Below are positions 1 through 64,000 of a DNA stretch of 64,000 bases, piece after piece (the first letter of the stretch is position 1; every line of letters starts with the position of its first letter). The notes under the pieces are model-generated. The model searched no databases and was not told the origin of the DNA. It saw nothing but the letters and a program-made list of their open reading frames with translations. Source of the DNA: an uncultured delta proteobacterium (lineage in GTDB: Bacteria; Myxococcota_A; Polyangia; Polyangiales; B10-G4); the NCBI GenBank assembly GCA_963727445.1, contig CAVSGI010000009.1, forward strand, positions 1 to 64,000. The letters are read 5' to 3'. A program made the position numbers and the translations under genes.

Positions 1-136
1 CGCCCGGGAGCTGGCTTGACGTTTGGATGTGCCGCCTTTGCACTCCTCTCCCCCGGGATGTAGCTATCAACTACGATCCTCCCAGGCTTCCGCTGCGCGT
101 CTGATTTGAATGAAAAGTATCGACCAAGGCTCGTAG

Positions 137-985
137 ATGTTTGCAGTGCTCCTTGCCCTAACGGGGCTGACGGCATGCGGTGGGCGGCCGAGCTCCGAAC
201 CGGCGAAGCCGGCGACCGTCCGCGAGACGCCCCCGCGCTCGGGTGACAGGTCCGGCTTGGATGCATATCTAGCTGCGCCACGCTGGACAGAGCTTCACCT
301 AGCGGATGGCTCCAATCTCTACGGTATCAGCGGGTCTTCGTGGCAAGACGTTGTCGTCGTGGGGGACCGAGGAACCATCATCGAATTCGACGGGGACGTG
401 TGGCACGAGGTCAGGAATGTCAGTTCGGCCCGGTTTCTCGCAGTGGACGTGGCTCAGAACGGCGTCGCGTGGGCGGTGGGGAGCAGCGGAGCCGCTGTTC
501 GACGGAGGGACGGCCAGTGGGTCGACATGCCATCGCAGACTGAAGAAACGCTTCACATGGTTCGCTCACTGAGTACGGGAGATGCCGTCGTTGCTGGGTC
601 CAACGGCACGGTTGGCCTCTATCGCGGCGGTGCCTGGACCGTCGAGCGCTGTTTGGACCTGGATTGGTATGGCCTGCGGCTCGAGCCGGACGGCCGGGCC
701 GTCACGTTCACCACTTTTTCCAATGGGTTGGTTTGCCGCCACGATGACGACCGCGGATGGGAAGTGGTCCGGCTCGCGCAGCGGCATACCCCGGTTGGCG
801 TGATGTCCGCCGAGTGGGTCGGGCCGGACGGACGTGAGTGCTACGTCAACCCAGATGGTCTGTTCTGTGGCGGTACACTTGTGTTTTCTCCCGACACCAC
901 TCTGTTGGCCGTGTGGGGGATCGACAGTGACCACATGATTGCCGCGGGGGAAGGCGGCACACTATTTACCTTCGCCGGCCAGTGA
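137..985 (+). CDS. Lipoprotein with beta-propeller-like repeats
   Basis: Lipobox LTAC; repeated VG..G.I..FDG..W motifs. Confidence 0.6.
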   Translation: MFAVLLALTGLTACGGRPSSEPAKPATVRETPPRSGDRSGLDAYLAAPRWTELHLADGSNLYGISGSSWQDVVVVGDRGTIIEFDGDVWHEVRNVSSARFLAVDVAQNGVAWAVGSSGAAVRRRDGQWVDMPSQTEETLHMVRSLSTGDAVVAGSNGTVGLYRGGAWTVERCLDLDWYGLRLEPDGRAVTFTTFSNGLVCRHDDDRGWEVVRLAQRHTPVGVMSAEWVGPDGRECYVNPDGLFCGGTLVFSPDTTLLAVWGIDSDHMIAAGEGGTLFTFAGQ

Positions 986-1101
986 GGCCGCTGAGAGCAG
1001 TGAGTCGTCAAGGGTGGTGCAAGAGGCCGGCCGCGTCATGGTCGGCTAAGCGGTCATCGACAGCGTCGCGTCCGCTGACCTGCTCCTGGAATTTCGGACG
1101 A

Positions 1102-1198
1102 TGTCACAGACCGGGCTAAGTGATCCGTCCCGGTTCGGCAGAAGTGATCCCTCTCAGTTCGGCAAAAGTGATCCCGTCCAGTTCGGCAGAAGTGATCC
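1102..1198 (+). repeat. TGT-initiated stretch with ~3.4 tandem 24-bp repeats; probable orphan IS21-like end
   Basis: AAGTGATCC-N6-GTTCGGCAR units start at 1118, 1142, 1166 and (partial) 1190, preceded by TGTCACAGACC at 1102. Confidence 0.6.
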
Positions 1199-2128
1199 TC
1201 GGGACCGGCCGCTGAGCTGAAGGGGGGAACCGCCCGTCGTGCACGAAAGTCCGCCCACCCCCGTCCCGAGTCTCGGTGGCGGCCGCCGGCGGACCGCCGG
1301 CGGCCGCGCCATTTGCGCCTCCAAATGCCGAGTGACTTCGTGACCACGCGTTCGGCACGGGCCGTGAAGAGCCCCATCCCCCGTGTCCCCACCGCGCATC
1401 GTCGTTGCCGGCGCCACGACGGCCATCGTGCGGCGCACCACGCTGCGCAAGGGTTTCCTCGCGCCCTGGGACCCGATGGTCGAGCAGATGTGGCTCTACT
1501 CGCTGGCCGATGCCCAGCGGCACACGGACGTCGACGTGCACTTCTCGGGCTTGTTCGTCACCCACCACCACACCAGCGTGACGCCGCGTGATCAAGCGCT
1601 GCCCGAATTCACCTGGCGCTTTCACCGCGACTTGAGCTGCGGACTTCACACGCTGCTCTGCGAGCGCAAGTACGACGCCCCCCACGAGCTCTTCGACGAC
1701 CGCCAGACCCACTGGACCCGCCTCATGGACGCCCAGGCCCAGGCGAGCCGCCTCGTCTACGACGCCGTCAACGGCGTCGCCGCCGGGCTCGTCGCCCGCC
1801 CCCAGGACATGCCGATGCGCTTCCTCGACTTCGGCCTGTGGAAGACTGGCTTCATCGAGGTCGAGCGGCCGCCGTTGTACTTCGACACCCGTCGACGCCG
1901 CCCGCGCGGCCTTCGACGACGAAGCCGCCCACATCGCCGCCGATGCCGAGCTCGACATCGTCGCCCGCGTCCCGGTGGTGTTGCCGCGCACGCTATCCGA
2001 GGGATTTCCACGCAGGCTGCGTGATGCCCGTCGCCCGCGTGACGAGCACCTGACGCACGCGATGGTCCTCGCGTCCGGCGATGCGCTGCCGAGACGCGAT
2101 GACCATCGCGGTGCATGGCGCGGCGCTG

Positions 2129-2944
2129 TCAGTCGTCGATGTCGTCGCCCTTGAAGACGAGCTCGACGATCTGGTGGTCGACCTTGCGGGCCTTGCGGCG
2201 GGCGGCGCGCTTGAGGGCGTCGGTCGCAAGGCGGTCGATGTCGCGCAGGCGCCCGGCGCAGACCTCGTGGAGCAGCGCGACGGCGTCGGTGGTGAAGACG
2301 TCGCGAGAGCAGCCGGCGAGCTTCATGCGGTGGCCGACGTACTCGGCGGTGTCGTCGGGGAGTGCTTCGCCGAGGTGGAGGCGCGTGTGGACGCGGCTCT
2401 GCAGCGAGCGATTCTTGCGCAGGGCGAGGCGGTCGTCGAGGTCCGGCAGGCCCACGAGGACGAGGGAGAGGAGCGCGGCGGAGTCCCACTCGTAGTTGGT
2501 GAGGATGTGGAGATGATCGAGGACGTCCTGGTGAAGCAGGTGCGCCTCGTCGAGGAGGAAGACGGGGTGGATGCGCTCGGTGCCGAGCTCGGTGACGTGC
2601 GAGTTGATGGCGTAGAAGACGGCGGCCGCCGTGGCACTCGGGCTCAGGCCGAGCGCGAGGCAGAGCTGGCGGTAGAAATCGCGGCGCCCGAGGGTCGCGT
2701 TGTGACAGTAGGTGAGGCGAAAGCCGTCGCCGGGGAGGCGGCGGCGCACGGCGCGAAGGACGCAGGTCTTCCCGACGCCGGGCTCGCCGGTGAGCAGGAC
2801 GTGTCCGCGCTCGTGGCACGCCTCGACGACGCGGTCGACGAGGCGCTTGCGCGAGGCGGGGACCCAGAGCTCGGCGTCGCCGAGCTCCTTGCTGAAGGGC
2901 GCGCGCGAAAGACCGAAGGCGGTCAGCCATCGCGGGGCGCTCAT
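2129..2944 (-). CDS. ExeA-like AAA ATPase (transposition helper)
   Basis: Walker A GEPGVGKT, Walker B LLDEAH; start overlaps transposase stop. Confidence 0.9.
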   Translation of the reverse strand: MSAPRWLTAFGLSRAPFSKELGDAELWVPASRKRLVDRVVEACHERGHVLLTGEPGVGKTCVLRAVRRRLPGDGFRLTYCHNATLGRRDFYRQLCLALGLSPSATAAAVFYAINSHVTELGTERIHPVFLLDEAHLLHQDVLDHLHILTNYEWDSAALLSLVLVGLPDLDDRLALRKNRSLQSRVHTRLHLGEALPDDTAEYVGHRMKLAGCSRDVFTTDAVALLHEVCAGRLRDIDRLATDALKRAARRKARKVDHQIVELVFKGDDIDD

Positions 2945-4269
2945 GAGCGGCCGCCCTTCTTGGTCAGCTCGGCGAGGAGCGCGCCGGGCGGATCGAAGTC
3001 GACGGCGTCGAGACCGCGGCGGCGTCGCTCGACCGTCCGTCGACGCCGGGCGTTGTTCGTGGGGTCGACGGGACTGAGCACGAGGCGCTGCTCCTCGTGC
3101 TCGACCCACGGCGACTCGGTCGGGTCGAGCAGGCACCGGCCGATCGTGACGAGGCGTCCGGCGAGGTAGCCCTGGGCGACCTCGAAGTCGCGGCCGGCGA
3201 CGGACACGGTGCAGTCGCGACGGACGCGGCGCCGCCCGCGGACGATGAGCGCCTCGCGAAGCATCGCCTCGGTCACGTGCTCGGGGTCGTAGGCCTCGTA
3301 GACCTCGGCGGGCGTCTTGCCCATCAGCGCGCCGTGCGGGGTGATGAGGTAGTGCTTGTCGCGCCAGGCGAGCAGGCGCAGCTGCACGTCGTGCAGCGAC
3401 GCCGGCGCGTGCAGGTGCGACAGGCACTGCTCGCGAAGCGTCCGCCACAGGCGCTCCATCTTGCCCCGCGCCTGCGGGTCGCGCGGACGCGCGTGGACGA
3501 GCGCGACCCCGAGGCGGAAGCATGCCGTCTTGAGCGTGTCGCCGACGTACGTCGCGCCGTTGTCGAGGTAGAGCACGTCGGGCGCTCCATGAAGCCGCAT
3601 CGCCTTGACGATCAGCCGCAGCATCTCGCTCTCGCGCTCCGTTGCGCACGCCTCGATCGCCACGACGTAGCGGCTGTGGTCGTCGAGGATGCCGTGGATG
3701 CGCAGCGGCACGCTCTTGCCCGCGATGCGCAGCGCGGGGCCGTGCACGACATCGGCGTGCCAGACCGCGTTCGGCCGGGGCGACTGCCAGCGGCGCCGCG
3801 GCCCGTGCTCCGACAGCTTCAGCGTCTGCCGGTCGAGGCCGCGCTCGGCGTAGAAGCGCCGGAGCGTCGACTCGGTGAGCGCGCCCGCCTCGAGACGTCC
3901 GTCCGAGACGAGCGTCCTCAAGATCAGCGCGGCGCTCACGCGCGGGTGCGCGCGGCGGATGGCGACGAGAAGCTCCTTCTGCGCATCGTCGAGCGCCTGC
4001 GCGTGACCGCGATCGCTGCGGCGCTGAGGGACGAGCGCACCGAGACCGCCTTTTCGGTAGCGGTAGAGCCAGCGCTCGAGCGTCGAGATGGCGTACGTGC
4101 GGCTCACGTCGGCGCCGGGCGGACGGAAGGGCTGCGCGCTGAGCTCGCGCAGCGCCTCGGCGAGCTCGCCGTGCGTCAGGTCGTCGCGGCACACGAGCGG
4201 CCCGATCACCTGTGCGCGGAAGAGCGCGACGGCCTCGGCGTGGTCTTTGGGACTGAGCTTGTCAGTCAT
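2941..4269 (-). CDS. DDE (rve) transposase with Mu-like C-terminal domain
   Basis: WHAD, ILDDHSRY, YLDNG, GKMERLWRT motifs; N-terminal HTH-like segment. Confidence 0.92.
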   Translation of the reverse strand: MTDKLSPKDHAEAVALFRAQVIGPLVCRDDLTHGELAEALRELSAQPFRPPGADVSRTYAISTLERWLYRYRKGGLGALVPQRRSDRGHAQALDDAQKELLVAIRRAHPRVSAALILRTLVSDGRLEAGALTESTLRRFYAERGLDRQTLKLSEHGPRRRWQSPRPNAVWHADVVHGPALRIAGKSVPLRIHGILDDHSRYVVAIEACATERESEMLRLIVKAMRLHGAPDVLYLDNGATYVGDTLKTACFRLGVALVHARPRDPQARGKMERLWRTLREQCLSHLHAPASLHDVQLRLLAWRDKHYLITPHGALMGKTPAEVYEAYDPEHVTEAMLREALIVRGRRRVRRDCTVSVAGRDFEVAQGYLAGRLVTIGRCLLDPTESPWVEHEEQRLVLSPVDPTNNARRRRTVERRRRGLDAVDFDPPGALLAELTKKGGRS

Positions 4270-4377
4270 CGATGTCTCCTTTCGGTCGAGCGCCGAGGAG
4301 GCACCGGCCGCCGTCGCGACTGCGACGACCCCATGTGGTGGGCCCTGCATCCGTGCGAGAATCACACCCGATGTCCC

Positions 4378-4920
4378 TCAGCATCGGAGCGCTCCGGCGC
4401 ACGCGTCGCGGACGAGCGCGCCGGTCGTCAGCGGCGCGAGCGCGGCGAGCTGGCGGACGACGTCGGCCGCGAGCGGTCGCGGCGAGGCGTGGGGTGCGGG
4501 ACGGATCGGCGGCCAGAGGCGACGAGCTGCGCGTGCCCATCGGCGAAGCGAGCGCCAGCCGCGCACGGCGTCGTCGCCGACGAAGGCGAAGGGGCTGACG
4601 AGGACGCGGACCGCTGCGGCGGGCGTCCCGCCCGCCCACGTCGCGAGCGCGAGGGCGACCGCCACGGCCGTGTAGCGAAGCCGCGGCAGCACGCCGCGCG
4701 GCAAGCTCACGACGATCGCCCGGCACCGCCGGCAGCGGTAGCGGCGCGCCTCGAGCGCCGCGACCTCGGCACGGTCATCGGGGGTCGCTGGACCGAGGAG
4801 CATTCGGCTCCTCAGGCCGTGCCCGATCAGGACTTTGTCCCGCCCGGCAGCGGAGCCAGGCGCTCCGCAGCCAGGACATCGCGCTGGCCGGACCGCCGAC
4901 ACCGACGGCGGCGCGCTCAC
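4378..4920 (-). CDS. Element accessory protein with Cys motifs (DUF6431-like); true start may be further upstream
   Basis: CPGC and RYRCRRC motifs; lies inside the IRs upstream of the transposase. Confidence 0.7.
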   Translation of the reverse strand: MSAPPSVSAVRPARCPGCGAPGSAAGRDKVLIGHGLRSRMLLGPATPDDRAEVAALEARRYRCRRCRAIVVSLPRGVLPRLRYTAVAVALALATWAGGTPAAAVRVLVSPFAFVGDDAVRGWRSLRRWARAARRLWPPIRPAPHASPRPLAADVVRQLAALAPLTTGALVRDACAGALRC

Positions 4921-5635
4921 CCAAGACTTGACGTCGACGTCGAAGTAGACGACTCGTGTAGTGCTCCGCTTCCTTCTCAGTGGGCTCGGAGCACGACGGG
5001 GGACTGGCCGCGAAACCGACCCCCGTCATCTATTTAAGGCGACCGGCTCCACACCGATGCTCCGCCTCCGGCGCGCATCAGAGCCCGGACCTCCCCTCCG
5101 ACCGAAGAAATCGGCGATGACCATCGGCCCCTCGCCGAACACGTCGCCCTCACGCTTCGTGCGCGAGATCGAGGGCTGCAACCTCAGATACGTCGCTCGT
5201 TAACAGGTGGCGCGGGCAGCGGGCCATGACGGGGTGGACGAAGACGAGCGGCCGCCGGCCGTCGTCCGCCACCGCTTCGAGCGACGCCGTCGCGACGCCG
5301 CCCGACGCATCATCACGCTGCGCGACCGCCGACGCGGACGGCCCCCGGGCTCAGACCCACCTGCCGACTGAAAGCGCGCCGCGCGAGGGCGCTCGTCGTT
5401 CGGAAAACACGCCGGGCGGCGCATTCGTGCGTTCGGGGGCGGAGACCGACGCGAAATTCGGGGTTCGGGAGCCGCGGAGCGCGCCGTGAGACGTGCCGCA
5501 CGGCACTGCAGCGGCGTGCGGAGCGCCGAGACGGGTCGGTCTCCGTGGATCGGCCGGCTTCATTCGCGGCGTACATCGGCCGGTTCCCCCTTCCCACGCC
5601 GCCCTGCGGAGGCTATCCCGACAGGGTAGACATCC

Positions 5636-6829
5636 GTGGCGAGTATCCCATTGTTGAAGGACAATCAGTCTCTCGCATCAGGTGCAACGTGTGTCTCCGC
5701 TTCGTACCGTTCCCTGAGATTCCCTTTCCCACGCAACGGCCTCCGCTCCCCGTTTCGTGATCCGATATTGCTGCTAGCTGTGTCGCTGGCGGCTTGTTCG
5801 TCGCGGAGCCATGTCACCAGACCCACCGAGGTAGCGGTGCCGGCGATGGAGCAGGAGGGTCAGAACCAACACCCTCCGCAGGAAACGGCTGCATTGCCGC
5901 CGGACGCGTTCCTCGAAGCGTTCCACGAGCGCGCATGCGCGCGTGCAGTGCACTGCGAGGATGCTTCGTCGGAGCGGTTACAGGCTGGTTTCTGTCACCC
6001 ATCGGAATCACGACGACGTGCAGAAGAACTCACCAACTATGACGAAGCGGCATTCGTTGCTGGCAGGATCTTCTATCACGAGAACCGCGCCACGATATGT
6101 CTCGCGGCGCTGGCATCCTGTATGACGCGGCTTCCCTGTCACGCGGTGTTCGAGGGGTCTCGGCTTCCCGGTGAAACCTGTGTGGACGAAGGATGCTCCT
6201 ACTCTTCACTGTGCATGCCCCCCGAAACGGGAGGCGCGCCAGTGTGTAGGCGGCGGCTCGGTCGCGAGGGTGACGCCTGCCGATCCGGCACGTGTGAGGT
6301 TGGATTGGCATGTGTCGATGGGCTCTGCCGCACACGGCCTCGGTTGGGTGAGCACTGTACGGGTGAGTGCGCCGAACCATACATGTGCTGGGAACGGCGA
6401 TGCGTCGCGGCAGCACGGTCCGGTGGCCAGCCATGTCCAGCGCCATTTCGGTGCGAGGCGCCGCTCATCTGCGATCGCAGTACCTCGAGACACGGTGTCT
6501 GCGCAGAGGGGCGTGGCCCGGGAGAGGGCTGCAACGAGTCATCTCCATGTGCTCTGGGTGTCAGGTGTGTCGAAGGGGAGTGTCGCGAGGTGTCGCTTCC
6601 CGCAGAACCATGCGGAGAACGGGTGTGTCCGCATGGGTTTCGCTGTGACCGCGGATCGTGCACTCCACTCCCCGTACTTGGAGACGCATGCTCGGAGACC
6701 TTTGGCTGCGCACGAGGGGCCTGCGTCGAAGGATCCTGCACCGCCCTTCCAACGGGCGCGCCCTGTGGACCAGATGAGCCTCCCCTCGGGTCCTGCGCGG
6801 GAAGCTGCATCGCGGGTGTCTGCAGCTGA
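5636..6829 (+). CDS. Cys-rich repeat lipoprotein (start uncertain)
   Basis: LAAC lipobox; repeated G..C....C..G..C..G.C units. Confidence 0.7.
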   Translation: MASIPLLKDNQSLASGATCVSASYRSLRFPFPRNGLRSPFRDPILLLAVSLAACSSRSHVTRPTEVAVPAMEQEGQNQHPPQETAALPPDAFLEAFHERACARAVHCEDASSERLQAGFCHPSESRRRAEELTNYDEAAFVAGRIFYHENRATICLAALASCMTRLPCHAVFEGSRLPGETCVDEGCSYSSLCMPPETGGAPVCRRRLGREGDACRSGTCEVGLACVDGLCRTRPRLGEHCTGECAEPYMCWERRCVAAARSGGQPCPAPFRCEAPLICDRSTSRHGVCAEGRGPGEGCNESSPCALGVRCVEGECREVSLPAEPCGERVCPHGFRCDRGSCTPLPVLGDACSETFGCARGACVEGSCTALPTGAPCGPDEPPLGSCAGSCIAGVCS

Positions 6830-6850
6830 CGCGTGAGGAACCCCTCGGGG

Positions 6851-7660
6851 CTAGAACTCGCCGAGCAGCTGCAAACCACCGCCGGCCTGGTTCCCCCAGG
6901 GGGCGACGGCGATGCTGCGGCCGTTGCCGAGGTCGGCGCGGACCTGGACTTCGCGCTTCATGGTGATGCCGAGGATGGCGAGGACGAGGCCGCCGGTCTG
7001 CACGAGGCTCCACAGCGTCAGGCCGAGGTAGGCGAGGGCCGAGTCGCCCGGGCCGAGCTCGCCCATCAGGATCAGGGGACCCGCGAAGGGGATCGCGAGC
7101 CAGCCGTACTCGGCGTCCACCGCAGCAGCAGCGGCGACCGCGTAGCTGACGCCGAACATGATGAAGCCGGTGATCATCAAGCCCGTGCGCATGCGGGTCA
7201 CGGTGCGCATCTGCGGCTGCTGCGCGGGCATGACCTGGTAGCCGTAGCCCGGCTGCTGCTGGCCGTAACCCTGCTGCACGGGCTGCTGGCCGTAGCCGGC
7301 GGGTGCCTGCGGCACCGCGTTCTGATCCGTCTGCTGAATCTGCCCCGTGCCCTGCGCCTGTCCCTGGGTCGTCACCTGTCCTTGAACCTGCACGTTGCTC
7401 GCGCCCGGCGCGGCGCCCACACCGGCTTGGAGCACGCAGTCGTCACCCTGCGCGACGCGGCCCGCGGGGCAGGTCGGCGCGCCGGTGCAGAGCGCGGTCT
7501 CCGGGCTCCACGACTGGCCCGGCCAGCAGCAGCGGCCCTGCGTCTGGTCGTTGGCGACGCGCCCTTCGGCGCACTGCGCGCTGGCGACAGCCGACGCCGA
7601 GAGCGCGATCAAGAAGATCGAAAGCGGAACGATCCGAAGCCCCAAGACGGTTCTTTCCAT
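6851..7660 (-). CDS. Secreted/membrane hypothetical protein with Gln-rich linker
   Basis: Signal peptide, Cys-rich N-domain, Q-rich stretch, C-terminal hydrophobic helices. Confidence 0.7.
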   Translation of the reverse strand: MERTVLGLRIVPLSIFLIALSASAVASAQCAEGRVANDQTQGRCCWPGQSWSPETALCTGAPTCPAGRVAQGDDCVLQAGVGAAPGASNVQVQGQVTTQGQAQGTGQIQQTDQNAVPQAPAGYGQQPVQQGYGQQQPGYGYQVMPAQQPQMRTVTRMRTGLMITGFIMFGVSYAVAAAAAVDAEYGWLAIPFAGPLILMGELGPGDSALAYLGLTLWSLVQTGGLVLAILGITMKREVQVRADLGNGRSIAVAPWGNQAGGGLQLLGEF

Positions 7661-7680
7661 GACGGAAACGCTACCACGGT

Positions 7681-8502
7681 TCAGATCAGACCGCTCTCCC
7701 TGGCGATCTCCCGGGCGACCGGCAGGACCGCGTCCCAGGCGGCCGCGTTGCACGCGAGGATCCCGCGGAGGTTCTTCATCTCGGCCCCGACGTAGCGGAA
7801 CGGATCGCCCGCGAGGTCCCCGAAGCGCCCGCCCGCGGCGCGAAGGACCGCCTCCGGCCCGCAGGCGTCCCACTTGGACGACTTGGAGGCGATGATCACG
7901 TAGAGGTCGGCCACCTGCTCGGCGAGCATGCCGATCTTGAGGCCGACCGAGCCGTGCTGCACCTCGTTCGTGATGCCCAGCCGCTCCACCAGCTGGTTGG
8001 TGGAGTCGGCGCGATGCGAGCGCGAGACCACCAGCTTGAGCGCCTTGGGATCGGCCACCTCGCTCACCGCCAGCGCGCGCCGCTCGTCACCCTCGAGGAC
8101 GTACGCCCCCTCGCCGACGATCCCGGCCCAGACCTTGTTCTTCACCGGCTGATGGACGACGCCCATCTTCGCTTCGCCGTCGACACTCAGGCCGATCATG
8201 ACCGCGAACTCCCCGTTCTTCGCGATGAACTCCTTGGTGCCGTCGAGGGGGTCGACGTACCAGACCCGTCCACGGGAGAGCGCGTCGCTCTGGTCCGCGC
8301 TCTCCTCGGCGACGATGCCGTCGTTCGGGAACGTCTCGCGGAGGCGCTTCACGATCAGCTCGTTCGCGCGCTGATCCGCGTCGGTGACCGGGTCGTTCTT
8401 GCCTTTGTAAGCGACCTCGAAGTCGGTCGCGTACACCTTCATGATCTCCTCGCCCGCGGCACGGGCGATGGAGACGATCTCGTCGAGCTCCTGCTGGTTC
8501 AT
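7681..8502 (-). CDS. cysQ: 3'(2'),5'-bisphosphate nucleotidase CysQ
   Basis: PVTDAD, DPLDGTKEF, SRSH, WD motifs. Confidence 0.88.
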   Translation of the reverse strand: MNQQELDEIVSIARAAGEEIMKVYATDFEVAYKGKNDPVTDADQRANELIVKRLRETFPNDGIVAEESADQSDALSRGRVWYVDPLDGTKEFIAKNGEFAVMIGLSVDGEAKMGVVHQPVKNKVWAGIVGEGAYVLEGDERRALAVSEVADPKALKLVVSRSHRADSTNQLVERLGITNEVQHGSVGLKIGMLAEQVADLYVIIASKSSKWDACGPEAVLRAAGGRFGDLAGDPFRYVGAEMKNLRGILACNAAAWDAVLPVAREIARESGLI

Positions 8503-8682
8503 GCGGGGCGCAAGGTAGCGCAAGCAGCGCCCGCGGCGAGGACGGAGGGTTCTCACAGGCTAGTTGAAGCGCCACCGGCGCATTTGGAGCGGTCGTCGGC
8601 GGCATCCACGCTTTACTCGCGTTTCATCAATGATCTCGAAACGCGGCCTCTTGGCCCGGCGTGTGCTCAGGCCCCGATCGCC

Positions 8683-9585
8683 ATGACGAGAAACCTTTCG
8701 ATCCTCATCCCGCTTCTCCTGGGCCTCGCCGGATGCGCCACCCGCGTGGAGAGCCGTGACCTCGAAGCCACCCTCGGCAGCTGGGGCGAAGCACCGGAGC
8801 AGACGGCCCTCGAGCCTGGTGGCGCGGTCGCCGATCCCCAGACCTCTGCCTCGTCCCTCTTCAGCCTCTCCCTGGTCTTCGTTCCGGGCGAGCAGGAGAC
8901 GCTGCCGGTTCGTGAGGACCCCTCGATCGACGCCGAGGTGATCAGCGAGCTGGATCGCCACACCCTCGACGTTCCCAGCACGGGCCGCCGCGAGCAGGTT
9001 CACGGCATCACCTGGATCGAGGTCGTCACGCCGGCTGGCGCCGGATGGATCGACGCGGACTACACGACCCAGTTCGTGCCGAGCGAGGACTTCTGCGCTG
9101 CGCCGGAGATCGCGGACTACGGGCTCCGCGAGCTCACCGAGGCCTTCTACTACGGCGACCCCGATCGCTTCGCGGTGCTGCTGAGCTCCACCCACGGTCT
9201 GCGCATCCGCTATTTCCGCGGAGGCGAGGCGCAGCGCTTCAGCCCCGAGGCTGCGGCGGCTGCGATGGCGGGCGAGCAGTCGGTCGACTGGGGCGTCGAC
9301 CCCCAGACGGGCGAGATGCTCCGCGGCACCTTCGACGAGCGCGTCGGCGAGGAGCTCCTGCGGGTCCTCGACGCCGGCGACCTGAGCTGCAATCAACTCG
9401 CTCTCGGCGGGGCGAGCTACTCGAGCGACGTCCCGGACGCGGCCGCGAACCTGAACTTCGTGTCGGTGCACCTGCCCGCGACCGAAGAGGGCGGGATGGA
9501 CTGGGTCACCTGGACCATCGGCTTCGCCTTCGAGGAGGGTCGCCCGTCGATCGCGACCCTCGACCGCTACGTCTGGGAAGGCTGA
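8683..9585 (+). CDS. Lipoprotein with SH3-like domain
   Basis: LAGC lipobox; L.VR..PS...W..V....GWI pattern. Confidence 0.65.
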   Translation: MTRNLSILIPLLLGLAGCATRVESRDLEATLGSWGEAPEQTALEPGGAVADPQTSASSLFSLSLVFVPGEQETLPVREDPSIDAEVISELDRHTLDVPSTGRREQVHGITWIEVVTPAGAGWIDADYTTQFVPSEDFCAAPEIADYGLRELTEAFYYGDPDRFAVLLSSTHGLRIRYFRGGEAQRFSPEAAAAAMAGEQSVDWGVDPQTGEMLRGTFDERVGEELLRVLDAGDLSCNQLALGGASYSSDVPDAAANLNFVSVHLPATEEGGMDWVTWTIGFAFEEGRPSIATLDRYVWEG

Positions 9586-10190
9586 GCGGCGACCGCCCTC
9601 GGCTCTCGCACCAGCGACCAGACCTTCGGGCCGTTCGGCAGCGTCACGTCCCGCGCGACCTCGAAGCCGCGGCCCCGATAGAAGTCGACGTTGGCCTCGA
9701 CGCTGGTGTCCAGCACCGCCAAACGGCGCTCGTGGTCGCAGCGGCGGAGCCCGGGCCTCAGGACCTCCGAAGCCAGCCCGCGGCCCCGCGCTTCGGGCAA
9801 GGTGCCGAGAAGCACCAGGAGCAGATAGGGGTCGCGCGGGCGGCCGCGCTCCACGTCTTCGACCCCGACGCTGATCTCCTGCATGCGTCCGAGGCCCACC
9901 ACCCGCGCCACCCGCGGCAACATCAGGAGCTGGCCGAAGGGCGAGAGCTGCCACTTCTCGGAGGGAGCCCAAAGCGCGACCGAGGCGCCGTCGTCGGTCA
10001 TCCACACGGTGTCGTGGGGGAGCGTGAGCTTCTCGAGGGCGAGCTGGAAGTAGCGCCGCCGCGCCGCGACGCCGCGGTCTCCCACCACCCACGCCACGAA
10101 GGGATCCGTCTCGAACGCGGCGACGAGCGTCTCCACGATGCGCGCCCTGTCGCCGGGGCGCGCCTTCCTGACGAAGGTCGCGCCGCTCAC
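9567..10190 (-). CDS. GNAT family acetyltransferase
   Basis: RGRGLA acetyl-CoA motif; NVDFYRGRGF. Confidence 0.85.
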   Translation of the reverse strand: MSGATFVRKARPGDRARIVETLVAAFETDPFVAWVVGDRGVAARRRYFQLALEKLTLPHDTVWMTDDGASVALWAPSEKWQLSPFGQLLMLPRVARVVGLGRMQEISVGVEDVERGRPRDPYLLLVLLGTLPEARGRGLASEVLRPGLRRCDHERRLAVLDTSVEANVDFYRGRGFEVARDVTLPNGPKVWSLVREPRAVAAQPSQT

Positions 10191-10984
10191 CGGGGATTCA
10201 GCCTCACGAGGAGCGCGCCGCTTCCGCCGCCCTCGATGGACGCCGTGACGAAGGCGTGGACCGCGGGCCCGGCGTTGCCGCGCATGATCGCGGACAGGAC
10301 CCGATCGCCGAGCACGCCGATCCCGCCCTCCGAGTGCAGACCCTTGCCGTGGATCACGCGAACGATCGCGCGGCCCCGGTCGCGCTCCCGAGCGAGGAAG
10401 GCGATCAGCGCCTTCGTCGCTTCGTCGCCGGTCATGCCGTGCAGATCGATCTCCGCTTCCGGGGTCGCCCGTCCGTTTCGGAGATCGGCGAGGCGACTCT
10501 TCGGCGCGTCCTCACGCCGGCCCTCGACCCAGCCGTCGTCGCGCCGCACCTCGAAGCGGAGCCCACCGGCGACCAGCGAAGCGAGCTTCGCGCGCGCCGC
10601 GGCGTCGACCGAGTCGCGCTGCACCCGCTGCGGGGCTTCGCTCGGCGCGGCGTCCTTCGACTTCTTCCTCCGCTTCGCGTTCTTCTTCGCGCCGAGCGGA
10701 GCCACGTCCGAAAACGCGACGTTGAAGGCGGCGCGATCCTCGTAGCTGTAGCCCGGATCCGTCGGGCTCGACTCCGGCGCCTTCTGCTTCGGCGGCGGGG
10801 GCGCCTCCGCGCCTTCCTTCTTCTTCGGCGGCGCAGCTCCGGCCTCCTCTTCGACCTTCATCCCCCGCAGCGCCTCGGCGAAAGGGCGCGAGATGTGCTT
10901 CGGCGCGCCCAGAGGGGCCTGGCCCGTCGGCTCCTGGCCGACCCGCTTCGCCTTCTTCTTCTTGCGGCCCATCCCGCCTTTCAT
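10187..10984 (-). CDS. Smr domain protein
   Basis: IDLHGMT, IHGKGLHS, GGSGA motifs. Confidence 0.88.
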   Translation of the reverse strand: MKGGMGRKKKKAKRVGQEPTGQAPLGAPKHISRPFAEALRGMKVEEEAGAAPPKKKEGAEAPPPPKQKAPESSPTDPGYSYEDRAAFNVAFSDVAPLGAKKNAKRRKKSKDAAPSEAPQRVQRDSVDAAARAKLASLVAGGLRFEVRRDDGWVEGRREDAPKSRLADLRNGRATPEAEIDLHGMTGDEATKALIAFLARERDRGRAIVRVIHGKGLHSEGGIGVLGDRVLSAIMRGNAGPAVHAFVTASIEGGGSGALLVRLNPR

Positions 10985-11032
10985 ACCGCGCTCTTGTGGA
11001 CCGCGCCCAGCGCCCGCGCTAAACAGCGCCGC

Positions 11033-11632
11033 GTGACCGATTCGAGCGCCAAACCCGGCTTCTTCTCCCGGCTCTTCCTCTCATGGGTCGCCTACTTTCG
11101 CACCCTCTTCGACGCGGACTTCGCGGCGGGAATCGTCCGGCTCCGGAGCGGAGTCGCCGCCCTGCCGGCCAACGCCGAGGCCGGTGAGAAGAAGGAGAAG
11201 AAGGAGAAGAAGAAGGAGGCGCCCCCGCCCAAGCCGGTGGTGCTCCGAGAGGCCACCCCCGACGCGGCCCTGCAGCTTCTGTCGCTGCTCCAGCGGGAAG
11301 GCCGCTTCATCGACTTCCTCGAGGAGGACGTGTCCTCTTTCAGCGACGCGGACATCGGCGCCGCCGCGCGCGTGGTCCACGAGGGCTGCAAGAAGGCGCT
11401 CGACGAGCACCTCGACATCGCCCCCATCCGAAGCGAGGACGAGGGCGACAAGGTGACGCTCGAGGAGGGCTTCGACGCGAGCAGCGTTCGCCTCACCGGC
11501 AACGTGGTCGGTGATGCGCCCTTCACCGGGACCCTGTCGCACCGCGGCTGGCGCGCGAACAAGATCGAGCTCCCCAAGCTCTCCGAAGATCACGACGCGT
11601 CGATCCTCATGCCCGCCGAGGTCGAGCTGTGA
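11033..11632 (+). CDS. DUF2760-like protein
   Basis: LQREGRFIDFL, HRGW, PAEVEL motifs; coupled to Hsp70-like gene. Confidence 0.8.
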   Translation: MTDSSAKPGFFSRLFLSWVAYFRTLFDADFAAGIVRLRSGVAALPANAEAGEKKEKKEKKKEAPPPKPVVLREATPDAALQLLSLLQREGRFIDFLEEDVSSFSDADIGAAARVVHEGCKKALDEHLDIAPIRSEDEGDKVTLEEGFDASSVRLTGNVVGDAPFTGTLSHRGWRANKIELPKLSEDHDASILMPAEVEL

Positions 11633-13449
11633 GCGACGACGACGAGGTCCTCTACGCCGTCGGCGTCGACCTCGGCACCACCCACTCTGCGCTGAGCTAC
11701 GTCGACCTCGATCTCTCGGAGGGCGAGGCGGTGGCGCAGCACGTCCTGTCCATCCCGCAGCTGACCTCGCCCGGCTCGATCGAGGGGCAGGATCTGCTGC
11801 CCTCGTTTCTGTATCTGCCGCACCCCGACGAGCTGAAGGCCTCGGACCTCACGCTCCCCTGGGACGCGGAGGGGACGAAGGCCGCGGGCGTGCTCGCGCG
11901 CGATCTCGGCGGAAAGACGCCCATCCGCCTGGTGTCGAGCGCCAAGAGCTGGCTCTGTCATCCCGGCGTCGACCGGCGCGGGCCGATCCTTCCTCCCGAT
12001 GCGCCCGAGGAGGTCGAGCGCCTCTCGCCCCTCGACGCCTCCGAGCACTACCTCGCGCACCTGCGCGCCGCCTGGGACCAGAAGCACCCCGAGGCGCCGC
12101 TCTCTCAACAGGACGTCACCATCACGGTCCCCGCTTCGTTCGATCCGGCGGCGCGCGAGCTCACCGCCGAGGCCGCGCGCCGCGCCGGCTACGAGCGCCT
12201 GACGCTCCTCGAGGAGCCGCAGGCGGCGCTCTACAGCTGGATCCAGCGGAGCGGCGGCGACTGGCGAGAGCAGGTCTCGGTCGGCGACGTGATCCTGGTG
12301 ATCGACCTCGGCGGCGGCACCGCCGACTTCTCGCTCATCACCGTTCAAGAGGAGGAGGGCGCGCTCACCCTCGAGCGCATCGCGGTCGGCGATCACATCC
12401 TCCTCGGCGGCGACAACATGGACCTCGCGCTCGCCCATACGGTGCGCATGAAGCTCGAGGCCGAGGGCAAGAGCCTCGACGACTGGCAGCTCCGCGCGCT
12501 GACCCACGGCTGTCGCGCGGCGAAGGAGAAGCTCCTCGGCGACGGCGAGGAGACCGAGGTCCCCATCGTCGTGCCGAGTCGCGGGAGCAAGCTGGTCGGC
12601 GGCTCGCTCCGCACCGAGCTCACCCGCGACGAGGTGAAGAAGGTGATCCTCGATGGCTTCTTTCCGGTCGTCGGCCGCGAGGAAGGCCCCAAGTCGCGGG
12701 GCCGCGCCGCGCTCACGCAGCTCGGCCTGCCCTACGCCCACGACGCCGGCATCACGCGTCACCTCGCCGCCTTCCTCGGCCGTCAGGCCGGCGCCATCGA
12801 GGGCAGCGGCGAGTTCGCGCGCCCCACGGCGGTCCTCTTCAACGGCGGCGTCTTCAAGTCGAAGATCCTCCGCGACCGCATCCTGTCGGTGCTCAACAGC
12901 TGGCTGATCACGGCGGGCGCCAAGCCCGCGCGCATCCTCGAAGGCGCCGACCTCGACCTCGCCTGCGCCCGCGGCGCCGCGTACTACGGCTACGTGCTCC
13001 GCGGCGGCGGCGTGCGCATCCGCGGCGGCACCGCCAAGTCCTTCTACGTCGGCGTCGAAGCCGCGATGCCGGCCGTTCCCGGCATGGAGCCTCCGCTCTC
13101 CGCGCTCTGCCTGGCGCCCTTCGGACTCGAAGAGGGGAGCGAGGCCGGCTCCCCGGAGCAGCCCTTCGGCCTGGTGGTGGGCGAGCCGGTGCGCTTCCGC
13201 TTCTTCGGCTCCTCCGTGCGCCGCGACGACCACGTGGGCACCGTGCTCTCGCGCTGGAACGAAGGCGAGCTCGAAGAGCTCGACGAGCTCGAGGCGACGC
13301 TCCCGGCCGAGGGCCGCACGCCGGGGGAGGTGGTCCCCGTCTTTCTGCGCGCGCGCGTCACCGAGGTCGGAACGCTCGAGCTCGAGGCCATCCCGCGCAG
13401 CGGCGGCGCGCCGTGGGGCGTGGAGTTCGACGTTCGCGGCGGCGACTGA
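11629..13449 (+). CDS. Atypical Hsp70-family protein
   Basis: GVDLGTT, TVPASFD, EEPQAA, DLGGGTADF. Confidence 0.9.
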   Translation: MSDDDEVLYAVGVDLGTTHSALSYVDLDLSEGEAVAQHVLSIPQLTSPGSIEGQDLLPSFLYLPHPDELKASDLTLPWDAEGTKAAGVLARDLGGKTPIRLVSSAKSWLCHPGVDRRGPILPPDAPEEVERLSPLDASEHYLAHLRAAWDQKHPEAPLSQQDVTITVPASFDPAARELTAEAARRAGYERLTLLEEPQAALYSWIQRSGGDWREQVSVGDVILVIDLGGGTADFSLITVQEEEGALTLERIAVGDHILLGGDNMDLALAHTVRMKLEAEGKSLDDWQLRALTHGCRAAKEKLLGDGEETEVPIVVPSRGSKLVGGSLRTELTRDEVKKVILDGFFPVVGREEGPKSRGRAALTQLGLPYAHDAGITRHLAAFLGRQAGAIEGSGEFARPTAVLFNGGVFKSKILRDRILSVLNSWLITAGAKPARILEGADLDLACARGAAYYGYVLRGGGVRIRGGTAKSFYVGVEAAMPAVPGMEPPLSALCLAPFGLEEGSEAGSPEQPFGLVVGEPVRFRFFGSSVRRDDHVGTVLSRWNEGELEELDELEATLPAEGRTPGEVVPVFLRARVTEVGTLELEAIPRSGGAPWGVEFDVRGGD

Positions 13450-13605
13450 GGACTGGCGCCGATCGTTCGCGACGCGCCTGTTGCTCCAGCGCCACAGCGG
13501 CCTCTGGCGGCTTCGCCAGACGCCACCCATCGAGTGGTCGCACCCCGAGAGGATTGGGCTTTCCGCGGACGCGTCGCGGGCGCGCATCTTGCTGCCCCGA
13601 CGGGC

Positions 13606-14670
13606 GTGAAACGCTCTCTTCTCTTGTCGCTGCTCATCGTGGCCGGCTGCGCCGTCTCCACCGATACAGGCACGGCGGGTGATCCCGCCCTCGGTCCCGC
13701 GGACGATCCCTCCTCCGCGACGGATACACCGCCCCCCGAGAGCGAGCCCTTCCTGCCCAGCGTCCCCCGAGGCTGCGTCCTGTCGTCGCCCGCCGGTCCG
13801 ACGACCGAGGCCGGCTTCGATCATCTGACGAGCGGGCTCTTCGGCAGAGCGCGTCACGAGCTCAGCGAGCCGGTCGTCACCCTCGGCGAGAACGTCTCGC
13901 TCGAAGCGCGCTTTCGCTACGGCCTGACGAGCAAGGATCTCGAAGACGAAGAGGTCGTCGCCTACGTTCGCCTCGAAGCTTGCGGCGAGTGGACGGAGGT
14001 CGCCGATCTTCGCACCGACGACGATGGGATGATCTTCGTCGACCTCGACCCGGGGCTCTTCCCGGAGGTCGGCGCCTACGAGGTGGAGATCGTGGCGCTC
14101 GGCGACCTGTCCCGCGCGCGGGGTCGCATCTACGTCGTGCCCGCGGAGCAGAAGGCCGTGGTCTTCGACATCGACGGCACCCTCACCACGAGCGACTCGC
14201 AGCTCTTCACCGAGCTCTACCAGGGCACTCCCGCCGAGATGTACGAGGGCGCGCCCGACGTCGCCTGGCTCTACGCGGAAGCCGGCTACCTCATCGTCTA
14301 CCTCACCGGTCGCCCCCACATGCTCCAGGACATGAGCCGCACCTGGCTCGAGGACAATCACTTCCCCGTGGGCCCCGTGATCACCAGCGACAATCTTCTC
14401 GAGTCGACCGGGCCCCTGGTCGAACAGCACAAGCGCGAGCACCTGGCGCTTCTCGAGGGCGAGGGGATCACCTTCGCGCGTGCCTACGGGAACGCGACCA
14501 CGGACATCTGCGCCTACGCCAAGTCGGAGATCGATCCCGCCCAGACCTTCATCATCGGCACCCACGGCGGCGAGGCCTGTGACGACACCGACTACGCGCC
14601 GACCGTCGCGGTGGAGAGCTATCCCGCGCATCTCGCGTCGGTCGATCCCCTTCCTGCCACCTGGGAGTGA
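13606..14670 (+). CDS. HAD-fold LNS2/PITP-like lipoprotein
   Basis: VAGC lipobox; FDIDGTLT, YLTGRP, AYGN..TD. Confidence 0.8.
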   Translation: MKRSLLLSLLIVAGCAVSTDTGTAGDPALGPADDPSSATDTPPPESEPFLPSVPRGCVLSSPAGPTTEAGFDHLTSGLFGRARHELSEPVVTLGENVSLEARFRYGLTSKDLEDEEVVAYVRLEACGEWTEVADLRTDDDGMIFVDLDPGLFPEVGAYEVEIVALGDLSRARGRIYVVPAEQKAVVFDIDGTLTTSDSQLFTELYQGTPAEMYEGAPDVAWLYAEAGYLIVYLTGRPHMLQDMSRTWLEDNHFPVGPVITSDNLLESTGPLVEQHKREHLALLEGEGITFARAYGNATTDICAYAKSEIDPAQTFIIGTHGGEACDDTDYAPTVAVESYPAHLASVDPLPATWE

Positions 14671-14713
14671 GTCGAGCCTTGCATTCGGCGCGTTCGGGCC
14701 CCATCAAAAGCCC

Positions 14714-15202
14714 ATGAGCGATATCTACGACATCGAGGTCGAGACCCTCGCTGGCGAGAAGCGGAAGATGGACGCCTATCGCGGCAAGGCCTTGCTAATC
14801 GTCAACGTCGCGAGCAAATGCGGGTTCACGCCGCAGTACGAGGGACTGCAAGAGCTCTACGACGAGTACCACGACCGCGGCTTCGAGATTCTGGGCTTCC
14901 CGTGCAATCAGTTCGGCGCCCAGGAGCCCGGGACGGCCGAGGAGATCGGCTCCTTCTGCCAGAAGAACTACGGCGTCAGCTTCCCCATGCACGCCAAGAT
15001 CGACGTCAACGGCAGCGACGCGCACCCGCTCTACCGCTTCCTGCGCACAGAGAAGGGCGGCATCCTTGGCGACGCCATCAAGTGGAACTTCACCAAGTTC
15101 CTCGTCGACCCTTCGGGCAACGTGATCGGCCGCTACGGCTCGCGCAAGAAGCCGTCGGACCTCCGGGGCGACATCGAGAAGATCCTGCCGTCGGGCGGCT
15201 GA
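14714..15202 (+). CDS. Glutathione peroxidase (Cys type)
   Basis: NVASKCGFT, FPCNQF, IKWNFTKFL. Confidence 0.95.
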   Translation: MSDIYDIEVETLAGEKRKMDAYRGKALLIVNVASKCGFTPQYEGLQELYDEYHDRGFEILGFPCNQFGAQEPGTAEEIGSFCQKNYGVSFPMHAKIDVNGSDAHPLYRFLRTEKGGILGDAIKWNFTKFLVDPSGNVIGRYGSRKKPSDLRGDIEKILPSGG

Positions 15203-15336
15203 GCGTCCTTCGACGATCCAGCACAACGACGTGGTCAGGCGCCACCGGCCGGGGAATCTGCCGACGAAGACGCGGGGGCCAGCGGCTCGATCGAGCGTGT
15301 GCACCCGCTCCGGTCCCGGGCTATTCTCCGCGCCCG

Positions 15337-16260
15337 ATGACGAAGAGAGTTGGCGATCAGCCCTCGGTCGGCCGGCGTGTGGTGTTGAAGCTGGCCGGTG
15401 CTTCCGCGGCATCCGTCGCGACCGCAGGCGGGGCCGTGGTCCTCGTCGGTTGTGGCGACGACACGAGCGAGCCCCCGCCCGAGAGCGGAAGCTTCTTCGA
15501 CGAAGCCGCGTGGGCGATCGTCGACGCGGCCACCGAGGTGATGCTCCCCAGTGATGCCGACGCACCGGCCGCGAAGGAGGCGAGGGTCGTGGCGTACATC
15601 GACACTCTTCTGTCCGCGTTCGATTTCGATCCCCCGCGCATCTTCGCGGGCGGACCGTACAGCGGGCGGCGGCCGTTCCCGGCCGCAGACGGCAGCGCTT
15701 CCGAAGACTATCCGGACGACGCCTTCGCGCAGTTCATGCCCCTGTCGCGCGTTCACGAGATGGCGTGGCGCATCCGCATCTACGGCTCCGAGGCGACGCC
15801 CGGGGGCGACTTCAACGACGCGGTGCTCGGACCCACGCGGGGCTATCGCGACATCTACACCGACGGCGTCGCCGCTCTCGAGGCGGCCGCGCAGAGCCGA
15901 AGTGGGGTCGGCTTCGCGGCGCTCGCGCTCTCGGACCGGAGCGCGGTCCTGACGCAGGTCGCGCGGACGCAGCCCGACTTCGCCGAGCTCCTGCTTCACC
16001 ACACGCTGGAGGGGACCTTCGCGGCGCCGGAGTACGGCGGCAACGAGGGGCTCGCGGGGTGGAGCCTCTCCGGCTGGGATGGCGACAGCATGCCCATGGG
16101 GTGCTCTTACTACGACGAGGCCTCGGGCACGCATCACGACGTACCCGATCGACCCACCTCCATCGCCACGCCGGGGGACGAGCCCGAGGACTTCGATCCG
16201 ATGACCGTCTCCCTCCTCGAGGTCGCCGCGCTCGGCTCCGGCGGACAAAGGTTCTTCTGA
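15337..16260 (+). CDS. Gluconate 2-dehydrogenase subunit 3-like Tat lipoprotein
   Basis: RRVVLK signal plus VGC; EG.F..PEYGGN motif; coupled to GMC gene. Confidence 0.8.
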   Translation: MTKRVGDQPSVGRRVVLKLAGASAASVATAGGAVVLVGCGDDTSEPPPESGSFFDEAAWAIVDAATEVMLPSDADAPAAKEARVVAYIDTLLSAFDFDPPRIFAGGPYSGRRPFPAADGSASEDYPDDAFAQFMPLSRVHEMAWRIRIYGSEATPGGDFNDAVLGPTRGYRDIYTDGVAALEAAAQSRSGVGFAALALSDRSAVLTQVARTQPDFAELLLHHTLEGTFAAPEYGGNEGLAGWSLSGWDGDSMPMGCSYYDEASGTHHDVPDRPTSIATPGDEPEDFDPMTVSLLEVAALGSGGQRFF

Positions 16261-17975
16261 TGGCGCTGCCTTCGACCGAGCCCAACGTCCTGGGCGAGAC
16301 CTCGCTCTCCGAGTTCGACGTGATCGTGATCGGCAGCGGTGCCGGTGGCTCCGCCGCGACCTACGTGCTCTGCAACGAGGGCCTTCGCGTGCTCGTGCTC
16401 GAGGCGGGGGACAATTACTTCCCGGGCCTCGACGACCCGGGCGGCCAGCCGCCGCCGCTCTTCTCGAACGACGAGCTCAAGCTGGGCGTGCGTCACCTGA
16501 TCGAGACCGACGCGGTGGTGGACCCGCGCTCCTTCCGCGCGAGCGAGGCCGACGGGATGCGCACCTTCGTGGGCGACGTGAACGGTCTGCCCAAGACGGT
16601 CGGCGGCGCGGCGGTGCACGCCGACATGAAGTACGTGCGCTTCAACGACTTCGATTTCCAGCTCGGCACGCTTCTGGGCGACATCCCGGGCGCGAGCTTC
16701 GCGGACTGGCCGGTCAGCTATGACGCGCTCGAGCCCTTCTACGTCGAGGTCGAGCACGCGGTGGGCGTGCAGGGGCTGGACGGCAGCGACCCCAACGCGT
16801 CGATGCGTAGCCGCGCCTACCCCATGCCCCCGGGCATCCCCATGTACGCGAACCAGCTGCTCGCCGATGCGGCGAGTGAGCTGGGCTACACGCCCTTCCC
16901 CTATCCGACGGCGGTCAACTCGGTTCCCTATCGCGGCCGGCCGGCGTGTGTGGACTGCGGGTTCTGCAGCGGATACGGGTGCGTGAACCACTCCAAGTGC
17001 TCTCCCGCGGTGACGCTCCTCCGCGCCGCGCTGCTCACCGGCAACTGCCAGGTTCGCTTCAACGCGCCGGCCATGCGTCTGGTTCCGAACGCCACCGGCA
17101 CGGCCGTGGACTCGATCGAGTACCTGGACCCCGCCGGTGACATGCAGGAGGCGCGCGCCGATCGCATCGTGCTCGCGGCGAGTCCCGTCGAGGACGCCCG
17201 GCTACTCCTGCTCAGCGATCCGGATGGAAGCGGGCTCGGCAACTCATCGGACCAGGTCGGCCGAAACCTGCTCTTCCACTTTCAGACCATCGTCGCCGGG
17301 GTGATGCGGCAGCGCGTTCACGGGCACCGCGGTCGCTCGGTCACCCACGGCTTCAGCGATTTCCGCGGCGTGCCCGGCGATCCGATGCGACCCCTCGGGG
17401 GCATCGTGGAGCTAAGCGCGCGGGCCGAGGTGATCGCGGAAGCGAAGACCTACGCCTTCGACCTCGGACAGCGCGGGCGCAGGCTGGTCAGCTTGATGCG
17501 CGAGAGTCCGCTCCGCGACAAGATCGTCGCGCTGATCATGCAGGCCGAGGACGCGCCGCAGGCGACCAATCGCGTCGATCTCGACCCGGAGATCCGCGAC
17601 CTGAACGGCCGGCCGGTGGCGCGGGTGACCTACGCGAGCCACGACTACGAGCTCTCCGCGCGCGAGCACTACCTGCCGAAGATGGTGGAGATCCTCCAGG
17701 GGGCGGGCGCGCAATTCGGGCTGGTGGATCCCATCGACGTGCCGTCGAGCTCGCGTCACGTGATGGGCACGCTCCGGATGGGCAGCGATCCGGCGACCAG
17801 CGTGTGCGACGCGACCGGCAAGCTTCACGACCTCGGCAACGTCTACTGCGCCGACGGCGCGCTGTTCCCGACGAGCTCGGGCATGAACCCGACCCTGACC
17901 CTCCAGGCCCTCGCGATGCGCGTCGCCGGCGACATGGTCTACCCGGGCACCCCGGAGCGCGTCCTGCGCGAGTAG
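16260..17975 (+). CDS. GMC family oxidoreductase
   Basis: GSGAGG, CVDCGFC..YGC, HVMGTLRMG, NPTLT. Confidence 0.92.
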   Translation: MALPSTEPNVLGETSLSEFDVIVIGSGAGGSAATYVLCNEGLRVLVLEAGDNYFPGLDDPGGQPPPLFSNDELKLGVRHLIETDAVVDPRSFRASEADGMRTFVGDVNGLPKTVGGAAVHADMKYVRFNDFDFQLGTLLGDIPGASFADWPVSYDALEPFYVEVEHAVGVQGLDGSDPNASMRSRAYPMPPGIPMYANQLLADAASELGYTPFPYPTAVNSVPYRGRPACVDCGFCSGYGCVNHSKCSPAVTLLRAALLTGNCQVRFNAPAMRLVPNATGTAVDSIEYLDPAGDMQEARADRIVLAASPVEDARLLLLSDPDGSGLGNSSDQVGRNLLFHFQTIVAGVMRQRVHGHRGRSVTHGFSDFRGVPGDPMRPLGGIVELSARAEVIAEAKTYAFDLGQRGRRLVSLMRESPLRDKIVALIMQAEDAPQATNRVDLDPEIRDLNGRPVARVTYASHDYELSAREHYLPKMVEILQGAGAQFGLVDPIDVPSSSRHVMGTLRMGSDPATSVCDATGKLHDLGNVYCADGALFPTSSGMNPTLTLQALAMRVAGDMVYPGTPERVLRE

Positions 17976-17994
17976 CGGTCGGCACAGACGTCTG

Positions 17995-18069
17995 TGGCTC
18001 CGAGGGGTGGATTCGAACCACCATTCGCGGTTCCAAAGACCGCTGTCCTAACCATTAGACGACCCCGGA
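17995..18069 (-). tRNA. tRNA-Gln(TTG)
   Basis: Canonical cloverleaf; GCGGT-CTTTGGA-ACCGC anticodon arm; CCA end. Confidence 0.95.
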
Positions 18070-18111
18070 ATGGAGTCCTCCATATAACACTCGCGCCGCC
18101 GGGCGCTAGGG

Positions 18112-19638
18112 TTAGTGCGCCGTCAAGGCGCGACCCATGCGCGTGGGCATGGCTTCGAGGGCCCGCTCCGCGATCTCCCGGATCGCGGGGGCCTCGTCCT
18201 CCGTCGCGGCGATGAGCGCTGCCTCGAAGGTCTGTACGCCTATCTTGGCCATGGCGTCCACGGCGTGGAATCGGATCTCGGCGTGCTCGGAGAGACGGTC
18301 CTGCTCGAGGCGTCGCGCGATCGCGTGGCGCAGGTCGTCGTTGGAGGTGTTTCGGTAGCGGGTGACGATGCGGGCGTAGGCGCCGCGCCCGGGGATCTCG
18401 TCATGGGCGTCGTCGTGAGTGACGGCCGTTGTGTCGTCGGTGCCGTCGTTCTTGCGCTTCTTCAGCGTGGGCAGGGGACGCGCCGGGACCGAGCTGCTGC
18501 GCCGCTTGCGCTCGGACTTCTTCACCTGCGCGTGGCGGATGACGCCCGAGCCTTCCTCGACCGCGTCGAGCTCGGCGACGTCGAGCTCCGGCAGGGCGCT
18601 CTCCTTGTGCTTCGCGACGCGCGCCTCATCGGCGGCTTCGCTCACCAGCTGCGTCACGCGCGCGGGCAGCGCCGCGCAGCTCGCCAGGATGCGCACCGTG
18701 GTCTTGTCGGTCTTGGCGCTCGAGCGATAGATCGAGATGTCCACGCTCGCGCCGTCGGTGTCGGCCTTCCACTGTTCGCGCAGCTGCTCGACCACGCGGA
18801 CCGGCGTGTCGGCCAGCGCCTTTTCGGGCACCTCCAAGACGATCTGGAGCGCAGAGACCGAAGCGGGATCGACGCCCGCGGCGAGCACCCAGCTGCTCAT
18901 GAGCGATTCGCTGATCGCATCCGAGACCTGCTCGGCGGTGAGGGAATCGATCTCCGTGGCGGCGAAGTTCAGAGTGCCTCCCGCGGTGAGAACGCGCGCG
19001 AGGCGCGATCCGTCGAGCGCGGTCACGGGCGTGAGATCGTCGCGCGCGACGAGCCGGTTGAGCGCGTCGAGGGGCTCCACGATCTTCTGATTGATCGTCT
19101 CGCGGTACTCGAGGAGCGGGACGTCGGCGTTCATGTCGGCCAGGCGCGCGTGGTCGACGAGGATCAGCCCGTCGAGCTCCGCCTTGGTCAACGCGTGCAC
19201 CGCGCGGACGGCGTTCACCTTCGTCTCCGCGGTCGCCCCCGCCGTGGGCAGGGTCGCGACCACCAGCACGCTCGCTTCGCAGTCGAGATTGCCGACCAGC
19301 TCCGCCACGGCCGACCCGGTGCCGCCGCCGAGGCCCGCCATCACGAGGACGATCGACGCATCGCGCGATTCGGAGCGCACGATGTCGGCGATGCGGCGCC
19401 CATTGTCGCGGATGTGCCGCGCACCGATGCTCGGATCGCCCGCCGCATCGTGTGCGTCGTCCGCCCCGATGAAGTGGCAGCGCTCCTTGGGGACGTGCTC
19501 TTGCGCGTCGGCTGCCCGTCTCGTGCTGTGGAAGGTCACGGCTCGGTAGCCGCGTCGGGCCATCTCGGCGGAGAGCCGTCCACCGGCTCCTCCCAATCCG
19601 ACGACCAGGATGTCGAGCGCGCAGTCGCGAAGCGCCAT
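18112..19638 (-). CDS. Divergent tubulin/FtsZ-family GTPase with C-terminal HEAT-like repeat
   Basis: VVGLGGAGG and GLGGGTGS signatures; C-terminal IRFHAVDAMAKIG..IREIAERAL. Confidence 0.75.
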   Translation of the reverse strand: MALRDCALDILVVGLGGAGGRLSAEMARRGYRAVTFHSTRRAADAQEHVPKERCHFIGADDAHDAAGDPSIGARHIRDNGRRIADIVRSESRDASIVLVMAGLGGGTGSAVAELVGNLDCEASVLVVATLPTAGATAETKVNAVRAVHALTKAELDGLILVDHARLADMNADVPLLEYRETINQKIVEPLDALNRLVARDDLTPVTALDGSRLARVLTAGGTLNFAATEIDSLTAEQVSDAISESLMSSWVLAAGVDPASVSALQIVLEVPEKALADTPVRVVEQLREQWKADTDGASVDISIYRSSAKTDKTTVRILASCAALPARVTQLVSEAADEARVAKHKESALPELDVAELDAVEEGSGVIRHAQVKKSERKRRSSSVPARPLPTLKKRKNDGTDDTTAVTHDDAHDEIPGRGAYARIVTRYRNTSNDDLRHAIARRLEQDRLSEHAEIRFHAVDAMAKIGVQTFEAALIAATEDEAPAIREIAERALEAMPTRMGRALTAH

Positions 19639-19892
19639 GTGCGAGTGTCCTTTCGCTGTGTAGGACAATGTGTGAGCAAGGAGCGATCCACGCCCCGCAT
19701 CCCGCGAAAATCGGCGCTTTCGCACTTCAGGTGGGAGCGGGGAGCGTTCCGTGCACCCGACCTTGGCGCGAGGCTCGCTCCGCCGACACGTCCTTCTGCC
19801 AGGCGAGTTGCCTCGAATCGAAGCAGGAGAATATTCTCCGGATGAGCTTCGAGACGTCACGCGGGACGCCTCAGAACCTCGTCGGAGCGTCG

Positions 19893-20414
19893 ATGTTCGA
19901 GAAGATTCGCGCCGACATGCGCGCGTACGAGGAAGATGGCGGTTGGTACAAGAACCTCGGCTTCTACGTCGGGGCCACCTACCGCTTCGGCTACTGGGCT
20001 CACAAGCGCGAGTCCAAGCCCGCCCGCCTGGGCCTCGGCGCCATGCACCGCGTGATGGCGACGCCCTGGCGGCTCTTCCGCAACGTCTGGCTCCTCGCGC
20101 CGTGCGAGATCGGCCCCGGGCTGCGCATCGTCAATCCGCACAACGTCCTGGTTGCCCCCGACGCCAGCCTCGGCGCGAACTGCTCCCTCGATCACGCCGT
20201 GACGCTCGGGACCGGTCCGCTGCCTGGCGCACCCGCGGTGGGCAACGGCGTGGTGGTCTCTGCTGGCGCCAAAATCCTCGGGGGCGTACGCGTGGGAGAC
20301 GACGTCTTCGTAGGCGACAACGCCGTGGTCACCAAGGACGTGCCGAGCCACGTCTCCATCTCGGTCGCGACCCCTCGACAGGTGGCCCGGCCGGCACACG
20401 CTGTTGGGGAGTAG
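19893..20414 (+). CDS. Serine acetyltransferase-like hexapeptide-repeat acyltransferase
   Basis: IGPGL, GAKILGGVRVGD, NAVVTKDVP. Confidence 0.85.
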   Translation: MFEKIRADMRAYEEDGGWYKNLGFYVGATYRFGYWAHKRESKPARLGLGAMHRVMATPWRLFRNVWLLAPCEIGPGLRIVNPHNVLVAPDASLGANCSLDHAVTLGTGPLPGAPAVGNGVVVSAGAKILGGVRVGDDVFVGDNAVVTKDVPSHVSISVATPRQVARPAHAVGE

Positions 20415-20423
20415 CGTCGGCCT

Positions 20424-20669
20424 TCAGCCGGCTTGCTTGCGCTCGATGAAGGCGGCGATCTGGGCGATCGAGTCGAGGTTGTCCGGGAGCATCTCCTCGT
20501 CTTCGACCGTGATGCCGAAGTCGTCCTCGATGAACGCGATCACCTCGAGCACGCCGGTCGAGTCGATGATGCCGAGCGTGAGTAGCGAGTCCTCTTCTTT
20601 GAGGTCCGCCGAAGCGGCCGCGTAGAAGTTGCTCGTGATGAATTCCCGGACCTTCTGCTTGGTATCCAT
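20424..20669 (-). CDS. Acyl carrier protein
   Basis: GIIDSTGVLE phosphopantetheine site; 81 aa, acidic. Confidence 0.9.
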   Translation of the reverse strand: MDTKQKVREFITSNFYAAASADLKEEDSLLTLGIIDSTGVLEVIAFIEDDFGITVEDEEMLPDNLDSIAQIAAFIERKQAG

Positions 20670-20683
20670 GTCTCTGGTTTTCC

Positions 20684-21508
20684 TCAGCCGCTCTTCTTCT
20701 GGGCGAACGCCGCCCGGGGATTCCCATCGGCGTCGTTTTCGAATTCGACGGGCCCGTAGGCCTTGCTGCGCTTGAAGAGCAGCCCGAGCTGCCAATCTTG
20801 CCCGAGGCCGAATTCGAACATCAACCATCCATCGTCCTCGAGGTACGCAAGCGCGTCCTTGATGACGCGCTGATGGATGGCGATGCCGTAGGGCCCACCG
20901 TCGAACGCCTCACGAGGCTCCGAGTCGAGGAGCTCCTTGCGGTCGCCCTCGAGCTTTCCCGAGGAGATGTAGGGCGGGTTGCAGATGACGACGTCGATGG
21001 TGCCCTCGAGCCCCTTGCCTTCGAGACCCGCGAAGAGGTCACCCTGGGCCACCTCGACCCGATCGCCGAGCGCGAGGCGCTCCACGTTGCGGCGCGCCAA
21101 GGCCACCGTCTCGTCGGTGAGGTCGCTCATCCAGATGCGCGCCTCGGGCACGGCGGCGCCGATGGCGCAGCCGAGGTTCCCGGATCCGGCGCACATGTCG
21201 ATCACGCGCACCGAACCTTTCTCTTCGGCGATGGCACGAATCACCGACAGCGCCCGTTGGCCGAGGATCTCCGTCTCCTCGCGCGGGACGAGGGCGCCCG
21301 GCGCCGCCTCGAGCTCGACGCCCATGAAGCTCTCGAGCCCCAGGACGTAGGCGATCGGCTGACCATTGGCGCGCGCATTGGCGAGCTCGCGGGCTTTGTC
21401 CGAGTCGCCATTCGCCGCGGCTTCGATGCGCGCTGCGTCCGCGCGGGCCTCGGCTTCACCGACGTCGCCCGCCACCAGGATCCCCACGATCTCTTCGGTC
21501 ATGCTCAT
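20684..21508 (-). CDS. PrmC/HemK-like SAM methyltransferase
   Basis: PREETE, DMCAGSG, NPPY. Confidence 0.85.
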   Translation of the reverse strand: MSMTEEIVGILVAGDVGEAEARADAARIEAAANGDSDKARELANARANGQPIAYVLGLESFMGVELEAAPGALVPREETEILGQRALSVIRAIAEEKGSVRVIDMCAGSGNLGCAIGAAVPEARIWMSDLTDETVALARRNVERLALGDRVEVAQGDLFAGLEGKGLEGTIDVVICNPPYISSGKLEGDRKELLDSEPREAFDGGPYGIAIHQRVIKDALAYLEDDGWLMFEFGLGQDWQLGLLFKRSKAYGPVEFENDADGNPRAAFAQKKSG

Positions 21509-23064
21509 CGGAGCTCCGTCTTCTTGATCTTGCCGGTGGTGGTCTTCGGCAGGTCCGGCACGAGCTCCACGAACTTCGGCACCATGAAGCTCTCCAGCCG
21601 CGCCTGACACTCGCGCTGAATGTCCTTTTCGGTGAAGGTCCGACCCTCTTCGCACACCACGAAGGCCTTGACCGCCTGGCCCAGGATGTCGTCGTCGACG
21701 CCGATGACCGCGGCTTCCCGAATCCCCGGGATGTTCATCAGGACATTCTCGACTTCCTTGGGCGCGACCTTCTCGCCGCGCGACTTGATGATGTCGTCCA
21801 TACGGCCGACGAAGTAGAGGTAGCCGTCCTGGTCGAGACGGCAGAGGTCGCCGGTGTGGAGCACCTGCTCTCCGGGGAGCTTGCCCGGCTTGAGCTTCTT
21901 GGCGGTGGCCTCGGGCTTCTCCCAGTAGCCCTTCATGACGGTCGCCCCGCGGATGACCAACTCACCCACGGTGTCCGGACCCACCTCGTTGCCGGCGTCG
22001 TCGACGATCCAGAGCTCGGTGTTGGGGATCGCGACGCCGACGCTGGTCGGCTTGGCTTCGAGGTCCTCCGGCGGCAGATAGGTGCAGCGCTGACACTCCG
22101 TCAGCCCGTACATGGAGTAGATGCGCGCGCCCGGGAAGATGTCCTTCAGCATCTCGATGTGCTTGACGGGAAGGGCGGCCGCGGTGTTCGTGGCGAAGCG
22201 GATCTTCGAGAAGTCGTATTTCTCGAGCGTCTTCATCTCGGCGAGGATCGCGAAGATGGTCGGCACGCCCGCAAAGGAAGTGACCCCTTCTTCGACGACG
22301 GCGTTCAGTACCTGAGCCGGGAAGGTGAAAGAGCGGTGCAGCACCAGGCGCGCGCCGAGGCGGAACGCCATGATCATCTGGTAGAGGCCGTAGTCGAAGG
22401 CGAGGGGCAGCACGCCGAGGACCACGTCGTCCTCGGCCATGCGGAGGTAGGTCGAGACCGACGTCGCGGCGGTGAGCATGTTGCGGTGCGTGAGCATCAC
22501 GCCCTTGGGATCGCCGGTGGACCCGGAGGTGTAGATGATCGCCGCGAGGTCCGTATCGATGGCGAGGCGCGAAGGCGCGCGCGCCGCGCTTTGGTCGGGG
22601 ACGGCGTCGGCCCAGCGCATGCCGCCGGGGAGCTTCTCGATCGCTTCGTCCGGCGCCCGCTGACCGGAGACGATCGTCAGCTTCAGGTGCGGGCTCTGTC
22701 GCGCCGGCTCGTCGAAGATCTTGAACAGGTGGTCATCGGTGATCAGCGCGGTCGGGCGGCAGTCGTCGAGGAGATACGCGAGCTTGTCGGACTTGGTGAG
22801 CGGGTTGACGATGGAGACCACCGCGTTCGCCTTCAAGACGCCCCAGAACGAGATCACGGTCTCCACTGTGTTGTCGGCGAAGACGATCACGCGGTCGCCG
22901 CGCGCGACCCCGCGCTCCGCGAGCAGCCGCGCCAGCGCGTTCGAGCGCGCGTCCAGCTCGGCGTAGGTCAAGCGACTCTTGCCACATACGAGCGCGACCT
23001 TGTCGGGAGACCTCTGCGCCGCGCTCAGAAGGTAGTCGTGGAGAAGCGGCACGGCCGCGGACAT
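21505..23064 (-). CDS. AMP-dependent acyl/aminoacyl-ACP ligase
   Basis: YTSGSTGDPKG, YGLTE, TGD, PKTTTGKI. Confidence 0.9.
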   Translation of the reverse strand: MSAAVPLLHDYLLSAAQRSPDKVALVCGKSRLTYAELDARSNALARLLAERGVARGDRVIVFADNTVETVISFWGVLKANAVVSIVNPLTKSDKLAYLLDDCRPTALITDDHLFKIFDEPARQSPHLKLTIVSGQRAPDEAIEKLPGGMRWADAVPDQSAARAPSRLAIDTDLAAIIYTSGSTGDPKGVMLTHRNMLTAATSVSTYLRMAEDDVVLGVLPLAFDYGLYQMIMAFRLGARLVLHRSFTFPAQVLNAVVEEGVTSFAGVPTIFAILAEMKTLEKYDFSKIRFATNTAAALPVKHIEMLKDIFPGARIYSMYGLTECQRCTYLPPEDLEAKPTSVGVAIPNTELWIVDDAGNEVGPDTVGELVIRGATVMKGYWEKPEATAKKLKPGKLPGEQVLHTGDLCRLDQDGYLYFVGRMDDIIKSRGEKVAPKEVENVLMNIPGIREAAVIGVDDDILGQAVKAFVVCEEGRTFTEKDIQRECQARLESFMVPKFVELVPDLPKTTTGKIKKTELR

Positions 23065-23125
23065 GTCGTGGTGCCGGTCGAGAGGCATGCGGCTCCGGAG
23101 TATAGAGCACTTCGAAGCGGTCGGG

Positions 23126-25131
23126 TCAGCGCTCGATGACCGTGCGCAGCACGATCTCTTCTTCGTTCGCCCGCTCTTGCGCCGACACGAAGCGCGAGTA
23201 CAGGAGCTGCGTCGACAAGACGCCGACGAGCGCCATGTTGTCGGCGTTCGAGAATTGGCCGGCCGCGGCGCGCCGGAGGCACTTCTGCCACAGGGCCGCG
23301 ACCGCTCTGGGCTCGAACACGCCTGCGGCGCGGACGCTCGCCTCACTCATCATCGCGTCGACCCACTCCGGCCGGTCCTCGGCGACGAAGGAGAGCGCAT
23401 CGGGTGCGCGGTAGGGCTGCTTCACCCGGCGGATGATCTCCGGCGGGATCAAGTCGTCAGCGGCTCGCTTGAGGACGTGCTTTTCGTCGAGGACGCGGAG
23501 TTTGTAGGTGGCAGGCAGGGAATTCGCGAGGGCCATCACTTCGCGATCGAGGAAGGGGAAGCGCCCCTCCACCGAGTTGGCCATGAGCATCCGGTCGCCC
23601 TGCGAGGACAGGAGATAGCCCGAAAGGAGGGTCCGCACCTCGAGGTATTGGTCTTGCGCGAGGGGAGACCAGCGGGCGAGCTCGGGCGGCAGGTCGCTGA
23701 CGAGGTCACCGATGACGTCCAGGCCGGCGGTCTCTGCGCGCATGTCCTCGGAGAAGAGGCGTTTGAGGGCGCCCGTGGTGTGCCAGCGCGTGTCGTGGGC
23801 GAACCCGGGCTCCGCGGCCATGTTCAGGTTCCGCCCGAAGAACTGCTTCGCCATCGCCCGCTGCCTGACGGGGGAGCGCGCGAGGTAGGGGTAGAGGCGT
23901 TCGAGGAGCCGCGGGCGCATCTCCGACTCCGGGTTCCTGGCCCAGAATCGACGCACCTTGCCCTCGCGAAAGATGTCGTAGCCCGCGAACATCTCGTCCG
24001 CGCCCTCGCCGGTGAGGACCACCTTGATGCCGTGGTCGCGCACGAGGCGCGAGAGCAGGAAGAGCGGCGCGGGCGCCGTGCGCAGGATGGGTCGCTCGGT
24101 GTGCGCGACCACGTCGGGGAAGACGGTCGCGATGTCCCGCCGCGAGACCATGACCTCGTGGTGCTCGGAGCCGAGGAACTTCGCCATGGTGTGCTGGTGC
24201 GAAGTCTCGTCGTACTCGGCGTCCTCGAATCGCAGGGAGAAGGTCTGGAAGCGGTCGCCCTTGGCGCGGAGGCCCAGCGCGGCGACCAAGGAGCTGTCGA
24301 GGCCGCCCGAGAGGTAGCTGCCGACGGGGACGTCAGCGCGCAGCATCCGGAGCGAGGTCGCGTCCTCGAGCGCCTTGCGCACTTCGAGGGTCGCGTCTTC
24401 GAGGGAGCCGGCCTTCGCGATCGCCGACGCTTCCCCTTCTTCGGGGTAGTCCAGCCGATAGAACGGTCGCTCGCGCATCGAACCGTCGCGCTCGTACACG
24501 CGGACCCACCCGGGGCGCAGCTCGTGCACGTTCTGCCACACGCCCTGGGGCGGCACGATCGACCAGAAGGTGAAGGTCTCCTCGAGCCCGCGCGGGATCG
24601 AAGGCGCGGGGGAACGACGGGTCGGCGGCGAAGATCGCCTTCACCTCGCTCGAGAAGTAGATGCGTCCGTCGTGCTCTCCGACGTGGAGCGGCCGGATGC
24701 CGACCGGGTCGCGGCTGAGCACCAGCCGCTCCGCCCGCGAGTCCCACAGGGCCACCGCCCATTGACCGTTCATCCGGTCGAAGGCGTCGTCGCCCCACTC
24801 TTCGTAGGCGTGGACGATGACCTCGGTGTCGCTCTTGGTGCGAAAGCGGTGCCCCTTCGCCTCGAGCTCCGCGCGTAGCTCGACGTAGTTGAAGATCTCT
24901 CCGTTGAAGACGATCCACAGCGTCTCGTCTTCGTTCGCCAGTGGCTGCTGCCCGGTGGACAGATCGATGATCGACAGCCGCGCGTGAGCGAGCCCCGCGC
25001 GATGATCGCGGTAGATGCCGAGCTCGTCAGGGCCGCGGTGACGCAGGGCTGCGCACATACGCGCCAGCTCGCCGCGCTCCGGAGCGCGGGCGCTGCTTCG
25101 AAATTTTCAGGATCCCGCCGATCCCGCACAC
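23126..25131 (-). CDS. asnB: Asparagine synthase (glutamine-hydrolysing)-like amidotransferase; two apparent frameshifts (~25095, ~24590)
   Basis: MCGIGG start at 25131, HRGPD, FNGEIFN, LSGGLDSS, GEGADE spread over three frames. Confidence 0.85.
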
Positions 25132-25134
25132 GGC

Positions 25135-26118
25135 TCAGATCTCGACCTCGGTGACGGGCTCGACGAAGAGCGGATGCTCGTGCAGATACCGCGTGGCGCG
25201 ACGCTTGCTGTCGATGTCCTTGTAGACGCGCTCGACCTGCTCGGGGTCGAGGTCCACCACGGGAGCGACCTCGGCGGCGGGCACGTCGTGGTTCTTGGCC
25301 CACAGGCACAGGTCCATCCGATCGTAGGGAAGCGCGAAGTAGAACTCCTCCTGCGTCTGCGGCATGGAGTAGGTGTCGGTGGTGGGCGGCGTGTCGCGCA
25401 CTTCCTTCGGGATGTCGAGGTACTCGGCGAGCGCGTAGACCTGCGTCTTGTAGAGGTGCGCGATGGGCTTGAAGTCGGCGGCGCCGTCTCCCTGCTTCAC
25501 GAAGAAGCCCTGGTCGTATTCGAGGCGGTTCGGCGTCCCCGCGACGGCGTAGCTCAGCCGGTCGGCGTGGTAGTACTCCATCATCTTGCGCACGCGCTGT
25601 TTGAAGTTGGTGGAGGCGACGAGCTGCCGGTACGCGGACACCGGCATGCGCGAAGACTTCTGCTCGCCGTCGGGCGACTGAACCGTGAGCTGAAAGACGT
25701 TGAGGCGGTTGGACTCGAGGATCGAGGGGAGCGTGATCTTGGACTTCCAGCCCTCCCCGTATTCGGGGAAGACGCGGCGGATCGCCTCGTCCTGGCGCGC
25801 GTAGCACCCCGCGCCGCGAACGGCATCGGCGATGTCCTCGACGACGGCCTCGATGCCGAAGTGCTCGGCCACCACTCGGCCGAGGCGAAGGGAGTCACCG
25901 GAGGAGTCGCGTTCGGGCATGAAGAGGCCGAAGACGCGCTCCTTGCCGAGGGCGCGGACGCAGAGCCCGGCCACCACCGAGCTGTCGATCCCGCCCGACA
26001 TCCCGAAGACCGCGCCCTTTCGCCTGAGCCGTCCGAGCACCTGTTCGCGGATGGCCTCCTCGATTTGGGATGCCACCTCGGCGGCGTCGATGCGGAGCAC
26101 GTCTTTCGAGAACATCAA
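25135..26118 (-). CDS. nadE: NH3-dependent NAD+ synthetase-like protein
   Basis: SGGIDSS, NFKQRVRK, K.GDG..D..PI..LYKTQV. Confidence 0.85.
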   Translation of the reverse strand: MMFSKDVLRIDAAEVASQIEEAIREQVLGRLRRKGAVFGMSGGIDSSVVAGLCVRALGKERVFGLFMPERDSSGDSLRLGRVVAEHFGIEAVVEDIADAVRGAGCYARQDEAIRRVFPEYGEGWKSKITLPSILESNRLNVFQLTVQSPDGEQKSSRMPVSAYRQLVASTNFKQRVRKMMEYYHADRLSYAVAGTPNRLEYDQGFFVKQGDGAADFKPIAHLYKTQVYALAEYLDIPKEVRDTPPTTDTYSMPQTQEEFYFALPYDRMDLCLWAKNHDVPAAEVAPVVDLDPEQVERVYKDIDSKRRATRYLHEHPLFVEPVTEVEI

Positions 26119-26136
26119 CGGAACGTATGGCCCCGC

Positions 26137-27744
26137 TCAGCTGCGGGTCAAGCGTCGCCGGCTCCGGAAGACGAGGATGGCGAGGGCGACGAAGAGCGGG
26201 GCGGCTTGGCTCGTCGCCGTCGCCGCCGTGCTGCATCCGCAACCATCGTCGTCCGGCGCGAGACCTGCGTCAGGGCCCGCCATCGTTGCGTCGGCGCCGG
26301 CATCCGTCCCGGCGCCGGCATCGTCCATCGTCCCACCGTCGGGTGACGGCTCGGGGATGCCGAGTGCCATCCGCAGCGCGGGGCCGGGCTGGATACGACC
26401 GTAGCCATAGAGCGCGTCGTGGCCGGTGGCATCTGGAGTGGCGTAGGGGGAGGGGCGCGCCGTGCTGATGAGCGCGTCGGCCAGCTCCGCACCACTGCTC
26501 TCGGGCGCCGCGCTCGCCAAGAGGCCGGCCACGCCCGCCGCCACCGGACACGACGAGGACGTCCCGCCGAACATCGACGTGTAGTCGCCGGGGTCGGAGC
26601 CTCCCGGGCCCATGATGTCGGTGGTGAGCGTGCCGGTGGGGGCCACCACGTCCACCGAGTCACCATGGTTGCTGAAGGAGGTGGCCTCGTCGAAGTTGTT
26701 CGTCGCGCCGACGTTGATGACGCCGCGCACGGCTTCGATCTCGTAGTCGAAGAGCTCTCGGTCGTCGTTGCCTGCGGCGAAGAGCACCAGCGCGCCGCGT
26801 CCGCCGCGTCCGGTATCGACGAGGGTCTCCATCACCGTTCGGAGCGTCGAGGGGATCATGGTGGGGTCGACGAAGCCCCAGCTGTTCGAGACGACCGCGG
26901 CATCGACGTCCAGCGCGAACTGGAACGCCTCGACGTCCGCGCCGATCGGAACGGAGGTGACCGCCTCGTCCAGTAGGCGCACGCATCGCAGACGGCACTC
27001 GGGGCACGTCCCGGCGATGCCCTCCCCGTTGTCCGTCGATGCAGCGGCGAGACCGGCGCAGGACGTACCGTGCGCGTTACCAGGCGATCCGGAGCTGGGC
27101 GTCGGATCGTCGTCTCCGTCGATCACGTCGCGGCCCTGATCGAGGTGATCGACCAGGTCGACGTGCGTGCCGTCGCACCCGGAGTCGATCACCACGATCG
27201 TCGTCGAGGGATCGCCGGTCGAGAGCGCCCACGCGTCCTCGATGCCGATGCGGTCGAGGTACCACTGGCCGTCGTAGCGCGGATCGTCGGGTGGGATGGA
27301 GATCGCGCGGAGCTGGTGGGCGACGATCCAGTCTGGGATCGCGTCGACCAAGGGCCGGCCGGGTCCGGCGTGAGCGCTCAGACGCACGGCGAGGTCGAGC
27401 CCGTCGCCGCCACGGGCGTCCATCACGCGCCACGCGCCGACGCTCGGCGCGATCTCGCGCAGGGGAACGACGTCGAGGGAGCGGAAGAGGGCGTGGGCAT
27501 CGGTGCCGGGCGCGACGCGCACGAGGGCGTGCTCGTCGACCCGCCCGCGCAGTACGCCACCGTTCGCGCCGATGGCGGTCGCGCGGCTCGGATCGTCCGG
27601 ATCGCGGCGAACGCTGAGCAGCTCGGCGCCGTCGCGAATGGATAGCGCAATGTTCGTACGCACCGGTGTGAGCTGGGCGATCGCGGCCCCGGGCGTGGCG
27701 GCGAGCGCGGCGAAGAGCGCGATCAGCGGCGAGATGGAGCGCAT
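26137..27744 (-). CDS. S8 subtilisin-like peptidase with MYXO-CTERM-like tail
   Basis: IDSG, HGTSCAG, GTSSS catalytic motifs; GCGC-TM-RRR C-terminus. Confidence 0.9.
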   Translation of the reverse strand: MRSISPLIALFAALAATPGAAIAQLTPVRTNIALSIRDGAELLSVRRDPDDPSRATAIGANGGVLRGRVDEHALVRVAPGTDAHALFRSLDVVPLREIAPSVGAWRVMDARGGDGLDLAVRLSAHAGPGRPLVDAIPDWIVAHQLRAISIPPDDPRYDGQWYLDRIGIEDAWALSTGDPSTTIVVIDSGCDGTHVDLVDHLDQGRDVIDGDDDPTPSSGSPGNAHGTSCAGLAAASTDNGEGIAGTCPECRLRCVRLLDEAVTSVPIGADVEAFQFALDVDAAVVSNSWGFVDPTMIPSTLRTVMETLVDTGRGGRGALVLFAAGNDDRELFDYEIEAVRGVINVGATNNFDEATSFSNHGDSVDVVAPTGTLTTDIMGPGGSDPGDYTSMFGGTSSSCPVAAGVAGLLASAAPESSGAELADALISTARPSPYATPDATGHDALYGYGRIQPGPALRMALGIPEPSPDGGTMDDAGAGTDAGADATMAGPDAGLAPDDDGCGCSTAATATSQAAPLFVALAILVFRSRRRLTRS

Positions 27745-27836
27745 GGGGGCGTTCTATGGCATCGATGGCTCGCGGCCCGAGCTTCAAGCTCGTGCGCAAC
27801 CTTCCCGCCACATTTCGGTCCTATAAGAGGCCTCCG

Positions 27837-28664
27837 ATGCGCTCGTCCAACTCACCTTCACTTCTTCTTCTCCTGACGCTCGCCGTCGCGCTTTCGGCTT
27901 GCGGTGACGATTCCACGATGATGACCGCCGATTCCGGGCTCGACGATGGGGGTGGTGACGCGGCTCTGGACGCCGCCGTCGACACCGCGCCGCCTTGGAC
28001 GCCGGTGTGCACCGACGCGACGCCCGTTTCGTGCACGGATCAGTCCTTCCTCGATCTGAATCTCTTCACCGACCCATGCATGTCGGCGATCGACAACACC
28101 CCGGACGGCGAGGGATGGGACTCACACGTCGACGCCACCGCGGGTGGGTTCAGCCCGACGCTGAGCTACCTCTACGCGCGCTTCACCGACGACGGTCTCG
28201 AGCGCGTCGACATCGGCGACGAGGCCGCGTTCGACTCGCTGGATTGGGACATCGCGTTCCGGCGCTTCATCATTCGGCTGAACAGCGGGCCCTCCGGTCC
28301 GAGCTGCGTGTCGGCCGCGCGCACCGGGCCCACCACCGAGTACGACACCCTCGAGGCGCCGCCCGACGGCCTCGAGTACCGCACCGAGCAGTACTACACG
28401 GAGAGCTGCGAGATCGTTCCGGACGGCTCGGGCCTCGGATCGCCCGGCACGGCGCTACAGAGCTTCTGGGAGTATCCCGGATGCGTGAAGATGTCCGGGA
28501 ACGTCTACGTGGTGCAGCTCGCGAGCGGCCGGCACCTCAAGCTCACGGTGACCGCGTACTACGACCCGGACGTCCAGGAGACCTGCCAGACGACCGACAG
28601 CATCGACATGACCGCGCCTACCGGCGCGGGCAACCTTCAAATCCGCTGGGCCTTCCTCGACTGA
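27837..28664 (+). CDS. HmuY-family lipoprotein
   Basis: LSAC lipobox; WDIAFRRFIIRLNSG motif. Confidence 0.75.
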   Translation: MRSSNSPSLLLLLTLAVALSACGDDSTMMTADSGLDDGGGDAALDAAVDTAPPWTPVCTDATPVSCTDQSFLDLNLFTDPCMSAIDNTPDGEGWDSHVDATAGGFSPTLSYLYARFTDDGLERVDIGDEAAFDSLDWDIAFRRFIIRLNSGPSGPSCVSAARTGPTTEYDTLEAPPDGLEYRTEQYYTESCEIVPDGSGLGSPGTALQSFWEYPGCVKMSGNVYVVQLASGRHLKLTVTAYYDPDVQETCQTTDSIDMTAPTGAGNLQIRWAFLD

Positions 28665-30172
28665 TGACCGCCATCACGAGGCGCGGAGTCGCGCTGGCGA
28701 CGCTCTGTTCGTGTGCGTCGGTGCTGCTCTTCGCGTCTGCCGCGGCGGCGGACCGTCCCGACACGCCAGGCACCACCGAGCTCTTCCACTTCGACTCCAC
28801 CGACGTGGTGGAGACCTACGGCTCGCCCGGAGGCGACTTCCTCCTGCACTTCACGAGGGCGGGAGCGAACGCGGTACCCAGCGTCGACGCCGACACCTCG
28901 GGCGTGCCCGATTACGTCGAGAACCTCGCCATCCTCTACGACGACGTCCTCTCGTTCTATAGGGACGACCTCGGTTTTCGCGCGCCGTTGGATGACGGCG
29001 CCATCCTCGACAACGGTGGTGACGCGCGATTCGACGTCTATCTCGTCGACTTCGGCGGAGGTTCGGATGGCTCGTTCCGCACCGATGGGTGTGGTCTCGA
29101 CGGTGAGCCGCCCGGACACTGCGTCGGCTTCATGGTCCAGGAGAACGACTTCGTCGGCTACTTCTATCCGTCGGTCGACTACGCGAACCGCGTGCTGTCG
29201 AGCCACGAGTTCTTCCACGCCGTGCAGGCCGCCTACGACGCCGATCAAGGGAGCGTGCTCGCGGAGTCGACCGCCGTCTGGGCGACCGAGGCTTTCGACC
29301 CGACGCTCGACGACTTCGAAGGCTTCGTCGGTGGGTTTCTCGAGCACACCGATCGGCCGCTCGATCGCGGGCTCTCGGGGCCGGTCGATCCCTTCAGTTA
29401 CGGCGCGGCGCTCTTCATCCGCTTCCTCGACGAGCGCTTCGATCGATCCATCGTGCGCATGCTCTGGGAGGCATGCGAGACGCAGCCATGGCTGCCGGCG
29501 CTCGACGAGATACTCACGACCGAATACGACTCGTCCTTCGCGGAGGCCTTCACCGAGCTCGCTGCCTGGGACCTACACACCGGCAGCTACGCCGATCCCA
29601 CGATCGCGTACGCCGAGGGAGATGCCTATCCCCCGGTGACGACCACGATGGTCACCTTGCCGTACTCCACGGACACGCCGCTGCGCGCTTTCTACGCGTC
29701 GGCCCGGTACTTCTCGGGCGCGCCCGGCGGCCGCGACACCGTCGAAGCCGCGCTCGTCGGCGACACCGAGGACCTCGCGCTGATCCTGGCGGTGAGGCAG
29801 GGAAACACCGTGACCGTGGTCGACGGGGCGAGCGCGGACGCCGCGGGCGCAGACGAGGTATTCGCCGTCGTCGTCAACACCGCGCTCAGCGGCGACAGTC
29901 GCCGGCCGGGCCTGTGCATCGGTAGCCCCGACGAGGTGGAGGCCTGCCGCGCTTCGATGGCGCCGATGCCCGATGCGGGCATGATGCCGGACGCGGAGGT
30001 GGACGCGGACGTCGATGGGCGCGTGCTCGACGACGGCGGCGCCGACGCCGCCGCGATGCCCCCGACCTCCGACGGTTGCGGATGCACCGCGCCTGGCCGC
30101 CACGCCCCGACCCCAATGCCGTTCGCCCTCGCCCTCGCCCTCCTCGCCCTCCGCAAGGCACGGGGACGCTAG
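28664..30172 (+). CDS. Secreted zinc metalloprotease (MXAN_6640-like) with MYXO-CTERM-like tail
   Basis: SHEFFHAVQ (HExxH) plus ESTAVW; GCGC-TM tail. Confidence 0.8.
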   Translation: MTAITRRGVALATLCSCASVLLFASAAAADRPDTPGTTELFHFDSTDVVETYGSPGGDFLLHFTRAGANAVPSVDADTSGVPDYVENLAILYDDVLSFYRDDLGFRAPLDDGAILDNGGDARFDVYLVDFGGGSDGSFRTDGCGLDGEPPGHCVGFMVQENDFVGYFYPSVDYANRVLSSHEFFHAVQAAYDADQGSVLAESTAVWATEAFDPTLDDFEGFVGGFLEHTDRPLDRGLSGPVDPFSYGAALFIRFLDERFDRSIVRMLWEACETQPWLPALDEILTTEYDSSFAEAFTELAAWDLHTGSYADPTIAYAEGDAYPPVTTTMVTLPYSTDTPLRAFYASARYFSGAPGGRDTVEAALVGDTEDLALILAVRQGNTVTVVDGASADAAGADEVFAVVVNTALSGDSRRPGLCIGSPDEVEACRASMAPMPDAGMMPDAEVDADVDGRVLDDGGADAAAMPPTSDGCGCTAPGRHAPTPMPFALALALLALRKARGR

Positions 30173-30322
30173 ATTGACAATTGACTTTCGCCCTCGCCGC
30201 GCCCGCGATCCGCGGATGCGCCCCGCACGGGGACGCTAGATTGACAATTGACTTTCGCCCTCGCCGCGCCCGCGATCCGCGGATGCGCCCCCGCGAAAGT
30301 CAATTGTCAATCTAGCGTCCCC
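30158..30322. repeat. 94-bp palindromic element (30229-30322) with a 67-bp tandem partial duplication
   Basis: 30-bp IR GGGGACGCTAGATTGACAATTGACTTTCGC..GCGAAAGTCAATTGTCAATCTAGCGTCCCC; left arm repeated at 30162. Confidence 0.92.
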
Positions 30323-30369
30323 AAAGAGAAAAGGCGCCCCCGGATGAATCTTCATCTGAGGGCGCCTTC
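30323..30369 (-). terminator. Intrinsic terminator after the SPFH gene
   Basis: AAGGCGCCC..GATGAAGATTCATC..GGGCGCCTT hairpin followed by TTTTCTCTTT on the minus strand. Confidence 0.75.
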
Positions 30370-30377
30370 GCTGCGTT

Positions 30378-31481
30378 CTACTCTCGCGTTCCCGAGCTTT
30401 CCGCTCGCGTGCCGGGGAGTAGCTTGTCGAGGCCGTCCGAGCCGACGACGAGGCGAACCTCGTCGATCTCGCCCGCGATCTCCTTCAGCGACTCGAGCTC
30501 CTTGAGACGCATCAGGGTCGGGTTGTCGGCCATGACCTTGGCGGTGTTCGCCATCGAGCGGGTCGCCGCAGCCTCCTCGCGACGGAGGATGACGTTGGCG
30601 GCCGCGGCCTTTTCGGCCTCGATGACGCGGTTGAGCAGGACCTTCATGTCGCCCGGGAGGACGACGTCCTTCACACCGACGCTCAGGATCTGCGCGCCGA
30701 TCGCCTTCGCCTTCGGCGAGACGGCCTCCGCGAGGAAGCGCGTCATCGCGTCGCGACCCTCGAGGAGCTCGTCGAGGGTGACGCCGGCGACGTAGTCGCG
30801 CGCAGCGAGCTGCGCGGCGAGATAGATCACGTCACGGGCGTGATCGACCGTGCTGGCCAGCTTCATCGGGTCCGTGATGCGGTACTCGACGCTGAGGGTC
30901 AGGCGTAGGGTCACCTTGTCACGGGTCATGAGATCCTGACCCGCGATGGCGATCTGCGCCCGGCGCATGTCGATGTTCACGACCCGCACCGCGCCGTCCT
31001 CGGACCACAGGTCGTAGCGACCCGGGCCCAGGGAGCCGACCAGGCGACCCTCGACGTAGTGGAGACCGCGCTCGTGCTCCTGAACGGTTGCACGGACGAT
31101 CTCCGAACGCGGGATCACCTTCAGCGTCTGCTCGTCGAAGCTGGGAAGCGGCTTCTCGGTGGAGAGTCGCTTCAGCTCCACCGACGGGTCCACCGTCCAG
31201 TACCAGCGGGTGCCGGCGTGGAGGTACGTCATGGCGACGCCGTCGCGGAAGAGCAGACCCCGCTCGTTCGAGGCGAGATGCACCTCGGCGAACCAGTCGT
31301 CGGGCAGAATGGCGCGCACTTCCGGCAGCGCCTTGAAGACGAGCGCGTCCGTATCGAAACGCTGCTCGGTGTAGCGCGTGCCCCAGACTAGGTGACGGCC
31401 CGGACCGAGGGCCCGGATCGGCAGCCCATCCTTGAACAGGACGACACGCTCGTTCAGCTCGACCTTGATCTTCGTGAGCAT
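30378..31481 (-). CDS. SPFH/band 7 (slipin-type) protein
   Basis: GQDLMTRDKVTLR, GVKDVVLPG, RREEAAATRSMANTA, RLKELE. Confidence 0.9.
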   Translation of the reverse strand: MLTKIKVELNERVVLFKDGLPIRALGPGRHLVWGTRYTEQRFDTDALVFKALPEVRAILPDDWFAEVHLASNERGLLFRDGVAMTYLHAGTRWYWTVDPSVELKRLSTEKPLPSFDEQTLKVIPRSEIVRATVQEHERGLHYVEGRLVGSLGPGRYDLWSEDGAVRVVNIDMRRAQIAIAGQDLMTRDKVTLRLTLSVEYRITDPMKLASTVDHARDVIYLAAQLAARDYVAGVTLDELLEGRDAMTRFLAEAVSPKAKAIGAQILSVGVKDVVLPGDMKVLLNRVIEAEKAAAANVILRREEAAATRSMANTAKVMADNPTLMRLKELESLKEIAGEIDEVRLVVGSDGLDKLLPGTRAESSGTRE

Positions 31482-31511
31482 GGTTCAGGCTCCTCGTGGT
31501 TGGTTGTTGAT

Positions 31512-31605
31512 GGGGACGCTAGGTTGACAATTGACTTTCGCCCTCGCGGCGCCCGCGATCCGCGGAGGCGCACCGGCGAAAGTCAATTGTCAACCTAGCG
31601 TCCCC
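31512..31605. repeat. Second complete copy of the 94-bp palindromic element
   Basis: GGGGACGCTAGGTTGACAATTGACTTTCGC..GCGAAAGTCAATTGTCAACCTAGCGTCCCC; compensatory A-T to G-C change relative to the copy at 30229. Confidence 0.92.
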
Positions 31606-31809
31606 GAAGAGGGCGGCGCTCGGGTGGGTCGTCCCCGACACGAGACCTCGCGCAGCGGGGGAGGGCGCCGAGGTGGGAAGGTCGGTCGGTCCCACTCCCG
31701 ATGGGAGCGGGCGCTTCGCGACGTTCGCGCATCGGCGCGCGCCCAGGCCGGGCGTGTCTCGTGCTTCGCCCACCCGCGCGCGCTTGCACGCGCGAGCGAA
31801 CGAAAGGGA

Positions 31810-32055
31810 CGGTGAACACCTCCGCGCCTGTGTGATTCGGCTTTTGGACCGAACTAGCGTGATGGTTTTTCAGACCATCTGTTCACCGCTTAGGACCGTT
31901 ATGGTTACGGCCTCCTGCGTAACGGGCAGGTGGTGTTGTCAAGACTGACGCTCTACCAAGCTGAGCTACGCGCCCGCATGGGTGGGCGCGGTGGGATTCG
32001 AACCCACGACATTCAGTTTCCGACAGGTCACTCCGCTGGCGGAACACGTCCACCG
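31810..32055 (-). ncRNA. Circularly permuted tRNA-like RNA (YrlA/Y-RNA-like core 31937-32025) with 3' multi-hairpin extension
   Basis: Order is T-arm, loop-closed acceptor stem, D-arm; closed by TGTCGGAAACTGA/TCAGTCTTGACA; outer helix CGGTGGAC/GTTCACCG. Confidence 0.8.
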
Positions 32056-32124
32056 GATACACGACGAAGACGAAGCCCATCGTGCACGGCGACGCACCGG
32101 CATGATGCCTCTTGCCAGGCGATG

Positions 32125-32202
32125 TGGTGCAAACGGGAGGATTCGAACCTCCACTGAGCCGGGTCTGAGCCGACCGCCTCTGCCGAGTTGGGCTACGTTT
32201 GC
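32125..32202 (-). tRNA. tRNA-Leu(CAG), short variable loop
   Basis: GCAAACG/CGTTTGC acceptor, GTCGG-CTCAGAC-CCGGC, GGTTCGAATCC, ACCA. Confidence 0.85.
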
Positions 32203-33498
32203 GAAATTCGGATGGACGGTACCGACGCGCGATCGACGGAGCGCCGTGCGCCGGGGAGCGTCGTGAGCGCGCCGCTCTCCGGAGCGTCGAGGGCGGAGAG
32301 GAGCGCGTTCAGCGCCACCATGGTCCGCATGAGGAAGGGCATGAAGTAGGGCAGCTTGAATCGCTCCATCAAGAGCTGCTTCTTCATGGTGCCGGCCGCG
32401 TCCACAATCTCGCGTACGCGCTCCGAGCCGATCGCTTCGCCCCGAATCACCCCGCCGATGGCGATCCACTGCACCTCGGCGATCGCCTCGGCCGCGCGCC
32501 GATTGCCGATCTCGAGCGCGGCGTCCACGGCGCGGACGAAGCGCTCGCGGTCCGACGCGAGCGCGGCATCCCGCAAGTCGCCGAACGCCTCTCGCTGAGC
32601 GTCGTCGAAACGAAAGACGCTCCCGAAGTCGAGCACGCCTACCGTGCCGTCCTCCCGAAAGAAGAAGTTGCCGGCGTGGGCGTCAGCGTAGAGCACGCCG
32701 TGGTCGGCCAACGCCGACAGGACGACCCGGCGCACGGCGGCGGCCTGATTTCGCCGCACGTCCGCGTCGAAGGCCCGCGCGTGATCGACGGTCACCCCGT
32801 CCAGGAAGGTCGTCGACAAGACGCGGGCGCTCGAGACGTCGAGGGCGACCGCGGGGATCTCCAGATCCGGATCGCCCTCGATGAGCGCGGCGAAGGTCGC
32901 CATGTTGTCGGCTTCGCGCTCGTAATCGAGCTCGGCCAGAAAGCCCGACTGGATTCGGCCGATGAAGTCGCCGCTCTGTCCGCGCGGCATGAAGAACGCG
33001 GTGGCGACCTTCCCGATCGAGCCGACGTTCTCCATGTCGTGCTCGAAGGCTTCGCGAATGCCCGGGTGCTGCACCTTCACCGCGAGGTGTCGTCCGTCGT
33101 GGTGCTCGGCGTCGTGGACCTGACCGAGCGAGGCGCTGGCAAAGGGCTGGCGGTCGAAACGCGCGAAGACCTCTTCGGGCGGTGCGCCCGAGATCCTCCT
33201 CCACGAGCGCGGCGATCGCGTCGTAAGGGGAGCGCGCCGCCTGGGCGCGGAGTCTGGCGAGGGCGGGTCCGACCTGCTGTTGGACCTCAGGGGGGAGATT
33301 CGCCTCGAGGAGGCCAGCCATCTGACCGACCTTGGTGCCGAGGCCGCGGAGCTCGCCGAGGCGATCGACCGCGCTCTCGAGGCCCTTGCCCGAGCCGGCG
33401 ACCATCGAGGCCGCCGTCCCGACGCCCGCGCGCGCCATCGAGGCGAGGCGCCCGAGACGACCGGTCTTCAGCTTCTTGGAATCCCCGCCGTCCCCCAT
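32193..33498 (-). CDS. ABC1/AarF/UbiB atypical kinase; apparent frameshift ~33185
   Basis: KVGQM, AVKVQHPGI, ELDY.REA, ADAHAGNF, LDFG. Confidence 0.85.
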
Positions 33499-33564
33499 GA
33501 CCGAAGGATTGTGCCAATCGGCGGCCGAGGGAAGTGGGAGCCGACGCGTCGGCTACGCCACGAT

Positions 33565-33642
33565 TGGAGCCCCTGGGGGGAATCGAACCCTCCATTTCCG
33601 GTTTGAGAGACCGGCGTCCTCACCTGATTAGACGACAGAGAC
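33565..33642 (-). tRNA. tRNA-Glu(CTC)
   Basis: CCGGT-CTCTCAA-ACCGG arm, GTCGTCTAA D-arm start, GGTTCGATTCC, CCA; U discriminator. Confidence 0.85.
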
Positions 33643-33688
33643 AGGAAGCGCCACGACCCGATACTGCTGGGCAGGGCGCAGACGAAAC

Positions 33689-33758
33689 GGAGCGGTTGGG
33701 GGGAGTCGAACCCCCTTCGCGAAGATGGCCACCTCGTTACTCACCAGCGAGCAACCGC
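33689..33758 (-). tRNA. Atypical tRNA-Gly(GCC)
   Basis: GCGGTTG/CAACCGC-T acceptor, CGAGG-TGGCCAT-CTTCG, GGGGGTTCGACTCCCCC; shortened D region. Confidence 0.7.
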
Positions 33759-33761
33759 ATG

Positions 33762-33835
33762 TGCCGGCCTGCTCAGGTGCCTAATCCGAGCTTCCGGCAG
33801 TGAGCGCGAGCTTTAGGAGGGAGCTCTCACTCACC
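33762..33835 (-). ncRNA. Two adjacent stable hairpins in the tRNA-array spacer
   Basis: Long stem with loop CCCTCCTAA; second stem with loop ATTAGGCAC. Confidence 0.55.
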
Positions 33836-33958
33836 GAAATCTGTCTGGCTGCCGGGATGCACTCCCGGCTCCGCGCTGCTGCGCTCCCGATCCCGCTGAC
33901 GCCGCTGCGCGGCTTTCGCGGGCTCGTACGCTCCGCAGCGCTCCGCCTTCTCCTAGAC

Positions 33959-34029
33959 TGGCACGCCGCCGAGGAGTCGCACCTCGTCCCACGGGTTTGG
34001 AATCCGATCGGCTCTCCAGCCTGCGACGT
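33959..34029 (-). tRNA. Degenerate tRNA-Trp(CCA)-like
   Basis: ACGTCGC/GCGGCGT-G-CCA acceptor, loop TTCCAAA, T-loop TGCGACT, minimal D-arm. Confidence 0.65.
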
Positions 34030-34040
34030 ATGGAGGAAGA

Positions 34041-34129
34041 CGGAGGAAGACGGAGGAATCGAACCCCACACCCAGAGGTGCGCACTGTTTTCGAGACAGG
34101 CCTGACCGCCAGAGATCAGTTCGTCTTCC
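34041..34129 (-). tRNA. tRNA-Ser(CGA), atypical
   Basis: GGAAGAC/GTCTTCC acceptor, loop CTCGAAA, long variable arm, GGTTCGATTCC. Confidence 0.8.
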
Positions 34130-34133
34130 GAGA

Positions 34134-34209
34134 TGGCGCCTTTGGCAGGACTCGAACCTGCAACCTCTCGCTCCGCAAGCGAACGCTCCTCCAGTCGAGC
34201 TGCAAAGGC
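34134..34209 (-). tRNA. tRNA-Arg(GCG)
   Basis: GCCTTTG/CAAAGGC-G-CCA, TTCGC-TTGCGGA-GCGAG, GGTTCGAGTCC. Confidence 0.85.
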
Positions 34210-34212
34210 GGA

Positions 34213-34286
34213 TGGCGCCGCGTACGGGAATCGAACCCGTCTCGCCCGGGAGACAACCGGATCGCATCCCAGATGCGCAACGCGGC
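34213..34286 (-). tRNA. tRNA-Asp(GTC)
   Basis: GCCGCGT/ACGCGGC-G-CCA, loop TTGTCTC, GGTTCGATTCC; unusual D-arm. Confidence 0.8.
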
Positions 34287-34337
34287 TCGGACAGTGAGTC
34301 GACCGTCTCGCCCCGTCAGAGACGAGCCGGTCGTTAC

Positions 34338-34856
34338 TCAAACCATTTCACTGTTCCAGAAGAGCCAGCTCTTCCACGTCTGCGGGACGTCGGTGAGACG
34401 CACGTGGAAAGCCTCCATGGGAAGCCAGGTCGGCTTCGTCGGACGGCTCTTCAGGACCAGGCGCGCCTCCTTCGGAGTCTTCGCGCCCTTGTCGTGGTTG
34501 CACGGACCGCAAGCGGTCACGACGTTGTCCCACGTGGTCTTGCCGCCCCGCGAGCGCGGGATGACGTGGTCCATGGTCAGCTTCTTCGCCGGCAGCGTAT
34601 CGCCGCAGTACTGGCAGGTGAACTCGTCACGCACCATCACGTTGAAGCGCGAGAAGCGGATCGCCTGCTTGCGGCGGCTGATGCGGCGCACCAGGCGCAC
34701 GACAGCCGGCATGCGGATCGTGAGGCTCACCGAGCGGATCTCCTCGTCGTACTCCTCGACGACCTCGACCTTGCCCCCGAAGAGCATGGTGACGGCCTTC
34801 TGCCAGCTGACGATGCGGTGTGGTTGGTAGCCTTGGTCCAGTACAAGTGTACGCAT
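34338..34856 (-). CDS. HNH endonuclease
   Basis: RD.FTCQYCG, TMDHVIPRSRGG, WDNVVTACGPCN..K; AAGGAAG RBS. Confidence 0.93.
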   Translation of the reverse strand: MRTLVLDQGYQPHRIVSWQKAVTMLFGGKVEVVEEYDEEIRSVSLTIRMPAVVRLVRRISRRKQAIRFSRFNVMVRDEFTCQYCGDTLPAKKLTMDHVIPRSRGGKTTWDNVVTACGPCNHDKGAKTPKEARLVLKSRPTKPTWLPMEAFHVRLTDVPQTWKSWLFWNSEMV

Positions 34857-34999
34857 GGCTGCTTCCTTACCTGCGCGACCTCGCAGAGGAGACGCGCCAT
34901 GGCTGTTGATGGATGTGGGTTTGGGTTGGTTAAGTATGGGTCCGCCGTCTGAAGACGCACGAACGGCCGAGAAAAGTCTGTGTGAATCACTTCTGGAGA

Positions 35000-35076
35000 T
35001 GGTCTGCGTAGAGGGATTTGAACCCCCGGCCTCTCGGACCCGAACCGAGCGCTCTTCCAAGCTGAGCTACACGCAG
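35000..35076 (-). tRNA. tRNA-Pro(CGG)
   Basis: CTGCGTG/TACGCAG-A-CCA, CTCGG-TTCGGGT-CCGAG, GGTTCAAATCC. Confidence 0.92.
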
Positions 35077-35198
35077 GTGTGGGAAGCTGATCCGGCTCGT
35101 GGGCAACCCTCCGGTCGCTGCTGCGGCTTCGTGTCGCCTGGCGGCGCCACTGCGCTTCCGCCGCGCCCTGCGGGTTGCCCCCGAGCACTCCCGTAGAG

Positions 35199-35272
35199 TG
35201 GTGGACACGGTGGGACTCGAACCCACGTCTCCTGCTTACATGCAGGCGCTCTCCCAGTTGAGCTACGCACCC
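35199..35272 (-). tRNA. tRNA with Ala-type body (G3:U70) and aberrant 6-nt anticodon loop
   Basis: GGGTGCG/CGTGTCC-A-CCA, TAGCTCAACTGGGAGAGC, CCTGC-ATGTAA-GCAGG. Confidence 0.75.
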
Positions 35273-35348
35273 CCGCAGGCGGATGACGATCACCCGCCTG
35301 CTTCTTGCGGCATCGGCCCTGCCCGCCACGGCCCCGACCGATGCCTGA

Positions 35349-35358
35349 TTGTCAAAGA
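35349..35358 (-). promoter_or_regulatory. boxA-like antitermination motif
   Basis: TCTTTGACAA about 77 nt before the first tRNA. Confidence 0.55.
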
Positions 35359-35422
35359 CTCCTCCGCTTCTCCGGTGAGAAGACAGACCGCCACTTCGCG
35401 CACGCGCTCGCGTGACGGAACG

Positions 35423-35454
35423 AAAAAGGCCACCGCGGAATGTCCGTGGTGGCC
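35423..35454 (-). terminator. Attenuator-type intrinsic terminator in the operon leader
   Basis: GGCCACCACGGA-CAT-TCCGCGGTGGCC-TTTTT. Confidence 0.85.
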
Positions 35455-35477
35455 CCGGGTGCAGCTCTCCCCGAGAG

Positions 35478-35573
35478 CTACGTGAGGGTGCCCCTCCACG
35501 GACGAAGCAGGGCATCGCAACCGCGACCGAAAGGTCGCGCCAGATGAGATTCATTGCTCGTCCAGTACTTCAT
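35478..35573 (-). CDS. Putative 31-aa leader peptide MKYWTSNESHLARPFGRGCDALLRPWRGTLT
   Basis: ATG to TAG ORF between promoter and terminator; overlaps the antiterminator strand. Confidence 0.65.
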   Translation of the reverse strand: MKYWTSNESHLARPFGRGCDALLRPWRGTLT

Positions 35574-35582
35574 CGTTCCGCC

Positions 35583-35610
35583 CAGATAAGTCGCGCCTCG
35601 CGCATGTCAA
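35583..35610 (-). promoter_or_regulatory. Putative sigma70-type promoter of the RNA operon
   Basis: Perfect TTGACA (35610-35605), 16-bp spacer, weak -10 TATCTG. Confidence 0.55.
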
Positions 35611-35686
35611 CCGCCTTTGTCGTCTCGCGACGCCCGCCCGGTTGCTTACCGCGGGCGGCAGCGTATGGTCCGGCCACGGAGCTCCC

Positions 35687-36934
35687 TTGAAGACGATCCG
35701 AAAGCGCCGCGTGGTGATCACCGGGATCGGGATGGCGTCGCCCATCGGGCACGACCTCGACACGGTCAGCGATGCGCTGCGCCACGACCGCCACGGCATC
35801 CGCCACGTCTCCGAGTTCGAACGCATCGGCGAGCTGCAGACCCGACTCGCCGGCGTGGTCGACGACGTCGATCTCTCTCGGCGCTGGCCACGGCAGCGCA
35901 CGCGCTCGATGGGTCGCGTCGCGCTTCTCGCCGCGCACGCCACCGACGCTGCCCTCGAGGACGCCGGCATCGACGAAGAACGCCGCAGCGCGCCCGACGT
36001 CGGCCTCGCCTACGGCTCCACCCACGGCTCCTCGGTCGAGCTCGAGCGCTTCTGCCGCAAGGTGTTCGGCAACGACAGCCTCGAAGGGATCTCGTCCAGC
36101 TCCTATCTCCGGTTCATGAGCCACACCACCACCGCGAACCTCGCCGGCCTCTACGGCATTCGCGGGCGCGTCATCTCCACCTGCGCGGCCTGTGTGTCGG
36201 CGAGCCAGGCGGTCGGCGCCGGATACGAAGCCATCAGCGTCGGCGCACAGAAGGTGATGATCTGCGGCGGCTCCGAAGAGCTGCACTGGGTCCCGGCCGG
36301 CGTCTTCGACATCCTCTTCGCCACCAGTCATCGCTACAACGATCGTCCCCATCTCAGCCCGCGCCCCTTCGACGTGGCTCGCGACGGACTGGTGATCGCC
36401 GAAGGCGCCGGCACCGTCGTCCTCGAAGAGCTCGAGCACGCCAAGAAGCGCGGCGCGCACATCCATGCCGAGGTCCTGGGCTACGGTACGAACTGCGACG
36501 GCTCTCACCTCACCGCGCCGTCCGCCGAAGGCATGTCCGACGCGATGCGTCTCGCGCTACGGGACGCGGGTCTCGTAGCGAGCGACATTCAATACGTGAA
36601 CGCGCACGCGACCGCCACGCAGGTGGGCGACGTGAGCGAGAGCCACGCGACGCGGGCGGTGCTCGGCGAGAAGGTGCCGATCTCCTCGACGAAGGGATTC
36701 ACCGGCCATACACTCGGTGCCTGTGGAACGATCGAAGTCGCGCTCTGCATCGCGATGATGAGAGACGGTTTCCTCGCTCCCACGCGCAACCTCCGCGAGC
36801 TCGATCCCGAGTGTGCCTACCTCGACTACATCACCGATGAGCCGAGATACGAGACGGTCGATCGCATGATGAGCAACAACTTCGCCTTCGGCGGCATCAA
36901 CACCTCGCTGATCCTCGGCCGGTGCTCCGAATGA
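35687..36934 (+). CDS. Beta-ketoacyl-ACP synthase (aryl-polyene cluster type)
   Basis: VVITGIG, AAC, NAHATAT, GHTLGA, NNFAFGG. Confidence 0.9.
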   Translation: MKTIRKRRVVITGIGMASPIGHDLDTVSDALRHDRHGIRHVSEFERIGELQTRLAGVVDDVDLSRRWPRQRTRSMGRVALLAAHATDAALEDAGIDEERRSAPDVGLAYGSTHGSSVELERFCRKVFGNDSLEGISSSSYLRFMSHTTTANLAGLYGIRGRVISTCAACVSASQAVGAGYEAISVGAQKVMICGGSEELHWVPAGVFDILFATSHRYNDRPHLSPRPFDVARDGLVIAEGAGTVVLEELEHAKKRGAHIHAEVLGYGTNCDGSHLTAPSAEGMSDAMRLALRDAGLVASDIQYVNAHATATQVGDVSESHATRAVLGEKVPISSTKGFTGHTLGACGTIEVALCIAMMRDGFLAPTRNLRELDPECAYLDYITDEPRYETVDRMMSNNFAFGGINTSLILGRCSE

Positions 36935-38172
36935 CCGAGGAGCGCCTCGACGTCGTGGTCCTCGGCGCGGGCCCCGCCGGCAGCACCTGTGCGCACCTCC
37001 TCGCGAAAGGCGGGGCGAAGGTCCGTGTGCTCGAAAAGGAGAGGTTCCCCCGCTTTCACGTGGGCGAGTCGCTTCTGCCCTGCGAGAACGCCATCTTCGA
37101 GCGGCTCGGCTTCGACATCGGGGGAGGTGATTACCTCTACAAGGCGGGCGCGGAGTTCATCGACGAGCGCACAGACGACATCGCCGACTATCCCTTCGCC
37201 GGCGGGCTCCCCGGAACGCCCTCCCACGCCTACCATGTCGAGCGCGCGCGATTCGATCACGAGCTCGCCCAGCTCGCGGCAAACGCGGGCGCCGAGATCC
37301 GTTTTGGCGTCAAGGTGCGGAACGTCGATGTTTCTGCCGACGAAGTGACCATCTCGGCCGAAGACGGGGAGCACCGCGCGCGCTTCGTGATCGACGCGAC
37401 CGGGCAGGACGCGTTCCTCGCCCGCCGCCGCAAGTCGATCCGTCCCATCAAGGACTTCGGCGTGGTGGCCGCGTTCGCACAATTTTCGGAGCTCTCACCC
37501 GAGTCGGTCGCCGAGCTGACCGAGACCGGCAACATCAAGATCCTGATCCACGACGACGGGTGGGCTTGGCTCATCCCCCTCACCGGTGGCCGCTTGAGCT
37601 TCGGCGTGGTCTCGCGCCGCGGCGGTCTGGGCACCGGCATGATCGACGCGGTGCAGTCGAAGTCGAAGCTCATCGCGCGCCTGACCCGCGGGGCGAAGCG
37701 CGCCGACCCGCAGCTCGTCCGCCACTTCGGCTACGTCAACGCCGAGCCCTACGGCGCGCGTTACGCGTGCATCGGGGATTCGGCGGCCTTCCTCGACCCC
37801 GTCTTCAGCTCCGGCATCTTCCTCGGGATGAAGAGCGCCGAGATGGCGGCGGACATTCTCGGACCCGCCCTCTCGGACGGGACCGAGGCGCGGCCGGATC
37901 TCCTCGATCCGGTGAAAGCGAAGATGCGCGAGGCCTACGTCGCCTTTGGGTCGCTGATCCGCAGCTTCTACTCGACCAATCTGGTCAAGCACTTCTTCTT
38001 CCACCCGGACCCGGAGCCCGAGCTCCGGGCGGGCCTCACCAGCATCCTCGCCGGCGACGTCTTCCGGGAAGACAACAAGTTCCAGAATTCGATCACCAAA
38101 GGCCGTCGCCTTTGGACGCCGGAATCCGTGGCCCAGGAGGAGCTCGGAGCGCGCTCGCCCCGCGGGCGTTGA
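36931..38172 (+). CDS. Flavin-dependent halogenase-like protein
   Basis: GAGPAG, FPRFHVGESL, WAWLIP (WxWxIP), GDSAAFLDPVFSSG. Confidence 0.85.
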   Translation: MTEERLDVVVLGAGPAGSTCAHLLAKGGAKVRVLEKERFPRFHVGESLLPCENAIFERLGFDIGGGDYLYKAGAEFIDERTDDIADYPFAGGLPGTPSHAYHVERARFDHELAQLAANAGAEIRFGVKVRNVDVSADEVTISAEDGEHRARFVIDATGQDAFLARRRKSIRPIKDFGVVAAFAQFSELSPESVAELTETGNIKILIHDDGWAWLIPLTGGRLSFGVVSRRGGLGTGMIDAVQSKSKLIARLTRGAKRADPQLVRHFGYVNAEPYGARYACIGDSAAFLDPVFSSGIFLGMKSAEMAADILGPALSDGTEARPDLLDPVKAKMREAYVAFGSLIRSFYSTNLVKHFFFHPDPEPELRAGLTSILAGDVFREDNKFQNSITKGRRLWTPESVAQEELGARSPRGR

Positions 38173-38233
38173 AGATTCGGGCTCGTAGGGCGGTCGTAGA
38201 CGCGTGTCTGCTTTCGGATTAACGTCACCCGCC

Positions 38234-39412
38234 ATGGCGAAGCGGCGAACGCCCCTGCCCATCACCGCCCATGCAGCGGTCAACGCCCTCGGCCGAAGCA
38301 CGGCGGAGGTGCTCGCGAACCTCGACGCGGGGAGGAGCGGCTTGCGCCCGCCCCCATTCGAGGTGCCCCTCACCACCGTCGTCGGCGCCATCCCAGGCGA
38401 GCTCGCGCCTCTGCCCTCCGAGTGGTCCGACTACGACTGCCGTCTCTCGCGCATGGCGAAGCTCGCCTACGACGAGGTCCACGCCGCGGTGGTGGCGGCG
38501 CGGGAACGCTGGGGCGCGGAGCGGGTGGCGGTGATCCTCGGCACCAGCACCGGCGGTCTCCACGCCACCGAGCGCGCGTATTTCCAGTGGCGTGACGACG
38601 GCACGGTGCCGGACGACTTCGACTTCCACCGCCAGCACGACTTCAACGGGTTGGGCGAGCTCCTCTCCAAGCTGTCCGGCATCGACGGTCCGACCTACAC
38701 GCTGAGCACCGCCTGTTCTTCGAGTGGCAAGGTGATGGCCGCGGCGTGGCGCTTGATCGAGGCGGACGTGATCGACGCGGCGCTGGTGGGCGGCGTCGAT
38801 AGCCTCTGTCGGATGACCCTTCAAGGCTTCCACGGTCTCGGCGTGCTCTCCGACACGCACTGCCGGCCCTTCAGCGCCGAGCGCAAGGGGATCAACATCG
38901 GCGAAGGGGCCGCCTTCCAACTCATCGAGCGCGAAGGCGACAGCGACGTGTGGGTCCTCGGCGTCGGCGAATCGAGCGATGCCCACCACATGAGCTCGCC
39001 CCACCCCGAAGGGCGCGGCGCGGCCGAAGCGATGAGCCGCGCGATGGCGCAGGCGGGCCTCGAGGTCGAGGACATCGATCACATCAACGCCCACGGCACC
39101 TCCACGCTGCTCAACGACAAGGCCGAGGCCATCGCCATCCACGCCCTCTTCGGCGATCGCGTTCCGGTGGTCTCCACCAAGGGATTCACCGGTCACCTCC
39201 TGGGCGCAGCCGGCGGGACCGAGGCCAGCTTCGCCATCCACGCCGTTCGGAGCAATCGCATCCCTGCGAACCTCGGCGTCGAGCCCAAGGATCCCGACGT
39301 CCACATCGACGTGCGCCCGGAGTCGCGCACGCAACGGGTGCGCCGCGTGCTCAGCAACAGCTTCGCCTTCGGCGGGAGCAACGTGAGCCTCCTGATCGGA
39401 GAGCGGCCGTGA
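38234..39412 (+). CDS. Beta-ketoacyl-ACP synthase
   Basis: TACSSS, NAHGTST, GHLLGAAG, NSFAFGG. Confidence 0.9.
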   Translation: MAKRRTPLPITAHAAVNALGRSTAEVLANLDAGRSGLRPPPFEVPLTTVVGAIPGELAPLPSEWSDYDCRLSRMAKLAYDEVHAAVVAARERWGAERVAVILGTSTGGLHATERAYFQWRDDGTVPDDFDFHRQHDFNGLGELLSKLSGIDGPTYTLSTACSSSGKVMAAAWRLIEADVIDAALVGGVDSLCRMTLQGFHGLGVLSDTHCRPFSAERKGINIGEGAAFQLIEREGDSDVWVLGVGESSDAHHMSSPHPEGRGAAEAMSRAMAQAGLEVEDIDHINAHGTSTLLNDKAEAIAIHALFGDRVPVVSTKGFTGHLLGAAGGTEASFAIHAVRSNRIPANLGVEPKDPDVHIDVRPESRTQRVRRVLSNSFAFGGSNVSLLIGERP

Positions 39413-40161
39413 TCGGCGTCGACGGGATCGGGCTCTGGGCCCCGGGCTTCGCGAGCCTCGAGGCGTTTCGTGCGGGCGAGGCCGACGAGTCCGTCACCAT
39501 GCCCAGGTGCGCCGTCGCCAACGCTCGCGCCAAGCGCGGGGTGAGCCGCATCGCGCGGATGCTCGGTGAGGTCGTTCAGCAGGCGGCCGAGGACGCGGGC
39601 GCCGACCTCTCCGAGGTGCCGACCGTGTACGCGTCGGCCTGGGGTGAGATCGACATCATGATCAAGCTCCTCGACCAGATCGCGGACGGCGAGGTGGGCC
39701 TGAGCCCGCTGCGCTTCAAGCACAGCGTCCACAACTCCGCTTCGGGCCTGGTCTCCATCGCCGCCGAGAACCGCGGCTTCTCGACGGCCATCGCCGCCGG
39801 GCGCCGCACCTTCGAGCAGGGCGTCCTCGAGGCGCTGTCGCTGCTCCGATCTTCGGACGGTGAGCGGGTGATCCTCGCGGTCGCGGAAGACGAGCTGCCG
39901 ACGCCCCTCGATCGCTTCGGGCGCTACGCGCCGCTCGCCATCGGCCTCTGCTTCGCCAAGACGCCGCGCGAGGGCGCGCACGGCACGATCAGCTTCCCGA
40001 AGCGCGCGAGCGAGGTCCTTCGTCCGACGCTGCCCGACGCCTACGCGGCGAACCCCACCGCTCACGCGCTGCCCCTGCTCGATGCGCTCGCCTCGGGAGA
40101 GCCCGTGAAGGCGCTGGCGCTCTCGGCCGCCGATCGACCGTTCGCGATCGACGTCGGCTGA
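39409..40161 (+). CDS. Ketosynthase chain-length factor
   Basis: SP..F.HSVHN motif; short KS-like protein coupled to a KS gene. Confidence 0.8.
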   Translation: MIGVDGIGLWAPGFASLEAFRAGEADESVTMPRCAVANARAKRGVSRIARMLGEVVQQAAEDAGADLSEVPTVYASAWGEIDIMIKLLDQIADGEVGLSPLRFKHSVHNSASGLVSIAAENRGFSTAIAAGRRTFEQGVLEALSLLRSSDGERVILAVAEDELPTPLDRFGRYAPLAIGLCFAKTPREGAHGTISFPKRASEVLRPTLPDAYAANPTAHALPLLDALASGEPVKALALSAADRPFAIDVG

Positions 40162-40238
40162 TTGTCGACGCCGGTACGGCCGGGGGTGGGGTGTGGCGCG
40201 CTTCGCCTCCGTGTATCCTCGCCACTTCGGCAGAGGAA

Positions 40239-41120
40239 ATGCACTTCGACACGGAAGCCACGCGCCGGCGGATCGACCAGGCGCTCGCGACCGCCCTGGA
40301 TCAGGGTGAGCGCCAGGCGCCGCCCAAGCTCGCCGCCGCCATCCGTCACGCGGTCTTCCCGGGCGGCTCGCGCACCCGTCCCCTGCTCTGCATCGCCGTC
40401 GCCGAAGCCAATGGCGGAGGCGACCCGGCCCTCGTCGACGCGTTCGCCGCGGCCCTCGAGCTCCTGCACTGCGCGTCGTTGGTGCACGACGATCTCCCCT
40501 GTTTCGATGACGCGCCCACGCGACGCGGAGAGCCATCGGTTCATGCGGTCCACGGCGAGGCGCTCGCGGTTCTCGCGGGCGATGCACTGATCGTCTCGGC
40601 GTTCGAGGTGCTCGGCCGCGCTTCGCAGCACGCGCCCGCGCAGCTCCCGGCGCTCCTCGCCACCCTCGCCCGCGCCGCGGGCGCCTCCGAAGGGCTGGTG
40701 GCCGGGCAGGGTTGGGAAGCGGAGGACGGCGTCGCCCTCGAGCGCTATCACCGCGCGAAGACCGGTGCGCTCTTCGTGGCGGCCGCCACGGGTGGAGCCC
40801 TTTCGGCCGGCGTGGACGCCGAGCCGTGGCAACTTGTGGGCGTGCATCTCGGCGCGGCCTATCAGGTCGCGGACGACCTCCTCGACGCGCACGCCACCGA
40901 AGAGTCCGCGGGCAAGCCCACGGGTCGTGACGCTGCGCTCGGGAGACCGAGCGCGGTGGACTCCCTCGGCACGGAGGCGGCGCTCGCTCGGCTTCGCGCG
41001 CTCGTCGCGCAGGCAGCGGACGCCGTTCCCGCGTGCGACGGTCAGCCGATGCTCCGTGACCTCGTCGAAGAGATGGCGGAGCGCTTGGTTCCCGCGAGCC
41101 TCAAGCAGAGCGCTGCCTGA
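40239..41120 (+). CDS. Polyprenyl (GGPP-type) synthase
   Basis: HDDLPCFDD..RRG, KTGALF, YQVADDLLD. Confidence 0.9.
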   Translation: MHFDTEATRRRIDQALATALDQGERQAPPKLAAAIRHAVFPGGSRTRPLLCIAVAEANGGGDPALVDAFAAALELLHCASLVHDDLPCFDDAPTRRGEPSVHAVHGEALAVLAGDALIVSAFEVLGRASQHAPAQLPALLATLARAAGASEGLVAGQGWEAEDGVALERYHRAKTGALFVAAATGGALSAGVDAEPWQLVGVHLGAAYQVADDLLDAHATEESAGKPTGRDAALGRPSAVDSLGTEAALARLRALVAQAADAVPACDGQPMLRDLVEEMAERLVPASLKQSAA

Positions 41121-41128
41121 AGGCGGGG

Positions 41129-42550
41129 CTACGGCTTCGCGAGTAGCGCCGAGAGCGCGTGTGCCGTCGCGTCGGCGCGCAGGAGATGATGGGTGGGGGT
41201 GACCGGCCACGCGCCGTGCGCGGTCGCTGGATCGAGCGACGCGTGAAGGCTTCCGTTCGCGAGGAGCTGATGCGCGCGCAGAAAGTCGCGCCCGCGTTCG
41301 GCGACGCGTCGCGCATCCGCGCGCGGCGAGGCGGCGAGGAGCTCGGTGGCGAGGGCGGTGACGGGGATCTCCGGCAGCCGCTCCAGGCCGAAGCCGCCCC
41401 GATGCGGCGGCGCCTTTCGAAAGCGCTGCATCAGGGCTTTTTCGACGCGGCGCTCGGCACGCGCGTCACCCAGGGCGCGGGCGGCCGCGAGGAGCCACGG
41501 GTTTTCCCCGTGGGGATTTTCGAAGTCGAGGGTCACGCGCGCCATCACGCGCGCAGGGGCTCTGTTGCCAGCGGCTGCCACCACCTGGGCGGCGTGCCAG
41601 GGATTTTCGGCGAGGGGCCGCGCGCGATGCGCCTGCTCGACGAGCGCCTCGGTGAGCGGCAGGCCGGCGAGGGTCGCGAGGGCCAGGGTCGCCGCGCGGC
41701 GCGCTGCGTCCGTGGGAAATCCGTCGACGCGTGCTCCCGAGAGCGCGGCGTCGATCGCTTCGGCGAGCCAGCGCTTCGCCTTTCCGATACGCGCGCGCCG
41801 GCCCCCGAAGGCCGCGAGGGCGGCGATCACCGAGGCCGCGCGCCCGTGGAGCATCATGCCCGTCTCGAGGCGTCGACCGGCGCGCGCGTCGTAGCCGAAG
41901 CAGATCCGTCCCTCCGCGTCGATGCAGCCCGCGAGGAACTCGGCGGCGGCCGCTGCGCCATCGCTCTTGCGCGCGCTGCCTCCATCGAGCCGCGCGGTGA
42001 GGTGCTGCGCCTCGAAGATCACGACCTCGTCGTCGAAGGCAAGAGAGCGACCCGCCTTGCGTGCGAGGGCGTCGAGGAAGGCATCGGCGCTTGTCATGAG
42101 CCTGTCGCGCCCGACCTGCGGCAGAAGGATCGCGCTCCGCTCAGCAGGCGCGGCGAAGGCGAGGCCGTGAGTCCCGAGCTCGAGCGTCTCGGCGATCCGC
42201 CCGACGGAGCAGGGCCGCGGCGCGATGGGATACGAAACGTCCGCAGAGACCGATGCGCGATCGCCCGGAGCAATGGACGGACCGAGCCGGCGGTCGTTCA
42301 GCGCCGCCAGGAACGCACGCGCGAGTCGCTCCCCCGGCTTGCCCTCCGCGCTGCCCTGGCAGCCGCGGAGCCCCCCACGCACGTAGAGTGAGACGAAGGG
42401 GGTCGCGTCGGGGGCGGCGGGCGGCTTCGGCCATCGATCGAGGCTCTGCTGGAAGCGGAGCAGCGCGCCCAGGTAGCGCGCCGCGCTGTTCCGCGCCCGC
42501 GTCCCGAGCGGGCGCGCGAGGGCCCGATAGGGGAAGGCGGTGGCCTTCAG
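41129..42550 (-). CDS. AMMECR1-domain protein with helical C-terminal domain (start uncertain)
   Basis: FVSL....LRGCQG, DRR, G.HGL, LLPQV..FLDALARKAG. Confidence 0.7.
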   Translation of the reverse strand: MKATAFPYRALARPLGTRARNSAARYLGALLRFQQSLDRWPKPPAAPDATPFVSLYVRGGLRGCQGSAEGKPGERLARAFLAALNDRRLGPSIAPGDRASVSADVSYPIAPRPCSVGRIAETLELGTHGLAFAAPAERSAILLPQVGRDRLMTSADAFLDALARKAGRSLAFDDEVVIFEAQHLTARLDGGSARKSDGAAAAAEFLAGCIDAEGRICFGYDARAGRRLETGMMLHGRAASVIAALAAFGGRRARIGKAKRWLAEAIDAALSGARVDGFPTDAARRAATLALATLAGLPLTEALVEQAHRARPLAENPWHAAQVVAAAGNRAPARVMARVTLDFENPHGENPWLLAAARALGDARAERRVEKALMQRFRKAPPHRGGFGLERLPEIPVTALATELLAASPRADARRVAERGRDFLRAHQLLANGSLHASLDPATAHGAWPVTPTHHLLRADATAHALSALLAKP

Positions 42551-43410
42551 TCGACGGCGCGCTGTCGATCTCGCCACGCTGCGCCAGCGTCCATGCCCAA
42601 CGCATCGAGCGCCGGCACGATCTGTTCTTCGACGACCTCGGCGAGGGTCTCGCGCTGGGGCGCCGTCGCGAGGACGCCGAGCGCCCGGGCGGCTTTCTTC
42701 GAGCCCCGCGGCGCGTCTCGGCCGCGACTGAAGCGCACCTCGAGGTTTCGGACGTGCTCGCGCACGATCGCCGCGATGCGCGCGTGCTCGCTGGGCGTCC
42801 AGCGCGGCGCCCGCCACTCCAGGTAGTACCAACCCAGTCGCGCGTGCCGGATCTCGTCGGCCACGATCGTCTCGAAGAGCGGGCGGGCCACCGGGTCCGA
42901 CGCCTCGGCGGCGCAGGCGGCGAGGAGCGCCGCGGAGATCGTCTCGCCGATGGCGCTGGTGATCGTCATCACCCGATCGAGCTCCTCGAGGGCGAAGATC
43001 GCGGCCACCCCCCTGGGGCGCATCCGCTGGACGTCGAGCTCCACCTCGTCGCGCTCTTTGCCCGCGCAGAGCGCGGCCATGTGTACCGCGAGCTCGGCGT
43101 GGGCGATCTCGTCCGAAGGGATCGCGGCGGCGGCGGCGATGATGTCGAAGGGAGCCCCGTGATGCGCGAGGGAGCCGGTGAGCCGTGAAAAGCCCTCCAC
43201 CGCCAGATACTCGCCGGTCGCCAGCATCCGCTGTGCGTCGTAGGCCAGCGCGAGGGCGGGCTCGGTGTAGTCGCCTCGCTCGAATCGCTCCCAGGGGATC
43301 CGGCGGCGTTCGCGCCGACCCTTGCGACGCTCGACTTCCGAGGCGAGCTGGCGCGCGAGGGGCGTGTCAGTGACGGTGCGGCGAAAGGGGCTGCGTGCGG
43401 TCGTGTGCAC
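42547..43410 (-). CDS. Ferritin-like (diiron) domain protein
   Basis: GEY, DEIAH, GET, DEIRHARLGW ligand pattern. Confidence 0.8.
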   Translation of the reverse strand: MHTTARSPFRRTVTDTPLARQLASEVERRKGRRERRRIPWERFERGDYTEPALALAYDAQRMLATGEYLAVEGFSRLTGSLAHHGAPFDIIAAAAAIPSDEIAHAELAVHMAALCAGKERDEVELDVQRMRPRGVAAIFALEELDRVMTITSAIGETISAALLAACAAEASDPVARPLFETIVADEIRHARLGWYYLEWRAPRWTPSEHARIAAIVREHVRNLEVRFSRGRDAPRGSKKAARALGVLATAPQRETLAEVVEEQIVPALDALGMDAGAAWRDRQRAVD

Positions 43411-43414
43411 GGCG

Positions 43415-43780
43415 TCAGGCGTCGGCGGAGCCGTCCATCGAGCCATCCATCGCGCCGTCGGTGGAGCCGTCCATCGCGCCGTCGGTGGAGCCGTCCAACG
43501 AACCGTCGAACCCGGCGTCGGCGACTGAGAAGCCGCTGTCGGCGACCGAGAAGCCGGTATCGGCGACCGAGAAACCGACGTCCGCGACACCGGGGCTCGA
43601 GTCGAAGCCGATGTAGGCCACGCTGGCGACGGAGAAGGCGCTGTCGGCCACGGTCGGCGTGGGCTCGTCATCACCGCATCCCACCGCCAAGAGCGGTGGA
43701 GCCGCCGCCAGCGAAAGGCTCAGGACCGTGCGCGGCACGATCTTCGGAATGTGGCTACGTCGGCGCTTCTTCTTCGCCAT
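43415..43780 (-). CDS. Small lipoprotein-like peptide with tandem VADxGF and DG[AS][MT] repeats
   Basis: Basic N-terminus, AVGC lipobox, 21-bp and 12-bp coding repeats. Confidence 0.75.
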   Translation of the reverse strand: MAKKKRRRSHIPKIVPRTVLSLSLAAAPPLLAVGCGDDEPTPTVADSAFSVASVAYIGFDSSPGVADVGFSVADTGFSVADSGFSVADAGFDGSLDGSTDGAMDGSTDGAMDGSMDGSADA

Positions 43781-43880
43781 ATCGACCTCCCCGTCGTAGT
43801 GACGCTAACACATTCGAAATGCCCGTTGGGCCAGGGTGGGTGCAGACGCCTGCGAGCCGTGGCATCCTCGCTTCGTGGCG

Positions 43881-45506
43881 ATGCAGTGGGGATCGCTCGC
43901 GAGGGTGGGGCTGGTGGCGGCGTGCGCGCTGGCGCTGTCGAGCTGTAATGGCCTCATCGGCGACCCGGGCAGCTCCGGCGGAGGACCAGGCGGCCCGGGC
44001 GGCCCCACCGGGCCTGGCACCAATCCTGGAGACCCGCGCTTCGAGGTGCGCATGTGGCGCCTCTCGCCCGCGCAGTTCGACGGCGAGGTCGCGCGGCTCT
44101 TCGGCGACGGCGCGCCCGAGGTCGATCTTCCCGCCGGTGCCTCCGAGCACGGCATCACCAACATCTCCGCGACGGCGCGCATCGATCTGGGCAATGCGTC
44201 GCTCTTCGTCGAAGGCGCGCGGACGGTCGCCACCTGGGCCGCAGCCAATGGAGCCACCACCTCGCGCTGCACCGACTACGGCATGCCCGCGTGCATCGAC
44301 ACCGTGCTCGGCTGGCTTCCCGAGAGCGCCTTTCGCCGTCCGGTGACCGACGAAGAGACGACCGCGCTCCGCACGCTCTTCGAAGACCTCTCCCGCGACT
44401 ACGACTACGACTTCGCCTACGCCGGCGTGGTGCGCGCGGTGCTCCTCTCGCCGCACTTTCTCTATCGATCGGAGCTCGGCGACCTGAGCGACGGCATCGT
44501 CACGATGACGGACTACGAGATCGCGAACCTCCTGTCCTTTTCGATCACCGACCGCGCCCCGGACGACATGCTGCTGGCCGACGCAGCCGCCGGACGCCTC
44601 CGCGAGGCCGACGCCCGAGAGGCGCACGCGCGACGCCTGATGGAGGACTCCGGCGACGTGTGGCAGCGCTTCTTCTGGGAGTGGCTCGCCATGTCCACCC
44701 TCGAGAGTCAGGGCAACGAGGTCGGGCTCCCGAGCGCGCTGGTGACCGAGATGCAGGAGGAGCACCGGGCTTTCGTCACCGACGTGATCGTGACCCAGCG
44801 CGGCACTTTGAGCGACCTCCTCACCTCCACGCGCACCTTCGCGAGCCCGGAGCTCGCTGCGTACTACGGCGCCGCACACTCGGGGAGCGGCGTCGAGGCC
44901 ATCGACCTCGACTTCAGCCAGCGCGCCGGCCTCCTGACCCGCGCCGCCTGGCTCGTCTCTCATGGAAAGCGCGGCCGGGCGAACGTCGTGCGGCGCGGCA
45001 TGGGCATCTACCGCGACGCGATGTGCAACGACATCGCGCCGCTCATGATCGATCTCCAGGCGGCGCTCAGCGAGATCGTGTCGCCCGACGCGCCGGTCTC
45101 CGAGATCGTGCAGGCGCGCGGCAACGACCCGACCTGCGGCTCCTGTCACGCCCTCGCCGATCCCATCGGCCTCGCCTTCGAGAGCTATGCCGGTGACGGC
45201 ACCTGGCAGACCGTCTACGCCAGCGACGGCCTGCCGGTGGAGACGGGGATCGAGCTGGAAGGCGTGGGCCCGCTGCCCGACGCCATGGCTCTGTCGGCGG
45301 TGCTCGCCGACGACGTGAATTTCCAGCACTGCATGGTCCAGCGCTTCGTGCACTTCTTGATGGGGATCGACGTCGGCTCCCCCGACGCCGTTCGCTGGTC
45401 GAGCGACGCCCTGTCGGCCTTCGTCGAGAGCGGCGGCTCCTTCGAGGAGCTCCTTGTCGCCATCGTGCGCGACCCCTCCTTCGTCGAGCGGAGGAACAAC
45501 CCATGA
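43881..45506 (+). CDS. DUF1592/DUF1588-type lipoprotein with CxxCH
   Basis: LLSPHFLYRSE, RAGLLT, CGSCH..DPIGLAFE. Confidence 0.85.
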   Translation: MQWGSLARVGLVAACALALSSCNGLIGDPGSSGGGPGGPGGPTGPGTNPGDPRFEVRMWRLSPAQFDGEVARLFGDGAPEVDLPAGASEHGITNISATARIDLGNASLFVEGARTVATWAAANGATTSRCTDYGMPACIDTVLGWLPESAFRRPVTDEETTALRTLFEDLSRDYDYDFAYAGVVRAVLLSPHFLYRSELGDLSDGIVTMTDYEIANLLSFSITDRAPDDMLLADAAAGRLREADAREAHARRLMEDSGDVWQRFFWEWLAMSTLESQGNEVGLPSALVTEMQEEHRAFVTDVIVTQRGTLSDLLTSTRTFASPELAAYYGAAHSGSGVEAIDLDFSQRAGLLTRAAWLVSHGKRGRANVVRRGMGIYRDAMCNDIAPLMIDLQAALSEIVSPDAPVSEIVQARGNDPTCGSCHALADPIGLAFESYAGDGTWQTVYASDGLPVETGIELEGVGPLPDAMALSAVLADDVNFQHCMVQRFVHFLMGIDVGSPDAVRWSSDALSAFVESGGSFEELLVAIVRDPSFVERRNNP

Positions 45507-46990
45507 CGAAGAAGAAGCAGGGCTTCGGACGGCGCCGCTTCGGAGCGATCGTGGGTGGGGCCGCCGCGGGTCTCGCCCTGACCCCGTCCTTGATGCGTCG
45601 CCTTCGGGTGAAGGCCCAACCGCCCATGGGTCCGATGCGCTTCTTGGCGGTGCGCACGCCCCACGGGGTCGATCGCGACTTCTGGATCCCCCGCAACGCC
45701 GACGGGAGCGAGCCAGCCACCGCAGACGAGGCGCTCTCCGGCCTGACCTGGGACTACGAGGGCGGGATCCTGCTGCCGCTCATGCCGTGGCGCGATCAGA
45801 TCACGGTCCTCGACGGCCTGGACACGCAGGTCTGCAAGGAGGGCACGCGGCCCGGGGTGCGCACGTTCCACGGGCACAACGAGCAGGGCACGATGCTCAC
45901 CGGCGCACAGCCGCCGGAGGATCGGATGGGGAACTTCGACAACCACCCCTCCCTCGATTTCTACCTCCACGGACGCATTCCTGCGCCCGCGCTGATCACC
46001 GCCAGCGTCGAAGGGACCGGCTCGTGGAAGTGCATGAGCTACGACGCCGCCGGGCTGCCGCGGACGCCGGAGTCCGATCCGCGCGCGGTCTTTCGAGCGG
46101 CCTTCCCCTCGGACTTCGCCCCGCCGGACCCTGGCGAGCCCACCGTCGACTACACCGCGGGTGAGCAGCAGATCTTCGGCTACGACGACGCACAGCTCGC
46201 GCGCCTGCAAGCGGTGCTGCGCCACGGCGAGCTCGACAAGATCAACGCCCATCGCGAGGCGATGCAGGCGCTCACGCCGAGCGGCATGGGCACGACCATG
46301 CTCGGGGCCTGCATGACCAGCGGGATGGACGTGCCCACCGTCGACGGCAACGTCGGCGACTACCTCGGCGTCGAGCGTGTGACGCGCGCGCACTCACAGG
46401 TGATCGCCCAGGCCTTCGCCTGCGGGCGGGCGCGCATCGCGACGCTACAGATCCTCAACGACTATCCGAACTACTACACCGACGTCCCGGAGGTGCGGGC
46501 CTCGGGCGCGATCGGGATCTACGGCGACACCTACCGCTTTCACGAGAACCTCGTGCACGACTACTGGGGCGCGTCGGGGGCGATGCTCGACACGCTGCGC
46601 GTGGGGTACCTCGCCGGTCTGCGCTGGGCGGCGGGGCACTTCGCGGCGGTGCTCGAGGAGCTCGACTCGGTGGTCGATCCCCTCGATCCGTCGGGCGGGT
46701 CGATCCTCGATAACACCGTCATCTTCTGGCACAACGAATTCGGCCATGACGGCCACGACAACCAGCACACCCGCCACCCTGCGGTGATCGCCGGCGGTGG
46801 CGGACGCACCCTGCGCCTCGGCCGCTACCTGCGTCTGCGCAACATCGACAGCAGCGAGCGGGTCCCCCACAACAAGCTCCTGGTGAGCCTGGCGCACGCC
46901 ATGGGCGTGACCGACATCAACTACTTCGGCGATCGGGACCTGACGGACCGGCCCGAGTATCAGGGCCCGCTCGAGCCACTCATGGCGTGA
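45503..46990 (+). CDS. DUF1552-type Tat-exported protein
   Basis: RRRF signal; AFACG..R, G.ILDNT, HNKLLVS; coupled to the DUF1592 gene. Confidence 0.8.
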   Translation: MTKKKQGFGRRRFGAIVGGAAAGLALTPSLMRRLRVKAQPPMGPMRFLAVRTPHGVDRDFWIPRNADGSEPATADEALSGLTWDYEGGILLPLMPWRDQITVLDGLDTQVCKEGTRPGVRTFHGHNEQGTMLTGAQPPEDRMGNFDNHPSLDFYLHGRIPAPALITASVEGTGSWKCMSYDAAGLPRTPESDPRAVFRAAFPSDFAPPDPGEPTVDYTAGEQQIFGYDDAQLARLQAVLRHGELDKINAHREAMQALTPSGMGTTMLGACMTSGMDVPTVDGNVGDYLGVERVTRAHSQVIAQAFACGRARIATLQILNDYPNYYTDVPEVRASGAIGIYGDTYRFHENLVHDYWGASGAMLDTLRVGYLAGLRWAAGHFAAVLEELDSVVDPLDPSGGSILDNTVIFWHNEFGHDGHDNQHTRHPAVIAGGGGRTLRLGRYLRLRNIDSSERVPHNKLLVSLAHAMGVTDINYFGDRDLTDRPEYQGPLEPLMA

Positions 46991-47003
46991 GCGGCCGGGC
47001 GCC

Positions 47004-47351
47004 TCAGCCCGTGCAGCGAAGGGCGATGTCGTGGTTGTGACCGTCGCCGGTGTCGCTGGCGGTCGAGCCCACCATCACCGTGTCGCCGACCTGGAGCATC
47101 TGGAAGAGCGCGGCGGTGAGGGTCACCGAGTGGGTGTGATCGGCGGTGCCCCGGATGTCGTAGGTCTTGGTGACGGCCGCGGCGACGTCGGAGGCTGGGA
47201 CGGTGAGCACGTGCCCGTGGTTCGTCGAGAAGTTCGCGCTGGGCGTGCAGCCGAGGGAGGCGTCGCCTTCACCGCCCCCGCCACACGCGTTCAACACGAG
47301 CCCGCCCCCAGCAGCGCCTACCACGACCAGTACGAAGTCTCGCCTGTCCAT
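47004..47351 (-). CDS. Small Tat lipoprotein with HxH metal-binding motifs
   Basis: RRDF..LNAC; NHGH, DHTH, GHNH. Confidence 0.75.
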   Translation of the reverse strand: MDRRDFVLVVVGAAGGGLVLNACGGGGEGDASLGCTPSANFSTNHGHVLTVPASDVAAAVTKTYDIRGTADHTHSVTLTAALFQMLQVGDTVMVGSTASDTGDGHNHDIALRCTG

Positions 47352-47422
47352 GTCCACCTCCCCAGGCACGAGGGTACGCCCGTCGCCGAAGCCTGACGAC
47401 CCTGGTACGCTCGCGCGCCGAA

Positions 47423-48154
47423 ATGACGACGAAACCGAGAGCACTGGTCACGGGCGCGAGCCGGGGAATTGGCGCGGCCATCGCCAAGGACCTCGCCGCC
47501 GCCGGTCATCCCGTCATCCTCAACTACCGGAGCAACGAAGCGGCTGCCAAGGAAGTGAAGGCCGCCATCGAGCAAGCCGGGGGCACCGCCACGCTCGCGC
47601 CCTTCGACGTAGGCGACTTCGCCACCACCTCGCGCGCGATCGAGGAGCTCCTCGCCGCGGACGCAAACCCGATCGGTGTTCTGGTGAACAACGCCGGCGT
47701 CGCGCGCGACAACGTCTTCGCGATGATGAGCCTCGACGAGTGGCACGCGGTCATCCGCACCACACTCGACGGATTCTTCAACGTCACCCAGCCGTTGGTG
47801 ATGCAGATGATGCGCAAGCGCTGGGGACGCATCATCAACCTCAGCTCGATCAGCGGGGTCACGGGCACGCGCGGCCAGGTGAACTACTCGGCCGCCAAGG
47901 CCGGCATCATCGGGGCCACCAAGGCGCTGTCGAAGGAGTGCGCCAAGCGCAAGGTCACGGTGAATTGCGTGGCCCCGGGGCTCATCGACACCGAGATGAT
48001 CGCGGATGTCCGAATGGACATCGTCAAGCCCATGATCCCGATGCAGCGGGTGGGCACGCCGGAGGAGGTCTCGGCCCTGGTGGCTTTCCTGGCCAGCGAT
48101 GCCGCGAGCTACATCACCGGCCAGGTCATCGGCGTCAACGGCGGTTTCGCGTGA
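47423..48154 (+). CDS. fabG: 3-oxoacyl-ACP reductase
   Basis: TGASRGIG, NNAG, YSAAK. Confidence 0.9.
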   Translation: MTTKPRALVTGASRGIGAAIAKDLAAAGHPVILNYRSNEAAAKEVKAAIEQAGGTATLAPFDVGDFATTSRAIEELLAADANPIGVLVNNAGVARDNVFAMMSLDEWHAVIRTTLDGFFNVTQPLVMQMMRKRWGRIINLSSISGVTGTRGQVNYSAAKAGIIGATKALSKECAKRKVTVNCVAPGLIDTEMIADVRMDIVKPMIPMQRVGTPEEVSALVAFLASDAASYITGQVIGVNGGFA

Positions 48155-48227
48155 ATCCGGGAGGCGTCCCGGCGGTCTGACTGGTCGGCTTGCCTCCCCC
48201 CTTTTCCCACCTTAGAAAGCCTTCGCC

Positions 48228-48506
48228 ATGAATCAAGACCTCGAGAAGCAGCTCAAGGAAGTCATCGTCGAGTCGCTGATGCTCGAAGACGTCTCGCCCG
48301 AGGACATCGACTCCGAGGAGGCGCTCTTCGTCGACGGCCTGGGTCTCGACTCCATCGACGCCCTCGAGCTCGCCATCGCCATCGACAAGAAGTTCGGCGT
48401 GCGCATCAAGCCCGACGACGAGGACACCCGGAAGATCTTCGCGAGCGTTCGGAGCCTCGCGAGCTACCTCGCCGGACAGATGGCGGGCAGCGCCGCCGCT
48501 TCCTGA
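48228..48506 (+). CDS. Acyl carrier protein (aryl-polyene type)
   Basis: GLGLDSIDALEL. Confidence 0.92.
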   Translation: MNQDLEKQLKEVIVESLMLEDVSPEDIDSEEALFVDGLGLDSIDALELAIAIDKKFGVRIKPDDEDTRKIFASVRSLASYLAGQMAGSAAAS

Positions 48507-48518
48507 GGGCCGGCCCGC

Positions 48519-49148
48519 GTGCGCGTCTTCGCCACGGTGACGAGCGTCATCCTGACCCTCGTCTATCCCGTCGCGGTGTACTACGCGCTGACGCACTACT
48601 CGCCGCGCATGGTGGGCTTGCTCGGTCTGGCGATCGTCATCCCGCTCTTCGCGCTCCGCTTCCGCAACGCCGACCGCGCGCACCTCTTGGTCGTGCTCCG
48701 CGTTCCTCTGATCATCCTCGCCCTGCTCCTCTGCGGCGCCATCTTCGACGACCAGCGCTTCGTCCTCGCGATGCCGGTCCTGATCAGTCTCGCGCTCCTC
48801 GTCACCTTCGGCGCGACGCTCCGCAGCCCGGGACCGACGATGATCGAGCGCTTCGCCCGGATGACCGAGCCGGAGCTGTCGGAGGCCCAGGTGCGCCACT
48901 GCCGCCAGGCCACCCTCGCCTGGTGCGTCTTCTTCCTCGTCAATGCCGCCATCGCGGCGACCCTGGCCGTCCTCGAAATGACCGCCTGGTGGGCCGCCTA
49001 CACCGGGGGGATCGCCTACGCCGCGATGGGTGTGATGTTCGCGGGCGAATTCGTGATTCGGCGCTATAGATTCCGCGAGTACGGGCGGGGCCCCCACGAT
49101 CGGCTCCTCGCGCTACTCTTCCCGCCTCGCACCGTGAGAGATCGATGA
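48519..49148 (+). CDS. Membrane protein (COG4648-like, aryl-polyene associated)
   Basis: Multiple TM helices; IERFAR..EP, W..FF..N, YTG.IAY. Confidence 0.8.
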   Translation: MRVFATVTSVILTLVYPVAVYYALTHYSPRMVGLLGLAIVIPLFALRFRNADRAHLLVVLRVPLIILALLLCGAIFDDQRFVLAMPVLISLALLVTFGATLRSPGPTMIERFARMTEPELSEAQVRHCRQATLAWCVFFLVNAAIAATLAVLEMTAWWAAYTGGIAYAAMGVMFAGEFVIRRYRFREYGRGPHDRLLALLFPPRTVRDR

Positions 49149-50554
49149 GCGACCTTCCGCTTCCCCTCGGCAAGACACAACCCGGCGACGTCGTGGCCTT
49201 CGGCCCGCGGGGAGACGTGACGGCGCGCGAGGTCCTCGGGGGGGCGCGCGCCGTGGCCTCGGCGCTTCCCAAGGCCGACGTGGGCGACCAGGTGATCGTC
49301 CTGTGCCGGGACCGGCTCGCCTTTGCCGCTGCGCTCTTCGGCGCCTGGGAGGCGGGCTTCGGAGTGGCCCTGCCCCCCAACGCCCAGCCCGAGACCGTGA
49401 AGGCGATCCGTCATCGCCCGGAGATCGTCACCGTCCTCCACGACGGGGAAGGGCCGAAGGGCATCGACGTCCGCGGCATCCTCGACGCCGCACCACCCGA
49501 CGACGCGCCCCTGTCGCCCATCGCCGCGGAGCGCCATCTCGCCACCGTATTCACCTCCGGCTCCACCGGCGAGCATCGCGCCTGCCCCAAGACCGGCGCC
49601 CAGCTCCTGGGCGAAGTGAAGACGCTCCTCGCTGCGTTCCCCGAGGCGGCCGGCGCCCGCGTGCTCTCGGTGGTGCCGGCGCATCACATCTACGGCTTGC
49701 TCTTCGGCGTGCTCGTGCCCACCTGCGGAGGGGGCGCGTTCCATCGCGACGGACCGCGCGACGTCGAAGGTCTCGCGAAGGCGCTGAGCGAAAACGTACA
49801 CGTTTTGGTGAGCGTGCCCGCGCATCTGCGCAGCCTGCGCTTCGCGGAGGAAGGCCTCTTGCCGAAGGTCCAGCGCGTCTTCTCTTCGGGGGCGCCGCTG
49901 CCCGCGGACACCGCGAAGGACCTCGACAAGCGCGCGGGCTGGACAGTCACCGAGGTGCTGGGTTCCACGGAGACCGGAGGGATCGCCTGGCGCGATCGGA
50001 GCGCCGCGCCGGCCACGCCCTGGCAGCCCTTCCCCGGTGTCACGGTCGACGCAGGCGATGGCGAGCTGATGCTCCTCGAGTCGCCGCTCCTCTCGGCGGA
50101 CCTGCCCCAGCCCTACATCGGCGGCGACCGGGTCAAGCCTCTCCCCGATGGCCGCTTCGAGCACCTGGGCCGCGCCGACGGCGTCCTCAAGGTCGGCAGC
50201 AACCGCGTGTCGGTGGCCGAGCTCGCCGCGCGCCTGGCCGAGATCGACGGCGTGAACGACGCCGCGGTCCTGCCGGTGGAGGTGGGCGGCGCGCGCGGGG
50301 TGGAGACCTGGGCGGCGCTCGTAGCACCGGGGCTCGACGCCAAGACGATCCGCACGGCCCTCCGCAAGTGGCTCGCGCCGGTGGTCATCCCGCGCCGCTT
50401 TCGTTTCGTCGACGCGCTGCCGCGGCAGGAGAGCGGCAAGCTCCGGCGGGAGGACCTGCTCTCACTCTTCGAGACGCCGATGGAGGACGATCGCGAGGGC
50501 GTGACCTCGCCGGGGGTGCTCAGCGCACCGGAGAGGTCCGGGGGCGACGCGTGA
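49145..50554 (+). CDS. AMP-binding acyl-ACP synthetase
   Basis: FTSGSTG, GSTETGG, GRADG..K, SGK. Confidence 0.88.
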   Translation: MSDLPLPLGKTQPGDVVAFGPRGDVTAREVLGGARAVASALPKADVGDQVIVLCRDRLAFAAALFGAWEAGFGVALPPNAQPETVKAIRHRPEIVTVLHDGEGPKGIDVRGILDAAPPDDAPLSPIAAERHLATVFTSGSTGEHRACPKTGAQLLGEVKTLLAAFPEAAGARVLSVVPAHHIYGLLFGVLVPTCGGGAFHRDGPRDVEGLAKALSENVHVLVSVPAHLRSLRFAEEGLLPKVQRVFSSGAPLPADTAKDLDKRAGWTVTEVLGSTETGGIAWRDRSAAPATPWQPFPGVTVDAGDGELMLLESPLLSADLPQPYIGGDRVKPLPDGRFEHLGRADGVLKVGSNRVSVAELAARLAEIDGVNDAAVLPVEVGGARGVETWAALVAPGLDAKTIRTALRKWLAPVVIPRRFRFVDALPRQESGKLRREDLLSLFETPMEDDREGVTSPGVLSAPERSGGDA

Positions 50555-51303
50555 ACGCGGGGGCCGCGGTGAAGGTCACCGGGGTCGTGCCTACCTACGA
50601 CAACCCGGCGACGATTCGACAGGTCGCCGAGCGGCTGCGCACGCACCTCGACCACGTGATCGTCGTCGACGACGGGTCGGGCGAAGAGGGACGAAAGGCC
50701 TGCGAAGCGCTCGCCGAGGACGGGACCGCGCACGTGGTTCACCGTCAGTTCAACGGCGGCAAGGGGGCCGCCGTGAAGACCGGCCTCGTGGCTGCGAAAG
50801 AGCTCGGCTTCACCCACGCGCTCCAGGTCGACGCGGACATGCAGCACGACCTCGACGACGTGCCCCGCTTTCTCGAGACGATGCGGAAAAGCCCCGACGC
50901 GTTGATCCTCGGTGACCCGCGCTACGACGAGAGCGCCCCCGGCGCGCGTCAGGTGGGGCGCAGGATCAACACCTTCTGGATCACCGTCGAGTGCGGCAAG
51001 GGCGTGATCGGCGACGCCATGTGCGGCTTCCGCATGTATCCGGTCGACGCCGCGCTCGCGGTCGACGCGCGCGGCGACGCCATGGACTTCGATCCCGAGA
51101 TCGCGGTGCGCATGGTTTGGGCGGGCGTGCCGGTGATCAACCTGCCGACGAAGGTCCGCTACCTCGGCGAAGGGGAGGGCGGCGTCAGCCACTTCCGCGT
51201 CTTCCGCGACAACTTCCTGCTCAGCTGGCTTCACTTCCGCCTCTCGGTCCGCCGCGTCTTCGGGTTGATCTTCGGCGCGCGTCCGAAAGCGCTTCCCGGG
51301 TGA
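50551..51303 (+). CDS. Glycosyltransferase family 2
   Basis: PTYDN, VVDDGS, NGGKG, DADMQH, SHFR..RDN. Confidence 0.9.
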   Translation: MNAGAAVKVTGVVPTYDNPATIRQVAERLRTHLDHVIVVDDGSGEEGRKACEALAEDGTAHVVHRQFNGGKGAAVKTGLVAAKELGFTHALQVDADMQHDLDDVPRFLETMRKSPDALILGDPRYDESAPGARQVGRRINTFWITVECGKGVIGDAMCGFRMYPVDAALAVDARGDAMDFDPEIAVRMVWAGVPVINLPTKVRYLGEGEGGVSHFRVFRDNFLLSWLHFRLSVRRVFGLIFGARPKALPG

Positions 51304-51308
51304 GCGCC

Positions 51309-52239
51309 ATGGGAGAGGAAGCGCAAGCGGCCCCCGTCGAGCGGGCGGGATGGAAGGATCACGACGAGGTCGGCGCCGGCTGGGGCCTCGCCTTCCTGGT
51401 CCGCATCGCGACGGCCCTCGGCCGCGCTCCGGCGCGCTTCGTGGTCCGGATCATCGCCTTCTACTACGCCATCTTCTCCGCGCAGGCGCGCCGCACCGCC
51501 AACGCCTTTCTCGCGCGCGTCGGTGAGCGCACCGGGTTCTGGGCCGCGCACCGGCAGATCCTGCGCTTTGCGCAGGTGGCCCTCGACGCGCTCTTCTTCG
51601 TGCGCGGCAAGCTTCGCCACTTCGATGTGACCCGCGACGGCAAGGAGCACCTCGCCCACCTTCGCGACACCAAGACCGGCGCGGTGCTCCTCGGCGCGCA
51701 CGTCGGCTCGTTCTACGCGATGCGGGCGGCGGGGCAGAACGAGACGCTCCCGCTCTATCCGCTGGTCTTCACCAAGAACGCCCGGATGTTCAACGGCGCG
51801 CTCCGGCGTCTCGACCCCGAGAGCCAGACGCAGCTCATCGAGATGGACGACAAGGACATCGGCTTCATGCTGAAGGTGCGCGAGCTGGTGGAGAGCGGGG
51901 GTCTCATCGCCATCCTCGCCGACCGCCTCGCCGACGGCGCCAAGCACACGGAGGTCGACTTCCTCGGAAAGAAGGCGCGGCTCCCGGTCGGCCCCTACAT
52001 CCTCGCGGCCAGCCTGCGCTGCCCCGTCTATTTCGTCTGCGGCATCTACCGTGACCCGAAGCGATACGAGCTGCATTGCGAGCCCTTCGCCGAACGCATC
52101 GAGCTGCCGCGCCGCACGCGAAAAGAGGCGCTCGCAGAAGTACGCTCAACGGTACGCCGACGTCCTCGCCCGCTACGCGCGCGAGGCGCCCGACAATTGG
52201 TTCAACTTCTACGACTTCTGGGTGGACGACGATGAGTGA
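51309..52239 (+). CDS. LpxL-like acyltransferase; apparent frameshift ~52140
   Basis: AHVGSF, ILADR; C-terminal WFNFYDFW in an alternate frame. Confidence 0.85.
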
Positions 52240-53767
52240 GTCAGAGGTGCCTCTCGGCGCGGGCCACGTGACGATCGAGGACGTGGTGGCGATCGCCGCG
52301 GGTCGCGCGGTGCCGGTGATCGACGCCGACGAGGAGATCCGTTCGCGCATCGCGCGGAGCGCCGGCATGGTGCAGGCCGCGGTGGACGATGGGCGCGTGG
52401 TCTACGGCGTCACCACCGGCTACGGCGCGTCGGCGAAGTTCGGCGTCGACTCCGAGATCGCGCCACGACATGCCGCTGAACCTGCTCCGCTATCACGGCT
52501 GCGGCACGGGCGAGCCTTTCAGCGCCGCCGAGAGCCGCGCCATCGTGGCGGTGCGCGCGGCGTCGCTCTCCCGCGGCTACTCGGGCGTGCGCCTCGCGCT
52601 GCTCGAGCGCCTCTGCGCGTTGGTCCAGAACGACATCGTCCCGGTCATCCCGCAGGAGGGCTCGGTGGGCGCGAGCGGAGACCTGACGCCGCTCTCCTAC
52701 GTGGCTGCCGCGCTCGTCGGCGAGCGCGAGGTCTGGAAGGAGGGCGCGCAGGTGCCGGCGGCGGAAGCCCTCGCCGCCGCGGGCCTCGAGCCGCTCAGCC
52801 TCCGCGCAAAGGAGGGCCTCGCGGTGCTCAACGGCACCAGCGTGATGACCGCCCTCGCGTGCCTGGCCTGGGATCGCGCGCGGCGCCTCGCGCGCCTCGC
52901 ATGCGCCACCACCGCGATGGTCTCGGACGTCCTCGACGGGGAGCCCGGTCACTTCACGACCGCATCTTCGAGCTCAAGCCGCACGCCGGCCAGCGCGGTC
53001 GCCGCGCGCTGGATCCGCGAGATCCTCGACCGCGAGAGCGACGAAGGAGGCGGCGCGCGGTCCAGGACCCGTATTCGATCCGCTGTGCGCCGCACGTGAT
53101 CGGCGTGCTCCTCGACGCGCTGCCCTTCACCCGCACGCTCATCGAGACCGAGGCGAACGGCGTGAACGACAACCCGCTGATCGATCCGGATCAGGGCCGG
53201 TATCTGCACGGCGGCAACTTCTACGGCGGGCACAGCTGCCTCGCGACCGACACCTTGAAGAACGTCGTCGCCAACGTCGCCGACCTGTTGGACCGCCAGC
53301 TCGCGCTCCTCTGCAATCCCGCCTCCAACCACGGCCTGCCCGCGAACCTCGTCGCGCGCACGGGCTACGACCGCTACGCGCATCACGGCTTCAAGGCGAT
53401 GGAGATCACGGCTAGCGCGCTGACCGCCGAGGCGCTGAAGATGGCGGGGCCGACCAGCGTCTTCAGCCGCTCCACCGAGTCGCACAACCAGGACAAGGTC
53501 AGCATGGGCACCATCAGCGCCCGCGAGGCGCTGCGCATCCTCGAGCTCAGCGAGACGGTGGCCGTGATGCATCTCCTCGCGCTGGTGCAGGCGGTGGATC
53601 TGCGCGGGCCCGAGACGGTGAGCGAGGCGGGGCGCGCCGTCTGGGAGGCCGTCCGCGCCGAGGTCCCGAAGAACGAGGCCGATCGCCGGATGGACGGCGA
53701 CATCCGGACCGTCCTCGCGATGCACCACGCCGGGCGACTTCCGGTGGGCGAGGTCGACTTCGGATGA
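52232..53767 (+). CDS. Aromatic amino acid ammonia-lyase (HAL/PAL family); several apparent frameshifts
   Basis: VYGVTTGYG, GSVGASGDL (MIO), QDPYSIRC, DNP, HGGNF, NQDKVSMG across frames. Confidence 0.88.
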   Translation: MSESEVPLGAGHVTIEDVVAIAAGRAVPVIDADEEIRSRIARSAGMVQAAVDDGRVVYGVTTGYGASAKFGVDSEIAPRHAAEPAPLSRLRHGRAFQRRREPRHRGGARGVALPRLLGRAPRAARAPLRVGPERHRPGHPAGGLGGRERRPDAALLRGCRARRRARGLEGGRAGAGGGSPRRRGPRAAQPPRKGGPRGAQRHQRDDRPRVPGLGSRAAPRAPRMRHHRDGLGRPRRGARSLHDRIFELKPHAGQRGRRALDPRDPRPRERRRRRRAVQDPYSIRCAPHVIGVLLDALPFTRTLIETEANGVNDNPLIDPDQGRYLHGGNFYGGHSCLATDTLKNVVANVADLLDRQLALLCNPASNHGLPANLVARTGYDRYAHHGFKAMEITASALTAEALKMAGPTSVFSRSTESHNQDKVSMGTISAREALRILELSETVAVMHLLALVQAVDLRGPETVSEAGRAVWEAVRAEVPKNEADRRMDGDIRTVLAMHHAGRLPVGEVDFG

Positions 53768-54192
53768 AGATTCCAGCCGATCACGTCGTCTACGAGGCCC
53801 GGGTCCCCTTCCACGACTGCGACCCCCTGGCCATCGTATGGCACGGCAATTACTACAAATATCTGGAGATCGCCCGGGAGAAGCTCCTCGGCCGCTACCG
53901 CCTGAGCGTGCGCGACTTCATGGAGATGGGGTGGCGCCTGGTGATGATCGAGACTCGCTGCAGACACGTGTCGCCTCTGCGCCACGACGACCGTTTCCAA
54001 GTCAAAGCCTGGTTCATCGAGACCGACATGCGTCTTCACATCGGCTACGAGATCCGCAACCTCTCGAACGACGACCGCCGCGTGGCGAAGGCGTGGACGA
54101 CGCTGGTCTGCACCGATGCGAACGAGGTGATGCAGCTCGAGGTGCCTCGGGACGTGCGGCAGCGAATCCTGGCGGGGCCGACCGATGAGTGA
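53764..54192 (+). CDS. Acyl-CoA/ACP thioesterase (hotdog fold)
   Basis: VPFHDCD...VWHGNY.KY.E.AR. Confidence 0.88.
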   Translation: MKIPADHVVYEARVPFHDCDPLAIVWHGNYYKYLEIAREKLLGRYRLSVRDFMEMGWRLVMIETRCRHVSPLRHDDRFQVKAWFIETDMRLHIGYEIRNLSNDDRRVAKAWTTLVCTDANEVMQLEVPRDVRQRILAGPTDE

Positions 54193-54842
54193 GGGGGCGA
54201 AGATCACCCGGCGCGATTTCCTGGCGCTCGCGGGCGCTGGCCTGCGCCGCCGCGCTGCCGCTCCCGCTGCGCGCCTTCGCTCAAGAGCGGCGCATGACCC
54301 TCGAGCGGCTGCTCACGGCGTTCTCCTCCATGCCTGGGCTCAGCGCGAGGTTCACCGAGGAGAAGCGCATGGCGATGCTCGCCGTGCCGCTGGTGAGCGA
54401 AGGGGAGATCCTCTTCGCGCCGCCGGACGCGCTCCTGCGCAAGATCACCTCGCCCACGCCCAGCGTCGCGCTCCTCGACGGCGGCCATCTCACCCTCGAG
54501 AGCGGCGGCCGGCGCCAGGAGATGGATCTCAGCCAGAACGCCGTGGTGGAGGGCTTCGTGGACACCTTCCGCCACGTCCTCGCCGGCGACCAGGAGGCCC
54601 TCGAGGCGACCTATCGCATCAGCTTCGAGGCGAACGAAGACGGCTGGCGCCTCACCCTCCGCCCCAAGACGCGCGCGCTTCAGCGCTTCTTGCGCGACAT
54701 GGTCCTCGAGGGTGACGGCGCCTCGCTCCAGAAGATGACGATGAACGAGGCCAACGGCGACACCAGCGTCACCACCTTCCACGACGTGAACGCCCACCGC
54801 CGCTTCAGCGCGGCCGAGCGCGCGCGCCTCTTCCGGATCTGA
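54185..54842 (+). CDS. LolA-like lipoprotein carrier protein; apparent frameshift ~54240
   Basis: RRDFL signal; F.EEK....L..PL.SEG, W.L.L.PK, E.NGD. Confidence 0.8.
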
Positions 54843-54854
54843 ACGGGGACACGC

Positions 54855-55923
54855 CTAGTCCGCGATGAAGAGTGCGGTGAGCTGGCGCCGCCAGAAGCCG
54901 GCTTCTCCGCGCCGGATCTTCCCGCGCAGGTAGAACGTGTGGTCGCCCGCGCCGCCCACTGGGAACGTGGCGGTTCGGCTCAGGGAGAGGGTCGAGTTGG
55001 CCGTCACCCAGAAGAAGGATCGAATCCCCCATCGAGGCTGGCGTCGTCGCATCGTCGGTGACCTTCAGGTAGCCCTCGCTGCGATCGACCGAGGGATCGC
55101 AGTCGAAGCCGTCGCCGGAGGCCGGCGACGCACAGAAGACCTCGGTGGTCCCGAAGACGACGACCACACCCGTTCCTGGCGCGGTGATGGTCACCTGCTG
55201 CAGGGTGGTGTCCACGCTTCCGGTGAGGTTGAGGTTGGGCTCGGTGAAGCTCGAGGCGGTCAAGGCGGGCCCCGCGGAGGACCCGTTGCAAGCGTAGCTC
55301 GTCGACGTGATCTCCGAGGGATCCAGCGTGCCGCTTCCGTCCGTGTCTGGCCCGCTGTCGATCCGCGTTCCCCCGTCGGCGCAGCTGGCTCCAGCCGGCT
55401 CCGGGGTCGAGCGCGTCAGATACGTCACGCCGTCGACACCATCGACGCCATCGACGCCGTCCACCCCATCGACGCCGTTGCAGACGAAGCCGGTGGCGAG
55501 GATCTCGTCGGTACCGAGCATTCCATCCGCGTCCGTGTCGGCTCCCGAGTCGATTCGGAACCCGCCGGCTTCGCAGTTCACGCCAGGCGCTTCTGGAGAC
55601 ACCTGGGTCAGGTAGGACACGCCGTCGGCGCCATCGGCGCCATCGGCGCCAGCCACTCCGTCGGTCCCATCCGTGCCGCTCACGCCGTCCACCCCGTCGG
55701 TGCCATCCGTGCCGTCGCACACCAGTTGTTCATCGCGCACTTCGCTCGGATCGAGCGTGCCGCTCCCATCGGCGTCGGTTCCCACCGAAACGCGAATACC
55801 GCCGCTCGGGCACATGCCACCCGCCTCTTCACGGGCCAACGTGGTCAGCTCGGCGCTATCACCAGCGCAACCCAAGCCGCCGACCCACACCATCGCCACG
55901 GCGAAAACCCACACCATCTTCAT
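54855..55923 (-). CDS. Secreted repeat lipoprotein with collagen-like DGx triplets; apparent frameshift ~55030
   Basis: Three E..G..C..GG....G.D.DG.G.L...E units separated by (DGV/DGA/DGT)n. Confidence 0.75.
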
Positions 55924-55991
55924 CTCGAACGTCTCCTCTCTGGCCCCTGAGGGCAGGACAAACATCGGTCGTTCCACCAACTTCTCGAGGG

Positions 55992-57275
55992 CTAGCGCCA
56001 GTCGCGTGACCAGGTCACGCGCCAGCCGACCGGGAAGTGCTCCAGGAGAACTGCGAAGGAGGCCCAGCGTCCGTTGCCGCGGCTGACAATCGCCATCGCG
56101 GTCGGGTAGTTCTTCTGGCCGGTGACATAGACGGGCCCCACGGTGGTCTCCATATCAGACCGGGAGTCGACGATCTGCTGGGCGAGGGCGACCCGCGCGG
56201 GCTCGTCGAGCCAGTCGCAGTAGAAGCCCTCCATCGTCGCCCGGTAGGCGGCGGCGTCCGAATCGTTCATCGCTGCATCGGCGTGCTGGATGAGTGCGAC
56301 GATCTCGCGGCGGTCGGCTTCGGAGACCTGGGAGTCGTAATAGGAGCTGACGTCTTCCACGGTGGTGCGCCAGTACGCCTTGAAAGAGCGCCAACTGTCG
56401 CCGGTTGCTTCGGGCACCGCGTAACGCATGAGCGTGTCGATCGCCCGGGCGGAGTCGATGCAGCCCTCGATGTCGTGTTCGAAGCAGGAGCTGCCGCTCC
56501 GAACCGCAGTGGCCCGGATGAGCTTGACCAACCCGGTGATGCCGTACGCATCGACGAACGCCTGCACGAAGGAGCCCGCACGGCCGTAGGCATCGCCCCG
56601 CACGTCCACGTCCTCGAAGGTGGCGACGTGAAGACTGGAATCCACGGCCAACTCGGCGGCATACGCCTCGTGTAGGTCGCGGGAGGCCTGGTCGAAGTAC
56701 TCGGCAACGCCCTCGCTCAGGAACGGGAGCAGCGAATACGTGGGCCCCACGAGGTAATAGGTGAGGATGTGCGTGATCTCGTGTCCGTAGCGCACCGACT
56801 CGTACGCGTTCTCATCACCGGTATAGATGACGTAGTATCGGTCCTGCCCCGGACGGGCGTTCCCGACGCCGACGTGATGCGCCCGGGCGGCCAGGCGACT
56901 CGGCGAGAGATAGGCGTCGACCACCGGAGTCTCCCTGATCCCGAGGGTCGTTCGGATGTCGTCGTACGCACGCTGGCGCCTTTCCGCGATGAGGTCCAAG
57001 TCGCCTTCGGCCGCGGTCCCCGGAAGATAGTGGAATCGGAACGAGCCACGCGTCGCAACTGTCCAGGGCACGTCTGCGAACGTCGGCTCGTCGCACGAGT
57101 CGAGCTCGAGTGCCGCGAGAGGCGCGGTGGCCGCGGCGCCAGACCCGGCGTCCGCGTCCTGCCCGCTACTCCTGACGGACTCGCTGACGGCGGAGACACT
57201 CGGGTCGATGTCGGCGCACGCGGCGAAGATGGTGAGAGAGACGATGAGGGATAGCGCGGTGAGGACATTGTTCAT
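55992..57275 (-). CDS. Lipoprotein, putative zinc metallopeptidase
   Basis: FAAC lipobox; HEITH..EGVAEY. Confidence 0.7.
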   Translation of the reverse strand: MNNVLTALSLIVSLTIFAACADIDPSVSAVSESVRSSGQDADAGSGAAATAPLAALELDSCDEPTFADVPWTVATRGSFRFHYLPGTAAEGDLDLIAERRQRAYDDIRTTLGIRETPVVDAYLSPSRLAARAHHVGVGNARPGQDRYYVIYTGDENAYESVRYGHEITHILTYYLVGPTYSLLPFLSEGVAEYFDQASRDLHEAYAAELAVDSSLHVATFEDVDVRGDAYGRAGSFVQAFVDAYGITGLVKLIRATAVRSGSSCFEHDIEGCIDSARAIDTLMRYAVPEATGDSWRSFKAYWRTTVEDVSSYYDSQVSEADRREIVALIQHADAAMNDSDAAAYRATMEGFYCDWLDEPARVALAQQIVDSRSDMETTVGPVYVTGQKNYPTAMAIVSRGNGRWASFAVLLEHFPVGWRVTWSRDWR

Positions 57276-57731
57276 GCAAGTGTCATCGACCGACTCGCGC
57301 TGTGGTTGAGGTACGAACGTGCAGGAACATCACTTCGCGACGATTCGCCGCGCGCGTCCGTCAACTGCCCCGAGCCCGACAGTCACTGTCCAGCGGAAGT
57401 TCGCAGCCGAGGCGCTGGTCGATGCGCTGGCGGCCATCGAGCTGAGAGCGAGCGTCCGCCGGAGCGCCTCGCGGCGCTCCTCGCGGAGCGTCAAGAAATC
57501 CTCACCCGGATCCAAGAATCTGACACCAGCGCGCTCGCCGAAGAACACCGGCGAACCCTCCACGACCGCCTTCGGGCCGTGCTCGAGCGCGACGTAGTGC
57601 TCGCACGGTTCTACTGGCGCAGCAGAAGTCCTTGGATTCACGGCGCGACGATGCGCTGGGCGCGCAACCCCATGCGTGGCTACCAGCTCGCGGCCGAGAT
57701 CACGAAGCGCTCGGCCTGACGGGCACGGTCG

Positions 57732-58430
57732 TTGCTCTGTCCTCCCCCGAACGTGGAGGTCAGCATGGAGGTAGAGCGAGCGAGCGGCGATTTCACACCG
57801 ACACTCGAAGACGTGGTGACGGCTGTCCAAACGTCGCTCGACCAGGTGGCGATGGATGCACGGGCGGTTCATCGCAAGGGCATCAGCCCGGAGACCATCG
57901 AGGAGCTCTTCACGGTGCGCTTTCTCAAGCTCCGTCTCGAGCACCGTCTCGACGCACTCCTCGAAGGCGGGCTCCTCAACCTGAGCGTTTGCCGCGAGGA
58001 GCGGCCCGTCGAGATGCTGGCGCGCGTCCTCGACGAGATTCGGCCCGAATGCCAGCGGCTGGGGATCGAGTGCAACGCCCCGATCGCAGCGTCCGGAGCC
58101 ACCGTTCGGATCGACGGCCACCAGCTCGAAGAGGCCCTGCGCGGCCTCGTGGAGGAGCTGGTCGTCGGCGCCGGGGTCGACGACGTGATCCACGTGACGG
58201 CCACCGAACCCGGTGACGGAAGCATCGAGTTGACGATGCGCCGTCAGGGAAAGCCGGTCGAGCCGTCCCTGAGCCGTTCGGGCATCGCGCTCCTCCTCGA
58301 CGCGGACGAAGCGTCCGGCGTCCGCCTCGACGTCGACCATTCGGGCTTTCGAGCCACCATTCGGCCTGCGCTCGAGAACCGACGACGGACCACCCGAGGA
58401 CCCTGGCTCTTCCCCGCGCCGGCGGCATGA
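57732..58430 (+). CDS. Hypothetical protein, weakly HATPase-like
   Basis: VRIDGHQLEEALRGLV resembles an N-box; G-boxes absent. Confidence 0.4.
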   Translation: MLCPPPNVEVSMEVERASGDFTPTLEDVVTAVQTSLDQVAMDARAVHRKGISPETIEELFTVRFLKLRLEHRLDALLEGGLLNLSVCREERPVEMLARVLDEIRPECQRLGIECNAPIAASGATVRIDGHQLEEALRGLVEELVVGAGVDDVIHVTATEPGDGSIELTMRRQGKPVEPSLSRSGIALLLDADEASGVRLDVDHSGFRATIRPALENRRRTTRGPWLFPAPAA

Positions 58431-58500
58431 TTCAGGCTCGCCGCTTCGCCACGTTCGCGACGAGTGGCTCGGGTCTCTCCGGCGTCGGTGGGGACGGCGG

Positions 58501-59694
58501 CTAGTGGTTCCGCGCCCGTTCGCGCCAACGCGGCAGATGCTCGCGCACACCTGGAACGTCGAGGATGCGTGCGTCCAGCTCGGCGTCCGGAGCGTGCACC
58601 AGGCGGCTGCTGATCTGAACGACCTCCTCGACGCCGAGTGCTTCGATCGCTCGCGTCGGTTGGCGGTGATGAAACGCCACTCCATCGACGATCGCGTCGT
58701 CGAGACCCCAGACCCCGAGGATGAAAGCACCCACCTCGGCGTGGGAGCTCCCCAGGATCTGGCGTTCGGCGATTTCGAGTGGCTCGTCGAGGCGCTTTGC
58801 GCGCTCGGCCGCCATGACCCAGCGTTCCGGCATTCGGGATGCGAGCACGAGCAGGCCCACGTCGTGGAGCAGAGTCGCGATGACGGCTACGGGCTCGACG
58901 CCCAGATCGCTGACGATCGCGCGCGCGACGAGCGAGGCGGTGTAGCTGTGCCGCTGGAGCTCGCCCACGTCGAGGTGGCGAAAACCGGGGGGGAGGCCTT
59001 CGAAGAGCTCTGCCTGAAGCACGAGGGCACGGACCAGGTCGCCGCCTAGAAACGCGATGGCTTCGCGGAGATCCTGAGCGCGGCGCGGCAGGGCGAAGAA
59101 CGCCGAGGAGGCCACGTGGAGGAGCCGAGCGGTCATCGCCGGGTCCTGCTCGATGATCGACGCCACCTCCTCGAAGGAGGCGTCGGCGTCGTCCAACGTT
59201 TGTGTGAGCTGAGCGAAGAGCAAAGGCGCGACGACGAGGGCGTTGTCGCCGGTGAGCCGTTCCCGCAACACGGGATCCGCGATGATGCCGCGCAGGGCGC
59301 GGGCCCGCTCGAGGGCTTCGCGGAGCCTCTGGAGCGAGCCACCCTTGTCGAGGAACTGATGTGCCGCCTGGGTAGCCATGGTGGCGCGCGTCCGGTCGTT
59401 GTTGCCGCTCAGGAGGATCCGGATCGCTTCGGGATGGCGGCGCTGCACCTCCTTCAGGAGGTCGACGCCATCCATGTCCGGCATGTGGAGATCGCTCACC
59501 ACGATATCGAAGGCGTATTCGTCGAGCGTCTTCAGGGCCACCGCTGGTTGGCTGACGCAGACGACCTCCCAGGAATCGGGCCACGTCTTGACGTAGCGCG
59601 CGATGCTCCGGAGGAGCAGGCGCGAGTCGTCCACGAACAGGACGCGTGATGGGGCGGGCGGTGGCGATGAAGGTGGATGGGTAGCTACTCTCAT
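58501..59694 (-). CDS. Response regulator with HDOD domain
   Basis: FVDD, SDLHMP; DPAMTARLL, LLHDVG, HAEVGA, FHH. Confidence 0.9.
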   Translation of the reverse strand: MRVATHPPSSPPPAPSRVLFVDDSRLLLRSIARYVKTWPDSWEVVCVSQPAVALKTLDEYAFDIVVSDLHMPDMDGVDLLKEVQRRHPEAIRILLSGNNDRTRATMATQAAHQFLDKGGSLQRLREALERARALRGIIADPVLRERLTGDNALVVAPLLFAQLTQTLDDADASFEEVASIIEQDPAMTARLLHVASSAFFALPRRAQDLREAIAFLGGDLVRALVLQAELFEGLPPGFRHLDVGELQRHSYTASLVARAIVSDLGVEPVAVIATLLHDVGLLVLASRMPERWVMAAERAKRLDEPLEIAERQILGSSHAEVGAFILGVWGLDDAIVDGVAFHHRQPTRAIEALGVEEVVQISSRLVHAPDAELDARILDVPGVREHLPRWRERARNH

Positions 59695-59930
59695 GGGTCG
59701 TCGCGATGCTCGCGTCCGAAAGGATCGAACGGTCCGCCCGAAGACTTGAGCCGGAAGAGAGCCGCGGAGGTGGTGGCGGAGCTCTCTAAAGATCTCCCGC
59801 GGTCATGCCGATGCATTGGGGGTGACGAAGCGAAACCGAAACGAAGCTCGTGCGAAGCAGCGCGAGATATCGCGCGCCAGAGGCGCGGGAAGGCGCGTGG
59901 CCTGAGCGGCCGCGCGAGGAGGAAACGGCG

Positions 59931-61178
59931 ATGCCAAACAAGGCCGCACTCGAATCGCTGATTCCAGGTCTGCGCGAGAGTGTCCCCGGTGTGATGGGGG
60001 CTGCGCGCGTTCTGGTCGCGGATGCCGAAGCCGGAGGGTCCGAGACGGTGAAGGCGCTTCGGTCCGCGGGGATGACCGTGGTCCGCGCCCAAGACGGTGC
60101 CGACGTCCTCTGCCGCCTCGGCTCGGAGGACTTCGATGCCTTCGTGTTGGACATGAGCTTTGGCGGCGTGAATGGAGCCGCCCTCGTGCACGAGCTGCCC
60201 GACGGCGCGTCGGACGTGCCGGTCGTCCTGATGACCCGTTGTCCCTCGGCCGAAGGCGCTGTGGAGGCAATCGAGATGGGGGCGGTGGGCTATCTGGAGA
60301 AGCCTGCGTCCCGGGGTCTGCTCCTCTCCTATGTGGAGCGTGCCCAGCGGGTGCGCGAGGTGCTCCGCCTGCAGCGGCGCCTGCGGAAGGCGGTGGGACG
60401 AGCGGAGTCGGAGCGCGCGGAGCTCGACGCCTGCTTCGACCGCGCGCTTCAGTCGGTGCACATCGTGCTTCAGCCGGTGGTCTGCTGGTCCGAGCGCTCC
60501 GTTCTCGGGTGGGAGGCCTTCGTGCGCACTCACGAGCCCACGCTCAGCCGTCCAACGGAGCTCCTGGCTGTCGCAGAGCGCCTCGGTCGGATGCAGGAGC
60601 TCGGACGGTCGATGCGCGCGCGATGCGCGGAGGTCTTCGAGCATGCGCCGGCGGATGCCATCCTCTTCGTCAACCTCCACCCGATGGAGCTCGACGATCC
60701 ACTGCTGACCAGCCCCCAGGGTGCGCTCAGCCCGTTCGCCAACCGCGTGGTGCTGGAGCTCACCGAGCGCAGTTGTCTGGGGCGTGTCCACAACGGCGCC
60801 GCGCGGATCGAAGCGCTGCGCGCGCTCGGTTTCGGCATCGCCATCGACGACATCGCGGAGGGGTATGCCAGTCTCAAGACGCTGGCCGCGATCGAACCCG
60901 ACTACATGAAGCTCGATCGAACCCTCATCGCGGGGATCGAGCGACGCGGCATGAAGAGCCGCCTGGTGCGCGCCTTTGCGCATCTGTGCGAGGACCTCGA
61001 CGCGGTCCTGATCGCCGAAGGGGTCGAGACCGTTGCGGAGCTGGAGACGCTCGTCGAATCGGGTTGCGACCAGTTTCAAGGACACCTCTTCGCGCTGCCT
61101 GCGGAACAACTGTCCCATCCACGCTTTCCCCGCCTGGAGCGGAGAGAGACCAAGGAGGAATCCAATGCTCGACGTTGA
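59931..61178 (+). CDS. REC + EAL domain protein
   Basis: QPVV, EAFVR, ELTE, IDD..GY, KLDR, AEGVET, QG. Confidence 0.88.
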   Translation: MPNKAALESLIPGLRESVPGVMGAARVLVADAEAGGSETVKALRSAGMTVVRAQDGADVLCRLGSEDFDAFVLDMSFGGVNGAALVHELPDGASDVPVVLMTRCPSAEGAVEAIEMGAVGYLEKPASRGLLLSYVERAQRVREVLRLQRRLRKAVGRAESERAELDACFDRALQSVHIVLQPVVCWSERSVLGWEAFVRTHEPTLSRPTELLAVAERLGRMQELGRSMRARCAEVFEHAPADAILFVNLHPMELDDPLLTSPQGALSPFANRVVLELTERSCLGRVHNGAARIEALRALGFGIAIDDIAEGYASLKTLAAIEPDYMKLDRTLIAGIERRGMKSRLVRAFAHLCEDLDAVLIAEGVETVAELETLVESGCDQFQGHLFALPAEQLSHPRFPRLERRETKEESNARR

Positions 61179-62275
61179 CGCGACCACGCTCGTATTCGCC
61201 GATACCCGCCGATCCAGGGAAGCGATCGCGTCTGCCGTTCGGCGGGCGGGCACTCACGTGATGCTCTCGAGAGACGTCCACGAGGTCGCCACGATCCTGC
61301 AGTCGCCAACCGCGCTCTGCGCGGTCGTGGTCGACGCGTCGGCGCATCGTGCACGGCAAGTTCTACGCGCGCTCAGGGAGGAGCCCAGCCTCTACGCGCT
61401 GCCGGTGATCGTCGTCGTTCCGCGCGCATCGGACGATGCGTTCGCCGAAGCGCACGAGCTCGGCGCCGATGGCGTGGTGTCAGCCACGCACATCGAGGAG
61501 CTCACCCACTGCCTCACGCCGCTGTTGGCTTCCGAGCGGCCGGATCGCGTCCCGGAGGTGCATGGCACCGTGCTGGTGGCGCATCCCGACCCGGAGCGCA
61601 GGCGTACTCTCGCGCGCACGATCCGTCGCGTGGGCTTCGGGGTCTCCTTTGCGGAAGGAACGGAGGGCTGGGTGCAGGACAAGGGCCGTGCGCCAGTCGC
61701 CGTGCTGGTCGCGTCCGAGCTCTGCCCGGAAACCCTGGATTTCTCCGTGCCGGCGATCGTGCTGGCGCCGGGTCGCGATGTCGAGCCGCTCCGATGCGCG
61801 ACGCGTACCCAGCCGCACGTGGCGGTGGTGTCGACCGACGCCCCCGCCGCAGATCTCGTGTTCCGTCTGGGAGAGCTCCTTCGCGGTGGCTACGTCGACG
61901 TGCGTGCCAGTCGCCGCGTCCTCTTCCCGACCCTCTGTCGGTTCAGGGAGGCAGGGACGGGCGAGGTGCGCCACGGGTCGACGTACAACATCAGCGCAGG
62001 TGGGATTCTACGTGCGTACGCTCGCACCCCTCGCACGCGGTACCCGTGCGTGGGTCGAGCTCGCCCCACCTGGTCACGACCGGCTCGTCCACCTGCGCGT
62101 GGAGGTTGCCTGGAGTCGCGGTGCGTGGCCGTCCAGCGGTGGTGGGCCCACGCCTCCCGGCTTCGGCGCCCGCCTCCTGGCGGACCAATGCCCGCCCCCG
62201 GACCTGCAAGTCTACCGCGCGGCGTACGAAGCCCTGCGCCGATCCGAGGAGGGGGGATACGCCCATGCAGCATGA
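61165..62275 (+). CDS. Pseudo-REC + PilZ-like protein; apparent frameshift ~62000
   Basis: RASRR and NISAGG PilZ motifs; continuation ..VAW..PPGFGAR in an alternate frame. Confidence 0.7.
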
Positions 62276-63410
62276 CACGAGTGATCCCCGGCGCGTCCTC
62301 GTGGTCGAGGACGAGGCCTCACTCAGGCGGACGGTCGTCCGCGTCCTGCGACGAGCGGGCTACGACGTCTGCTCGGTCGCTGATGGCGAGGAGGCGCTGG
62401 ACGCCATCGCCGAGTCGTCCTTCGACGTCGTGGTCACCGATCTGGCGATGCCTCGGGTCGACGGGATGAGCCTGGTGAGGGCGCTTCGCGACCGCGGCGT
62501 GGACAAGCCCGTCATCGTGATGACGGGCGTCAGCACCACCCACCAGACGGCGACCGAAGCGCTCGAGCGGGGCGTGACCTCCTATCTGCAGAAGCCGTTC
62601 AGCCCGGAGGCGGTCGTCGCGGCCGTCGAGAAGGGGCTTCGCCGCTACCAATCCGTCGATGCGGCGACACGCCGACTGGTGGAGGAGTATCACGCCCTCG
62701 ATCGGGTGATCGACAGCCTCTACATCGTCCGGCAGCCCATCGTGAGCCATTCTCGGCGTCAGGTCTCGGGCTATGAGTGCCTGCTCCGCGCCTCTGAGCC
62801 GGTGCTTCCTCATCCTGGTGCGATCCTCGACGCGGCCGAGCGATTCGGGCGGCTCGACGAGCTCGGTCTGATCGTGCGACAGCGGGCGGCCGAGCTCCCG
62901 CCCGTGGGTGATGCCTCGATCTTCGTCAATCTCCATCCGCTGGAGTTGTGCGACCCGGCTCTGTTCTCGCCGGACGCACCGCTCTCGCAGATGAGCGATC
63001 GCGTGGTGATCGAGATCACCGAGCGCGCTCGACTCGAGGAGATCCACGGCGCTTACGACGCCATCGACCGTCTGCGGGCGCTCGGTTTCCGCATCGCCCT
63101 CGACGACATCGGGGCGGGCTTCGCCAGCCTCTCGACGCTCACCACCCTCGCGCCGGACATCGTCAAGATCGACATGAGCCTCGTTCGCGACATCCACAGC
63201 TCGCGCATCAAGCAGCACCTCGTCGACGCGCTGCTGCACATCTGCCGTGACCACGACATCGACGTCATCGCCGAGGGTGTCGAGACCCCGGAGGAGCTCG
63301 ACACCCTCCGGGACCTCGGATGTGACACCTTCCAGGGCTACCTCTTCGCCAAGCCCGCCCGCGGCTTCCCCGCCCCCGCCTGGCCGGACCCGCTCGCCCT
63401 CGCGGGCTGA
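62265..63410 (+). CDS. REC + EAL phosphodiesterase
   Basis: VEDE, TDLAMP; QPIV, ECLLR, EITE, DDIGAGF, KIDMS, AEGVET, QGY. Confidence 0.9.
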   Translation: MQHDTSDPRRVLVVEDEASLRRTVVRVLRRAGYDVCSVADGEEALDAIAESSFDVVVTDLAMPRVDGMSLVRALRDRGVDKPVIVMTGVSTTHQTATEALERGVTSYLQKPFSPEAVVAAVEKGLRRYQSVDAATRRLVEEYHALDRVIDSLYIVRQPIVSHSRRQVSGYECLLRASEPVLPHPGAILDAAERFGRLDELGLIVRQRAAELPPVGDASIFVNLHPLELCDPALFSPDAPLSQMSDRVVIEITERARLEEIHGAYDAIDRLRALGFRIALDDIGAGFASLSTLTTLAPDIVKIDMSLVRDIHSSRIKQHLVDALLHICRDHDIDVIAEGVETPEELDTLRDLGCDTFQGYLFAKPARGFPAPAWPDPLALAG

Positions 63411-63455
63411 GCGTCTTTCGAAACGCGCTCGAGGCTGGGCAACGATGCCGCAGGC

Positions 63456-63481
63456 GCGGGTTCAGATCCCGCTGGGGACAC
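63456..63481 (+). other. Isolated tRNA 3'-end-like fragment (possible att site)
   Basis: GCGGG-TTCAGAT-CCCGC T-arm plus TGGGGACAC, with no 5' half. Confidence 0.45.
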
Positions 63482-63515
63482 TGACCCCATGAGATGCGTT
63501 CGACAATCGAGCGGC

Positions 63516-64000
63516 TCATGGGGTCTCCTTTCCCCCGGACTCGACCACTCGCTCGCGGAGGCGCTGGAAGAACAGCGCCGTCTCGATGGTGTCGAGGAGC
63601 CCAGCAACCTGCCCGTCACCAAGCTCGATGATGCGCCAGTTGCGGTCGCGGCCCATCGCGAGGTCCATCGTGAAGAACCGACTGCGGACGGCCTTCATGA
63701 TCCCCGCGAATTCGCCGAGCGGGACGTCATCGTCGCCATAGTCCGCATCGGACCAATAGCGACCCGTCACGAGGGGTTCACCATCGAGCACGAACACGCG
63801 GTGTTCGCGGGTGAGCGGCATCCCGCTCTTCGGATGGCTGCCCACCGATTGGAGATCGATGAACTCACGCAGCACTACTCCACCCACGAGTAGGTCACCC
63901 TGTCGCTCCAAGAACGTGGAAACGACTGATCGGAGCCGCTTCTCATCGGCAGCGGACGGGACGAAGCACGCATCGTCCCACTCGTGCTTCCGCGACTTGA
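63516..64000 (-). CDS. ATP-grasp (R2K-like) protein, 5'-truncated by the window edge
   Basis: KSRKHEW..AC, G.VLREF, E.RVF, FFTMD, W.IIELGDGQV. Confidence 0.75.
   Translation of the reverse strand, partial: KSRKHEWDDACFVPSAADEKRLRSVVSTFLERQGDLLVGGVVLREFIDLQSVGSHPKSGMPLTREHRVFVLDGEPLVTGRYWSDADYGDDDVPLGEFAGIMKAVRSRFFTMDLAMGRDRNWRIIELGDGQVAGLLDTIETALFFQRLRERVVESGGKETP

Follow-up and report, generated by a model that had tools for sequence, protein, structure and literature searches.

What decides whether the spare tRNA genes that lie downstream of a short leader at 35423-35610 are transcribed? In the window, as we call the whole 64,000 nt stretch of DNA analysed here, leader and tRNA genes share the minus strand. 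The leader begins with a sigma70-type promoter (35583..35610) recognizable from its sequence as TTGACA at 35610-35605, a 16 nt spacer and a weak -10 element, TATCTG, at 35588-35583; both hexamers and their spacing are identical in a relative of the same genus (G001). The inferred transcription start falls about 3-5 nt ahead of the ATG of a near-leaderless upstream open reading frame (uORF; 35573-35478) of 31 codons, which encodes MKYWTSNESHLARPFGRGCDALLRPWRGTLT, ends in UAG and occupies a frame that is kept across the family of leaders described below. Recounting confirms the 17 amino acids and 27 distinct codons ascribed to this uORF in an earlier note, made from the sequence alone, that had proposed a leader-peptide attenuator sensing global translation capacity. 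Equally exact is the complementarity which that note had reported between late codons of the uORF and the 5' arm of the terminator: the 8 nt of GTCCGTGG (35503-35496), the 5' strand of an antiterminator supported by complementarity, folding and covariation, are the complement of CCACGGAC (35449-35442), and the helix continues beyond one mismatch.

Three further features complete the leader, all on the minus strand. An internal Shine-Dalgarno-like (SD-like) GGAGG (35493..35497), identified by its duplex with 16S rRNA and by the family consensus, lies 17 nt upstream of the stop codon and overlaps the antiterminator strand; a middle hairpin predicted by folding (35461..35481) encloses the stop codon and is a candidate RNA polymerase pause hairpin; and an intrinsic terminator (35423..35454), evident from sequence, folding and covariation, consists of a 12 bp stem with one mismatch (35454-35428) followed by 5 T. 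The folding z-score of the region is -4.8. A simple consensus scanner called neither promoter nor terminator at the leader, and no Rfam model matched 35423-35610 at the gathering threshold or at E up to 5, which rules out identity with the T-box or another Rfam family. A short uORF ahead of mutually exclusive antiterminator and terminator is what characterizes an attenuator, and there is a high probability that the window element is a real one. Beyond the terminator lies TCTTTGACAA (35345..35359, minus strand), which we take to be boxA-like; 14 of 51 relatives have the motif as well, none of them on the reverse strand, and it is similar to motifs in the rRNA spacer and rRNA leader of the window's own genome (G000).

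The partly degenerate tRNA array (31946..35272, minus strand, from tRNA and Rfam calls) comprises 8-10 tRNA-like genes, in the order 6-nt-loop tRNA, Pro-CGG, Asp-GTC, Arg-GCG, Ser-CGA, Trp-CCA (weak), Gly-GCC, Glu-CTC, Leu-CAG and a YrlA-like piece, most of which have further copies elsewhere in the genome. Within it lies an HNH endonuclease gene (34338..34853, minus strand; Pfam HNH_5, E 5e-18), giving the combination of extra tRNAs with HNH by which a tRNA L-array of the trn operon type is recognized; arrays of relatives reach 42 tRNA calls at a relaxed threshold. An ABC1-type atypical kinase gene, known from its ORFs and a domain match, has been inserted into the array and is broken up between two frames (32193..33498, minus strand). 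An SPFH/Band 7 gene (30378..31481, minus strand; domain match) is probably the end of the same transcription unit, and one family leader (L358) is likewise found upstream of an SPFH gene.

Several other elements were observed around the array. The YrlA-like tRNA mimic (32015-31946; Rfam E 4e-8, below gathering) precedes a stretch inside the array (31888-31914, minus strand) that nearly matches the 23S rRNA of the same genome (C21, about 695655-695685), in what is presumably the helix 69 region; similar 23S-like stretches occur in two related arrays (L109:6828, L110:6738), and the one in the window's array possibly encodes an rRNA-mimic RNA. REP-like palindromes with TTGACAATTGACTTTCGC arms flank the SPFH gene (31513-31600 and 30160-30320), and a palindrome with the same arms lies at about 65800 of contig C9 of this genome, upstream of a paralogous leader. 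On the plus strand a divergent ketosynthase, halogenase-like, ketosynthase cluster (35642-39412), whose start overlaps the promoter region, neighbors the leader in the genus relative as well.

The family to which this leader belongs was assembled in several ways. A DNA search of 60 relatives with the leader itself returned the genus relative as the sole real match, beside two chance matches; there the promoter, leaderless start, frame and terminator are kept around a different, 26-codon peptide, and the antiterminator, GTCTGCGG against CCGCGGAT, covaries with the window's pairing. Of 301 genomes of the order, 202 have a match to the HNH protein; from these 202 we took 80 HNH loci, many of them tRNA arrays. 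Terminator-like hairpins ahead of arrays provided 54 candidates and, once L104_-2093, whose terminator is not of the family type, and four near-duplicates had been removed before any counts, 49 leaders; these were hand-picked near HNH genes and are mutually related, so that P values overstate. Their shared layout runs from a TTGAC promoter through a near-leaderless ORF, GGAGG, the stop, an antiterminator strand at the stop and a variable hairpin to an intrinsic terminator of the form GCCGCC...GGCGGC, with the stop about 13 nt past the first G of GGAGG. The terminator pairs covary (40 relatives, 94% paired, equaled by 0 of 500 shuffles). Alignment of related leaders, which the earlier note had suggested as a check, thus finds both a conserved ORF frame and a covarying antiterminator, and on these sequence comparisons the window element is a short member of a putative attenuator family of this order.

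As to distribution, a strict pattern run over GTDB returned at least 120 stretches, mostly chance, of which 8 were kept by eye; carriers among the matches listed are Polyangium fumosum, Polyangium sp. 6x1, three Polyangiaceae and one Myxococcales genome. Within the order, a covariance model matched in 47 of 101 genomes; with ordinary terminators among the matches, this number overstates the family. The model had 68 further matches, from inside the order or from two named genomes, of which 30 were retained as family-like, and these model-derived leaders are circular evidence for the SD-like motif and for UAG. In the 19 loci read outside the order the family layout was absent, and what had matched were ordinary terminators after genes or tRNAs. 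A loose pattern tried on 121 genomes was discarded because its match rate was not above that of a reversed control. Tandem attenuator-like units, two or three per array and placed ahead of it or within it, were seen at L101, L102, L104, L077, L080 and L114, as well as at L129/L298/L302.

The uORF behaves as a reading frame throughout the family. Among 36 leaders with an assigned stop, the frame that ends at the conserved stop stays open over a median of 107.5 codons while the other frames reach 35, and in 31 of them no other frame is longer. In 46 of 66 leaders (the other 20 are without a promoter call) a TTGAC-type hexamer is followed, 32-61 nt further on, by an ATG, and this first ATG is in frame with the conserved stop in 39 of these 46, mostly at +35 to +43. 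Four of the seven out-of-frame leaders terminate at another GAGG-UAG unit, and two of the four, those with a terminator, are tandem attenuators.

When the window transcript is folded as far as the terminator loop, the antiterminator has a probability of 0.75-0.87 if there is no ribosome or if one sits at codons 1-20, and of about 0 with the ribosome at codons 21-30; at the last codon the value is 0.74 with a plain footprint and 0 when the SD duplex is added. These predictions and the family comparison agree with the earlier proposal that a ribosome near the end of the ORF masks the antiterminator. They do not agree with its extension that a stall at any earlier codon allows read-through, since only codons 1-20, the predicted sensing zone, free the antiterminator and codons 21-30 mask it. 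The full-length RNA folds to the terminator at every ribosome position, hence read-through must be kinetic; a 1:2 protector helix seen in this full-length fold is displaced in the intermediate. Family-wide, the segment around the stop prefers its own terminator arm over the arms of other leaders in 40 of 49 cases and beats upstream segments for pairing with the arm in 43 of 49, the window's cognate ranking 1 of 49 segments. Freeing the terminator arm takes 12.3 kcal/mol, but 6.8 once a ribosome occupies the stop, and in 42 of 49 leaders the saving exceeds 2. The genus relative gains nothing at the stop in this energy test (10.9 vs 11.2), although a ribosome from codon 17 onwards blocks its specific helix, and with a looser pairing measure just 20 of 49 leaders show a fall of more than 0.3.

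From this anatomy, conservation and composition we infer translation of the uORF, its coupling to transcription and induction of the array. Most likely the leader would turn on the spare tRNA genes whenever ribosomes slow, from any cause. A ribosome keeping pace with RNA polymerase would cover the antiterminator strand, from codons 21-30 in the window copy and from the stop codon in most relatives, whereupon the terminator would fold and the array stay off. An early stall, whether any charged or intact tRNA is missing or a drug targets the ribosome, would instead let the antiterminator fold first, and the polymerase would then enter the spare tRNAs, the HNH gene and the repair genes. More speculatively, GGAGG might pair with 16S rRNA as the stop codon enters the A site, detaining the ribosome there and making read-through less leaky.

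The make-up of the peptides bears on what such a leader could sense. The peptides are mostly unalignable (52 peptides of 26-121 codons, in 49 clusters), yet all 20 amino acids are present in 13 of 26 promoter-defined array leaders, for which the expected number is 1.9 from protein windows, 4.4 from position-wise shuffles and 3.3 from pooled composition. In a second set of 26 other leaders, delimited by a fixed start rule, 11 contain all 20, where 1.15 would be expected, and another 9 contain 19; complete leaders are spread across 22 of the 49 peptide clusters. Alanine is not enriched (11.1% in leaders, 12.2% in the proteome). The surplus of complete leaders supports the view that the leader peptide is retained for its amino-acid breadth and not for its sequence. 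The pan-codon sensor envisaged in the earlier note survives in this sense, as breadth of amino acids, but distinct codons are not above chance in the family (mean z -0.67; in 7 of 26 leaders they exceed the shuffles), and a surplus of them was rejected. In the window uORF, which is without Ile, Val and Gln, the presence of 17 amino acids in 31 codons is only marginal against chance (P about 0.02-0.06); its 27 distinct codons have P 0.11 under nucleotide shuffles and 0.001-0.003 under genome codon use, and all 17 amino acids occur already in codons 1-20 (P <= 4e-4, post hoc). The many codons ending in A or T, singled out earlier as unusual, are indeed commoner in leaders than in genes (GAT, for example, 0.59 vs 0.20; GC3 0.65 in the window uORF vs 0.88 in genes), but relaxed codon selection, which may underlie this surplus, explains it equally well as design.

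The first reading of this locus had left out the SD-like motif, as it had the tRNA-array target and the broad translation-sensing uORF attenuators already known (whiB7). GGAGG in the window forms a duplex of -9.8 kcal/mol with the 3' end of its genome's 16S rRNA and is shifted to -17 from the stop, where the family consensus lies at -13 to -9. If nothing but the length of the open frame is used to pick the stops, the peak of pairing to the anti-SD falls 13-16 nt ahead of the stop (34 of 49 at -15), with 0-9 of 49 at the listed positions upstream of -22 and downstream of -10. The motif is selected as nucleotides, because Glu codons at -4/-5 are GAG in 34 cases and GAA in 2 (vs 79:70 in the body, P 9e-7) and because in the window and in the genus relative it sits in another frame. 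Adding the SD duplex to the energy test hardly moves the family mean (6.8 to 6.5). A hairpin hiding the motif was considered and rejected (0.63 vs 0.61 in shuffles; 31 of 57). We found no published account, in searchable full texts, of SD-16S pairing put to use at a stop codon.

The constant distance between SD-like motif and stop could also be read as the mark of a sensor mainly of the end of translation (release or recycling at UAG) or of ribosome availability, with amino-acid breadth secondary. Such a reading would accommodate the frequency of UAG, the stop codon in 57 of the 66 leaders but in 529 of 3155 genes (a partly circular comparison), and has a precedent in basal trp read-through, which is set by release at the stop codon according to the accessible part of PMC1183508. 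We nevertheless consider it unlikely, as UAG doubles as part of the antiterminator strand (CCUAGG), and neither the surplus of leaders with all 20 amino acids nor the His and Trp leaders described below would be explained. Leaders of the erm and vmlR type are nascent-peptide arrest leaders, and the general layout here is like theirs; moreover, the two genus-level copies both begin with aromatic residues (MKYW, MFWNY). An arrest leader for a single drug class or metabolite is very improbable, however, for peptides of such varied length and so many clusters, in which the sole common motif is the Glu imposed by the SD-like sequence.

The folding results invite another alternative, in which the leader is a stand-alone small RNA or small protein gene with a constitutive terminator, and the array is driven by TTGACA at 35354: the equilibrium fold is always the terminator, and the minimum free energy structure closes the 5' and 3' ends together. 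We give this little credence. The hexamer at 35354 has no -10 box, and in that respect is no second promoter, and falls inside the boxA-like motif; it is the antiterminator that covaries while the peptide is unconserved. It would be just as surprising if the family were real and the window copy a decayed remnant that no longer works, despite the short ORF, the SD-like motif at -17, the degenerate tRNAs and the split ABC1 gene; the genus relative keeps promoter, frame, antiterminator and terminator, with compensating changes, across intervening sequence that has otherwise diverged. The conserved frame, covarying antiterminator, translation-stress targets and amino-acid completeness support a broad-sensing attenuator, and we regard it as probable that the leader is a ribosome-dependent transcription attenuator that would report general translation trouble. 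This conclusion must be tempered by the weak points of the window copy, with its 17 amino acids only and an array partly decayed.

Similar leaders stand before other operons. Targets of the family include HNH-containing tRNA arrays, Thg1, Hen1-Pnkp, TROVE, SPFH, HIT, MFS and aminotransferase genes, of which the MFS, aminotransferase and HIT genes have no evident tie to translation. A leaderless Trp-Trp leader with the SD-stop layout lies ahead of trpE(G) (L339, G081:C101:87401-87485) and is, by its predicted structure, a classical trp attenuator on the family chassis, while a Gln-rich leader (L325, G088:C744) precedes two tRNA-Gln genes, a sulfotransferase and an EamA transporter. His occurs near codon -7 in all four leaders examined before AAA_33-Thg1 operons (G000; L267, L290, L327), which encode an AAA_33 kinase, Thg1 and an R2K ATP-grasp protein, kinase and Thg1 being fused in the window's genome; these His-containing leaders have 17-18 codons, and the copy in that genome is a paralogous attenuator just beyond the window (C9:65521-65641, minus strand). 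Trp-Trp before trpE and His before Thg1 serve as internal controls. We tentatively propose, with slightly less than even confidence, that Polyangia possess one modular attenuator chassis in which a swappable uORF sensor is combined with an internal SD that would clamp the terminating ribosome on the antiterminator. Its sensors would be Trp-Trp for trpE, His for the tRNA-His guanylyltransferase, a Gln-rich peptide for tRNA-Gln and a census of all 20 amino acids for stress tRNA arrays and RNA repair.

If correct, these proposals offer an answer to how silent tRNA arrays outside the cyanobacteria might sense translation stress, namely by an RNA switch and not a repressor, and they add statistical grounds for believing that selection can act on a leader peptide for its complete set of amino acids and not for its sequence. 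A His leader on Thg1, if true, would be a case of a tRNA-maturation enzyme sensing its own product, and the SD-at-stop motif yields a testable claim on how long ribosomes dwell at termination. As the family is present in cultured Polyangium strains, it is open to experiment, and it could become a general reporter for translation inhibitors.

Full-text searches of the literature, with few subscription journals among the sources, turned up nothing on this family, on leaders with all 20 amino acids or on attenuated tRNA arrays. Several known systems share some of its parts. Like trpL and hisL, the family has a uORF, an antiterminator, a terminator and an end-positioned ribosome that would enforce termination (accessible text of PMC1183508); unlike them, its array leaders have no run of a single cognate codon and precede a target that is not biosynthetic. 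In the cyanobacterial tRNA L-array (trn operon), spare tRNAs with HNH and RNA-processing genes are induced by translation stress (PMC8421152; PMC10272220, both as accessible). There the DNA-binding repressor TrcR controls initiation, whereas the window array is apparently controlled by attenuation; the strings 'attenuat' and 'leader' do not occur in PMC8421152. E. coli toiL-topAI has a uORF that senses several translation stresses through translational repression and Rho (PMC12121999), and the Sinorhizobium DUF1127 uORF is a sensor of several such stresses through how accessible C-rich codons are (PMC12218461); in the accessible portions of these sources neither is described as an intrinsic-terminator switch of the kind seen in this family. 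The predicted working is like that of whiB7/wblC of actinobacteria, where efficient uORF translation leads to an intrinsic terminator and stalling to an antiterminator, and where the make-up of the uORF decides to which starvations it responds, the hits having included genes for 18 of 20 amino acids (accessible text of PMC10274678). Folding and comparison indicate that the window family likewise has a variable, diverse uORF whose translation would favor the terminator. It belongs to another phylum, however, and stands before tRNA arrays and genes for RNA repair instead of before a transcription factor; its leaders are complete for all 20 amino acids without alanine enrichment, unlike the Ala-rich whiB7 uORF, and carry an SD-like motif ahead of the stop, whereas 'Shine-Dalgarno' is absent from the main text of PMC10274678. 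The window leader is thus whiB7-like in its predicted working and, by its target and its lack of Ala bias, not a member of that class. Broad translation-sensing uORF attenuators are already known from whiB7; what draws attention here is the family-wide amino-acid census, the SD-like motif at the stop and the swappable leaders.
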